Shown here one piece after another: positions 1 to 64,000 of a stretch of DNA of 64,000 bases (positions within the stretch are counted from its first letter, which is position 1; every line of letters starts with the position of its first letter). Under the pieces are notes generated by a model. That model ran no database searches. It was not told where the DNA came from and saw only the letters and a list, made by a program, of their open reading frames with translations. Both the position numbers and the translations under genes were made by a program. This DNA comes from Chlorokybus atmophyticus (Eukaryota > Plantae > Mesostigma and Chlorokybus algae): assembly GCA_009103225.1 (NCBI GenBank), contig RHPI01000026.1:147578-211577 (forward strand), in the 5' to 3' direction.

Positions 1-23
1 CACCCCCCCACACACACACACAG

Positions 24-783
24 CATGCTGATACGTTTCACCATCCATGCAGGCGGTTACTATCATGCCATTCTATACAACGCCCCTGCCCCCGCGCAGC
101 TCGCAAAGCTTCAGGCGCTTGTCAACCAGCAAGGTGCTACGCTCAACAATAGGGTTAACCAGCAAGGCGCTATGCTCAACAATAGGATCAACCAGCAGGG
201 CGCAGCGCTGCAGGCTGCGAGCGCGCAAGTTGGCTCGCTGCAGGCGCTTGTTGACAGTTTCTACAATAATGGAACGCTCAAAGCCAACGGCCTGGACTTG
301 TACGCATATGATGATCCGGGCACGATCCGATACACCATTTCTGCTTTCAAAGGGGCGGATCAAAGCTTTTCTCCTAGTGTTTTCATCATAAGGGACATGA
401 TGGCCGCTGCCCGACAATTGGATTACCGGATTGCATACTGGACTGGCTCTATCGATCTGCAGAATGCAGCAGCTGCGGACGGTACATTTCCAGGTGCCAA
501 TCCTGTGCAGACATCAGTTGATGCCTGGAACATCGCATCCGGCGCCCAGCAGACGCTGACTTCCATCTACAATGGTGGAACGTTGACTGTTGCCGCAGTG
601 CACAGCACGAGCGGGGTATTTGCAGGGCTCGGAGAATCTTTTGCGATAGTCTGGGCTGATGGCTGTGTTACCACATACAGCCAAGGAGGCCAGGCAGGGG
701 GCATCAAAACTAGGACAGTGGGACCCCAATGTCCCATGCCTGAATTTCCTAACCCTGACATGCCTTACCCTGAATCGCCCTGA
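24..783 (+). CDS. Probable terminal exon of an unknown protein with coiled-coil-like NQQGA repeats
   Basis: 252-codon ORF preceded by a (CA)n tract and a CAG acceptor (21-23). Contains a 33-nt repeat (121-153, 154-186, partial 187-210) encoding VNQQGATLNNR / VNQQGAMLNNR / INQQGAAL. No family recognised. Confidence 0.55.
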
Positions 784-1206
784 TGTAGTGGTTACACCGA
801 CGTTAGGATACTAGTGTTCTCATTCCAATGTGCTCATCATCAGAGTTGAGATAGTCTCTACCAAAGGCAAGGATTTTGGGATTGTTACTTGTTTAGCAGA
901 TAGAATCTGGTAGCGTCGGACCCCTCAGGATTGATCGCTCCATTAGTGCATGCCTCTGACACGTTAAAATTCTCAAAGTATCAAGTGAGTATGCGAAAAC
1001 ATTGCACAACCTCTTGCACACTTGCACCCGTTACTCGCCTGTGTTTGCTGTTACACACCCAATATTTTGCAACCTCTCAAAATGTTAATGCATAGAGATC
1101 CATGGTTGATTACCATGTTGATTACACCCGCATACCCACGGGCGCAATCAAGCTACTCAGACTACCGGCATAAACTTGAGATGGAGTGGTAAGTACTCTG
1201 CGCCCA

Positions 1207-1490
1207 TCATAGATCAACAGAGTAAACAGCACTACAAAGAGTAACTTGACCTTGGAAACTCTTGGTCGTAGCGCCGTTCATGGCCACCGTGGTGTTGTTA
1301 ATTGCCGTCAATCCTTTGTCTATGGTGTCGGTCATGTCCGTCACCCTTTGGTTTACTGCGTCGACCTTCTCGTTCATGGTGGTCTTCAGTCGAACAGTAT
1401 TGGCATCGGTTGTGGTTGATGCGATCGAATACGTGATTGAACTTGGCATTGACCCAATCATAAGCATGCTCTTTTTCAGGCCTTGCCCCT
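1207..1490 (-). CDS. Hypothetical coiled-coil-like coding segment
   Basis: Open frame encoding LKTTMNEKVDAVNQRVTDMTDTIDKGLTAINNTT (heptad-like). A TTTTCAG acceptor-like site lies near 1490. No consistent full model could be built. Confidence 0.3.
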
Positions 1491-1893
1491 GAAAACGAAT
1501 GCTCTAAAAACCAGTAAAACAATTGCGCAAGTCTCAGTCACTGTTGTCCACCTGTGGCACTTGTGACTGTGGCCATCCTCCCGTTGGCGGATTGAAGGCG
1601 AGACGCACGCCGACTCGAGTGCCGTCGCAAAGCCGGGTCTCCCGCTGTAACAGCCGCCGCCGCCGCCACGCTTGCCGCCGCCATGCCCGCCAGTGTAGGA
1701 GCCGCACATCTCGGACCTTGAGGGCTTAAGCGGCGAAGGTAGATGGCGATATCGAGAATACATCTTGTATTATTTTTTGACATATTAAACCACGATTGAA
1801 CCCGACAATTCATGCACGCAATAAAGCTCAGTGCATTGCTGCAAGCATCAAGTAGCATGTCTTACACGACTGACACAATTTGTACGCGGGCGC

Positions 1894-2898
1894 CTAAATG
1901 TGGCCCGACACAGACGACGCGTACTGCCTGTAACTCCTGTACGCCTTCCAGCCGTCACCAACTCTCGCAAAGTGCAGCACGTAGCGCCTCTTGGGGTCAC
2001 TCTGGTGCACGACGCAGAGCACCGTGCCAACCGCCACCCAGCGCCTCGCCGTAAACGGATCGACGACCTTGCTAGACATGCGGAAGGCGTAGCACCCGCG
2101 GCGCTGCGCGGCTATTGCCAGGTCGAGGTCGTTAAAGGTGTTGATGACAGAGTCGCAGCGTCGCACGTCACGCGGGAGAAGTTCAGCGGTGGCCCCCCTG
2201 ACGTACCCACACCTCCCGGGGTTGCCGCACGTGCCAAGCGCTTTCGTAAGCGAGTGGGCATCTTGTGGGACCCCTGGAGATGAAAACGTATCAGAAAGTG
2301 GCGACCACAGACACGCATGAACGGCATGACATGCCTCGTCGGCCGGAGCCCCCCTCGTGTCACCAATCGGCAGCGACATGGGGTCGGGCCACAGAGAAGC
2401 CTGTGCCGGAGCCGCTTCATCTGGCGACAGTGCGGGTTCTGTTGTTTGTTGTTGGGGCGGGACAGTTATCGCCGTCTCGCCCTTGTTGCCATGCTCACCC
2501 TGAAGGCACGGCATTGATGTGGGACAAGCTCCTCTCTGCATGTACGAATCGTGCATGAATGATCTACTTGCTTCAAACCCCGAAGGTTGTTTGGGGCTAT
2601 CGATCGGCAGGTCTCCTCGTTCGACGGATATAGGCAGAGCCTGTCCGCAGTCTCCAGGGAGCTCCTGTGGTGGTATGGTGCTCGGACACTGCACTGCCTG
2701 CACGACGGAGACCGCCTTTGCAGCCGCCGTCTCGATTGTCTCCTCGCCTCTGGTACTCGACCTCCGCCTCGGCGGGCACAGCTGGGGTTTGTTGTGCCAA
2801 TGCGCGTCCCCCGAAAGAACAACGACTGGCTGATAGCCATCCCAATCGACCACGTCATCCAGCGATCCGTGCGCGTTGGCGCGCGAACGTACCACTCT
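1894..2898 (-). pseudogene. Intronless ORF truncated at its 5' side by the LTR retrotransposon insertion
   Basis: About 330 open codons run up to the ACTCT target site. The same frame resumes beyond the other TSD copy (9875-9946). Confidence 0.45.
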
Positions 2899-3425
2899 TG
2901 TAACAAATGCCGGCGTCGCCGCCGACAACCCTTCAATCCTCTACCCCAACACCCACACCGCCTATGACAAGCCTTTCAACGGCATGGCCGCCACTGAGCA
3001 GAGAACCGAAAATCCCCACATCAGATTGATGTGACCTTTTATATCAAGAGTACATCAACTATATACCTCTCGATAACTAACTCACAACTAGACATCGACC
3101 CTACAGATAGGGTAGTTAGGAAATCTAGCGTGAGCGAATCACAGCTCAGATAAGGTACCTATCGATAAGGTACCTATCCAAAGATACCTATCGTAAGGTA
3201 CCTAACGAGATAGTGATCACATTATATCAAATGTGACATTAAATAGGCTTGAATAAGCGATTCTACACCCATTGGGACTTATTTAAGCTATGATAAAGCA
3301 TCATAGCCATTAATAAGCGAGGAACCGTAGAAAAGAGGTATAAATAAGCATATTTAAATGCTTATTCATACAAAATGTGTTATTTAGGTAGCAATAATAC
3401 CCCTATTATTATTGCTCCCGTTACA
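2899..3425 (-). repeat. 3' LTR (527 bp)
   Basis: Direct repeat of 9424-9869. Carries about 81 extra bp that include tandem GATAAGGTACCTATC copies. Confidence 0.95.
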
Positions 3426-3436
3426 TTCCCCCCCAC
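3426..3436 (-). promoter_or_regulatory. Polypurine tract
   Basis: Minus strand reads TGGGGGGGGAA immediately before the 3' LTR. Confidence 0.85.
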
Positions 3437-3572
3437 TTAGGTTTTCAACGTCCTCGTTGAACTTCAGTTGATCAGGCTTGATTTCGAGTAATTGTAACCA
3501 GTGAGATAGCAGGAAATGAAAGGGTGGTAATGAAATTGCACTGCCAGTCTGTCATAAAACCAAGCCCACGGT

Positions 3573-6500
3573 TTATGGGACAGGACATGAATCCCAATAA
3601 GCTAAAAGCAACTCGCGGCAGTGCGTAAGATGCCTGTCGGGCTCCCAACTGTTATGTTCCGGGCCATACCCTTTCCATTTCACCAAATAGCGAGTTGCGC
3701 GTCCTCGACTATTTAGCCGATGGTTTAATATAGCTTCCACCTCGTATTCGAGCTCGCTGTCCACCTCAACTGGCGGTGGTGGAGGCTGTGTTCTACCGTC
3801 TGAGCGGTAAGGTTTCAACAAGTTTACATGGAACACGTTGTGTATACGCACACTTGGGGGCAATTGCAGTCGATAAGCGTGCGTACCAACTCTATCAATG
3901 ATAGAGAATAGACCTAACCATCGGGGCAGCAGCTTGCGAGCACCCGTACCTTTGATGGTTATGTTCTTTGCGTTAAGCAAAACGTAATCGCCGACATCGA
4001 AAGTGGCCATTTTTTGATGTGTATCAGCATAAGCTTTTTGCCTGTCCTGTGCTTCTGATAGACACAGCTTGGCTCGATCCAAATTTTCTTGCATATCAGT
4101 GGCAAATTCCTTTGCCGCTGGTACAGTCAGGGCATTGCGAGGTACACGCAACGACGCTGGTGTGTTCGGGCGAATCCCATAATTCAAGAAAAATGGGGTT
4201 TCCTTTACACTTTCCTGCCACGCGTTGTTCACAGCGAACTCTGCCATTGGCAAGTACGTGTCCCAATCAGCATGATTAGGAGCCACATAGTGGCGAAGCA
4301 TTTCTTCCAGTATTTGATTTGCTCGCTCAGTTTGACCGTCCGTTTGCGGGTGGAAAGCAGTCGACATGCTTTGTTTTACCCCCAACAATTCACAGACTTC
4401 TCGCCAAAACTTGGAGACAAACCGAGGATCACGATCTTTGACAAGTTCACGCGATACACCGTGAACGAGAAAGACCGTGGACACAAATAAGTGTGCCAAG
4501 TCCCGTGCACTTACAGTTGTGCAACACGGGGCAAAATGCACCATTTTAGTCAAACGGTCGACAAAAACCACAATAGCAGTGTAATTAGCTGCTGTTTCAG
4601 GTAGGTCAGTAATCAAATCCATACTGACACTATCCCACTTTTGTTCTGGAATTGCCAATGGTTTAAGCAATCCCGCTTGTTTTTGTCGTAGTGGCTTATT
4701 ACGTTGACACACATCACATGTGCGAACATATTGATCCACGTCAGCTGACATTGACGGCCACCAGTATAACTGTTGCGCAGATTTGAGTGTTTTGTGTTTC
4801 CCCAAATGCCCAGCATACGGCGGGTCATGCACTGAATGTAAGCATTGCTTACGCAAGTCGCCCGAGTTGGGAATTGCCAACTGCTCCCGTTTATACCACA
4901 GATTGCTAATAGCAGTAAGCTGTTGCAAGTTGGTTTGACTGCTAAACTAATCATCTGAGTTATAACCTGTGGACACTTCCTTTAAGAAAGGATCTTCAGG
5001 CTGTTGTACATTACGCGTACTTCGAGAGCGCGTAAGTGCCAAAAGAGCAGGGCTGCAACTTAGTGGATCCGCCACGTAAGTGCGACCCGGACGGTATTGC
5101 CAAGTGAAAGTGAAACGAGAAATGAATTCATTCCACCTAGCTTGCCGCCTCAACAGATTTTGTTGCGTATGAAAGAATGTGAGCGGTTTGTGATCAGTTA
5201 TTACTGAAAACTCCACCCCTTCCAAGTAGCAACGCCATGTGCGCAGCGCGTGCACCACCCCGAGCAATTCCTGCTCAGTGGTTGTGTAATTACGTTCAGC
5301 AGGAATGAACTTTCTGCTTTCATATGCACATGGTCTGTCATCCTGTAGAAGGACTGCCTCACACCCAATGGTGGAAGCGTCACTGATCACCACAAAAGGC
5401 TTGGTGTGGTCGGGGAAGGCTAACACAGGGGCTTGTGTTAATGCATCTTTAATGCGTGTAAAAGCAACCTCCTGTGCCTCCGTCCATACAAATTTAACAT
5501 CTTTTCTTAGTAAAGATGTTAAAGGATTTGCCATGCCAGAATATGCTCGCATGAACTTGCGGAAATAATTGGCTAGCCCCAAGAAAGCACGTAACTGATG
5601 TACATCCTTGGGTGGTGGCCAATCCTTTACCGCACACACCTTTTGAGGATCTGGTTTCAATCCTTCTTTATCAATTACATGCCCTAAAAAGGGTAGTTCA
5701 TCCTTTGCAAAGTTGCATTTGGACAGGTTGGCATAGAATTTGTGTTCGCGTAACTTAGCTAGAACCAATTCCACATGCCTGTGGTGGTCCTCCCGGGTTT
5801 TGCTGAACACAATAATGTCGTCTAGATATACCAGTACAAACTTGTACAATTCATCAGCAAATACCGCGTTCATTGCTGTCTGAAATGTAGCCGGTGCGTT
5901 TGTTAACCCAAATGGTAACATGGTAACACTTTATACTCAAAGTGTCCTAGTGGGGTGCGAAATGCAGTTTTTTGTATATCCGACGTGTGGATTTTGATTT
6001 GATGATAACCACTGGTCAAATCCAGCGTGCTGAACACTGTTGCACCTGACAGCTTATCAAACAATTCATCAATCCGAGGCAAAGGATATCTGTTTTTCAC
6101 AGTTACCTTGTTCAACGCAGGGTAATCAATACACATGCGTAGCTTGCCACTCTTTTTGGGCACAAACAAAATTGGTGCACAAAAAGGAGATATGCTCTTT
6201 GTTATTCAACCTTTGTCCAATAACTCTTTGAGCTGTTTTTCCATCTCCGCGTGTTCTAAGGGACTTAGCCTGTATATAGGCCGCCAAGGTGGCTTTGCCC
6301 CCTCTTCTAACGGAATGGTATGATGTATGTTTCGATCGGGAGGCAACTCTGGGAGTTCATCCTGAAATACATCTTCGTATTGTTCCGTAAGTGACTGCAC
6401 CACAGGGTCACTGATAGCATGTTCAGCAGGTGTTTCCACCTGTCGTAAGTGCAGTAAGTATACTTCCTCACGTTTACGCATGCAACGTTTCAATTGCATA

Positions 6501-6880
6501 GCAGAGAGGAGCGGAACATTATCGCGAGGTATACGTGCGAGTACAGATGCTGTTAAAGTCATCCTATGTTTCCCTTTACGAAGGGTGCACGTATTGGCTT
6601 AAGAGTCTAATTGTAAACCTGCTTCAGTGTGCCATTGTTCCCCTAAAACAACATCCACCCCGGGGATACCAATATCCACCACGATAAAGGCTGGTCGGGT
6701 TTTATGGCCATTAATAACAAAACGCCCTTTTACCTCTCCCATTGCATTGAGAGTGGAACCAGCAGCACGTACATACGACGTGACTGGTGTGAAAGGAATG
6801 TTATTACGTTTCACCCAAGCATGCTCAACAAAGTTATGGTTTGCACCAGTATCAATCAATGCTGTACATGGTGTACCCAT
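3573..6880 (-). pseudogene. pol: pol: protease-RT-RNase H-integrase-chromodomain, disrupted
   Basis: ORFs 6599-6880, 6206-6562 and 5903-6169 share one frame separated by stops. An 8-bp tandem duplication (TGGTAACA x2, 5913-5928) shifts the frame at KVLPFGL. A stop at 4947-4949 separates RH from IN. Confidence 0.93.
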
Positions 6881-6889
6881 AAGTTGACT

Positions 6890-7207
6890 CTAAAATCTCC
6901 ATTTGAGTGGCAATGAGTGACCATCAAATGTAGCTAGTGTCGGAGTGCCGTGATTGGTAGCAGACTTGATAAAGATCACTTGCAACGGTGAAGCTCCTGT
7001 ATCTTTGCGTGAGAGTTGCATGATTACTTCTCCCCCTTTCAACAATCGCGACCACGGGCCATGATATCGAGGGATAACTACACATGCAGTGACAGCATGT
7101 TGTAATTGCAACTCGTGTAAGTGCTTAACAGCAGTTACTAATTCAGAGAATGGAACATTCATAAAACACAACCGTTTGCATTTGTCAACACAGGTGGTGT
7201 GCTCATA
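6890..7207 (-). pseudogene. Degenerate N6-adenine methyltransferase-like segment upstream of the protease
   Basis: LCFMNVPFSELVTAVKHL...ACVVIPRYHGPWSRLL resembles the NPPF...LIxPxW...PW pattern of Dam-like MTases. It is in frame with the protease, separated by a single TAG at 6890-6892. Confidence 0.5.
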
Positions 7208-7311
7208 TCAGTCCATACATCTGATACATCACAAAGAGAGGAAACGTCATCAAGAAGTACAGAGTTTTTAAAGTCGTTCTGCTCGACTAAGCTACCAACC
7301 ACGGACAATTC

Positions 7312-8490
7312 CTATTTCTTGTCTCTCTGCTGCTTAGCCTTCTGTGCATTCTGTTTTGCATAGCACTTAGCCTCCCCATGTCTTCTTGCGGAAACTGCAG
7401 TGATGATGGATTTGGCCGCGTTGTAGGGGCTAGCAGGATGAGATGTTTTCGCCTTTTTCACAAAAGGTTTACTATCAGTGGCCGGGCGCTTTGCAGCTAA
7501 AACCGGGGCTGCCTCTGTTGCCGTGGTTTGCATGTTTGCGTGAGAACGCTTTACACTGTCCACAGCAGCAACCATCTGCATCAGCATTGGTAAATCCGTC
7601 GAGGCCCACTCTTGCAAACTCGCGGGGTTGACGGCCACATGCTGCACGAGATTTGTGTCCAAGCCACGCCTGAACATATCCAGCTGATCAACATCACTGA
7701 TAGGTAGTTTGCCAGCATTGATCTTGCTGACAAACGATTGAAAATCCTGGATATACTGCTGAACCGGACGCCCGTTCTGATGCAAGTTGTGCAGCTGGTT
7801 GCGAGCAACCTGGGCAGGATCTGCGCCACCATCATGGTATGATAGCGCTGCTCCATGAAAGAGCACAACTGATTTACTTCCCGCCCGAGGTTTGTATCCC
7901 GTTGCTTACGGCGGTACCACTCTGCCAGAGCATTGTTTGGGATCAGCAACTCAGCTACACGCAATTTCCCCTCCTCAGAAATGTGAAGGGAGTTGACATA
8001 GTGTCGCAGCTTCACAAGCCAGTCGAAGATGGCCGCTTGCTTGTTGGGAATAATCTCGGCAGGACGAGCAAGAGCTTGAACAGGTGCACCATTATCAGAA
8101 CGTTGAAGACGCTCGATCATGTTCAAAACACGTTTGCCTTCACCCATCTGCCCCTCCCAATCTCGCCCCATAAAGGTGGTGAGCTTTGAAACTTTTTCTG
8201 CCAAAAGGAAGAGAAAGTTCACGAGTGAGAATTGCCTCACGAGGGTCCTGATCATAGGTGCTAAGGAAATGCTCCATCAAGTCCTGCTGTATCATGCGAA
8301 TAGAAAACTCAGGGAATATAGAAGGTAATCTATCATCCACTGAAGCTTCCGCAGCTTTGGCAGCTTGAGACTCATCAGGTGCATCATCCGGATTCGGAAT
8401 ATCTTCCATGGATAGAAATTCCTCCTCACGGGAAGGTTGCTCTTTTTCCGAGCTCTCCCCTTTTGAGGTGGGCACCGAGTTTTCTTCCAT
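7312..8490 (-). pseudogene. gag: gag, frameshifted
   Basis: Overlapping ORFs 8140-8490, 7581-8255 and 7312-7866. Capsid-like LHNLHQNGRPVQQYIQDF...DQLDMFRRGL and a degenerate zinc knuckle (RRHGEAKC). Confidence 0.8.
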
Positions 8491-8689
8491 TTGTCTGCGA
8501 AACAGGCAGAATGGGATAGTGAGAACCTCACCAATGGACCAGGTTCAACGAGAGGATCAAAATGACCCCAAGTTGTAAAAGTCCCAAACAGAGTTCAAAC
8601 CAGTCCCAAAATAGGAAAAGTTGGATCTGGAGTGTCACCAAACAGAACAAGTCTGAGAGGGACCAGAATGTCCTAACCTTGTGTTGTCC

Positions 8690-9150
8690 TCAACCAAGTC
8701 CCAGTCTCCAGGCCGAAGCCCGAGGGGGAGGGTTTCAGACTAACAGGGTTTGGGAACAGATTGTCCTAGAACCTCCCCACAACTGTTCTAACCAAGTCCC
8801 GATCTCCAGGTCGAAGCCAGAGGGGGAGGGTTTGGGAATAGTTTGGTTTGGAACTTACGAACCCGGGTCAAGCGACTCGGCAAAGCCGCTGGCAGGTCAC
8901 AGGTACGTCACAGGCATGCAACAGGCAAGCCACAGGCATGCAACAGGCAAGCCGTACGGTGACTAACTGTGACATGCACTGGCAAGCACAATGACAAGCA
9001 ATCACCGAATGCAATGACAGGCAATCACTGCAAGCAATGATAGTGCACTAAGTGTGACAAACAGTGATGGCACACTAGCAAGCCGCAATCACCGCATGCA
9101 ATGACAGGCAATCACTGCAAGCAATGATAGTGCATTGGCAAGTCACTGTG
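8690..9150. repeat. Short tandem and direct repeats in the retroelement 5' leader
   Basis: CAGGCATGCAACAGGCAAGCC x2 (~8922-8964). CAATCACCG.ATGCAATGACAGGCAATCACTGCAAGCAATGATAGTGCA at ~9000 and ~9087. CTCCAGG.CGAAGCC.GAGGGGGAGGGTTT at ~8706 and ~8804. Confidence 0.75.
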
Positions 9151-9408
9151 TGTAAAAGTACACACGTGCACCTAGCAAGCACCTGGCAAGCAGCTGACAT
9201 GCAGGCAAGCAGGCAAGTCACCGACGTGTGTGATGGTACCTCACACGTGGAGAGGCCGCCTCTTTGATAGGTGGCTTCAACGTGGAGGTAGCGCAGGGAA
9301 GCGAACTTGAAGCTTGGGCTGCGTGGACAAATAAGAGGTCGCCGCCGACGCCTTTTGATTGGCCGAAAGCAGGTCGCCGCCCCCTATAAGTACCCACGTT
9401 ACCCCCCA

Positions 9409-9422
9409 GCTCCTGGATACCA
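9409..9422 (-). promoter_or_regulatory. Primer-binding site, initiator tRNA-Met-like
   Basis: Minus strand TGGTATCCAGGAGC 1 nt inside the 5' LTR, similar to the canonical TGGTATCAGAGC. Confidence 0.8.
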
Positions 9423-9423
9423 A

Positions 9424-9869
9424 TGTAACAGATGCCGGCGTCGCCGCCGACAACCCTTCAATCCTCTACCCCAACACCCACACCGCCTATGACAAGCCTT
9501 TCAACGGCGTGGCCGCCACTGAGCAGAGAACTGAAAATCCCCATATCAGATTGATGTGACCTTTTATATCAAGAGTATATCAGCTATATACCTCTCGATA
9601 ACTAACTCACAACTAGACATCGACTCTACACCTATCGTAAGATACCTAACGAGATAGTGATCACATTATATCAAATGTGACACTAAATAGGCTTGAATAA
9701 GCGGTTCTACACCCATTGGGACTTAGTTAAGCTATGATAAAGCATCATAGCCTTGAATAAGCGAGGAACCGTAGAAAAGAGGTATAAATAAGCATATTTA
9801 CATACGTATTCATGCAAAATGTGTTCTTTAGGTAGCAATAATACCCCTACTATTATTGCTCCCGTTACA
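9424..9869 (-). repeat. 5' LTR (446 bp)
   Basis: TGTAAC...GTTACA. About 19 substitutions relative to the 3' LTR by eye, mostly transitions. Confidence 0.95.
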
Positions 9870-10161
9870 ACTCTTTTTATGTTCGCACTGCTTTGACACT
9901 GGTGGATCAATGGCCCCGTCACAGGATGGAGGGTCAGAAGTGGCGCTCACGACAATAGTTTCTTGGCCGTTGGCAAACTCATTATCTTTCAACAGAGGCA
10001 GTTTCCAGTGAGCATAATAGAGAACCCGTCATCGGGGTCCGTTCACACGCAATATCTTTCAACAATGACCGTGGCCAGTGGCATCTTCTTATTTCAAATG
10101 CAGCACCTGAGCGTTCAAATCAAGCCATTACGCCTAGGATAGCTAGCGTTCCGTGCCAAAC

Positions 10162-11460
10162 CTATTCGGTGTAATCGCACTGTTCAATCAACAAGCGCTG
10201 GTTATGCACGAGCAGCCGCGATACCATCCTTGTCGTGCCCTTCAGCAACGCGACGCTGGTCGCCGGCTCGATCCAACCCAGGCCGTTGAGGGATGCGTTC
10301 CTGGCATAACGTTGTGCCATGCACTCGACCGCATCCCTCAGCGATGCCGCGGCTGCGAAATGCGCGACACTGCCGCCGGCACGTCTGATGCCAAACATGT
10401 GCCACAACGCAAAGGCGGGCTGCTTGGCGAGCTCGCGGAGGCTCTCATCACCGGTCATTCAGCCGTCGGCGATGGGCTGCTGCAGCGTGCCGTTCCGCGG
10501 ATGATGTCTCCCGAGAACCACTGAGCAACTCTCATGTACTTCAGCTTTTCACAAGTCACGTTCATAAGGATCGGACCGTCTCCGATGATCTCCAATCTGC
10601 ATAGCGGCACGTTATTGAAGTTGGCTTCTGCAATGTGAGCGTCTCGGACGTCGATAATGACGCTGTTAAGCGTTTGCTGCTTGAACTGCAAAACGAAGTT
10701 TTCTTTGTCCAACACCTGACTGGCTGCAAACCGGTAATGAAAAGTCCGCAGCCCTGGGGCAAGGACGGTCGACGGCATCAACCATGTATCGTGTCTCCCG
10801 TCATTGCTCTACATCTGTTCGTCCCAAGCCACCCCATTGACGACGATGATTTCGAGGCGCGGGCAGCAGGGCGTATCGTCTTTGGCAAATAGAGACAGCC
10901 AAAGCGATCCCCTCTCCGTCTTCACGACGCGCCCATTACCGGTGATGACGAGAGTTCGCACGTTTGTCACGGCTTCGGCATCCTTCTGCAGCCGCTCGAA
11001 CCCCTCGACGTCCACGATTTGCGCCAAACGCGGTGTTGGTCGACCAACCCGGGACTGGTCACCGACCAAAAGCATACCTGCAGCATGGCTGGTGCTATCC
11101 GACACCGAAGATGCCTTCGTCGCGCCGCCTCTTACAACAACAAGCAAATGCCCGATTGTTAAACGTCTTAATCGGGCAAGTCATCGGATCGTTTGCGCAG
11201 CGCGAGTGTTTGACCAGCGCCCGTAGACAGCGCTAGTCCCGCATTGGACCCTAAGACGGCGCCGGTCGCCAGTATTCCATTTGGCACCCAACACGGGTGC
11301 ACGAGTGCCTGTATGACGTGATCGTGACGGAAACGAGCGGTCCACAAAACTCTTGCGCTAAGACCGGCACGTCGTTGATGCTTGCAAAAGGGACGCGTCT
11401 GACGGACTTCAATCCACACGATACACCCATGTAAGGTGTAAAATGGAACACCCAGTGCAT
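10162..11460 (-). pseudogene. Decayed intronless ORF with an LRR-like middle and a weakly ankyrin-like C-terminus
   Basis: ORFs 10809-11147 and 10455-10781 are one frame split by a single TAG, and the frame extends upstream through a TGA. Fragments 11251-11460 and 10162-10458 join by frameshifts. LRR-like words: NVRTLVITG, RLEIIVV, GLRTFHY, LCRLEII. Confidence 0.5.
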
Positions 11461-11498
11461 CTTATTTTCTCGTACACGATTGAACAAAATTGTATTCA

Positions 11499-12247
11499 AT
11501 GGGCTTACGTGCAGCCGCCATGCGCTTGCTGCATTCTCCATTCAACATGTGCAAGGTGGCAGAGCTGTTGCAAGTCAATACGAGTACGATCAGTTGATGG
11601 AATCAACGCATCGGCATCGTGAAGCGCGTGTTTAGGCCGCAGAATCTCACTAGCGCAATCATCGAAACCTTCAGAACTCGAGTCGAGACCAATGTGGCGC
11701 TGACGCGCAATGATCTTGTACAGAAAGTGTACTCATTGTGCGCGGTTCACCTATCTTGACAGCTCGCAACCTCTGCCTTGAGACAATCCAGCAACAGCAA
11801 GCAGCGGTCGACTCACCCCGTTGCGTGTTCGTTGATGAAGTCGGTTTTGACGAGCGAACAGTGCAGTTGTTTGGCTACGCGCTCAGAGGTCAACGTGCAG
11901 TTTACAAGCTCTCCAGTTGCAGCCAGCGCATCAACGTTGTGGCTGTCATGGATTCTCTCGGAGTGTTGCGTCACATACTTTGCGAGGAATCTTGCAACAC
12001 GGAACGTTTCGTGGATGCGCTTGCAGCCCTGGACATTGCATCGGGGTCCGTCGTAGTCATGGACAAGGTGGCGTTTCATCACGGTCCGTTGACGAGAACT
12101 GGCTTGGAAGCATTGGGCTGTCGAGCGCTATTCATCCCACCCTACTCACCGGATTTCCATCCTATAGCAAAAGCATTTTCAGTGGTCAAGCAGCGCTTTC
12201 GCAGATTTCGTGCCGTGGGACAAACTGTCCGCGGCCTGCTTGATTGA
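11499..12247 (+). pseudogene. IS630/Tc1-mariner-type DDE transposase, inactivated
   Basis: ATG at 11499 opens an HTH (KVAELLQVNTSTIS*W) with in-frame TGAs at 11595 and 11757. A frameshift leads to the DDE domain: FVDEVGF, VVMDKVAFH, FIPPYSPDFHPIAKAF, where the catalytic Glu of NPIE is replaced by Ala. Confidence 0.88.
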
Positions 12248-12359
12248 CGTCGAATATTGTGCGTGTGTGGGTGCACGGGCATGTTAGGTCGTCACGGCAC
12301 ACAGTGTGTCTTTAAAATCATTGATAATGGCAATAAATGTCGTAAGTGAGCACGCGCGC

Positions 12360-12364
<5 letters not shown>

Positions 12365-12414
<50 letters not shown>
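12365..12414. repeat. (GA)n microsatellite running into an assembly gap
   Basis: Pure GA repeat. Confidence 0.95.
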
Positions 12415-12858
12415 NNNNNNNNNNNNNNNNNNNNNNNNNNNNNNNNNNNNNNNNNNNNNNNNNNNNNNNNNNNNNNNNNNNNNNNNNNNNNNNNNNNNNN
12501 NNNNNNNNNNNNNNNNNNNNNNNNNNNNNNNNNNNNNNNNNNNNNNNNNNNNNNNNNNNNNNNNNNNNNNNNNNNNNNNNNNNNNNNNNNNNNNNNNNNN
12601 NNNNNNNNNNNNNNNNNNNNNNNNNNNNNNNNNNNNNNNNNNNNNNNNNNNNNNNNNNNNNNNNNNNNNNNNNNNNNNNNNNNNNNNNNNNNNNNNNNNN
12701 NNNNNNNNNNNNNNNNNNNNNNNNNNNNNNNNNNNNNNNNNNNNNNNNNNNNNNNNNNNNNNNNNNNNNNNNNNNNNNNNNNNNNNNNNNNNNNNNNNNN
12801 NNNNNNNNNNNNNNNNNNNNNNNNNNNNNNNNNNNNNNNNNNNNNNNNNNNNNNNNNN
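12415..12858. other. Assembly gap (N run)
   Basis: 444 Ns. Confidence 1.
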
Positions 12859-12915
12859 GACCATGCTTCCCCTTCTACCCACCCACCCGGTTGCTAAACG
12901 CCATCCCTCTCGTAC

Positions 12916-13035
12916 CTTCGTCATGGGCTTCCCGCCGAGGTACTCCGGCGGACCCATCGACCCGGGGCTGCCGGCGGCGTGGCCGCGGGCGCCTCCGGGG
13001 GGAGGGGGGAGGGGCTCCAGGTGTGGCTGGGGCAT
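12916..13035 (-). CDS. Exon of an SMP/LEA-like paralog; remainder probably in the gap
   Basis: ...PGSMGPPEYLGGKPMTK followed by a GTACGA donor. Matches MGPPEYLAGRPMSR of the gene at 22175-23086. Confidence 0.6.
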
Positions 13036-15642
13036 GGCGGAGTGCCAGGCGTTGTACAAAGACGAGGAGGAGGAGGAGGAGGAGCACAAGGACAGGGACA
13101 AGGACAAGGACCAGGGACCCCCACCAGGAGAAGGACAAGGACGAGGACGCGGATTGAGACCAGCACAAGGACTGGGTCTAGGACAAGGAGCCAGTGCTGG
13201 CGCTTGCTGCTGACTTCAGCTTCTTGCTAGGTATTATCCACCCATCCATCCTTCCATCCATCCATCCACTCCGTTGCTTGCATGATGGTCAGCCTGTCTG
13301 CGATGCATGCCTGTTGCACGCGTAGCCTGCATCACCCCAGTCAGCAAGTCTGCGATCCCCAGTCAGCACAAACACGCCGAGGCGTTAGTCAGTGCAGTCA
13401 ATGCAGCACTGAGAGACTTGTGAGAGCTGTGACAGCTGTCACGCAGGGGCGGTTCATGTTGGAGAGTGAGAGGCGAGCTTGTGAGGGAGTGCGGGTGTGT
13501 GGGTGTGTGGGTGTGGGTGTGGGCGTCCCGGGAGGTGGTGTCGTGGGTCTTGGAGATGGCGTCTCCTGAGTACCGGAGGAGGGCGGCTGAGCCCCAGCCG
13601 TGGAAGCGCACGCGGGGACATCAGCCCAAGGCGGTACGAGAGGAGAGACGAAAGTGAGTGTTGTGGTTTGGTCGACTTGCCATGACCACCAACACATGCA
13701 AGCTCAAACAGGAAGCTTGACGACTGCATCAGTGGTTTCCCTTGCATGCTGATGGGCGCACATGCACACGCATGTGTGCACATGGCCATGACTTCTTGCT
13801 ACTTGTAGCATGTCAAGGAGCCAAGTTTGCTGAACAGCTTGCATGCATGCATGCATGCATGCTTGCAAGCTTCAACGAGCTGGCGCGATGCGTCATGTGC
13901 TTGCAACTATTTTAGAGTAAAACAATTTGCATGCTACAATGACACCTACACAGCCGTGATTGGATGACGCAGTGCCACTTCAGTGCTTGCCAATCAGTGA
14001 ACCTTTTCTGTGCCCATCAGCACGGATGCAGCACCAATTGGAGCCACCAGTTCGTGTCATGCATACATTTACCACCCTGAGATGCACTATGAGAGTTCTG
14101 GAGAGCAATGCCACAGACGGACTATACTCGACAGCATGCAGACACTCTGAGTGCACGTGCACAATCTCGCAGGGCACGGAAGGAGCACGAGGCGGCAGAG
14201 CAGAGGCGCACCAAGGGCGCGCACGCTCGTGAAGTGCAGCACTACTCGCGGCACTTGGACGGCGCAAGCGGCGGCAACAACGACGAGGACGAGGAGGACA
14301 ACAACCACAACGACAACAACCACAACAAGGAAGAGAGCGCAGCTGGTATTGGAGAGAATCGCGAGCCTGCGGGGGAGTCCAGCAGCGCAGCTACTGAAGA
14401 AGAGAGCGGTGGAGACAATGAAGAAGAGGCTGGTGAAGTACATGAGCAATCAGAGGTAAAGCACACACCACTGGTGGCACTACTCTAAGCGTTGTCGCTT
14501 CAGTTGTGTCTGCATGAGAGTGTCTGTGCGCACTTGCACACACACATGCGAGCGCGTGTGTGCATGTGTGTGCATCCACATGCACGTGCATCGCGGCCCG
14601 TATTACTGACTAACGGGGTGTGTGTCCGTACACGCGTGCGTGCATGCGTGCCCAATGTTTAGATCTTGATGAGCATATGATGTCTGTGAATCTTGTTGCA
14701 ACAAGGCCCTTGCATCTATTTACTACCACTATGCCATACCGAGAGGCACTCCGCAGATGATGTAGCTGGCACCCACTACCAAGGTACTGCAGGTGACAGG
14801 CCACCAGGGCGCTCGTGGTGATAGCCAAAGCTGGGTGTGGCGTACACTGTTGCTGTTTGATTGCGCCAATGGCTGGCTGATACTTGAGCACATTTGAGGG
14901 GACTTTTATAAGAGAAAATGTCGGCAACTGTGCCAGTTTGGTAGCCTTAGCGGCCTTCATGCCATCATGCATCGTTCGCAGTACAAAATGGATTGAAGCC
15001 GTTCGCACATGTGATTTGGTGTACATGTAATTTGGTTCAGTGTGATGGATACCAGATCAGTGACGATGAGAAAGACCAATATCCAGCACCAGTACCACTA
15101 ACAGTAATGGCATGACAATGAGAATGAGTTTATTGGCTGGTAGCATCACCAATAATGACGTACCTGAACATCAGGTAGATGATGGTTGAGTTATGCACTG
15201 ACTTGACCGAAGTCTGCGTCAGGGCGCTCGATATACCCTTGACATCATTGACATACATAATGCGGAGTGCAGGCACAAGAGGCTTGTTGTACGGCGGCTG
15301 GTAAGCACGCAGGATATCCTTTTACCATAATTATGGCATAGCAATACCTTGCTTGCGTAACAACATGGCATATTGAGGCCTATCTCAGTCGCGCTAGCGC
15401 TTGCGCCAGCTTAGGTGAGTGTTGTTGGCGGAATCGGTACACTGTTTGCGCATGCTTTGCAATGACAACTGCCAGGTAAGTCATTGCAATACTGTGCACC
15501 GCAGACAGATGGACATGACAGCAAATCAGCACTCACTGTGTGTCACTTGAAAGACTCTGAATTCTTGCATGAATTTGACTAATACTTAGATAACTACAGA
15601 CAAAACTGTGTTGCAACGAAGACCAACCTCCCGCACCCAATA

Positions 15643-17937
15643 CTATTGCTCAACAGCGTCCTCCTTAACCCACCGGTCTTTCCGCTTGCCAAGAAGCAAC
15701 CGCTGCAGCACAAGTTACTGGTCAACATCAATATATCAATGCTGCAAAAGCTCAATGCAGCAGCTTACTTCAAAGATTTGGGTGTAGGCCTTCTTTTTTG
15801 TGAGGAACTTGATGTAGGTATTGCCAGGCTTGCCTGTCGGCACGGCGCGCACCCTCGGCACGAGATACTGCGCGACTTCATTGGCCTCCTCCGCTAGTAT
15901 GTTGATGAAGAACCTGATCAGGAAGGTGTTTAAGTGGGGTATTGTGTCTCACCTGGCATCTTGCAGGGTGTAACACATATCACAAGCAACAGTATGTAAC
16001 ATGCTTACTTGGCTGTTTTGGTATCGGCGCCAGACATGAGCAGCTCTGTGGTCACCATGCCAGGAGACAGGTTGTGTATGAACACATTGTTGATACCAAG
16101 CAGTTTCAGCTCTGCCTGCCAAGGAAAGGCATTGCGTTTCACAAGATGTTGCTGCGAGGTGTGTGAGGTTCAACTGTAATAGCACAAAACACCTGCAAGG
16201 ACTTTGACAGCTGTAGTAGACTGCGCTTTGTGGCGCCGTAAGCTGCAAAGCGGGGGGTGGCCCCACCATCAGCACCTGCGCCGTCCATGTTGAATATGTG
16301 GCCTCCACCCTTTTGATCTCTCATGAGCCTGATGGCCTGTGTTAACAGGAAGATGAAGTCAACTGTGTATAAGCAGCATGTGCGTGTATGTTAAGCCGCT
16401 ACCTCTCTGCAGCAGAGCAGCACTCCAAGCGTGTTCGTCTGCACAATATCCCTGCAAATTGCAAATTAGTCAATAACATTCTGCCTGTTTGCATGTGCAC
16501 GCACACATACCAGGGCTGTGCAATGTTAACATGTACACATGCATGTTGATGTACCACTGTGTTTTGGCGCGTGAAGCAGTATACATGCATGTACAGCACA
16601 AACCTACAGCTGAGTCAGAAACTAAGCATGTCGTAATCTCACCTCAAAGCATCATCGGATACATTCACCAGAGTGTCATATGTGTACGCATTCGACCCTG
16701 CGTTGTTAATCTGACAAAGCCACTCACTGTCAATTAACTGTCAATGCAACTTGTACAGCTCAATTACAAAAAGCTTCCCCTTACCCATAGGTGGATGTTG
16801 CCCAGCGCCTGCTTGGCAGTTGCAGCGAGCGACTTCACATCTGCAGCATTTGATACGTCACATCTTGCGCCCTGTTAGCACCAAAGCACTGTCACTATCT
16901 GAACGCACCACCACATCGTGCATCAACTCGCATGGATGGCTCACTTACATGAACCCTGTCTTTGCCAAACTCTTTACGCAATTCCTCAAGGGTGCTCTTG
17001 ACACGCTCGTCTACTCGTATTGTTGGGTTTAGTATTACGCCGGAGGAGATGTTACATGCTCGTAGGTGTGCGCATACACAAACACACATGCATTCACACA
17101 AACTCACGCCCGAACACACAAATGCGTATCGACAACTTAACGTGCCTGTTCTTGAGCAGATGAACACGGCGTCCCCTGCTTGGAGAAACTCCCTGGCCAA
17201 AGCCAACCCAACACCTGTAGATACGCAATGCAATATGAATATAATTTCCGCATGATTATATTAAGTATCAACCATGCTGAAAATACTTTTCATCTGGCCA
17301 CACAAGATGGTAACAAGAGGCAAGACATGATGGTTGAAGTACAATATACACAATGCTTCCACTTGCCAAACTGCTACAGAAAATTGGTTACTGCATGAAA
17401 GACGTGCTGTGGATCATCAGCTCTATGGTTAGTTAATGCTTGAAGTGCTGTTGTCTTTTGTTCTCTGTGTTGGCTCCATTCTTCTGATTGCAAACAATCC
17501 AATGACAACACAACAAACCACCAATCTCACTGCATGCAAAACAACACAAGAAAGAAAACACCCAGCGTAGCACCTTTGGTGGAGCCAGTAATGACGACGC
17601 CGAAAGGCGGCTGCATGCCTTGGCCGCTACCGCTGCTGGTGCGGCTGTCTTCAGCAGCAGTAGTAGCTGCTGAAGCGGTCGCAGCAGCAGTGCGTGCTCC
17701 TCTCCGGTCATGACAGCGACGCCGGGACGCAACCCAGCCATCCCGCTCACCACGACGACCAGCTGCAGATGGTGGCCAGCCCGAGCAGGCCAGCCGCTGC
17801 TTGTAGCTCACGGCTCTGCGGGCATCGCCGGCGACGTTGCCGGCACTGCTTCTAGCTTGAGGCTTCGCATTGCGTCGACCCGCTGACCCCACCCCCGGTA
17901 AGCATACCACCGCCGCCGCCGCAGACGTCGCCATCAT
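15643..17937 (-). CDS. NOL: Chlorophyll(ide) b reductase NOL-like short-chain dehydrogenase (multi-exon)
   Basis: Transit-peptide-like N-terminus, then PPFGVVITGSTKG/VGLALAREFLQAGDAVFICSR, GGHIFNMDGAGADGGATPRFAAYGATKRS, HNLSPGMVTTELLMSGA, FFINILAE and RLLLGKRKDRWVKED, with GT-AG introns. Confidence 0.92.
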
Positions 17938-18575
17938 CGCTGCTGCTGCTCAGTGCAGCTACGACGGATGCTTGCTCACGTGTGAGCGGCACAGGCGACG
18001 GCGGCGGCGGTGGTGTAACTGTGATTGTGCCTGTAATCAAGCTTGCGTGTGAGGTTGTGGTTGCTTGTCTTAAGCTGCGGCATAGCGCAAGCTGCCGCAG
18101 CTGGTGCATGTGACGCAGCAAGCTCAAGTCAAGTAAGCCTGCTTGTTGCGTTGAGCGAACCGAAAAGCAGGTTCATAAAGACGGCACAAAAGCAGCGTGC
18201 TTTGGTGCAGTCTTTATTACCTGCTTGCAGTGTGTACTGTTGACCTTTGACAGTGTGCATTACGCTTGCCATCTATCTGCTGCCTTTGCGTCTGTGTTCA
18301 CTTGTTTCTCGTGCATTTGGGCAGGGAAACGTAAGCAGACTGTGAACTGCGCGACTTGACAGAGAGTGTCGGCTGTGTGCGCAAGAGCAGCATGTTCGTT
18401 TGCACAGCACGACCATGCTTGCAACCATGGCGCATACACACACGCTTGCGCCCGCCTCAACTGCCTGTTCTCAGCAGCTGCAAACATCCGGTACATATTC
18501 ACCCACGCAAGTACAAAACACATTGTCTCACATCTGTCATCAAACCATGCACACAACCAGCTTGTCTTCTTGTAG

Positions 18576-20125
18576 GTGGCTGTTGCAACCAGCGGAGCTA
18601 CTGAGAGCCAAACAGCCCGCAACAACAGCACACACACAACAATTGCCTCGCGCACGTGCGTTGAGACGGAGGTCAAGCGCAGCCGCTTCATCACGCACGC
18701 GGCGGCTGTGGACGCCGAGTCGGCCGCTTTCAAGTTCTTTGATGAGGTATGTGCTGTGTTTGAGTACGCTTGACTCAGTCAGAACCTGGTAATCGTTGAT
18801 CATGCCAAGCTTCTTTGTTGTAGCAAGAACCCCTGTTGTAGAAGCACAGTTTAAATGCACTCCAGGCTCTGTGTCCAATGCATACTTTGTTGTTGGTATG
18901 CCCTGTCCGCTCATGGCAAAGACGTGCATTCGCAACTACGACATGCTACGCTTGTGCCGACTTATACTGTAGTTGACTGCCAATAACTACACCCTTACGC
19001 ATGCATGCCACCAGTTACCACTGCATGCGATCGAAATCAAGATACACATGCCATGCATTATACAGTGGCTCATGCATGACAACGGCACCAAGTTCAGTTG
19101 ACTCGGCACTTATGGCTTTTGTCAGGGTGGGCCATGACATGCACACAAGCACACACACGCGCACATGCGCACACGCATGCGCGCACACACCGTCATGCGT
19201 GGCCAAGTAGGTCAGGGATCCTTCCGCATCCCACAATTGTTGGGCATACAAGATCGGCGGGTCATACCGCTTCAGTGACGATGGTGAGCCCGGTGGCACG
19301 GCCGGCAGACCCATCCTGAGCGCCATCGAGGGTGAGTCCCTCGACCACGTGGCAGTCCTTGTCGTAAGGTACTGTTGAGGTGGTAGTTGCTTTATTGTTT
19401 ATTGTTTCAAGTGATGGGTGGAAATAGAACTAGCTCATGTAGTCAATGGGTAGGCACTTCGGAGGCACTAAGCTGGGGACTGGCGGGCTGGTGCGAGCAT
19501 ACGGTGGAGCCGCCCAGGCTTGTCTACGCGCCGCGCCGCGAGTCACCATCACAGCAAAGGCATGGGCTGCACACTTTTATGATCAACCCTGATTAACAAG
19601 GGGGCAGATGCCTGCATTATTCAGTCACGCTTGCTTTGCTTTGAGCTGCACGAGTTAAACTATTCAGGTGGAACTTGCTGCATTGTGGCTTGCCATGCCT
19701 TCATCTTGCGGTTTGTTTGTGCACCGTATGAAGTCTACAAATAAACAGATAGTACTTCCTTGTGCATGGGCACTCTACCTCGCTTAATTGTAGGTCATGT
19801 ACACGATTCTCACCGTGACTGTCACTGGCAGACACGGGTCAGGCTGCGCGCACCCATCGAGTACGTGGGCACAATGTACCAACTGGTACGCCTGTTCAGC
19901 CATATGCATGTTTCATGGACATCACTGATGTTAATCAAGCCACAACTCTTTGCTCATCTACAGTTGCTCGCACACGGCGCTGAGAAGTCGGACGAACAGT
20001 ACAGTACGGACGACAGCCGTGGCGTCGTGACCATGACCCTGCAGGTTGAAGTGGAAGCCGTGGCGGCCTTGCAAGATGCCCTGAAGAACGGCACCAGTGG
20101 TCTGGGCACTGTCACACCGATATAG
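18576..20125 (+). CDS. IMPACT/YigZ (UPF0029) family protein (multi-exon; start codon unresolved)
   Basis: [64 protein letters not shown]. Ends at TAG 20123-20125. Confidence 0.9.
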
Positions 20126-22174
20126 TTCCAAGATGGCGATGTGAATACAGGAGCTCCCAACCTACAACAAGCTTGGCTTGTGCGCGGCTCGATTGGTGCA
20201 CACGAGCCACTTCTATTCACAATGTTGGCCCGCTAAGCCCAGGTATGAGCCCTGATGATGCGTGCATGCAGCCAATATATCAGTTGCACTGAAAGCTTAC
20301 ACTCCAGACAATCAATGACTAGTCCGCTTTGCTTATAGGTGAATGTACGCGGCAGTCCTTGCTGGTGCAAGTGGAGCGGGTCACATGTCGTACCATACAA
20401 CATGTGAACAAAAGGGAGTTGGGTGAAGCAAGGATTATTTACACTAGTGAGGTTGTCTAGATAGCGCCACTCTATCACTACAGTTCGCTATAAACAAGCT
20501 TGATCTGCATTATGAGTCGTACATTGGTAGTTGAGGGAGAATGCGCCGCGCGTTGACTCCGCTCAGACTTGCTGAAGCGCTTAGCTACCACATGTTATGG
20601 AAATAAGGCTTCAGCAGTTGCTCCAGGCTTGAGCGCTTGCAGCCAGACCTGGTGATGATGCGTGTATGCATGCCTGCATTTAACGGGGTTGGGGCTAGTA
20701 GTGAAGTTAGGTAGTGAGTAGGTTGAACGCCCGTTGGTAAATGTAAGTGTTGACTGCTGTTGTGTGTGGTGTGCTTTGCATGCCTCACATTCTCATGCAT
20801 GCCGCAATCCTGTATCCTATATGTTGTATACCACATCAGGCTTTGACCCTTGTAGTCGTGCGGATTTGACTTGGATGTTTGTATGTCAGAGGCGCAAGCA
20901 TACAGATGTATAGAGAAAGGAACAATATTGTGACTTGCTTCGCTGCACCTGAAAGATGCAAGCGTCTACGACAGTGTCGATTCTTCGGTTTGGGCTCAGC
21001 TGTTGCATGCTGCACTAGTCTATCGTCGGCCAGGGGTTGTACATCAAACGCAGGACATGCATGCGCATGCACAACGTGTAGTCCAGTCAGCACGCAGCGA
21101 CACATGCAAGGTGTCGCACAAATGACATTTGGTTGACCACCGGGCTACTACTAGCACGCTAATCTACTGCATCTACCCCGTTAGACATGCAGCAGTCAAT
21201 ATGCAGTTGGTAATCACCTGCCCACATGGGCGTTGGTTAGTTGTTGGCGCTTTCGGTCACGCAGACAGCATGCACATTGGCGACCAGGACTCCCTCTCCC
21301 TCTCTCCCTGGCTCCGCCTCCTTCCTCGCCCTCTGCTAGCGACGCAGCAGGGTTTGCTGGGTTGTGTCGTTGTTGCGTTGCATTGCCGATGTCAGCAGTG
21401 CCTGGTCCAGTGCCCTCCGCACAGGTTGTGCTGTGTTCGGTTCGGGTGCTGGGCTGGTTAGGTGGTGGTTGGGGTTGGGTGGTGGGGTTGGTTGCCTGCG
21501 TCTCCGGCATGGGCAAGCTGTGCTACATGCATATGGCTACCGGAGTCATTGATTGTTCTTGCTGTGATGTCTGCTTGCTGCCGTGCACACACCAGCCCAA
21601 CATCGTACGCACCCTCGTGTGCGATGTTGCTATGAATGCTATTATTGCTACAATGTCTATCAGCATGCTGCTGGCTGATGATACGCCGTGCTGAATGTCA
21701 TGGAATAGTCTCGCACTGACCATATGCGCATTGTCCGCTGACAGCACGCTCGTACAACACCATATGTACTCATACTTATATGTACATACAATGCGCATGG
21801 CATATGCTCATGCACAGCGACCATCACCATCCCACAATCATACCACTCACATTTCACACTACCACGTAGTTCACCACCGGGCTACTCTACCTAATCTACC
21901 TACTACTGCTAACACCCCGTTAGCCATGCAAGCATGCATACATGCACAGTCACCTGCGGCACGGCTGTACTGGAAGTCACATGAGCAGTGCGTTCCATGC
22001 TGCTCAGGTTAACAGCGGTGTGACCCGCTATCAAGCTTACGCTCATATTGACAACCTAGACACATATGTACATGGGGGGGTGTAGGTGCTATGCTGCTTA
22101 CGCTCGTACATTCCCAACATGTTGGGTGGGACAAAACACGAGCACAAAATTATGCGTAATGTTCGGATTGTCTA

Positions 22175-23086
22175 CTCGGCACTCCCTGCATTGCGTTCTG
22201 CCGCAACCTACGAAGCAGGTACTCAGTACGCTCGAAGTACACACAGGCACCCCACTATGCACACGCACGGAGCGGAGTTCTTGTGCTGCAACGCAAGCAA
22301 ACGGGCACACATGCACGCGCGCACGCATACGCACAGGCGCACACGCATACATATACTTGCACGCACGCACCCATGCACGCACTCGCTCGCACACACGCAC
22401 ACCCACACCCACACCCACACCCGCGCGCCTGCACTTTTTCCCACAATCAATGGATCCAGCACGCACACAGATGCACACGCACCATGGCCCGGTGCGCGAA
22501 GCCTCCCTCCTGGATGTTTCCTCCAGTCTGCTTGGCCTCTGCGGCCGCGATATGCTCTGCGGCCTCGCGCGTCACGGGCCGCCCAGCGATGTACTCGGGC
22601 GGGACGTGCTCCTCGTCACCATGAATCCCCGCTGGCCTGATATATGTGTACGCGTGTGCATGTGGTTTCAGCATCAGCTAAGCACCCACTGCTACACTCA
22701 GTCTGACAAAGACACAGTTTCACATCCCTTGAGCATTCACACGTGCACAATCAAGCCACCCAACCTTCTGCCTCGCGGCGCCTCCTTCACAGGATCCTCC
22801 CCAACCGCCCACTCATTCGCCGCAGCCTAACACACACAACCACACATCGCCCCCCCTTTCCCCCTCCCCCCAACACATCATCACCCCCACTCACCTGAGC
22901 TTGTGCAGCGAAGCCTTTCCTCTCAATCCTTCCCCCCGTCACCGCCCTCTCCGCCTTGGCGATCTCCGCAGCGGCCTCGCGCGACATGGGCCGGCCCGCG
23001 AGGTACTCCGGGGGGCCCATCGTCGGGTCAGGGTTGCTTTGGTTGTTGGGGAGAGATGAGAAGATGTCGGGGGCGACTGAGCGCAT
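22175..23086 (-). CDS. Seed-maturation-protein (SMP/LEA) family protein with two repeats, 4 exons
   Basis: Repeat 1: RPMSREAAAEIAKAERAVTGGRIERKGFAAQAQ|AAANEW. Repeat 2: RPVTREAAEHIAAAEAKQTGGNIQEGGFAHRAM|VAAERN. Intron phases are consistent (0, 2, 0). Confidence 0.8.
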
Positions 23087-24411
23087 GGAGAGGGGGCTGG
23101 GATGGGAGGGAGAAGGTGGTGTTAGGGGTTGGGGGGATAGCGGTTGGTGTTTGCTTGTGATGGTCTTACCCTTGGGCATGTTGCGTTGCCTCGCTTGTTG
23201 GGTGCTGATTCTGGTGCATGCGAGGTGGAGAGAGCAGGTAAGAGCAGAGGCAGAAGCGAGTGAGAAGAGACGTCGAGTGCAAAGGGAAGCTGTATGTATT
23301 GAGCCAGCTACTACTACTATTTGTATTACTCCTGCAACAGAAGCTTGCCCACATGCATCCGGGCGTGCATGTATGGGGGAGGTATACGCAGACAAGCATT
23401 CACAGGACTCTGAAGTGCAAGTGTGAGCGTTTCAATATGTGTCGGTGACTGGGTTGCAGTCGTCAAAAGAGCCATCACACAGTCGGCGAACTTTGTCGGC
23501 AAGCACGTAAACGTCATTCCTGCTGCTGGTCTCAAAGGGGCGACTAAAACAAGGCAATGGTTTACAACACACGCATTTTGCAAGGGTTATCTCTCACATC
23601 GAGAGGGTGCTGCGGTTGATGATTCCTTCACGTGCCATCAACATTGAGCAAGTCATCTGATTGCAATCGCACTCGACGAGAGCGGCCACGCTAGCTCTGA
23701 TGCGCATGAATGCATCTATGCACACGTGTTGTGCAAACCGTACGCCATAACAGCAGTGCTGTTATTGATGCACAACATGCAGGCAAAGCCGCACCCAACT
23801 GTCTTCCTTGCAAGCGTGTATCTATCCCCTCACCTCAGCCATGGTGCTGTGCGCGCTTATACCGCCGACGACACCCTCGCAAGAATACTCCTCGCCCTCC
23901 AAGAGCCAACACGGCGTCTAGCTTGGGGCCTGAGACTTTCTGCATGCACATCTTCCAGTCTACACTTCCGCTGTTTCCCCCTCCAAGCGGCGATGGAGCT
24001 TCCAGTCTTCCGGATCTCGGAAGTTGTGCGCAAGGGTCTCTGTCCAGGTGGCAGACCTGGTCTGCCAGAGCAGCCCTTTGCCCTTGTCAGCACATGAGTG
24101 CGTAGTTGTCAGCTGGTGACGCGCCTTTTCCGACGTGGCGACGCAGCACGGACCTGTCAGCCGTTGATAGTGCGTCCCCGCGTGCATGAACGGTCAGGAT
24201 GCGTTACATATTGTTCGCGACAGGGCGCGTCGCTGTACGACCGGCTTGCAAAAATCCCGCCATGAGGTGACCGGGTCACAACCTAGCACTATCGGTCGTC
24301 AGCTGGTTTTGGCTCATTTAGCCAATGGTCTGCAATTGTCTGTGCGAATCATCGCTTTGCTGCCTAACAGCAAAGGCGGTCTTCAATCATGTTTGTGCAT
24401 TAGGGTTTGGC

Positions 24412-26173
24412 ATGGCGGGGATGTGGGCGGCCGCGGCGGCGGCAGCCGGTGTACGGGTGGCGTCGGTGTCGCCGCGGTGTGCTTGCGGGGCACCGACGTC
24501 GGCGTTGACGTCGCCGTGGTTTTGCAGGGTTTCTTCTTCAGCGTCTTGCTCGTCGTCGACGTCGTCGTCGTCTGCCTCCCCAGCTTCGTCCTGGCAGCCC
24601 TTGGAGAACACGCCGTATGGTCAGCGGGCGCGGTTTCCGACCGCGACTACGCGGCGGAGGCGGCTGCAGGCGTTGCCGGCAGCTACGCCGGATGAGAGCT
24701 TGCGGTTGAGTGTGACGGGCCCTAGGGACATTCCGACGCTGAGGGCCAACGTCACTCCCATTACCCCTGCTGCTCAGGTACAATGCAACCACATGCCCAT
24801 AATCGAGTTTCTTTGGCCGAGCCTCTTGTGAGACGATTGTGCTGCTGAAGTTTGCTTGACTGATACAGTTGTTATCATACTAGGCGTCGCTTCTTCCGCT
24901 CACAGCCACAGGCGCTCAGTTCGCGTACTACTGGGGTTCGTTTGACAAGTGCGTGAAATGCTTACTGCAGGGCTTTGCTTTTTTAAGCGTGGTAGGCATT
25001 CCTTTGACTATTTCGTTACATGCTACAGAGTTTTGCAGAGGTTGGGCATTTCCCTTCTGGGCACGTTGTTATTTTATCCAGGCTCTGTGCTGCTCACAGT
25101 TTTTGCCGCACTGTATTGGCTGTACTGCCCAGTTGCGCAAGCGTTCATTCGCAATCTGCCAGTTCGACGCCATCGCTTTGCAGGTACCCTATGGTACACC
25201 TCACAGGTAGAGTAGCATGGCAAGGATGTCCATGTACAGGGCCGCACAATACCAACTTCGTGCACTCTTGCAGGGTTATGGAGGGCAAGGTTGTTAGGAG
25301 TACGGCCTGTGCGTGTAGTAACGGGTGTTGAGCGCTTTTCTGCAGCCAATGGTGCGAGAGTTGAACGGCCGAAGGTGGAGACGCGCTTGAGAGTGATTGT
25401 TGGAGATGGCAGTGGCGCATCTGTTAAGGTAATGCAGTAGTGTTTGCAAGTTTACTGGCATGACTGACCTGGTCTTGGAAACAGCACATATATATTGATT
25501 GTCATGGACTGTGTGCAAGCTGTCATTGACAGAGCGCACACTGTGCTGTACTGTTGTAACCACATAATTATCAGGTGGTCTAAATGCTTCAGAGTTCAGG
25601 GGAAGCACGCATATGCATTGCTGATGAAATTGTGCAGTTCGACGTGCCATTGCGGCCTGAGTATCGGGACTTGCGGCCTGGTGACCAAGCTGAGCTTGCG
25701 ATCCTGTCGGACTCAACACGGCTGCGGACTGCCTCATTGCGCATGCTGCACGATGTATACTTACCCCAGCACAACCTGTGGTTGGCGGAGTACCCCTATC
25801 TGCACCGAGCACATTTTCAGGCATGTCACTGGTTTTTGTAGCATCATGGGCATCGTTGTTGCTGTCACTTGCCAGCAACCAGGTATGTGAACGTCAGACT
25901 TGTCTTTGACATGGTTGGCTGCAGGATATGAGTCGTGCATTGGCGAAGGAATGTCCTATGGGAGATGATGATTTGTTGGATTACGAAGATGATGTGCTCC
26001 TGTTTCATGAGACTGAAGACATGACCATGCCATGTCACTTGGACGCTTACGAATGCCACAACTCCAGCGCATGCAGTCATGATGCTGGAGGCAGCGACTG
26101 GCACGGGCTGAGCGATGGCAATGATCCGTTGGAAGCGTCCATGGTTGATGTGCTCGATTGGAAACGGAACTAG
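24412..26173 (+). CDS. Probable plastid-targeted membrane protein of a conserved cyanobacterial/algal hypothetical type (multi-exon)
   Basis: Ala/Ser/Arg-rich transit-like exon from ATG 24412, hydrophobic exon (LGISLLGTLLFYPGSVLLTVFAALYWLYCP) and C-terminal LRPGDQAELAILSDS...DVYLPQHNLWLAEYPYL. The 3' end is uncertain. Confidence 0.6.
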
Positions 26174-27329
26174 CCGCGACGTCAGTCTGGCCATTGCATC
26201 TTTTTGGGGATAGAGTGTCAAGTTTACACGCCGCGTAGTTTTAGCTACTTGTACAGCATTACTGGTATCATGCACTAGTTACCAGTATCCCCCAACTCCT
26301 TTGCACCTTTGTGAGTGTATGAAGTATGGTAATTGAACTGTTGCCCATGCGTTGTGGCAGTTTGTGCCAGCAGGATATCACGAGTTCACACTGCTTATAA
26401 TCTCTGCAGTTGACAGCAAATACGCAATGCGGTTGGTTAGGTTGTACAATGGACGCGTTTTTGGCTGATGTGACACTTATCAACGACTGGATGCATTCCA
26501 TCAACTACATGACAACTCTGCTCAAGGCAGCATAAGGTACAACACTGGTTGCACTGACACACTGTGCGAAACAGCACTTAACATATCTATTACATGCCAT
26601 GCGCATTTTTTTTGGTTGCACGCACGCACGCATATGTCAGCATGATGTTTATTGCATCCTTTTTTCTGCTCTCTGTGCACGCACCATGCAAGCAGGTAAA
26701 ACGGAGCCTTGCTGCTGCTTGGCACGCTTCTCGTCTTCTTGGGCTAATCTTCTGCTTTCCTCCTGGTCTCGCAGGTCTCTTTTAAAGCCTTGCAGCCTCT
26801 TTCTTCTTCTGATCTGCACCTGCACTTATGTCACCTTGTTGAAACAGGCTCTCTGGCTGGGTTGACCAGCACACAAATCAAGGTGTGTGTCACCTCCCAG
26901 GAGGTGACACACACCATTGGCATGTTGCTTGACTTGCATGCACACATGCTGGCGCAGTACCATACCTCTTATATACACTATGTCGCATCTGTTGTACACC
27001 TTGAAGAAGACATATAAAGATGGCGCACAGTCCCCCAGCACCAATCACTGCCGCCCAGCATATATTACTATGGTAGTGCAAGCCTAACACTAGGCACAAG
27101 ACTCGCACATGCGATCACTAGAGGCTAAACCAGGATGCCTCTGCGACATGTGGTGTATCGCGACTCCCACTGAGCAAGAAATAAGGTGAAGCTGAATTTC
27201 TTGATGCCAGACCATAGGCACATGGTGCTCATGCACAATGCTCTCCAGTCAGCCGATTGCAAATGAGAACCCTACAAACTAGGTCTGTACAGAAGTAGAG
27301 TAGTTGATATATACACGCAAGGGTCAAGG

Positions 27330-29729
27330 TCAATGCCCAGTTGTCCTGTCCATCACCTCAGAACCTCTGTGTGAAACCTCTTCAGATGCAACGGCAGCTT
27401 TCCCTTCCGTTACACAGGTGCTTTGCGCAACAATCCCTTCGTTTGGGTTTCCATTGGCGGCGCTCTTGCCCTCACCAGTCTCATACGTGCGTTTATTCAG
27501 GCGCAATATGGCCAGCTCGGCCTCAACATACTCTCCTGCCAATGTCGCAGGGTATTTGTGTGCTTCAGACGCGTGGGCAAAGTGTCCCAACGGTTGCAGC
27601 AATGCATCTGAGGCAATGTGTCCAAAGACCTGCACACAGCAACAAATTTGGGTTATCCAATTAGATGTGCGGTGAAGACATAAGGTTCTTCTGTCTTTGA
27701 ACTTACGGTGGATGAGACTCTCCAGAGACTGCGTCCAGCTGCGCGCGCGACTTCCACAGCGTGTGCGGTAGAATCAGCGTACACCACTTCGTGCATGCCA
27801 GCTTGACACTCCCCACCCGTCAGCCACTCCAACTGCCAACACACATGCACAAACATGACATAAGAGAGTGCGCTAACGGTGTGTTCAATTCATCGAGCAG
27901 TGCATTACTGGCATGCCAAAGGCAAGGCACTGCTGCGGCAAGGTATTACATTCTCTGTCTGCACGCTCACCTGTTTTCCAGCCTGTAGCAGGAGGCACCC
28001 TTCTGGCACGGCGGTGGCCACGCGGGTGCCGTTGCGCAGCCAGATGAACAGCCCGGGGAACCGCGAGCGCCCGTGTATGGTCAAGAAGTTCAGGTCGTAA
28101 TGGTAGCCTGCAAAGATGGTGCCGGGGGAAGCGCGCGAGAGGTCGCAGCCGGTGGGAGCCAGCAGATGAGGTCCCTGTGTGCAAGTAACATGCAACCAGT
28201 TGTGAGGACACATGCATTGGACGATACACCCTTGGCAGACTAAACCACACAGCTGTCCAACTTGTACACATGGTCACCGTGGTGACACTGTTTCAATTTT
28301 CGGCGGCAAGCTGGGATGGACACACAAAGGCGCGTACCAATTTCATGACTGAGGTGAACGCAGTTGCATCGAGACCAAAGCCAATCGCTGTCATCTCTGC
28401 AACCGTCTCAACCGCTGCTATCATCTTATTGCCCCAACCGTCCATAATGCTACTCCATTCCGGGAAACCAGCCGGGACCACAGGGTCAGCATTCAGCTCC
28501 TGTATTGCATTGCAATGTTCTACCTGACTTCACTGGTTGTGTTGCGTGCCATGCAACAGACTTGCATCCTTACAACTAAACTGAACACGCAGAATGTTGT
28601 GCTTGGGCCTCAGGCTATTACCTTGAACCTTGTGTGTGTGGGCCTTGGCCCAATGCGCCACATATAGCGCCACTTAGGGTCCGCGCCGGCGGGAGTAGAT
28701 GCGTGATGTCCCTCTTTCAATCGTGCCATGCGAGAGGCCAGTGTGTCATCGACAAATGAGCGCGGTAGCTCTACACCTGGAGGTGTCACACCTACCTGTA
28801 TAACCATTGCCAATATGTACTTCCATCTCCTGGAAAGACTACAACCCACAAACACACAGTACCAATACACCATCCTGAATACCCCTTACGTGCACAGGGC
28901 ATTTCGTAAGTTGTAAATTGCATTATCAGGACTGACCTGATAATGTAAGCGTGGTCGGGCATGCTCTGCCTTGACCTCCTCTGGCAGCGCAAAGTACTGC
29001 TCCATCATGTCCAGGAAGGTGTCATTATCAGTTGATGTGCAGCGTGGGTCACGCACAACCAGCGCGCCTGTTTCCCTCAAACAGTCCGCCAACGGCCTGT
29101 GCAACGGAACAGCTAACTCAGCCAAGCATTAGCGAGTTACTGCACCTGATGTTGTTGACAACCGGTGTGTGTGGCATGCGCCGGTGTTTCCGCCTGTGAC
29201 CAACATTACACTGCGTTGCTCATATGCTACACGACTTGGTGTCCAAAATGTACAGCTATGTGTTGCAATTTGGCTCTTCAAGTCACCGGGGAGTCTTAGG
29301 GCAGAGTGCTGTGCACTCTCTCAGTTCTTGACTTGAAAGGTAGTATGAGACAACTGAGTGACGTCCACGGCGGTTACAAGGCATTGTTTCAACCACCCCA
29401 GTTAATGACGGTGATTAGTACTAGTTGCAAGTGCAACAGAAGTACCACTTATCGTGGTGCGACTGTTACACTGGTCTCAGGTTGGTTTACACGTAGGCCT
29501 GCACATCTAACAATTGAGCAGAAACTTGTGTGTGTACACGTAACAGTGTTTCAGTGCAAGTCAAACGCAGCAGTAGCCGATGACAACACCTGCATATGGC
29601 TGCGAGCTCTGCGTCCGACCCGCCGCTCGCCCTGGCTTGCAGATACTCCTGCAAGTCGAACACCGGCAATGGCGCCGTGGTGGTCATCTTACACGCCGCC
29701 GCCGCCGCCGCCGCCGCCACCGTCGCCAT
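27330..29729 (-). CDS. 2-oxoglutarate/Fe(II)-dependent oxygenase, isopenicillin N synthase-like (multi-exon)
   Basis: LPVFDL, YQVGVTP, DPKWRYMWRIG, GPHLLAPTG, iron ligands YHYDLNFLTIHG and AGMHEVV, RVSST. Confidence 0.9.
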
Positions 29730-29736
29730 TCCTGCC

Positions 29737-29748
29737 TGCCACGTGGCA
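29737..29748. promoter_or_regulatory. G-box palindrome TGCCACGTGGCA in a bidirectional promoter; second copy TGCCACGTGG at 29857-29866
   Basis: Lies between divergent starts at 29729 (-) and 29920 (+). Confidence 0.45.
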
Positions 29749-29919
29749 CACCGCTAGGGCTTTGAAAATTCAAACCCTCGCTTTCCCGCCCTTCTATCGG
29801 ACAGTCGAGAATTGTCCACGACGCCTGTAGAGCCTCATCCGACGGTGTGGGTACTCTGCCACGTGGTGTGAGCAGCAGCGGTGCCGGTCGCGTTGGTGGT
29901 GGCGCTGGCGTTGGTGACG

Positions 29920-32618
29920 ATGGCGGCGACGGTGTCGTCGGCGCTGTTCACGAGTGCAGTGTTGCTGCCCAGCAATACACCATGCAGCAGCTCGGGAAGG
30001 GATTCAGTCTTGCGTAGGCGGGAAGCTGGAGGATGCTTCAGCTTGCAACGCAAGCGTCCAGCTACACTTGGCTCTCGCAGAGGCGCTGTGCAGGTACTGC
30101 TGCTGTGTGGATTGTGGCTTCCGCAAGTCCAATTTGGCACTACAATTATCAAGCAGTTCTTACTTGAAGCTAGTTCTCTGAGATTCAAAATTGCCATGTG
30201 TGCTGAGCTGGAGTGGACTTTTGATTAGGGCAGCTCGTGGATGGTTGGTCCAATGCTCAGCATGCAAGCTGTTGTGTGTGAGTTCAACTCCAGCCACCTA
30301 GCATGCGGTACCAGTCTACATAGCATAAGAGCATGTGGCTTGGTGGGCAAGATGTGACACTTGTTGCATGCCGTATTGCGATGCAGTCAGTTAGAGCACA
30401 GCAACAAGATTCCGGCCGCAACGCCCTCGCCAGGCAACGCACCGCTCAGGTCTTTTCCGAGATAGAAAGGTGGGTTGATTGTCAATTGCTCAAGGCACAC
30501 AAGTGGTCATGCTTGTCAAACAATGTTGTGCTTACTTGTCTCAACTATCTTGAGTGAGTGTGTGTTTTGAGCGCAGGGTACTGCTCAACAACACGCAGGG
30601 TTCAAAGAGCACCATTCCTGGTGCGAACTGGGAGGATGTTCAGGTTAGATAAGCCAGTGCTGTCTGAGAGCTAGCGTGCGCATTTCATAGTCACCCTATA
30701 AATGTTAAGCTCCATTCTGCGCAGGGTTCATGGGTGTTGAGGCCAACAAACGGCAGACCTCCTGAAGCCATTATACACTTTGCTGGTGGTGCCTTTGTGG
30801 GCGCTGCACCGCAGCTGACTTACAAGTTATTTCTTGAACTTCTTGCTCAAAGGTATGGCAAGTTTAGGTATTGGCTGGTAGCCGCATGCAGTGTTCATGT
30901 GTACATCTTTTGGTGTAACTCTGTGTCACTGCCTCTGCAGACAGTTGTTGGTTGTGGCCACGCCGTTCGTGCTCGGGTTTGACCACTTGAGAATCGCCGA
31001 TGAGGTGCAGTTCAAGTACGACAGGGCGATGCGCGAGCTTCGCCTTAAGGAGCCTTCGGTACGTACAGTGCAATAGCATCGCAGTACGCTTGCTGTCAGG
31101 TGAGACTCACAGGTTGTTCACTTATGCAGCTGATTGATCTACCAACGTTTGGGGTGGGACACTCTCTTGGCTCGCTGATCCACTTGCTTGTCGGTAAGTG
31201 ACCTGGCAGTATGCTCGCAACCAACCAACATTGCAATGGGGTTATTCGATGAAGGCATTGAGTTGATATGACATGTGCTGCCTGCAGGCGCCCGCTACGC
31301 TGTTCAGCGCAGCGGCAATGTGCTGCTTTCTTTCAACAACAAGGTCAGAAGTGCAACAGATGGTGAAAGTATAAGAAAAACATAATGGAAAAACAGGGTC
31401 ATTTGTAGCATTGCTTGTCGCCTTGACTGCTCATTCAAACAGGGCGGACGCAGTCATTTGTTTATTGCTGCAGCAAACGACTGTGTGTGTATGTGAATTT
31501 ACAATCACCGTCGAAGTGTGTTGCAAGCTAACAGTTGCTTTATACATGCAGTCTGCTATCGATGCTATTCCCGGCTTGTCTCCCGTGTTGGCTCCACTGG
31601 CGCAGGGGCTCGGCCCGTTCGTGGCGCAGATGACCAGTTCGCCGATCATGGCCTCCCTGCTTCGTGAAGCCGAGGGTCTGCGGGGGTCAAGCCCTCCCTT
31701 GCTCAAGTGCGTTCTCATACAGTGTTGCATTGCTCATGTGAGCACCTGATAGTGCAGTTCTCATTGTTGATATACATGTGTGTGGGTCTTGTGGTGTGCA
31801 GGCAGTTGCTTCCTTTGTTGGATCAGCTCTCACCGCTGTATGATGAGCTCCGAACAGGCCGAGCGGAGTTCACACCTTCCCCAGAAGGTGAGCACATAGT
31901 CACTTGTTAATACTTGGCTTGAAGTCTTGGCTTTAATGCTGCTGCGCTTGGAACCTGTGCATACTACCTAATAATGGCTTGCCTTTTTGCATGCAGATTC
32001 GCAGAGGATGATACGTGGGTACTACGGCGTTGGGAGGAACCTGCTGGTGCGGTTCCGGGACGATGGCATAGATGAGACGCCCGCGCTCGCATCATGGCTG
32101 CAATCACAAGCCGCTGTCTCCGCCTTCCTGGACATGCGGCTATTGACGCTGCCCGGAGACCATGGTCGCCCTCTACAGCTGGTGAGAACACCACCGATAG
32201 GTTGCCAAAACAGAACATGGCATGCCTTGGAGGGTATTGATGCTAAAAGTGCCAACAGTCTGTGCAATTACCCACGACCCAACAATTATTGCAGAGCACA
32301 CATGCACACGTAACATGCATGAATTAACAGTGCTATTGCGGGCACATGCGCTGAACTGTAGTTTGTGTGTAGGTCGCTCCTGATCTGTCAGAGTCGGTGG
32401 CAACAGCCGCAACGCGAGGCAGCGAGTTGTTGGCCGGGTTGACTGCGGGCACGCCGTTTGCGGAGGCCGTGCGCAATCTAGGGTCGCTGGGTGCGGAGGC
32501 TGCTGCGGGGCTCAACAGCAGTTTCAACAGCAAGCAGGCCATTGACGACATGACGGTTCTTGTGGATGAGCTTGTTGCTTGGATAAACGATCCTAGGACT
32601 CGTGCCCTTCCCAGTTGA
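29920..32618 (+). CDS. DUF1350 family alpha/beta-hydrolase-like protein, probably plastid-targeted (multi-exon)
   Basis: IIHFAGGAFVGAAPQLTYKLFLELL, VATPFVLGFDHLRIADEV, FGVGHSLGSLIHLL, YYGVGRNLLVRFRDDGIDET, LPGDHGRPLQ. Confidence 0.9.
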
Positions 32619-33879
32619 GGGAGTTATTGTTGTGTGCAATGTGTGCGACTTGCACTGCTGTGGATAGTTGCTGTTGCGCACGCCAGTACATGTACAGCTA
32701 TGAGTGCACACAGCCGTGTGTGCAAAAGCGTGCTTGTGCACTGCATGCGCAGCAGTCAAGCTGCTCGTGTGGCTGCAGTCAGTCACGGTGCGTGCTGCAC
32801 GGCACCGCCGCTGCAGTTGTTCTTAAACACGCTCTCAAGCATTGAGCTGACAGCATTGGTTATGTCAGCAGCGTCCTGATTGTATACAGCTGTGTACTAC
32901 ATGGATAATTGCGTACTTGTGTGGTGTTGGGTTCAAACACATAATATGCAGGGATTGTTGCATGCATGAGTGTGACACACGCGCAAGCAGTCAGCACACT
33001 ACACCATCACACTTATACTCATCCACCACCGGGTTGTCCACCTCGTTGCTATCTGTAATCGATGACTTGCTGACATGACTCGCAACGCATGTTGCTGATT
33101 GATTTGGTATGCTAGTCCCCCTGGATGACGATCCAAGACTTTCAAGCAACCAGCATGGCAAGCGTAGGTAGCTCTGCCAGCAAACGAAGCATGCACCTCA
33201 TGAGCCTGCAGACAGCAGCATTGAAGTGTATACCGTTGGCCATGCACAGGCAAAGACCAGACTCAGAGCAACATTCAGTTGAACACGCCGAACATCTGGG
33301 CCAGATCATATAGAGCATGTAGTAGATATTGCATCAGGTTGCAGGAACTGTACAGGTTGGAGGAACTTTACTGGGGCGGTAGCATTTGTTAGATAATTGT
33401 TGGCATCAGATAACCTGAGAGCGTGTGCCTTGACCCGATTTTCGTATTGTTGGTAAGGGCATGTTGGTGCACTGTGTGTTGTCACTTGTGTGATGCATGC
33501 AGCAAGTACCTCAATACACTTTTGTACGATATATACATGCTACATGGGTAGCTATCTAGACAACCCTTGCATTTTCTACTTCTTACAAGCACAGCTTGTG
33601 CTTATACTGGGTTATACTAGGTTAGCGAAGCATTTGTACTTGCGGTTGTATTGAAGCCCTGAGCCGCTGCAACCCACGTCAGCCACCAAGCGTTCATGCC
33701 TGCTCCGCCACGCAGAATACCGTTACCCAATGGTTTCTTTCTGACATAGTCTCAGCGCCAACAACCAGAAGCCAGCACTCCAACTTCAAATGTGCACATG
33801 TCAATGCTGCAGCAAGCAGAGAGCTTGCACATGTGTTGGACAAGTCAGCCAGGCCGCAGAGACAAAGGTGATGGGGGCG

Positions 33880-36273
33880 TCAACGTGAGCCGTCCAGAAT
33901 GCGTCGTACTGTGTTCACAGACACGTTACCTGCGGAGCTGGCATTAGTCACATGCAAGGGACACACTCGCGCACATGCACCAACTGGCCAATAAGGCTTA
34001 CCCCCGCAGCTAATAACCACAGCGCTTTTGCCTTGCAACTCGTCCTTCAACTTCACTAGTGCGGCCACAGCAACCCCCGCTGCTCCTTCTATCACCTGCA
34101 TCAAAGAGTGTCTGCGCCGGAAGCAAACGCACACTTCTCTGCCTACACACAGAACACAGAACACTTACTTTGCTGTGATACTGAAGCACGACTCGCATCG
34201 CATAAGCTATCTCTTCTTCGTCAACAGTTACCCATCGGTCCACATACCTGCGCAAACAGTCTGAGCAGTAGCAAGTTGAATCTGAGCATGGATAGCAACT
34301 GTACGCACACTGAAACTTGCCTCTGACAGTATAACAAAGTACTGGAATCCGGCTCGATGCCGCCAGCAGTGCCATCCGAAAGTGTGTCTCCGTGTTCCAT
34401 CTCTACAATACGGCCAGCTTCAACAGACCTGCACGCTTGGTGCAAGCACATGTAAGGATGTTGTTCATGCCATTCGGGTTCAGACGCATGCGCTCACCTG
34501 CGCATGCAGTCGCTTGCTGCTGGCAGGCAGCCGACAACCTGTATGCTGGGGTCTACAGACTTCAGCAATGCGCTGATGCCACTTATAAGGCCTCCACCTC
34601 CAACCTATTGGCGTTTGTATGCATTCGCAACCAGCAATGGATGATCACACTCACAAAAAGAAGCCAAGTTAAACATATGTGTTGCTTACCGACACAAATA
34701 CGTAGTCCATCTGCCCGCGGGTCAGCTGCTGAAAAAGCTCGACAGCGATGGTGCCTTGCCCTATCAAGCGATGCCATAACCATACTGCACTTGCAGTGCA
34801 GCTTGCAGCTTTGATTGCTCACGAACCTGCGATGACGCTGTCATCATTGTACCTGTCATGAAAGTCTCCCTGAGTTGTCTGATGCATTCAATATAACAAA
34901 ACTGTAGCCAATCAAACGTACGGTGGCACATAGCACTTGGTCAAGGACTCGGCGTCGCGTCGAGCAGCCATCTCCAACTCTTTAAGAAATTACTCGTGTC
35001 AAGCTTGTCTCGCAGAATGTTGCAGTGCCAAACACGACGAGTACCTGACACCTCCAAGTCAACTTTCAACAGCTCTACACCATACAACCGCAACTTCTCC
35101 TCTTTGCCTGTAACGTAAAGCAAACATGTCATGTGCACGTACCCCTTTGTGTGTGTGGGTGTGCATCGGTGCGTGCGTGTGTCGGCTTGCGCACGCATGC
35201 GCACTCACGCACGCGCACTCACGCACGCACCTGCTTGGATGGTGGTGGGAACGTAAATTGTGCCTTTGACATTGGCTGTAGCTGGTAAGGACTTGAGAGC
35301 GCACGCCACTGCTAGACCATGGTTGCCAGATGACTGCCCAAATCAACATAGGACACTTGTTAGCCGACAGCAGACAGCTAATCAGAGATTGGACACGTAG
35401 CGGAGAGCAATAGTGATAGAAAACGTACGCACGTAACCACGCCGTTAGCCAGCTGCTCAGCGGGAGTGCACAGGAGCTTGTTCACAGCTCCTGCGGATGA
35501 CTACGCGTGAGCCAACATGTCAGTAACACACATGTACAGAGAACGGCAAGTCAGAAACACGCTCACCGCGCAGCTTGAAAGCACCGGTCAGCTGTTCTGA
35601 CTCCCACTTCATAAACACCTACCAGCAGAAAGAGCTGTCTTTGCAGCATCGTATGTGTACTTGCTTGTCTGCAGTCACGCATGTCGATTGCACATAACAA
35701 TCTCACCCTATCCGACAAGGTGCCAACAGCTAGTTTTGCCTTGCGGGCAACGTGGAACGCATGGGTAAGTGCAGCCCAAACTCCAGCCTCACCTTGCAAT
35801 TGCACAGCTTGCTGAGGTAAAGCGACTGCTCGACTGGCGTTTGGTGTACTGCACAAGAGGGTGACTCAGTCAGTGCAACCGTTCGGCAGGCTTAAGTGCT
35901 AGCAAGTCAAAAGGACCGCAACACATCGGAGACACTATGTCCACACGTGTGACGGGACATGAGATCAACATTGCTTGAACGAACTCTGACGAACAGCATC
36001 CCACAGCTGGGCGTGACTATTTTCGCTGTCTCTTTGCGTCTGCGGCGCTGAAGCAGAGGGTCCTGTGTGTACTTTGTTGGGTGCATGCTTGCCAATGCGG
36101 CAACAGTGACGGCACGCGCAAGCACTGCAACCATCATCACCGCGGTTAGGGTATAGGCCCCTACCATACTGCCTGATGCGTGCGGCCGCTTCCCGCACCA
36201 GCCGAGCCATGCCGTCGTCGTCTCCCGTGACAGTCGGCATCGGCCGCCCCGCCGCCTCCGCTGCCGCCTCCAT
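33880..36273 (-). CDS. PLP-dependent threonine dehydratase/serine racemase-like enzyme (multi-exon)
   Basis: KWESEQLTGAFKLRG (PLP lysine), SSGNHGLAVA, TLSDGTAGGIE, VIEGAAGVAVAA, VVISCGGN. Confidence 0.9.
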
Positions 36274-38106
36274 GCCAAGCTGCTGACACTGAGCAGCCTG
36301 TGTTTCTATCCTCAGTGCAAAGATTTTCAACTTGTATAGCAGGCGAACAGTCAGCCGAGTGCGAGCGCAGCTGAGAAGACAGACGCAACGACTACGGCAG
36401 TCAGCTCCGTGTTCAGTTCGTTTTATGTGGTGGCAACAGCCACCCTTCGAAAGCATGACGGAACGGAGTAAGTAGGCAACGCAGTTGCAACATGCAACCT
36501 GCAGACCACTGGCACATGCGTGGACACTTACATGCTGCAGCAAGCAGCATGAAACCATGCAGTATGTGCCTCTGGCTAACTGTAAAGACTCAAGGGTGAG
36601 GCCAACGTACGTACGTTGGCCTCACCCTTGTTGAGTTTTTTTGTACGAGGTTCTTGTCGCTTGCACGTGGGAGCAAGCGATGAGGTCCTGCGCTGTGTTC
36701 AAAATTTGCAAATGGTGTATAAGCATAATTGATCAGTGTATACTGGGTAGGCAGCTATGCATGCTAGCATGGCGTTGCATATGCAGTTCATTGTTTCGTG
36801 CTGGCACATGACACGCCAATGCACCATCATGGTCCACAATCACAGCATGCTAGCATGGCGTTGCATATATCACTCGTATATAGAAAATGCAAGTGATAAA
36901 TGCAACAAGCACGACACATGCATGGACATGACACCTAACCATAGCAACACTCACCTCAATCACGACCAACGGGCTAGGCACACGTCATCGTGCTTGCTGT
37001 TGACACTGCTTACCTTGGACGACAACCACTGACAACAGCCCGTGTGGGCAGGTAACTGCTTGTACATGTATGCATGTAGAACGGGGCAGCCATTCAGTAG
37101 GTAGAATAGTGAGAGTAGTGAGTTGAGAAACATGGTGGAATAGCCCGGTGGTGTTCTTGGTGTTGCTTGTCTATGTGCTAACTACTGCATGGCATGTCAT
37201 TCAGCACAGTGTCTATGCCTAACAGCGCTGCACACTCTCTACCACTACCTACTTCACCATCCTGGAGCGGGGGGCGGCAGTCGTTGCGGCAGTACCAGGC
37301 TGGGGCCCGGTCCAGACGGCGGCGCCAACGGCGGAAGCGGACGCTGTGCTGGCGGCTGCGGCAGTGTAGTTGTGTAGGCGTGCTTGCATGCCGCTGGCAT
37401 GCGTGTGAGTATGCTTGTGCAGTGATAGGCAGGGTTGACAGTACGTAGCTTGGTGTGACGATGTCGCTGTTAGTGTAAGACACTTCACCACTCTACTGCC
37501 CAAGTGTGTGCGCTGCTCAAGTCCCACACAGTCCTGTAGCAGGTGCCACGTGCTAGGTCACATGATGCATGTAGCTGAAGTACGCACGAGCATGCACAAC
37601 TGGAAGCACATGCACCTAGCTGTTACAAAGGCGGATTGGCTTTCCAAGCTAACATGCAGCTCACAACGCAGCACAACACATATATTTTTGGAACTGCAGA
37701 TGACAATGCGCTGTAGCAATAGGCAGTGGTGTAGGCCAACAGGGCCCTAGGGTACATGCCATTGAGCAGGTTGGTGCATACAGCACATAGAGGAAGTACA
37801 CAAACAAGTACAGATCACACGGCACAAGAAGGGGAGGGAGGGGGGGTAGGGAGGGGCACAGGCAGCGAGCAGGCTATGAGCGCTTGATGCACTCCATACT
37901 CCACCACAGGTGATTGTGACGTGCTTGAGAGCTCACAAAAACAAAACGCAATGCTAACGAATTAACGAACCCGGTTGCAAGCAGAGGTTGCCGGCCTGCA
38001 CCCGACACACCCGCAAGCGATGCCGATGCCTTGCTGGCACAGGCCCGTACGGCTATGCGATGCGTCTGAGAAGGCGTGCTGGTTGATATTGTGCCGCAAA
38101 TTGATG

Positions 38107-38111
<5 letters not shown>

Positions 38112-38139
<28 letters not shown>
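38112..38139. repeat. (GA)n microsatellite
   Basis: Pure GA repeat. Confidence 0.9.
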
Positions 38140-38550
38140 CCACGAGGGGATTGGCACTACATCAAAAGCATTGGCAGTGCATACAACATTGATAAGGATT
38201 AGACATAGCAAAGAACTTGCGTCACTTCTTTTCTCTTAACATTAACAGACAAAGTAATATGGAGACTGCATGCAACGAGATGCTTGCATGCGAAGCTGCC
38301 TACCCAGTACACATGACAAAGTGACACGCGCAGCCTCCGTGTTCAAGACTGTTTCACCTCTACTGCACTGCAGCACAGAGGCAGTACTGCTGTATATGCA
38401 CAACACAGCTATAGAGACAACTGATGTAGCGACGTTCTGTGCAAAGACTCTTTATAAACAGCGCTGTGGACAAGTGCCCCACAACGTGACGGTTAGTGCT
38501 CTTGTGCCCTGCCAGACCCCTCAACTCGATGTGCTGCTGTGCATCGCGTG

Positions 38551-40937
<2,387 letters not shown>

Positions 40938-42474
40938 GGCTGCTGACCACCAGACCAAACCGGCAAGGGAGGAACCTTAACACGCCGCACCGTGGCCCAG
41001 CACAAGCAACGGCCTGGAGCCCCGCAATGCTCTCAACAAGCCACCTGCAGCCCACGCCTGTAGCTAGCAACAAATCAGCTCTAACCCGCTGCACGCGAAG
41101 CCTCACACCTCAGCGTCGCCACCGCCAGCAACGCCGCGACCTAACTCGCCGCCGCCGCCGCCGCCACCGCCGTCGCCAGCAGTGCTTACCTGAATTTGAC
41201 AGGGCGTCAATGGTTTAGGCGCCACAAATCTGCTACTGCTTGAACGCGGAAGCGGGAAAGCGGCTATCGGTTTGGCTTTGGGCAGGATCCGAGTAGCCTG
41301 CGTGTTGTGCTTCTACACAGTCAAGTCGCTTGTAAGCCGCTGTGCGTTCTCGCTAATGGCTGATCGATCGGCTGCTTGCCGAGATGATTCCGGGTTCCGC
41401 GCCACGTGTCGTGATCGGGTGCGTTACCAGTGAGTCAGTGCAGCATGACATGCATGTGCCGCGTCGATTATTGGCACGCAGTTGTTGCTGTTTTTGGGAA
41501 AGGAGTAGGACGAGAGACAGCCAGGATATAAGGACTGGTGCGTTCACCCGTGGCACAACCATGGCTAAAGACACATTATACTGCAATGATTGTAGCACAC
41601 ATGCATAATGGTTTGCAGCATGCAACAACTTCGTGACTGATTTATATCTTACGTAATCAACACATGCATGCGCAGGCTTGTCAAGCAGTTGTAGTTGTAG
41701 CGTCCAGAACATTGTGTCTTGCTTGCATTTGCACCAATGCATGATAATTTTATTTCGCTACGCTATATAACATATTTGCTTGATGCTTGAAGTGCGCATC
41801 CATTATCAGCAACACTTACAATGTGTTTACATATACCGTAGTGCAGCAGAAAGCAATAAAACGAGCTGAACGCTTTATAAAAAGTTTATTATACCGACAA
41901 AAAATATGCGATCAGATGGTTTTTAATTGGTTAGGATAATTGGGCGCGGTTTTAATGATATATAAACTGACTTATTTGCCACTACTTTTAATGAATTCAA
42001 CGGCATTACCGTATATGATACCGTATATGATGAGAAATGATTAATGTGGTTGTTGTGCATGATGCTGCGCATACGTTGTATGAGACAGAGCGGCGCTCTG
42101 GCGCCATTACAGTCATTGTTGCACACTTTTGATAATTGGCATTGTGCGGCGATGAGATCTTATGTGAGCTATCTTGCAAGCTGTCAATTTTTGCGCCTTT
42201 GTAGAGGCTGCCTCTTACTAACCCAACATGCTGCTGTCATGTACGTATGCTTGCAGCCGAACTGGCTTGTGGGCTTCATGTATTTTCTTGGAGATCTTGC
42301 CGAAGTACATCTCCAAAGGCAATTGCGTGTAAGTGCGTGCGCACATGTTTTCCGTATGCGTGCACGCGTATGTGCATGCCGCTGCCACTCACGTGGTCGT
42401 CATGGCACAGTTAACTCTCGCAAATCTGAGCGGATTTAGCAACAGCACAACAGCAAGCCCCCCCCCCCCCCCCC

Positions 42475-42538
42475 NNNNNNNNNNNNNNNNNNNNNNNNNN
42501 NNNNNNNNNNNNNNNNNNNNNNNNNNNNNNNNNNNNNN
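42475..42538. other. Assembly gap flanked by poly-C
   Basis: 64 Ns between C homopolymers. Confidence 1.
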
Positions 42539-45084
42539 CCCCCCCCCCCCCCCCCCCTTTCTACCTCATTAACTGCATAGATTAACGCACGGTATGTAGG
42601 TTGGTAGGTTGGTGCCGGCAAGAGGTGAGTTTGTGATTGCTTTCGGGTGGTTGTTCACACACACATTTGTCAGGCGTGCACACATGTGGATGTGCATGCT
42701 TGCTTACACATACACGCGCATGCACACTGCACGCAACACTATGTGCACTCATACAGACACCTGGTCATCAACACCAACACTCATACTCACTTGCACACAC
42801 GTGTATACGCACACGCGCATGTGCACAAGTGCCAGCATGCTCTCTCTCTCTCTCTCTCTCTAAGCAGGCAGCGGGCAAGGACGGCTGCGACCAGCACCGA
42901 TGACGCCAGCGCCCTTCCCTGCACGCCCCTTCGACATGGGGCTCCAGCCAGGCGTGCACAGTCAGTCAGTGAGTCAGCCAGTCATTGCGCATGCCTGCGT
43001 GTGTGCATGCATGCATTGTCCTCTTTGTGCTATGTAACTCTTTGTTTGGGGCAAGTTCATGCCAGCCTGCCCCCCCTCGATCTGTCTTGCTCTTCTCTCA
43101 CGCTGTTAGTGCTTGGCCCGCGGCAAGCATGCAGCGGTGGCAAGCTCCTGAAATGCACCGCCTGTGAGTGTGCGCCGGGGAGCGCAATCCCACTTTCAGG
43201 TGTGCAGCTCGGCTCTGTGTGAGCGGCTGGTGGCTGCTCTGCTCCGTGCATGTGAGTGTGTTTGTTGTGTGTTGGTTGTATGTTGGTGGGAATGTGTACA
43301 TGTGCGCGTTCGCGCGTGTGTGTGCCCCCCCCCCACACCCTGGCAGACAAGATGGTGGTCAGCGGCGGACCCAGCACGCAAGCTGGCACCGTTCATTGGC
43401 GACACTGATTGATACTGGCCGAGGTTAGTCTGTGAGCGCACCCGGTCGTGTGCGCCCGTGCAGGCAAATATACACATATTCAAACTTCCAACTGCATGTG
43501 CACGCAGACTTGCGTTGGTGGGTGCACATGCAAACATCCGCGATTGCACACATGTACAAGCACATGTACGTGCATGCAGGCACGTACACGTGCACACACA
43601 TCTTCATGCACACACATGCGCACACAGTAGCTGATCATGCATGCGCGCTATCAGCGTTTGCTGTGCAGTAGCACATGCAAGACTGGGTGTGGTAGGTTTG
43701 TGGCCTGAGTGAGGGTACGGGTGTTATCACTGTGTATGTAAAGTAGGTAGCTGTGGGCATTGAGCTCTATCATGATGCTACGTTGCAGTCAGGGTGTGGG
43801 TGTGATTCTTGTAGGGTAGTAGCTGTGAGGATCCTGTAAAGTATTCGCATCGAATGCATTGTGAGATGTCATATGTGATCTGTGGTCATTTGATTTGCAC
43901 GATGTGATGTGATTGCCGTATTCTGCTTGGCTACACAAAGCGTTGGAAATGTACTTTTGTTATTGTGTGTTGTGATCATCAATGATTGAGCGTGTTGTGG
44001 TGTGTTGTTGCTGTGCGACGATGATGGGTGGCAGTGGTGCATGGTGACATATGCTCATGTGCTATGTGGCCCCTTTCAAGTCACAAACTGTGCAATACAT
44101 ACTGACACATGCATTACCTTCGCAGGCACCCCAATGCTCGTGCACATTTGCTCTATGTCATGACACTCCAACACGAGCACGTACACAAAGATATTCAGGA
44201 CAATGCACAAGTGGTACACACGCATACTATGTGTTGTTGGAGTGATACAAGCAGGCGGCATGAACTGCAAAGTGGCGCCGCGCTGGACAGTCACGGTACA
44301 ACCGGTTAACGCCGGTCAGTTTACTGAAGGTGCGGCGACGCAGTCGACCATTGCATCGGCGACCGAGTCAGCGCAGAGATTATACGTTACTGGGACCCGT
44401 GGTGTGCACGGGTCGCACACACTAGTAACCATCACATACTCAGCTGAGGTGCAGCAGCAGGGACTGGCGCGGATGGCAGGTGCGGCACCTGCCGTCGGCG
44501 AGAGGCCATTGGCTACGCAACTGTACTGCATTCCTGATCGGGGGGGGCTGACACAGACGCCATCATTCAGTGTGGGAGGCCAATGCAGCACAGCCGAGAG
44601 AGAGGAGAGCTGGCTTTTTCACATCGGCTGCCCAAGACTTGACCTGACCCCGTGCTTGCCATGATTAACACAGTGGTATCGGTCCGCAGCATTTGCTTGC
44701 TCAGCCGTGAAGGTATCTAAACTGCAGCAGGCATGGCACCACTTTCAGTCTCATCTCATCTTCTCTCTCGCCCAGCTGAAGTGTGGCCGCCTGGGCGGCC
44801 TTGCCCAAGGTGTGCTGCATCTCTGGCTCTCGTGCAGTCCATGCATGTCACCATGAGTGCGTGCGTACTTGCATGCTGTGTATGAGCGCAATTGCTGTCA
44901 ACAAGCAACATCTGCTCCCAAGGTGCATTACTGGACTCTTCTGTGTGCTACTAACGATTGACAGTACGGTTGCTCTCTCTGACTTTGTGTACCTGCGCTT
45001 ATTTAGCCAGAAGCACGATGAAGCCAAGCAGAGCTTCAGCGACAGCGGTACCCTAGAGGTGGCTTGTTGTCGTTATTGTGCCAC

Positions 45085-47491
45085 GCATGCTGCCACAGCC
45101 CAAGCCCTCGATACGCGTGTCCACTACAGCTTCATGTCCTGGCGCAAAGACACCAGCGCTGACGCTGGCCCCTACGACGTCATTATCACTGTTACCCAGA
45201 TATGTACTACAACTGGTTGCGTGAACGTGCCGCCTACACACACGATATCCTTACATAGTTGTGCTTTTTCCCCAGAGGTTAATCTGGTTCTACAGCTCGC
45301 CGCCCTTCATAGGTGACACCCTTCCCTTTCCTCCCCAGCTCTACTTTGGTGACGGCGCTCAACTGCTAGAGGCAACCATCGCGGAATACGTCGTTGCTCT
45401 CAACCCAATAGAAGGCCGAGCTCAGGTCAAACACGTTCACGCACTCGCACGCGCGCTCATACACATGCCCACCCATGCATCCGCATGCGCACACACTGTG
45501 CAACCGTGCATGCACGCTTCAGACTGATATGCAACTCGTGTGGCAGATTGCCAAGAGGTACAGCGGGCCGGGCCCGTATATGGTGTCCATTGACGACTGT
45601 TGCCGGACACGCGACTCAATCAACGCCGGGAGCAGCGACTACCTCGTGCAGATCGTAATCAATATGAGCAACAACAGCACCGGTGGCGTGGTCTCCTCCC
45701 TGCCGCCCATCATCCAGGTGGCCGGCCCCGGGCAGGACAACACCATCCAGCTCCCGGTTCTGGACCCAGACCTGGACTCGTTTACGTGCCGGCGTGCCAC
45801 AAAAGTCGAGTGGCTCATACCTGCCATCCCGAGCGCGATAGACACGCTCACAGCAAACCCTCATGTGCGCTCACGTGGCGCACACACCAAACTTCCTGGG
45901 GGGACATGTACACCGTGCAGGTGATAATCGTGGAGCGCCACGCCGGCAACGACCCCGCCATCCACGCATTGGACTTCACTGTGCAGATTGTTTCTGCTGC
46001 TGCGCAGCTACCCGCATGCAACTTCAACGACCCGCTCCCCCTGCAGTGCACGCTTGAAGCCACGGGAGTCCAGTGCAACGTCCCGGTGGCTGATGTCCTC
46101 ACCCTCGGCATGACCGTCAAGGCCGACGCATAAATTACTCCTCTCTACTACTCTCTCACGCCTTCCCCGGACGGCGCCTTCGACATCGCCCCCCCCGCGG
46201 GTGTTGCGGTGACTTCACCACTCCATACCACGGCCATATTCACCCCCTCAGCCACCGATAGAGGGCGTGTACTCACCGTGCAGGAGACCTTGCAGCGCGG
46301 CTCGGGGCCTAGTGATTTTGGTCCCGCCTGCACCGTCTCCTTCACAGTCATTGTCCAAGGTGTGCACGTGTGTGGACACGTGTCGTGCTTAGCACAAGTT
46401 GTGTGTTGTGTCTTTTCGTGCTGTGTCTGGACGTCTTAACATCCTTTGTGCAGAGTTCTGTTTCGGCAAGCCAGATGGGACGCCTTGCCAGCAGCGCCCG
46501 GATGGCGTGTGTCGCGCCGGAGTTTGTGGGGTGCGTTTGTAGTCACCAGCAGTGTTGTCATGTCTAGCACTGGTGAGGCTGCAATTGACTCGTGCCTGTC
46601 CTTGTGCTCACTCAGCCACCGCCGCCATCACCACCCCCACCGCCATCACCGCCCCCGCCCCAACCTCCACCGTCATCACCCCACCCATCACCCCCCCCGC
46701 CACCACCCCCNCTCCCCCGCCATCGCCATCGCCTCCCCCGCCGTCACCACCCGGTAAGTGGATGGTTTTGCAGCAATGTGTATGCATGCATGTGGGACTG
46801 CATGCCACTTCAAGGCTTGCCAGCGTGAACTAACTCTTTGACTGTGTGCAAACAGTATGCATGCTCAAACCTTGCGGCCCCTATGGCCGTTGCCAGCCTG
46901 TGACTGACGGCTATCGCTGCATCTGCCAACACGGGTTTTACGAACAGGTGCGTTGACTTTGCCGTTCCCGTCAATGTGGATGCTGCCATACGTGCGTGCG
47001 TGTGTACACATACATAGCGCGGGCGTGAGTGCATGTATGCGTGAGTGCCTGCCCGCATCTTGGTCTCATTTCTTGGGCCGCTACTTTTACAGAAGCGTCT
47101 CGACGGCACCAAGGTGTGCGAGTCCTTCTGCTCCAAGCCGGTGTCCATAGGGCTGTGGAAGACTCCCCCGCTGCACCGCAATAAGCGGATCAACCGCGTC
47201 CCCGACGCCTACACCTGCTGCCACAAGTGCAAGACCAACCTCGCCTGCAAGTACTGGGCATACAACACCGGTGACGGTCGCCACAATAACGTGTGTATCA
47301 TGTATCGGATGCAACAGCACACACGCAGCACGCGTATGCACGCACATAAGCATGTATGCGTGTGTTACATCTACTGCTGACTGCAGGTGTGCAAGCTCTT
47401 TGGTTGGGGCAATGATGCCAACACGTGTTATGGCAACGCTCAGCTACACACCAGCAACAACGCATGGGTCGCTGGCAAGCTGTGCAACTAG
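45085..47491 (+). pseudogene. Secreted multidomain protein (DDCCR/PPII/DPD domain, beta-rich domain, Pro-rich linker, EGF-like, PAN/apple-like), disrupted or mis-assembled
   Basis: YFGDG, SIDDCCR, SSLPPIIQV, IQLPVLDPDLDSFTCR. Poly-SPPPP at 46612-46753. EGF-like exon 46856-46947 (CMLKPCGPYGRCQPVTDGYRCICQHGF). PAN-like CCHKCKTNLACKYWAY. Frameshift near 45860 and in-frame TAA at 46131-46133. Confidence 0.7.
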
Positions 47492-48261
47492 CAATACACC
47501 CACTCTGTCCAACCGACCTCTGTGCAAGCTGCAACTAGCGGATACACGCTTGGCAGCTGATGGAAGAATGTGTATTGCAGTAATATCTAACGCAATCAGC
47601 TTAGATTATGCGTGTAGCTCGGCTATGATGGGTGATGAGCCGGAAGCTTGTGAGTGGAATATAGAAATGTGTGATGACATTTGCAAAGTGGCTTTGGGAT
47701 GCTTGCATGCACGGTGTGTTAATTGGTTTTGTATAAACAGCAGTCGCAACACCAGTCGCTGAAGCAGAGGCTGCTGACAACACATCAGCCATGTATTTAC
47801 GCAAGCGGCTGTAAGCACATGCATGCAGTGACACACTCGGCAATGATCGACCTCACGGTGTGTGCATGTACTGTTGGCACCCACTGTCAGTTGTTACATG
47901 TACTACTCCGCAAGGACAGCAGAAAAAACTTGCCATCTTTGTAGCTCGCAGGTGTGGTCTTGCTGGTTGTATTGTGCTGCTACCTCTCTCCTTGATCATC
48001 TGCGTATCTTGTAACAGTACAGTGCTGTAGCACATGTGATCACTGATAACAACACGGCTCAATACCGTATATCAGAGTCTGTTGACTCCGCGAGCTAGTG
48101 CCAACATTGTTATTGCGGTAGTTCTGAAAACCACAAGATAGCAAGATGCGGCAGTGTGCCGCCATCTAATGTTGACACACTGCCCTCCCTGCCCATCCCA
48201 GGGCGCAATGTGAGCCATGACCAGCAATAACACAACAGTAACCACACTACCATGCAGCATA

Positions 48262-50195
48262 TCAGAAGTTGCTTGAGAATCTGTCACGCCCGCCGCTGTC
48301 CTTTGCAGTGTGGATGGACTGTCGCACCGCCCTGTCCAGCATTGCCATCAACACCTCTTGCGTACGCTTGCCTCGGCATCGCGTACGAAGACTTGCGCCT
48401 TCTGTAGATACACACCCAGATGTTACGCAATACGAGTGTGGTATGTGTGGTACACAAAAGGCAAAACACGTGTTGTTGCCCAGCTCACCCGTGATCAAGT
48501 CCGGGTGGCTGCTGTTGGGAGGGGCCAGGTGGGTCAACCGGCAGCGCTAGCTGCTGCTGTTGTAGTTGCTGTTGCTGCTGCTGCTGTTGCTGCAACTGCT
48601 GCGCGATGCCCCATATGTTTGCGAGCTCGCTCAACCACAAGCGAGGGCCGCGTGGCCATCAGCTGCCGCTGCTGGATCTGGTGCGGCGGCTGCGAGTGCT
48701 CGGGGCTCGTGGCCACACGCAACGAGATGGACTTGCGTCTTGCCAACATCTGAGAGCCCTGCGCAGCTATGCGCAATGGGGCGTGAGTCCACATGAAGCT
48801 CCGAGCGCCAACATCTCACTCACCCCGGCATGTGGCGGGGATGTGGGGTCCTTTGGCGACGAGGGATCCTGCTGCAGTGGCATGATGCTGCCTTGAGGTG
48901 CAACCAGTACTAGTGCTTGCAGTGACAATATTGAAAGCTGCCCGTGCCTGGGGCGGTGCCCATATGGCGGGCGCTCGGAAACGCCATCAACTAATGCACA
49001 GGAAGAGCAACGGAACCTCGTGTACGCACTCCTCCCTGTCCCGTCGGCGATAGAGGCGTTTTGGGACATAGCATATCAGCATGCCACCGCCGGAGACGTG
49101 CTGCTCCTGCAAAGACACATGGTCGGGGCCTCCGTTCATATTCGTGCTTTGCATCGGCGGGGAGACCAGGCCAACGATTATAGTGTCTAGGTGGGACCTT
49201 CTTCGTGACTGGAGCTGCGCCATCATGCTCATGGGAAGCTGTCAGCACTTGAGGGCTGACCATTCCTATTGACGGTCATCGGCAAAACCTATGGCAGGGC
49301 GAGTTGTGCGACTCCGAGCCACTGCTCGTACTGCACCTGAGGGAGAGGTACAACAGGTTAAAAGCACAGTCATTGTCATGCAAAGGTGGGTAGAGACAAA
49401 GTGCACGTACCGATGGGGACAATTCCATCTCGCGCAGACATCGGCAGCATCGTTGAAGGCATGTCCAGCTGGTGCGGCTGTGGTTGTGAGAGAGCCGCCT
49501 CGGTGTCACTCGGTGTTTCCGCCATTGATGCTGGCGTCAATGTGACCGTCACCGTTGGCCTTTAACCAGCTGCCTTTGCCGGTGCCGGGGACGATGATGC
49601 TGCTGTTCCTGCTGCTGACTCGGGGCTTTCTTTTGCGCTGGTGGTTCTTCTCGGGGGGGCATGATCATCATGGCGGCCACTGCACACAGGCTGCAGTGGC
49701 GGCATACTTGTAGCTGCGGCACTTGTGCGAGTGACTCCCCACAGGGAAAGACAGCAACATCGCCCGCTGTCGCGAGCGCCCGGCTCTGCTCACAGCAGCC
49801 AACTTGCGTGTCTTGCTGATCACGCCAGTCGCGGTGCCGCTCTGCTGTTGCTCGTCAAAGCGATCCCCCTGCGTGTACCCGCTTGAGTGTTGAGTCACGA
49901 ACAAGGGTCACACAAGCACACGTGCACTCACCTCCTTGCTCGAATTATTGGATGGCACGCGCATCAAGTACTCTCGTGTTGGGGTACCACTGGCAGTACC
50001 GGCGGCCGGTGATGCAAACGTGGTCCAGCATGGCGGAGATGAAGGCGCAGGGCCGCATGACGGGGGCGTTCCTTGCGAGGATTCATTACCTCTCACGTGG
50101 CCTTTCAGTTCTCCACCGACATCACTGCCAAGCAAGAGGTTCACAAGACAGTTTGTCAAGTAACTCGAGTATGGTGGCACCGCCGTTGACGCCAC
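48262..50195 (-). CDS. Possible multi-exon gene for a low-complexity protein
   Basis: Several Ala/Ser/Gln-rich open segments bounded by splice-like sites. No consistent model or domain found. Confidence 0.25.
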
Positions 50196-51408
50196 CGGCT
50201 ACAACGGCGGGCCCAACGAGGGCGATGAGCAGCAACACATAGAGCATGTTCAAGCCGCTAGGGATGACGCCGCCTCAGCCTCCCTGCATCCGAACGCACT
50301 GGAGATAGAATTCCTCAAAGATACACGGTACATTCCTGTGGACTTGTCTAACTCTATTGCACAAACGTGCGCTGTTCTATTGCACAAACGTGCGCTGTTC
50401 TAACGCTGCGGGCTGCAGTATCCTTTACATTAACCCCTGGTCCTGCCCTTGGAACGGCAACATGCAGCAGCGGTCGTGTCATCACGCACACATTTCATGT
50501 CCAGCCAGCGCTCCGATGTGACACACTCTCCACAGCGTTCCCCCATAGGTGTGCATTGCACATGCGATTAGTGGATGTGGGCTTGCTGTTGTGTGCTGGT
50601 AGGCTGTTTGGCTAATGACCTGCACTTGCTTACCTCCGTTGCCAGACATGGGAACACCTGAGACTGGCAGCGATGGAGCTCATTGGATAAGAGAGTACAG
50701 CACTGCCAGTTCAGTGAAGGTTTCACATACATCTTCGCGCATTGACTTGAACATTACATTTCAAGCACATAGTGAGCACAAAAACACATCAAGCACGCAC
50801 AGCCGTCAGGCTGCAGGCCTGACACATCCTCGTACACCGACGCTGATCACCAAAGGCCTGCGTTTACACACCCCAAACTGCACCCTAGAACACGTAGGCA
50901 GTCATGCGTAGGGAGCATGACACCAAGTTTCGTAAACATTCAAACTCGCACCACACCTATACACGAGCCCACACAACCACATACGAGCACACCTCATCAC
51001 CACACGCAGTCCACATCCATTTTATATGCAGGTGAGCCTGTGCGCACGTGCATGTTTGTCAAGCATGTACACGCACACAGGTGCACGCATGCATACACGC
51101 GCTTGTGCATGCTCGCACAACTTGCAACGCCACACCGGCTGCAGGACTCTCACAGCACTTGACCAACCTACAACGCACACCACACCACGAACCACCCTGC
51201 ATCCCTGCCCACCTGGCCTGCATCCCTGCCCCTGCTGTTATCTCGACTGTTATCTCAACCGCCCTGTGCCTGCACGTCAGGCTGATCCTGCCCCAACGTA
51301 TGATGACTACTCTCTTGCCGCAAACAAACGCCTTTACCTTGAGTCATTGCCGCTGTCATGTAGAGTCTGCTGTACAGTACAACAGGTGCAACCACCACGC
51401 GCGCTTCT

Positions 51409-51501
51409 GTACACTCCTGCCTCTCACCACCTGCGCCGCTTCCATCTCCGCACCTTGTGCGGAGATGGAAGCGGCGCAGGTGGTGAGAGGCAGGAGTGTA
51501 C
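51409..51501. ncRNA. Perfect 45-bp hairpin, candidate miRNA/siRNA precursor
   Basis: 51409-51453 is the exact reverse complement of 51457-51501, with a 3-nt loop (CTT). Confidence 0.5.
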
Positions 51502-52113
51502 GGCAAAGAACCTATCAGGTTGCTGAATACATTGAAGCTCCTCAGTAACATGCTGAAGAGCCGTTTCACCTGTACTAGCATTGCGCGGCATGGGGGTGTT
51601 GACAAAGTGTTGCAGTACTGGTATTGCAACACTTTGGTCAGCTGCCCCAAGTCCGAAGCTAAGGTGCAGCTGGGTGGTGTCAAGGAAGACAAGGGAATGG
51701 CATCCTGCGGAATGCCTCTAATGTTGGTCTCGGCAGCTAACCTCCACACAACTCCTGCCACCTGTGGTTTTCTTGACACTTTCTTAGCACTCTCTCCTTA
51801 CGTGTAAGCATGCCTGTTCAAAATACGAACGGTTCCCTCCCCTGTCCAACAGGCATGCATGCGTGCACGCGTGCGTGCGCATGTGCATGTTATTCAAAAC
51901 ATATCGGTTGGTGACAAAGACAGACCACACCGTTTTGTAGCCTGTACTCATTGCACCGTGAGTCACTGAATTTCCATTCATGCATCTGGTCAGCCGCATG
52001 GCACATACCGTGACAACACTACGAGGTTGACCGGTACACCATGAAAGACACTTTTGCGCAGGCTGTAATGCCATACCCACAGACCGGTGCGCGCACTGAG
52101 GTAATATGCCATA

Positions 52114-55090
52114 TTAATCTGCATCAAATGCGCCTAGCTCTTTCATATTTTCAAGAAAATCCTGATACTTGGTGTCGAGCTCGCCGGCACCACCAGCAAC
52201 GGCACCAGCTGGTTTAGCCAGAGCAGCAGCTCGTGGCATTAAAGGCGCAACTCGCAGCTTTGGCTTCAATGGCTTAACCACCGCATCCGCATCCCGTCGC
52301 ACCCGAACAGAAGCCGGCACCTGACAATCAGCAACACTGTTTGTGTAATGCACGTAACACACGTACAAATCCACACACACGCACAGACGCACACGCAAAA
52401 GAGTAATGTACGTACGACATGATTGTCCCTCTATGTCAAAGGAAAAACCCACCATGGCTGTGAGTGTGGGGTCCTTCTGTGCGCGAGGCAGCTTCACCAC
52501 AGTTGGGGCTGCTTGTTTTACGTAGGACGCCTTGTCCCGAGCAGGAGCAGCATGTGCTGAGGCGGCTGCTGGAGGAGGTGGGCCGGGTGGAGGCCCAGGT
52601 GGAGGAGGCATCAACGGGGGTGGTCCAGGCGGGGCACCATTGGGTTGGCTTTGATAAGCTCCTGGTCGAGAGGGCGGACCGGGAGGATACATCCCAGGCG
52701 GCGGACCAGGCGGCGGTCCCATTGGGCGTTGTAATGATGGCGGGGGCCCTGATGGTGGACCGGGCAGCGGGCCAGCAGAGGATGCGCCAGCGGGGGCTCC
52801 AGGTGGGGGGCCAGGTAGGCCAGGTGGACCTGGAGGGCCAGGCGGGCCTGGTGGGCCAGGCGGGCCTGCGAGTGAGCGCGGGGGAGGAGGTGGAGGAAGA
52901 TGATGACCTGGTGGCGCGTACATGTGCTGTGGCGGCGGCAGATGTGGCTGGAAACAACATGGGAACAATTAGCAACACGACTGAGGCTCCCAGCGACGTT
53001 ATATCTGACACCGAGGACAGGCTTACTGGTAAGACAAATTGTCCCATGTGCAAGGCGCCAGGTGGTGGAAGGCCGGGTGGAGGAAGCAAACCAGGCCTTG
53101 GAGGTGGTCCAGGTGGTCCTGCTGGAGGACCTCTATTCATCACCTGCGATGCATGCAAAACACGGTCTCAGCGCAACTGGCATGCGTTACTACACATTAC
53201 ACAGCAACTCCACACTATGCGCCCAGCTTACCATGTTAGATGTGCCAGGTGGTGCCTCATCATCATGTTGTACATCTTCATCTTCATCTTCATCAGAAGA
53301 GTACTCGTCGGAGTCGTCTAGAGAAAGAAATCCCACAGTTGGATCTCCAGCACCATCATGGCAGCTGCTCACCATACACGCATGCACACAGCCAGTCACT
53401 CACCATCTGCGCCAGAGGGTCCGGGAGGCATCGGCGGCAGAGGTGGCGGCGGAGGGACGGGAAGCTCATGCCCGGGAGAGCCGGGCATAGGTGGTGGTGG
53501 AGGCGGCGGGGGCACAGGCAGCCCGGAGGGACCTTCTTCATCAGACTCTTCACCTTCGTCACTTGATGACTCCTTGGAACCGAAGATGGAGGCAGTCACT
53601 GTACAATGAGACGGATAGTTAGCAAACCGGGTGCCTTGTGACATCATGTGAAGGCAGGTGACAGGTACAACGTATGGATGCCCTGTGCTGTCCTGCACTT
53701 GCATCAAGCCATGTATGCCACCTGCAAAGAGGCAATGCAACTTACATTGCGAGCGGTATATCTGCGGTTTGCCAGGTGGAGGTCTGCCTTCTGGATTGGT
53801 CAGTGGATGGTAGTAAACCGAGTCTTCAGGCTTGGGAGGAGTGGCAGTTGTAGCTCCTGGTCGCTTGGGCAAAGGAGCTGTGAGATGGCTGCGAGTACCA
53901 CATTGCAATGCACAATAGATCAGCTATGCCCTCTGCCCTCTGTAAGAATTGCATGTGAAACAACGAGCAGAGAGAAAAAGCCAAAGGTGAGGGCACACCT
54001 GAACATTGGCGCATTGTCCCCACCCTCTTTGGCAAGTTCCTGCACACAGGAACACCTGATGTCAGTGTCATTAACAAGCTGTGCAAAGCGCATGACAATG
54101 ACACACGTACCCTTCGCTTTTTGAGTACAAGGTTAAGTTTGTCTTCCAACTGGCGCTTCTTGTGCTTGCGGGCCTTGTCGAGTGCCCCGTCCGCCTCTGT
54201 TGCAAGAACCCATGCGTGTGAACACTTGCGCTGATGCACAACGAATGCAAGCAATCGACGCTGCCCACATACCAATCTTTCCAAGCTTATTGATCTCCTC
54301 CCTGAGCTGGTCGGGATCCTTGCGCAGAATGACTGTCTCCCTCACCTTCTTTCGTTCCTTTTTGTTCTATAAGGCATATGCCAAAACACCAGTTCAGTGG
54401 CTGAAACCGGGAGTGAGAGTAGGTGGTGTACTTGTGAGCAATGCAGCAATGCAACCCTTTCACGCTGCATAATCTGTGCATATATACACCTACCAGTATC
54501 AACAACCAGCAAACACGGCACACAGCAGGTCACAATCCATTACACATATATGATCGGTAGAGGAGTGCTGTGTTGCACTGCCCCGCATGTCTGATCACCA
54601 CACAAACACAGCATGAGCTTATGTAAATGCACAGCTGACATCTATGGTTTTCCACGTCGATTGAAACACATACACAACCTCCGCATGTAACGACACGGAC
54701 AGAAGCCTGCAAAACGCAGGGCTCTAGAAAGCCAAGACACGCGCTCGACTGCAGCAACAAACTGGCACACAGGCAAATGTACAACAAGTTTGAAAATGTA
54801 CAAGACCAGAGTCATGCACACACCAAGTTACAGAAGCGATGACCTGGAATTGTACATGTAGAAAAGAGAAGGTGTATCGATCGATGTGCATGCGCACTGT
54901 GCTGTCTGCAGTCGACACGGACAACCACTGCTGACATAGCGGAAATTCAAACCAACTCATTCACCAGAAACCCCCCAAGAGAAACATACGGTACACAGTA
55001 GCAGGCACTTACCCTCTTGACCTCCTTCTTGCGCTGCTCCTTCCGGTGGGCATCCGTAGGGTTCATCAGCTTTCCGCCCTTGGTCTTCAT
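52114..55090 (-). CDS. WBP11: WW-domain-binding protein 11 (splicing factor) (multi-exon)
   Basis: [49 protein letters not shown], poly-Pro tracts, [12 protein letters not shown]-terminal [14 protein letters not shown]. Confidence 0.92.
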
Positions 55091-55350
55091 TGCGAATTGC
55101 ACACAAAGGACTGCGACAAATTTAATAAACCCCAAATCTATATATTACTCAATTTATCCACCAGGCCAGCGACATCAACCACCCCACCGCCGCCACCGCC
55201 GCCGCTGCCGCCTGTGCCAACCACAACAACGTGCCTCTCAAAGCCCTAGTTACGTAACTGTTCCGTTGCGTCACCGACACAATTAGGCGAGCGTAATCGG
55301 AGCTGAAGCGTATTTTCAGGTGTGAAGCGTCATCTCCCAAACGAGACATC

Positions 55351-55361
55351 TGCCACGTGGC
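55351..55361. promoter_or_regulatory. G-box (TGCCACGTGGC) in the WBP11/TTC39 bidirectional promoter
   Basis: Lies between divergent starts at 55090 (-) and 55368 (+). Confidence 0.4.
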
Positions 55362-55367
55362 GCGAAG

Positions 55368-58300
55368 ATGGCGGCGGCGGAGGTGGGGAGGGTAGTGGAG
55401 GTGGACGGTATTGTTGGGAAGGAAGAGCAGATTCTGCATGGTGTTCACCTGCTGTACGGAGACAAGGTGGCTGAAGCGGAGGTGTACTTTGAAGCCAGAC
55501 AAGGGTGAGCTGCTCACATGCTTGCTGCTCTGCGTGCAACAGCATGCAGCTGCGATCGAGTCACGAGTTTAGTTCTTCCGTGGTAGATTGTACATTTAAA
55601 GGTTTGAAGACTTGCAAATGTACACGCTCACGCTGTTTGTGACTAGTACCAGTTCAATTGCACAGTGCATATCAAGCTGTCAAGTCTTTGCCTGTCAGCT
55701 GATATCACACAAAAGATCTCTTTGTCACAGTGTCAGTATCGTTTGTTTCCCAACTGCCATCTGTTAGACCAAGTCAGAATCGTACATGTTGGCGCACAGT
55801 GGGGTGTTATGCATAAGTTGCAGCTGCTCTAGCGCTCGTCAAGACGAGCACCCGCACTCCTTCCCCCTGTGGTTCCGTTCCTCTCTAGGCAGGGTTGAAG
55901 TTGCTTGTACGAACAAAAGGAGACAGTTACGGGTGGAACGACAGCATTCAGGTCAGCACTACGTTTGGTTGAGACAATGTGGACTCGTTGTCATGCAGGT
56001 TGGGAACTCCGTTTGCTCTGCACTATGCGGAGGTGGCGACATACAAGGCGTTGCTGTCGTGCGTAGACGACGATGTCGACAAAGCCATTGGGCTCCTGCG
56101 CGCGGCTGACGAGCGAGCTGCTTCTCAGGTATAGAGTATGCACTTGACTCTGAGGGACACACCTTAGAATATGCTGACACTTCACGCTGAAAGGCCAGTG
56201 CGAGTTCTTCTTCTACAGCGAGCCGCATTGTCTCCTACTTCAGAACCAGTAAGGACAGCGCAGCGGATGCTGAGGAAGCTGCCCTCTCCAAATTGGAGGC
56301 GCACTGCATACAGGCTGAGACCCATCTCATGGTTGGTCTGCTGATGCTTATCAAGGCCAGTGAGTCATGGACAAGCATCCCAAAGGTGCGTTGCGCGCTC
56401 GAGTTCACAAGCATACATACATACATGCACACATACACACGTACACATACACGCATACATGCGTACCGACAGACACACAGGCATACGCGCACGCGCACAC
56501 GCGCACGTTTCGTGTTCAAACATTGTGTGCACTGCTAGGCCAGTTACAGCCTGCGGAAGGCATGGCTTTCGTACCAGAAGTGTTTGCAGTCGCTTGAACA
56601 GTTGCGCACACCGTCCAGGAGCAGAGAGATGGTTGCTGGAGCTGTGCACTTTGGAGTAAGCTGGCTTGCTTTGTATACTGCAGGTTGTATGCAAGTGGCA
56701 CTCGCAATGTATTGGTGGTCTTGATGAGGCCGCTCGTAGCGGTTGCAGGCTTGACTGACAGCATTGCACACGCGCGTGTGTGCCTCTTGTGCATATGGGA
56801 GTTTTGTTAGCAGTTCATTCTTACGGACAGTAATGTTCTTTTACAGGTTGGCCTGTTCAACATGTTGGTGTCCCTCATACCTCCCGGGCTGATTACATTT
56901 GCGGAGTTTCTCGGTTTCTCGGCGGATCGTGACAAGGGCCTCTCTCTGCTTCAGAAGTCTGCCAGCAGCAACTCGTCGCGCGCATTTGTGGCCGCCTTTA
57001 TGCTAATGCAATGTTAGTGGAAGTTCAGCGCGTGCAAGGCTGCAAGTTGCCCATTGCGATGAAAGGCATTACCTTATTTGCCTCTTGCCTTGCAGACCAC
57101 ACAGTCCTATCATCCTTTCTGCCGTTTGATCGCGCGCACTGCGCAGAGACAGAGCGGTTGCTGGCCTCCGTGCCAGCTGTCATGCAGCAGTCCTCCGTAG
57201 TTAAAGTAAGTTCTAGCTGTTGTTGAGGCAGACAGAGCAGTGGCCATCTCAAGTCCACAGCTCACGGCCGCCTTCATGGCTAGCTTGGTCACAGAGTTAG
57301 TGCCATGCACATGCATACACAGATCTGGGGTTGCTGGCTTCCTCGGACTTGTGCATTTGCAGGTTATGGCGGTGCGGTTGGCTAGGTACAAGAGTCAACC
57401 AGACCAAGCACTTGCGCTAGCCAGGTACAGAACCTCATATGGTGGTGAATCAGATGCACAGTCAAAAGTCGCTAGCGTTGATGGGGGATGTGCATGTCTG
57501 CAGGGTGGAGTCACCAGCTGAGCTGGTGGTGCCGCAGCTGAAGCACGTGCGCATATACGAGCTGGCATGGTGTGCTTTGGCGAAGAAACGGTATGATGAA
57601 GCCGCACAGGCATGTGATGTACTCATCAAGGAAAGCTCGTGGTCAAAAGCCTTCTCCGCATATTTCAAGGTGAGCTTCTCATGAATAATAGATAAAATTA
57701 ACATGTTAGGATGCGCTGTAAGTATGGTCAGGCAGAGTATTGTTTGCTGGCTTGTCATGTCCTCTGGTTCTTCCAGGCGTGCTGTTTGTGGCAACTGGAC
57801 AGCATTGGTGAAGCCAGGCGTGTTGCTGCCACGGTCAGTGGCCTGGTGAAAAGGGCAAAGGCTCCCATTGAGCACATTGCTGACAAGAGAGCCAAAGCCA
57901 TGCTGAACTCCGTGCCTCTCTTCCCTGCACTGGAGGTAGACTTGGTTGGTTGCGGTCACATATTCACTCTTGACATAACATCATTGGTACTCAGGCTTTA
58001 CTTGTCGCAGCTTGCTTCTTTTTGGAACGTGTTTCAGCAGATGTCCCGCACCACGCTGCAAGAGCATGTTACAGACATCGGGGCCGCTCTCACTTCAAAG
58101 GGGGCTTCGATTCCGGGCCGCAAGGAGGAGTGGAGCGTCAACGATGAGATGTACTGTCGCTACCTGCGTGGCGTGTGCTTCCGCTGTTTGGATCAACCGC
58201 AAGAAGCGCTGCTAGATTTGCGCGCTGTTGTGGAGCACAAAGGGTCTGCCCTGGAGAAGTACCTTGTGCCCTGGGCCACATACGAGTACGGGTCTCTGCT

Positions 58301-58436
58301 CATGCAGGACCCGGCCACGGCCGAAGCAGGCAGGCAATTGCTGAAACAGGCAACCGCATACAAGCCGCACGACTTTCAGAGCAGACTGAAGTTCATTGTG
58401 CAGGAGAGGTTGCGTGGTTACAAAAAAAGTCTTTAG
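55368..58436 (+). CDS. TTC39: TTC39/Iml2-like tetratricopeptide-repeat protein (multi-exon)
   Basis: FGVGLFNMLVSLIPPG...FLGFSADRDKGL, IYELAWC, SSWSKAFSAYFK, YLVPWATYEYG, HDFQSRLKF. Confidence 0.85.
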
Positions 58437-59416
58437 GTGTACCTTAATCCATTTGTCTAATCGTGCTCAGTTGGCGTGTTGAAGGAGTGAGCGCGCATCA
58501 CCATATGCCGTTGTGCTGCGCAGTGCTATATTCTCCAAGGCGCATGCATTGCTGTGGCCTCCAAGCTGCTGGCCACTGTGTTTGCCAGCTGCAATTGTGC
58601 AGGGCAATTGAAGTTGCATGATTGCTTATGTCATGCACATGAAGCTGCTCTGTGATGGACACCTGTAAGGGACAGGTGTTGCGCGAGAGGTTGTTGTAAA
58701 TATCGTAGAGCCTTGCAAATCATGAAACCATACCACCACTGATCACCATTAACACCAACACCCATTGCTATTTCTGGCATTGTTGCTACTTAAGCAGGCA
58801 TCCTCACACTTTATTGATCGATTCATCCAACCCTATCAACGAGGGGAGAAACACGCGTAAGCAAACCGCATTGAGTCGGCAATGACGCATTCCACTACTA
58901 GAAACTATATGACTAACTTCATGCACTGTAATTTTATTAACGCTTTGGCGAAGCCGCTTATGAGCAATCCGCGCCAACTTTGTTTGTGGTTAGTTTCCGA
59001 TCAAAGCGTTTGTTTATTTGCAATTCAGCGCAACACCTCGGTTGCGCTGAATTGCAAATAAACAAATTGCAAGTTTGCACAGTCGATACTGCGCAATGCC
59101 TTGAAAGGAGCTGATTGGCAATTGACAGGGTCGATTGAATCCGGCAATAACCAAACGGCTGGCAGCATGCTGCAAAACACGAGCATGAGAAATATGACAG
59201 CTTGTTCCCTGTTCAAACGCGATTGTGTATGATCTACATATTGCAGTGCAATAGTGATCTGAAGCAATGAGCCATGATATCTACCTGCATGCTCATCAAG
59301 CACGCTACCGCCTGCCAACAATTGAGCTGCTTGCTTAGACACTGCCTCGCCGCTCAGAAAAAGTACCTGAGCAGTAGATTTGCAGCCATGGCGAGCGGTT
59401 GCCAATAACCCATGCC

Positions 59417-62400
59417 TTACGCTACAGCATAAGCAGGGGTTGGGCGCTGCGTTGACGCATACTTCCTTGTTATATACCTGGACCAAGCACCAAGCCATGC
59501 CAACATCAGCATCATAGCATGGAATCACAGAAAGGACACAACTAGGACACAACTATGCATGACAAAAGACCCTACCGGAAGAAATCGCGCCACAGCAGCT
59601 CAAACACAAGCCAGTTCAGCCCTCCTCTGTTGCTGTCTTCAGCAGAGGATGCGACTGCGCCGCCGGCTGCCTTCAGGTCTTCGTACATCCTTCGGGGAGA
59701 GAGGCAGCCCATGGCCAGCCATGGCGATATCTTGCACGAGAAGTTAGCGCCATACTGCTTGTCAGCGGCCAAGCTGTCCTTGGCGCCACGCATGGCACTG
59801 ACAGCATCAGCCACAAAAGTGCGAAGGCGTTCTAGAGCCTCTTTCTCCCCTCCAATCAGCGAAGGGGCTCCTGCGGTGTCCTGGTACAGCATGCTGCCAA
59901 GCGTGAGTTTGCGTTGCTGCATACGATAAGGCGCAGTCATCGCTGATGGTTAAAGCACCAAATTCAGTCACGCATCCCGTCATGTGGACAAGACTCACAA
60001 GCGGGAACTGTTACTTTATCATCACTGTTTCTTGTTGGTGTGTGCATGCCTACATGACACTTCGCCACCAGCAAAGTACCTGACCAACGGATGTTGAAGA
60101 CAGGCCAAGCTGGTCCAATGTAGGAATGTCTCCCAACTCAAGAGATCCTTGGGCAGGAAGCCGTTTCAACTCGGCGACTGGAACTGTCTTCCTGATGGCA
60201 ACGTTTTGCACCTGCTCGCGGAAGGCGCCATAGTTCGATGGCATGTCATTCAGCTTGAACGGTAGATCATCCAAATGGTAGAGCGTGCTGCCCCAAGAAG
60301 CCTTGAACTCCACGCCAATCTTCTTGAGGACGGCTTGCACCTGATGTTGATTGGCAGTTACAAGCGTGCAGAGGTAGACCATGCCAATGACTGCCAAACC
60401 GCGGGGTGAACTTGCAACAATTACCTGTTCCTCTGCTTGCACATCCTCACGTGTGACTTCCTGGTGAGTGTACACAGCCTCAGCTCCAACCTGGCAAGGA
60501 AACAATTCAAACAAAAAGAACTCCAAGCGAATTGGAATTGAAATTTGCATAAACTGTCAGGGACGCTGCCCACGATGAACAATGCTGCCATGAACCATCA
60601 CATAAACAATATTTGCTCGTGTAAGTGACATTACAAGAGACAAAGAAGCCAATGGCCCCTCACAACTACAATACTGACGCTGCAATGTGTACTGTAGCGT
60701 AAAGTTGTGTGCACATGATAGCAAACTACAACGTGTGACTTTGCAAATTTGACCCGCATCTGACCTGGCGCCTTGATGCACCACAGCCATGATGCGCGAC
60801 TAACTGTTGCTGAAAATGACTTACTTGCTTGGCAATGTCTGCCAACACCTCTTCAGGCTTGCCAATACGCACGACAAGGTCGGTTCCATGCTGCTGCAGG
60901 CTTGCGCGCAAGTCTGAGACACACTCGCGCAAAAACTTGGCTCGATACGGGCCGGTCTTGTCAAAACCGGAGGCAGACTTGCCATAGTCCCGTGGGTCGA
61001 ATATATACAAAGGTACTACAGAAGAGGCCTCCTCATTCGCATGCAGAAAGGCCTCATTGTCATGGACGCGCAGGTCGTTGCGGAACCACGAGATGACAGC
61101 ACCACGCATGCCTCCAGCACCGGGAGGACGCCTGCTCTTGCGGCCACTGCACAGAGCAATAGCACCAGCATGCTTGCTTAGAATGCGTGCGGCTTGACAT
61201 GGGCAGGCTAGTAACTAGGTGTTTGGGTGGTTGATGCAGCTAAGGTGTGATAGCATACGAAACAATACTTTGGCTTTTGCTGATGACTCACGCAGGAGTG
61301 TGTTTAGGGTTACGACTCATAGCATGTCACTTACCTGTCCTTGTCAAGAGATAGGTCGTTGAACAGAGAGATGTTGGCTTGCTTCAACTCGAAGCTTGGT
61401 TTGTCCATTGTCAGCGCTGACACGGTGGCAAACTTCACAGATAACGACGACATGTTGGCCACTGCTGAGTTACCAGCAGACTTGCTCGGCATGCTGGGTG
61501 CTTGCTTCTTTACAATCTGCTGCGCAATGGATGCCTTCAACTTGCTCGCTGGTGCACGGATAGCGCTTGGCGCACCCAAAGACCGTGATGCCAGCGACAT
61601 GGACGCAAATGGCAGCGCAGACGCAATGGCACAGAACTGCGGCTGAACTGCCAAGGCGGAAACCTCTTGTGCGCACGAAGTTGGAGCACTAACAACGGGT
61701 GCCAACTGAATGTTAGCAGTGTGCTTGGGAGCGGCAACTTGTGCAGCACAAAGCTGAGCGCTCTGCATGCTGCGCATGTTTGCGTCCATGACCATGTTAA
61801 ACTGGGAGAAAGCGGCAGAAGCTGGGCGCTGAGCTCGCAGATCAACGCGTTTCGTGACCATGAATCTGGTGTTGTCCGCACCCTGCGCAGTGAGGGCTTC
61901 ATGGAGCTGAGCGGCATCCTCCGCGACACTCAACATGGCTGGAGGCTGCTTCCGCAGACAAGTGGAGCAAGCTGAAAAGATGCGCAACTGCAACAACAAG
62001 CAAGTGAGTAGGACTGCGACTGTGTTACACAACTCCAGCATTTAGAAAGGTTTACGAACTTAGTACTCAATACTTGTGTAGCAAGTACACATCGTGCACT
62101 TGCATACAACCGGTCACTCATGCATTTGCCTCACCTGGAGCGCAGACAGCTGCTCAGCAGCCTCCTCCTGTGTCATGCTATCAGCGTCAACAACGAGCAC
62201 TGCCTTCTGCCAGACCCGCTCTCCAAATGCACGGCTGATGCCGTTGATCACATTCTCGTTGCTATCAGCAAGGGAGCATGCAATGACGACCGCATCAACA
62301 GCTGTCTTTCGCCTGCACAGATCGTTGGCAACAGCAGCGACCTCCGCAGCAGTTGTGAGCTGGCCAGCCGCCAGAACAGTCGCGCCATCTTCCGCTGTGT

Positions 62401-62809
62401 GCAGCTGCAATTGCCCCTGGCTGACACTCTGCAACAAAAACAGATGACTTTGGCAGGTGTGTGAGTGTGTTTGCAATCAAAGCAGCGGCGGCCAGCATCC
62501 AATGCACATCATGTCAACAACATGCACAACATGTCAACAACAAACAGAGCACACTCTCATCTGAGCATGTGCTTCCGAAATGGTGTGCTCAATATCAAAA
62601 TCACAACCTCATCGACTTGCGTAAACACCGTGCAGGCAAAGGCCAGAGTGCTGCATAGATGAAGCGCAAGCTGACTCCATCAACTACTCCGCTGTGTGAC
62701 GCACCTGCGCAGGCTGCTTGCCGAGGAGAGCGCGCACGGCGCCGGTTGTGTCCGCGCACCCAGCGCCGAGCACGAGGGCGCTGCTGAGCTGGGCCTCCCG
62801 CAGCGCCAT
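59417..62809 (-). CDS. PHR2: Plant-type PHR2 photolyase/cryptochrome-family protein with a ~365-aa N-terminal extension
   Basis: WFRNDLRVHDNEA, GFDKTGPYRAKFL, WGSTLYHLDDLPF, GGEKEALERL, YGANFSCKISPWLAMGCLSPR. Terminates soon after WLVFELLWRDFFR|YITRKY, lacking the rest of the FAD domain as in plant PHR2. Upstream exons 62705-62809, 62135-62428 and 61335-61987 splice in frame. Confidence 0.88.
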
Positions 62810-63069
62810 GACGAGCGACACCGACGCCAATGCCAACGACAGCACCGCCGCAGCACACCAGCACAGCCAACAGCAGGAAACCATGCGGATGCTTTTCTGT
62901 GACGCAAACAGCGTTGATTACAGCTGCATACTTCTGAACACGTTCAATTACAGCTCAAGACACACCAGATAACGATGATATCTTCCTGCACTCTCTTTTT
63001 TGTAAGGATATCTGCTTTCTAGATACATACTAGCCGTCTTGTTTCACACGGGGTGCCGGCGTGGACAGC

Positions 63070-63588
63070 ATGGCGGAGGTGGGAGGCGGCGGCGGTGCCG
63101 GCGATGGTGATGGGGAAGCTGGGAAGGCGCAGAGGGAACCCGGTTCCACGGTTAGGAAGCTGGTGCAGCACCTGGACGCGTTCCGGGGCGCCAGCGTGGA
63201 GGAGCACAAGTCCTGATTGAAAAACACCCTGAGCAAGGTGCATGCCCTTCGCGGAGTTGCGCACAACCTGTTGCTTCACACACGCCATGCATGAAAACTT
63301 ACAGCTACGCGGCAAGTACACAAACATTAATTATCGCAAGCATGCCCAGAGATCAGCATGTGTACGTTTGGGTGCACCTTTGTTTTGTTGATTGCCTATC
63401 AATACATCATTCCATGTTATCTTGGTTGCTGTATTGGTACTCATGTTCTGCACTAAACCTTTGGGCGTTTGTTGTGATTGGTACAGCTGTTCAACCTTGG
63501 CAAGGCAAAGCCAGTAAAGAAGAAGGGGGACGTTGTGCCGCACGTCCACAGTGTGCTCAGGATCAGGGCGCAGCGCGGTTTGCAACAA
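63070..63588 (+). CDS. Small spliced protein with an in-frame TGA, candidate selenoprotein (3' end unresolved)
   Basis: Exon 63070-63237 reads MAEVG...LDAFRGASVEEHKS(TGA 63214-63216)LKNTLSK with a GTGCAT donor. Exon 63487-63588 continues in frame (LFNLGKAKPVKKKGDVVPHVHSVL...) to a GTAAGC donor. Confidence 0.6.
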
Positions 63589-63840
63589 GTAAGCAGACAA
63601 GCAACTTTACATTTTGACATCAACATGTAGCTTGTCGTCTTATTCTTTCTTCTGTAGTCTCGCATCTTGTCTATCGTCCCTCTCTGCTGTCGTGTCACAA
63701 CATGCATGACAACTGCTGCCAAAGGACAGGCTCTGTCAGTACACACCATACACCTGTGCTGCCCAACATGTACGGCAGGTTGTTACTCACACTGCTGCTG
63801 TTGTACTCAGGCTAAGCATTCATGACATCTGCTTCCTATT

Positions 63841-63917
63841 CGCGGTTAGAATTCGTGACGGACATTCGCCACAACCACTGATTGTGGAGGCCATGACCTG
63901 ATACTCGGCTATCTGTG
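63841..63917 (+). promoter_or_regulatory. SECIS-like stem-loop (form 2, GUGA core)
   Basis: Core TGAC 63856-63859 against TGAT 63899-63902. Imperfect 11-nt helix II, unpaired ACAA 63871-63874, mini-stem CCAC/GTGG, and helix I 63841-63849 with 63909-63917. Confidence 0.5.
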
Positions 63918-64000
63918 GATAGGAACCGCTCGCTAGATTGGACTCTCACTTAATGTATTGACAGACTTCTCACGGCGTTGTTGAGACTGAGTCTTGTTCT

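Follow-up and report, generated by a model that had tools for sequence, protein, structure and literature searches.

Selenoprotein families confined to a narrow lineage, with no known domain, have come to light through searches that start from the SECIS element. Plasmodium Sel1-4 are lineage-restricted orphan selenoproteins found in this way. SymSEP of Symbiodinium is another, likewise restricted to its lineage and recovered SECIS-first (PMC7539508). The Chlorokybus gene described here resembles these orphans: it has a short open reading frame (ORF) with an in-frame UGA, its 3' UTR contains a SECIS-like element, and it has neither a known domain nor relatives beyond a narrow lineage. The difference is one of breadth: the orphan families are backed by several members that can be aligned at the selenocysteine (Sec) column, or by labelling data, whereas the Chlorokybus gene is represented by one species and by fragments from one sister strain.

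For the RNA element, the closest described class is the green-algal SECIS. In green algae the SECIS core usually reads GUGA_AA, and this form is common in Chlamydomonas and Ostreococcus (PMC3473315). The Chlorokybus hairpin has the parts of this class (RF00031): a GUGA/UGAU quartet, an 11-nt helix II, the AA, a form-2 mini-stem, a long helix I and a site in the 3' UTR. It departs from the class in three respects: the AA lies 13 nt past the last 5' base of the quartet, a gap among the longest usually seen; helix II carries two mismatches and a bulge; and the profile score is below threshold.

Two further comparisons concern the protein and its annotation. SELENOK and SELENOS are small, largely disordered and basic, with one Sec outside a thioredoxin-fold CxxU, and the predicted Chlorokybus product is like them in this. 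In SelK and SelS, however, a transmembrane helix comes first and Sec stands at the very C-terminus, whereas in the Chlorokybus product it would be central (residue 49 of 94) with no hydrophobic segment; sequence similarity to SELENOK or SELENOS was not found. The locus also resembles mis-annotated selenoprotein genes, in that the UGA has been removed from the public model by an unsupported intron boundary, a classic annotation artefact. Such genes are normally spotted by homology to a known family, and the Chlorokybus gene has none.

Chlorokybus possesses the machinery for Sec insertion. The earlier note on this DNA, which proposed an unrecognised selenoprotein from the letters alone, had counted a lack of tRNA-Sec, SBP2 and EFSec as an argument against itself; all three are present, together with PSTK, SecS and SPS, in the Chlorokybus genome and 1KP transcriptome (Liang et al. 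2019; PMC6627142). That study credited the alga with three selenoproteins, on homology only, and the small count was taken as part of a trend of losing selenium use toward land plants (PMC6627142). A 2020 survey of algal selenoproteomes left Chlorokybus out.

The locus is a small, well-expressed three-exon nuclear gene with an in-frame UGA at codon 49 of its mRNA. It lies near the end of the window, by which we mean the whole 64,000-nt stretch of contig RHPI01000026.1 that was analysed, and we think it somewhat more probable than otherwise that it encodes a 94-residue selenoprotein without known relatives. The gene has the following features.

63070..63072, plus strand: start codon ATG in the context agcATGg, the sole in-frame ATG; presumably present in the mRNA
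63072..63237, plus strand: RNA-covered part of exon 1 (X1 record 2 and X2 record 5, zero letter differences)
63196..63197, plus strand: donor GT of the public 80-residue model (CAGC/GTGGAG), which skips the TGA (model sequence against RNA joints)
63214..63216, plus strand: in-frame TGA, codon 49, proposed Sec codon; present in X1, X2 and X4 contigs
63238..63486, plus strand: intron 1, 249 nt, GT..AG; joint in X1, X2 and X4
63487..63588, plus strand: exon 2, which carries on the frame of exon 1 for 34 codons (sequence and RNA contigs)
63589..63810, plus strand: intron 2, 222 nt, GT..AG; joint in X1 and X2, equivalent joint in X4
63811..64000 and at least 130 nt beyond the window, plus strand: exon 3, comprising four codons, the stop codon and the 3' UTR (RNA contigs)
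63823..63825, plus strand: second TGA in the frame, taken as the putative true stop, with the SECIS core 29 nt downstream; conserved in X4

RNA contigs fix the structure of the transcript. Four public RNA runs (X1 to X4) contain the locus, and we aligned their assembled contigs to positions 61001-64000. The best contig, from X1 (517 nt, word depth 856), begins at 63072 and runs 58 nt past position 64000; the X2 contig (546 nt) runs 130 nt past it. Neither differs from the window by a single letter, the TGA at 63214-63216 included. Both are joined at 63237/63487 and at 63588/63811, each time across a GT..AG intron, and the mature mRNA therefore keeps this TGA. Splicing of intron 1 is efficient, as judged from the depth of an unspliced contig (X1 record 3), 4.3 against 856 for the spliced form. 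The complete frame is 94 codons long with one internal TGA, its last four codons falling in exon 3 ahead of the TGA at 63823-63825, and a search of the spliced RNA for another ATG-initiated ORF of any size found none.

This is the arrangement that the earlier note had read from the sequence: an ATG at 63070, 48 codons, a TGA, seven more codons up to a GT donor, an exon 2 in the same frame and a product of about 95 residues. Its coordinates were correct, the RNA junctions bear out exon 2, and the contigs carry TGA, with neither TGG nor TGC, at 63214-63216. At the 5' end, the X1 contig begins at 63072, the last letter of the ATG, and the AUG is presumably included in the mRNA. Assemblies commonly miss the first 10-20 nt of transcripts, and the true end of exon 1 is probably a few tens of nucleotides upstream of 63072. 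A TATA-like AGATACATA stands upstream of the ATG, at 63021-63029.

The public annotation of this gene avoids the TGA. A protein search with the exon-1 ORF gave a single match, an 80-residue model (P0001; EukProt, JGI Chlat1 model 7102, Chrsp57S06787); the strain of the JGI Chlat1 genome, CCAC 0220, is now called C. melkonianii (PMC8611356). In the model, codons 1-42 run straight into exon 2, followed by the four codons of exon 3, and the donor chosen drops 14 codons, the TGA among them. The joint from donor 63196 is in no RNA contig of the four runs, and the donor looks weaker than five RNA-supported donors nearby (GTGCAT, GTAAGC, GTAAGT, GTGAGG and GTGCGT). Gene predictors routinely make such introns to dodge in-frame stops. 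The JGI predictor nonetheless took both sides of the TGA, independently, as coding in one frame. Even if the selenoprotein reading is wrong, the gene model is corrected: the real mRNA cannot encode the annotated 80-residue protein.

The 45 open codons that follow the UGA, across two junctions, look coding, as if translation continued in frame. Their GC content by codon position is 0.57/0.34/0.71 (GC3 minus GC2, 0.38), and the likely real exons in the window stand at about 0.57/0.42/0.60. Past the second TGA the 3' UTR is flat, at 0.47-0.51, so that codon periodicity stops at that TGA. A codon log-likelihood ratio trained on 2,535 codons from the window's long ORFs comes to +5.1 over the 45 codons; true coding windows average 3.2. 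Among 89,064 other 45-codon windows used as a null, 26% are free of stops and 1.4% are both stop-free and equally coding-like, the latter being an upper bound because the null includes unmasked real exons.

A hairpin with the architecture of a form-2 SECIS sits in exon 3, in the 3' UTR and not in an intron. Its parts are these.

63835..63923, plus strand: GUGA-type form-2 SECIS-like hairpin (Rfam SECIS_1 alignment, fold and constrained-fold null)
63835-63849 with 63909-63923, plus strand: helix I, 14 bp (fold)
63855-63858 and 63899-63902, plus strand: 5' GUGA and 3' UGAU, with the quartet at 63856-63859 / 63899-63902 (fold)
63860-63870 with 63889-63898, plus strand: helix II, 8 pairs, 2 mismatches, 1 bulge
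63873-63874, plus strand: unpaired AA, within an unpaired ACAA
63875-63878 with 63884-63887, plus strand: mini-stem CCAC/GUGG, 4 bp, with a 5-nt loop (fold)

Both profile alignment and folding recover this element. The Rfam SECIS_1 model (RF00031) matches over its full length at 63845-63913 with 16.9 bits, well below the gathering cut-off of 35, and its quartet, helix II, unpaired AA and helix I are all present. The G before the UGA lowers the score because the Rfam model is dominated by animal sequences. Folded without constraint, 63835-63925 forms the same long hairpin with an internal loop (-29.1 kcal/mol, z -2.2). The fold that the earlier note had described, a form-2 SECIS with a quartet, helix II, AA, mini-stem and helix I, is thus a real structure, and it lies in the 3' UTR. 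No sequence similar to the hairpin occurs elsewhere in the window, and we rejected an origin as a repeat or MITE on that ground. A whole-window Rfam scan gave no second SECIS or other calibration and returned mostly microsatellite- and miRNA-like noise.

How often would chance produce such an element? A loose SECIS pattern has 6 matches in the window against 7.65 expected from Markov simulations; since the bare pattern is this common, a list of motifs is by itself weak evidence. When the quartet was forced open and helices I and II were required, the 63835-63923 hairpin was the sole pattern match in the window to survive. The same constraints applied to 26 Mb of simulated strand left 126 fold-consistent decoys, 6 of which were as stable, or 0.23 per Mb of strand. 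From the profile side, the E-value of SECIS_1 is 8.7 when 4227 families are searched over 2 kb, which becomes about 0.002 for SECIS_1 alone, or about 0.5 chance matches per Mb of single strand. The two estimates agree on a chance of roughly 1e-4 per 300-nt UTR; over the whole genome, chance alone should yield about 40-80 hairpins as good as this one.

The end of the frame falls precisely where it should in a selenoprotein gene. UGA-49 is 167 nt upstream of the SECIS core in the mRNA, and the second UGA, at 63823-63825, precedes the core by 29 nt and the base of helix I by 9 nt. Eukaryotic recoding has a minimum UGA-SECIS distance of roughly 50 nt, which UGA-49 exceeds by an ample margin. At 29 nt, the second UGA would escape recoding and serve as the stop.

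We propose SECIS-directed recoding as the mechanism. The GUGA-type form-2 element in the 3' UTR would recruit SBP2 and eEFSec carrying Sec-tRNA-Sec, UGA-49, 167 nt upstream, would be read as selenocysteine, and translation would go on for 45 codons until the second UGA, too near the core to be recoded, ended it. The predicted product has 94 residues, no cysteine and one Sec, with an acidic, Gly-rich N-terminal half and a basic C-terminal half. The mechanism is a known one; the protein would be new and apparently restricted to its lineage.

Both TGAs and the length of the frame are kept in a diverged strain, X4. The identity of X1 and X2 to the window fits two C. melkonianii data sets, SAG 2609 and the 1KP run. 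X4 is diverged: its intron 1 is swapped for 208 unalignable letters, and few exons of the neighbouring gene reach 95% identity to the window. It is nevertheless identical to the window over 30 nt before and 28 nt after junction 1, TGA included, and has two differences in the 29 nt that precede junction 2. The first 8 nt of exon 3 (63811-63818) differ wholly, changing AKH to GDL, and the next 22 nt, with the second TGA, are identical. Judged from this alignment, the C-terminal residues are not strongly conserved. The 8-nt swap may be a shifted acceptor that keeps the frame. The 2021 study behind X4 dates its Chlorokybus species splits at 24-76 Ma (PMC8611356), and we infer that X4 belongs to another of the species in that study. 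Of 17 31-mers sampled from exon 3, three are present in X3 and three in X4; the cross-species data are fragmentary.

The predicted protein has no recognisable relatives and no recognisable fold. Our queries were the exon-1 and exon-2 pieces and the 80-residue model, which together cover all but 14 of the residues. Among 5.8 billion clusters they found no homologue besides P0001, the mis-spliced model of the same gene. An exhaustive HMMER search with P0001 against 1.84 billion representative proteins returned itself and P0002 only; the latter (E 9e-10) is a bacterial protein in which eight identical Flg_new_2 repeats sum weak matches, and we rejected it as spurious. Pfam offered no family at E up to 1, the best protein-atlas score was a meaningless 0.72, none of 600 pattern matches in JGI metagenomes was confirmed, and exact-sequence look-ups of the 48-residue ORF, the 51-residue ORF and P0001 in assembled contigs returned nothing.

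The earlier note had looked to homologues with Cys or Sec at the codon-49 column for support. None turned up in any protein search, and the searches gave no homologue at all; with none, that column cannot be compared, which is a matter of missing data and not of a contrary residue. The note's view that the product resembles no known selenoprotein family, and carries no CxxU or UxxC pair, was upheld: Pfam, HMMER and the atlas gave no similarity to GPx, TrxR, Msr, SelK/S/T/W/H/M/O/U, MSP or others.

The frame's composition suggests a small protein of two contrasting halves. The N-terminal half has a pI of 5.5, and the strongly basic C-terminal half one of 11.8. An AlphaFold single-sequence model of P0001 (pLDDT 65) places helices at residues 26-38 and 60-79, the rest being of low confidence, and is unsuited to a fold search. 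The residues around the UGA (KS-U-LKNT) invite comparison with the LKKT motif of thymosin/WH2; we rejected this likeness, the helix-to-motif spacing being too long and Pfam blank. A further possibility, to which we give slightly less than an even chance, is that the gene represents a selenoprotein family found in Chlorokybus alone. Such a family would lack Cys-containing relatives altogether, and its small, mostly disordered protein, half acidic and half basic, would carry a single Sec near the middle. As to its role, our guess by analogy is a single-Sec redox or thiol-reactive protein that would act through an intermolecular selenenylsulfide, as has been proposed for other Sec proteins lacking CxxU.

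The likeliest alternative is that UGA-49 is a plain stop. The product would then be a 48-residue acidic peptide, the frame behind it a relic of a longer ORF or chance, and the hairpin chance or the bearer of another role, for example in mRNA stability. Most real selenoproteins have Cys homologues, and an orphan protein with none suits a plain stop, as do a sub-threshold SECIS score, the commonness of the bare SECIS pattern and C-terminal residues that vary between strains. Yet a plain stop needs a hairpin of about 1e-4 chance in the right place and on the right strand. It must further assume that a frame both open and coding-like, as in no more than 1.4% of windows, happens to end 9 nt ahead of that hairpin. 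For a random TGA-terminated gene, such an extension (at most 0.014) together with such a placed hairpin (about 1e-4) is expected at about 1e-6. An old nonsense mutation would account for the coding signal but still requires the hairpin by chance. The TGA and the frame also persist in X4 despite the diverged intron, and the mRNA is abundant with two exon junctions downstream of the supposed stop. By the NMD rule, a stop upstream of exon junctions should trigger NMD; if the rule holds for this gene, a plain stop at UGA-49 would sit poorly with that abundance. We regard the plain stop as unlikely, while giving it appreciable weight.

Two other accounts seem to us far less probable. One keeps the annotated 80-residue product as the real one, made from a minor isoform that uses donor 63196, and treats the abundant TGA isoform as unproductive. 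The public model does have that structure, and rare variants are lost in assembled contigs, but the joint is absent from the contigs of all four runs, its donor is weaker than the five RNA-supported ones nearby, and stop-avoiding introns are something that predictors routinely invent; we consider this isoform very improbable. Barely less so is a transcript that is non-coding, or a UGA-49 read through by a near-cognate tRNA without Sec. The missing homologues, low atlas recognition and low-confidence structure model would agree with it. Against it stand coding periodicity and codon usage in both halves and in one frame, as well as a good start context, and the UGA-U context is, to our knowledge, not a known readthrough motif. 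The organism also has a dedicated Sec system (PMC6627142).

Sec decoding of UGA-49 is, in our judgement, the best explanation of the locus. Its prior weighs against it, since selenoproteins make up roughly 1-2 per thousand genes here. Set against the chance expectations above, the rough odds favour Sec decoding several-fold. We place it only moderately above even, since the uncertainty of the model and the missing comparative test both call for a discount on those odds. The selenoprotein proposed in the earlier note thus stands in part: the mRNA structure, the TGA and the SECIS architecture were borne out, whereas the homologue column gave nothing to compare and the SECIS profile score stayed under its cut-off.

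If the gene does represent a family found in Chlorokybus alone, a selenoprotein arose, or diverged past recognition, in a subaerial streptophyte lineage otherwise thought to be shedding selenium use. If Sec decoding is correct, selenoprotein counts based on homology would be underestimates, and there would be new Sec proteins beyond the redox families sought by profile searches. The gene would also offer a natural UGA/SECIS cassette of streptophyte origin, compact at about 600 nt of mRNA, in which Sec recoding could be studied close to the plant lineage.

Other features of the window merit a brief record. A divergent neighbour gene at 61001-62884 on the minus strand is spliced, with introns at 61147-61334, 61988-62134 and 62429-62704. 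Single RNA contigs (1408 nt in X1, 2358 nt in X2) link its 5' exons to an exon with a photolyase domain, in the ORF at 60726-61109, where the DNA-photolyase domain starts (Pfam PF00875, E 8e-29); its upstream exons have no Pfam match. Translation from its start at 62884 gives a hydrophobic, signal- or transit-like N-terminus. Elsewhere, at 51409-51501, about 45 bp of perfect inverted repeat enclose a 4-nt loop. The repeat lies inside a 174-codon minus-strand ORF (51255-51779) and matches miRNA precursors on both strands, though below threshold (MIR1219, 62 bits, cut-off 79). Microsatellite-like hairpins at 43541-43614, 51022-51098, 56392-56510 and 35148-35227 give weak mir-297/mir-466 matches on both strands, which are almost certainly simple-repeat noise.
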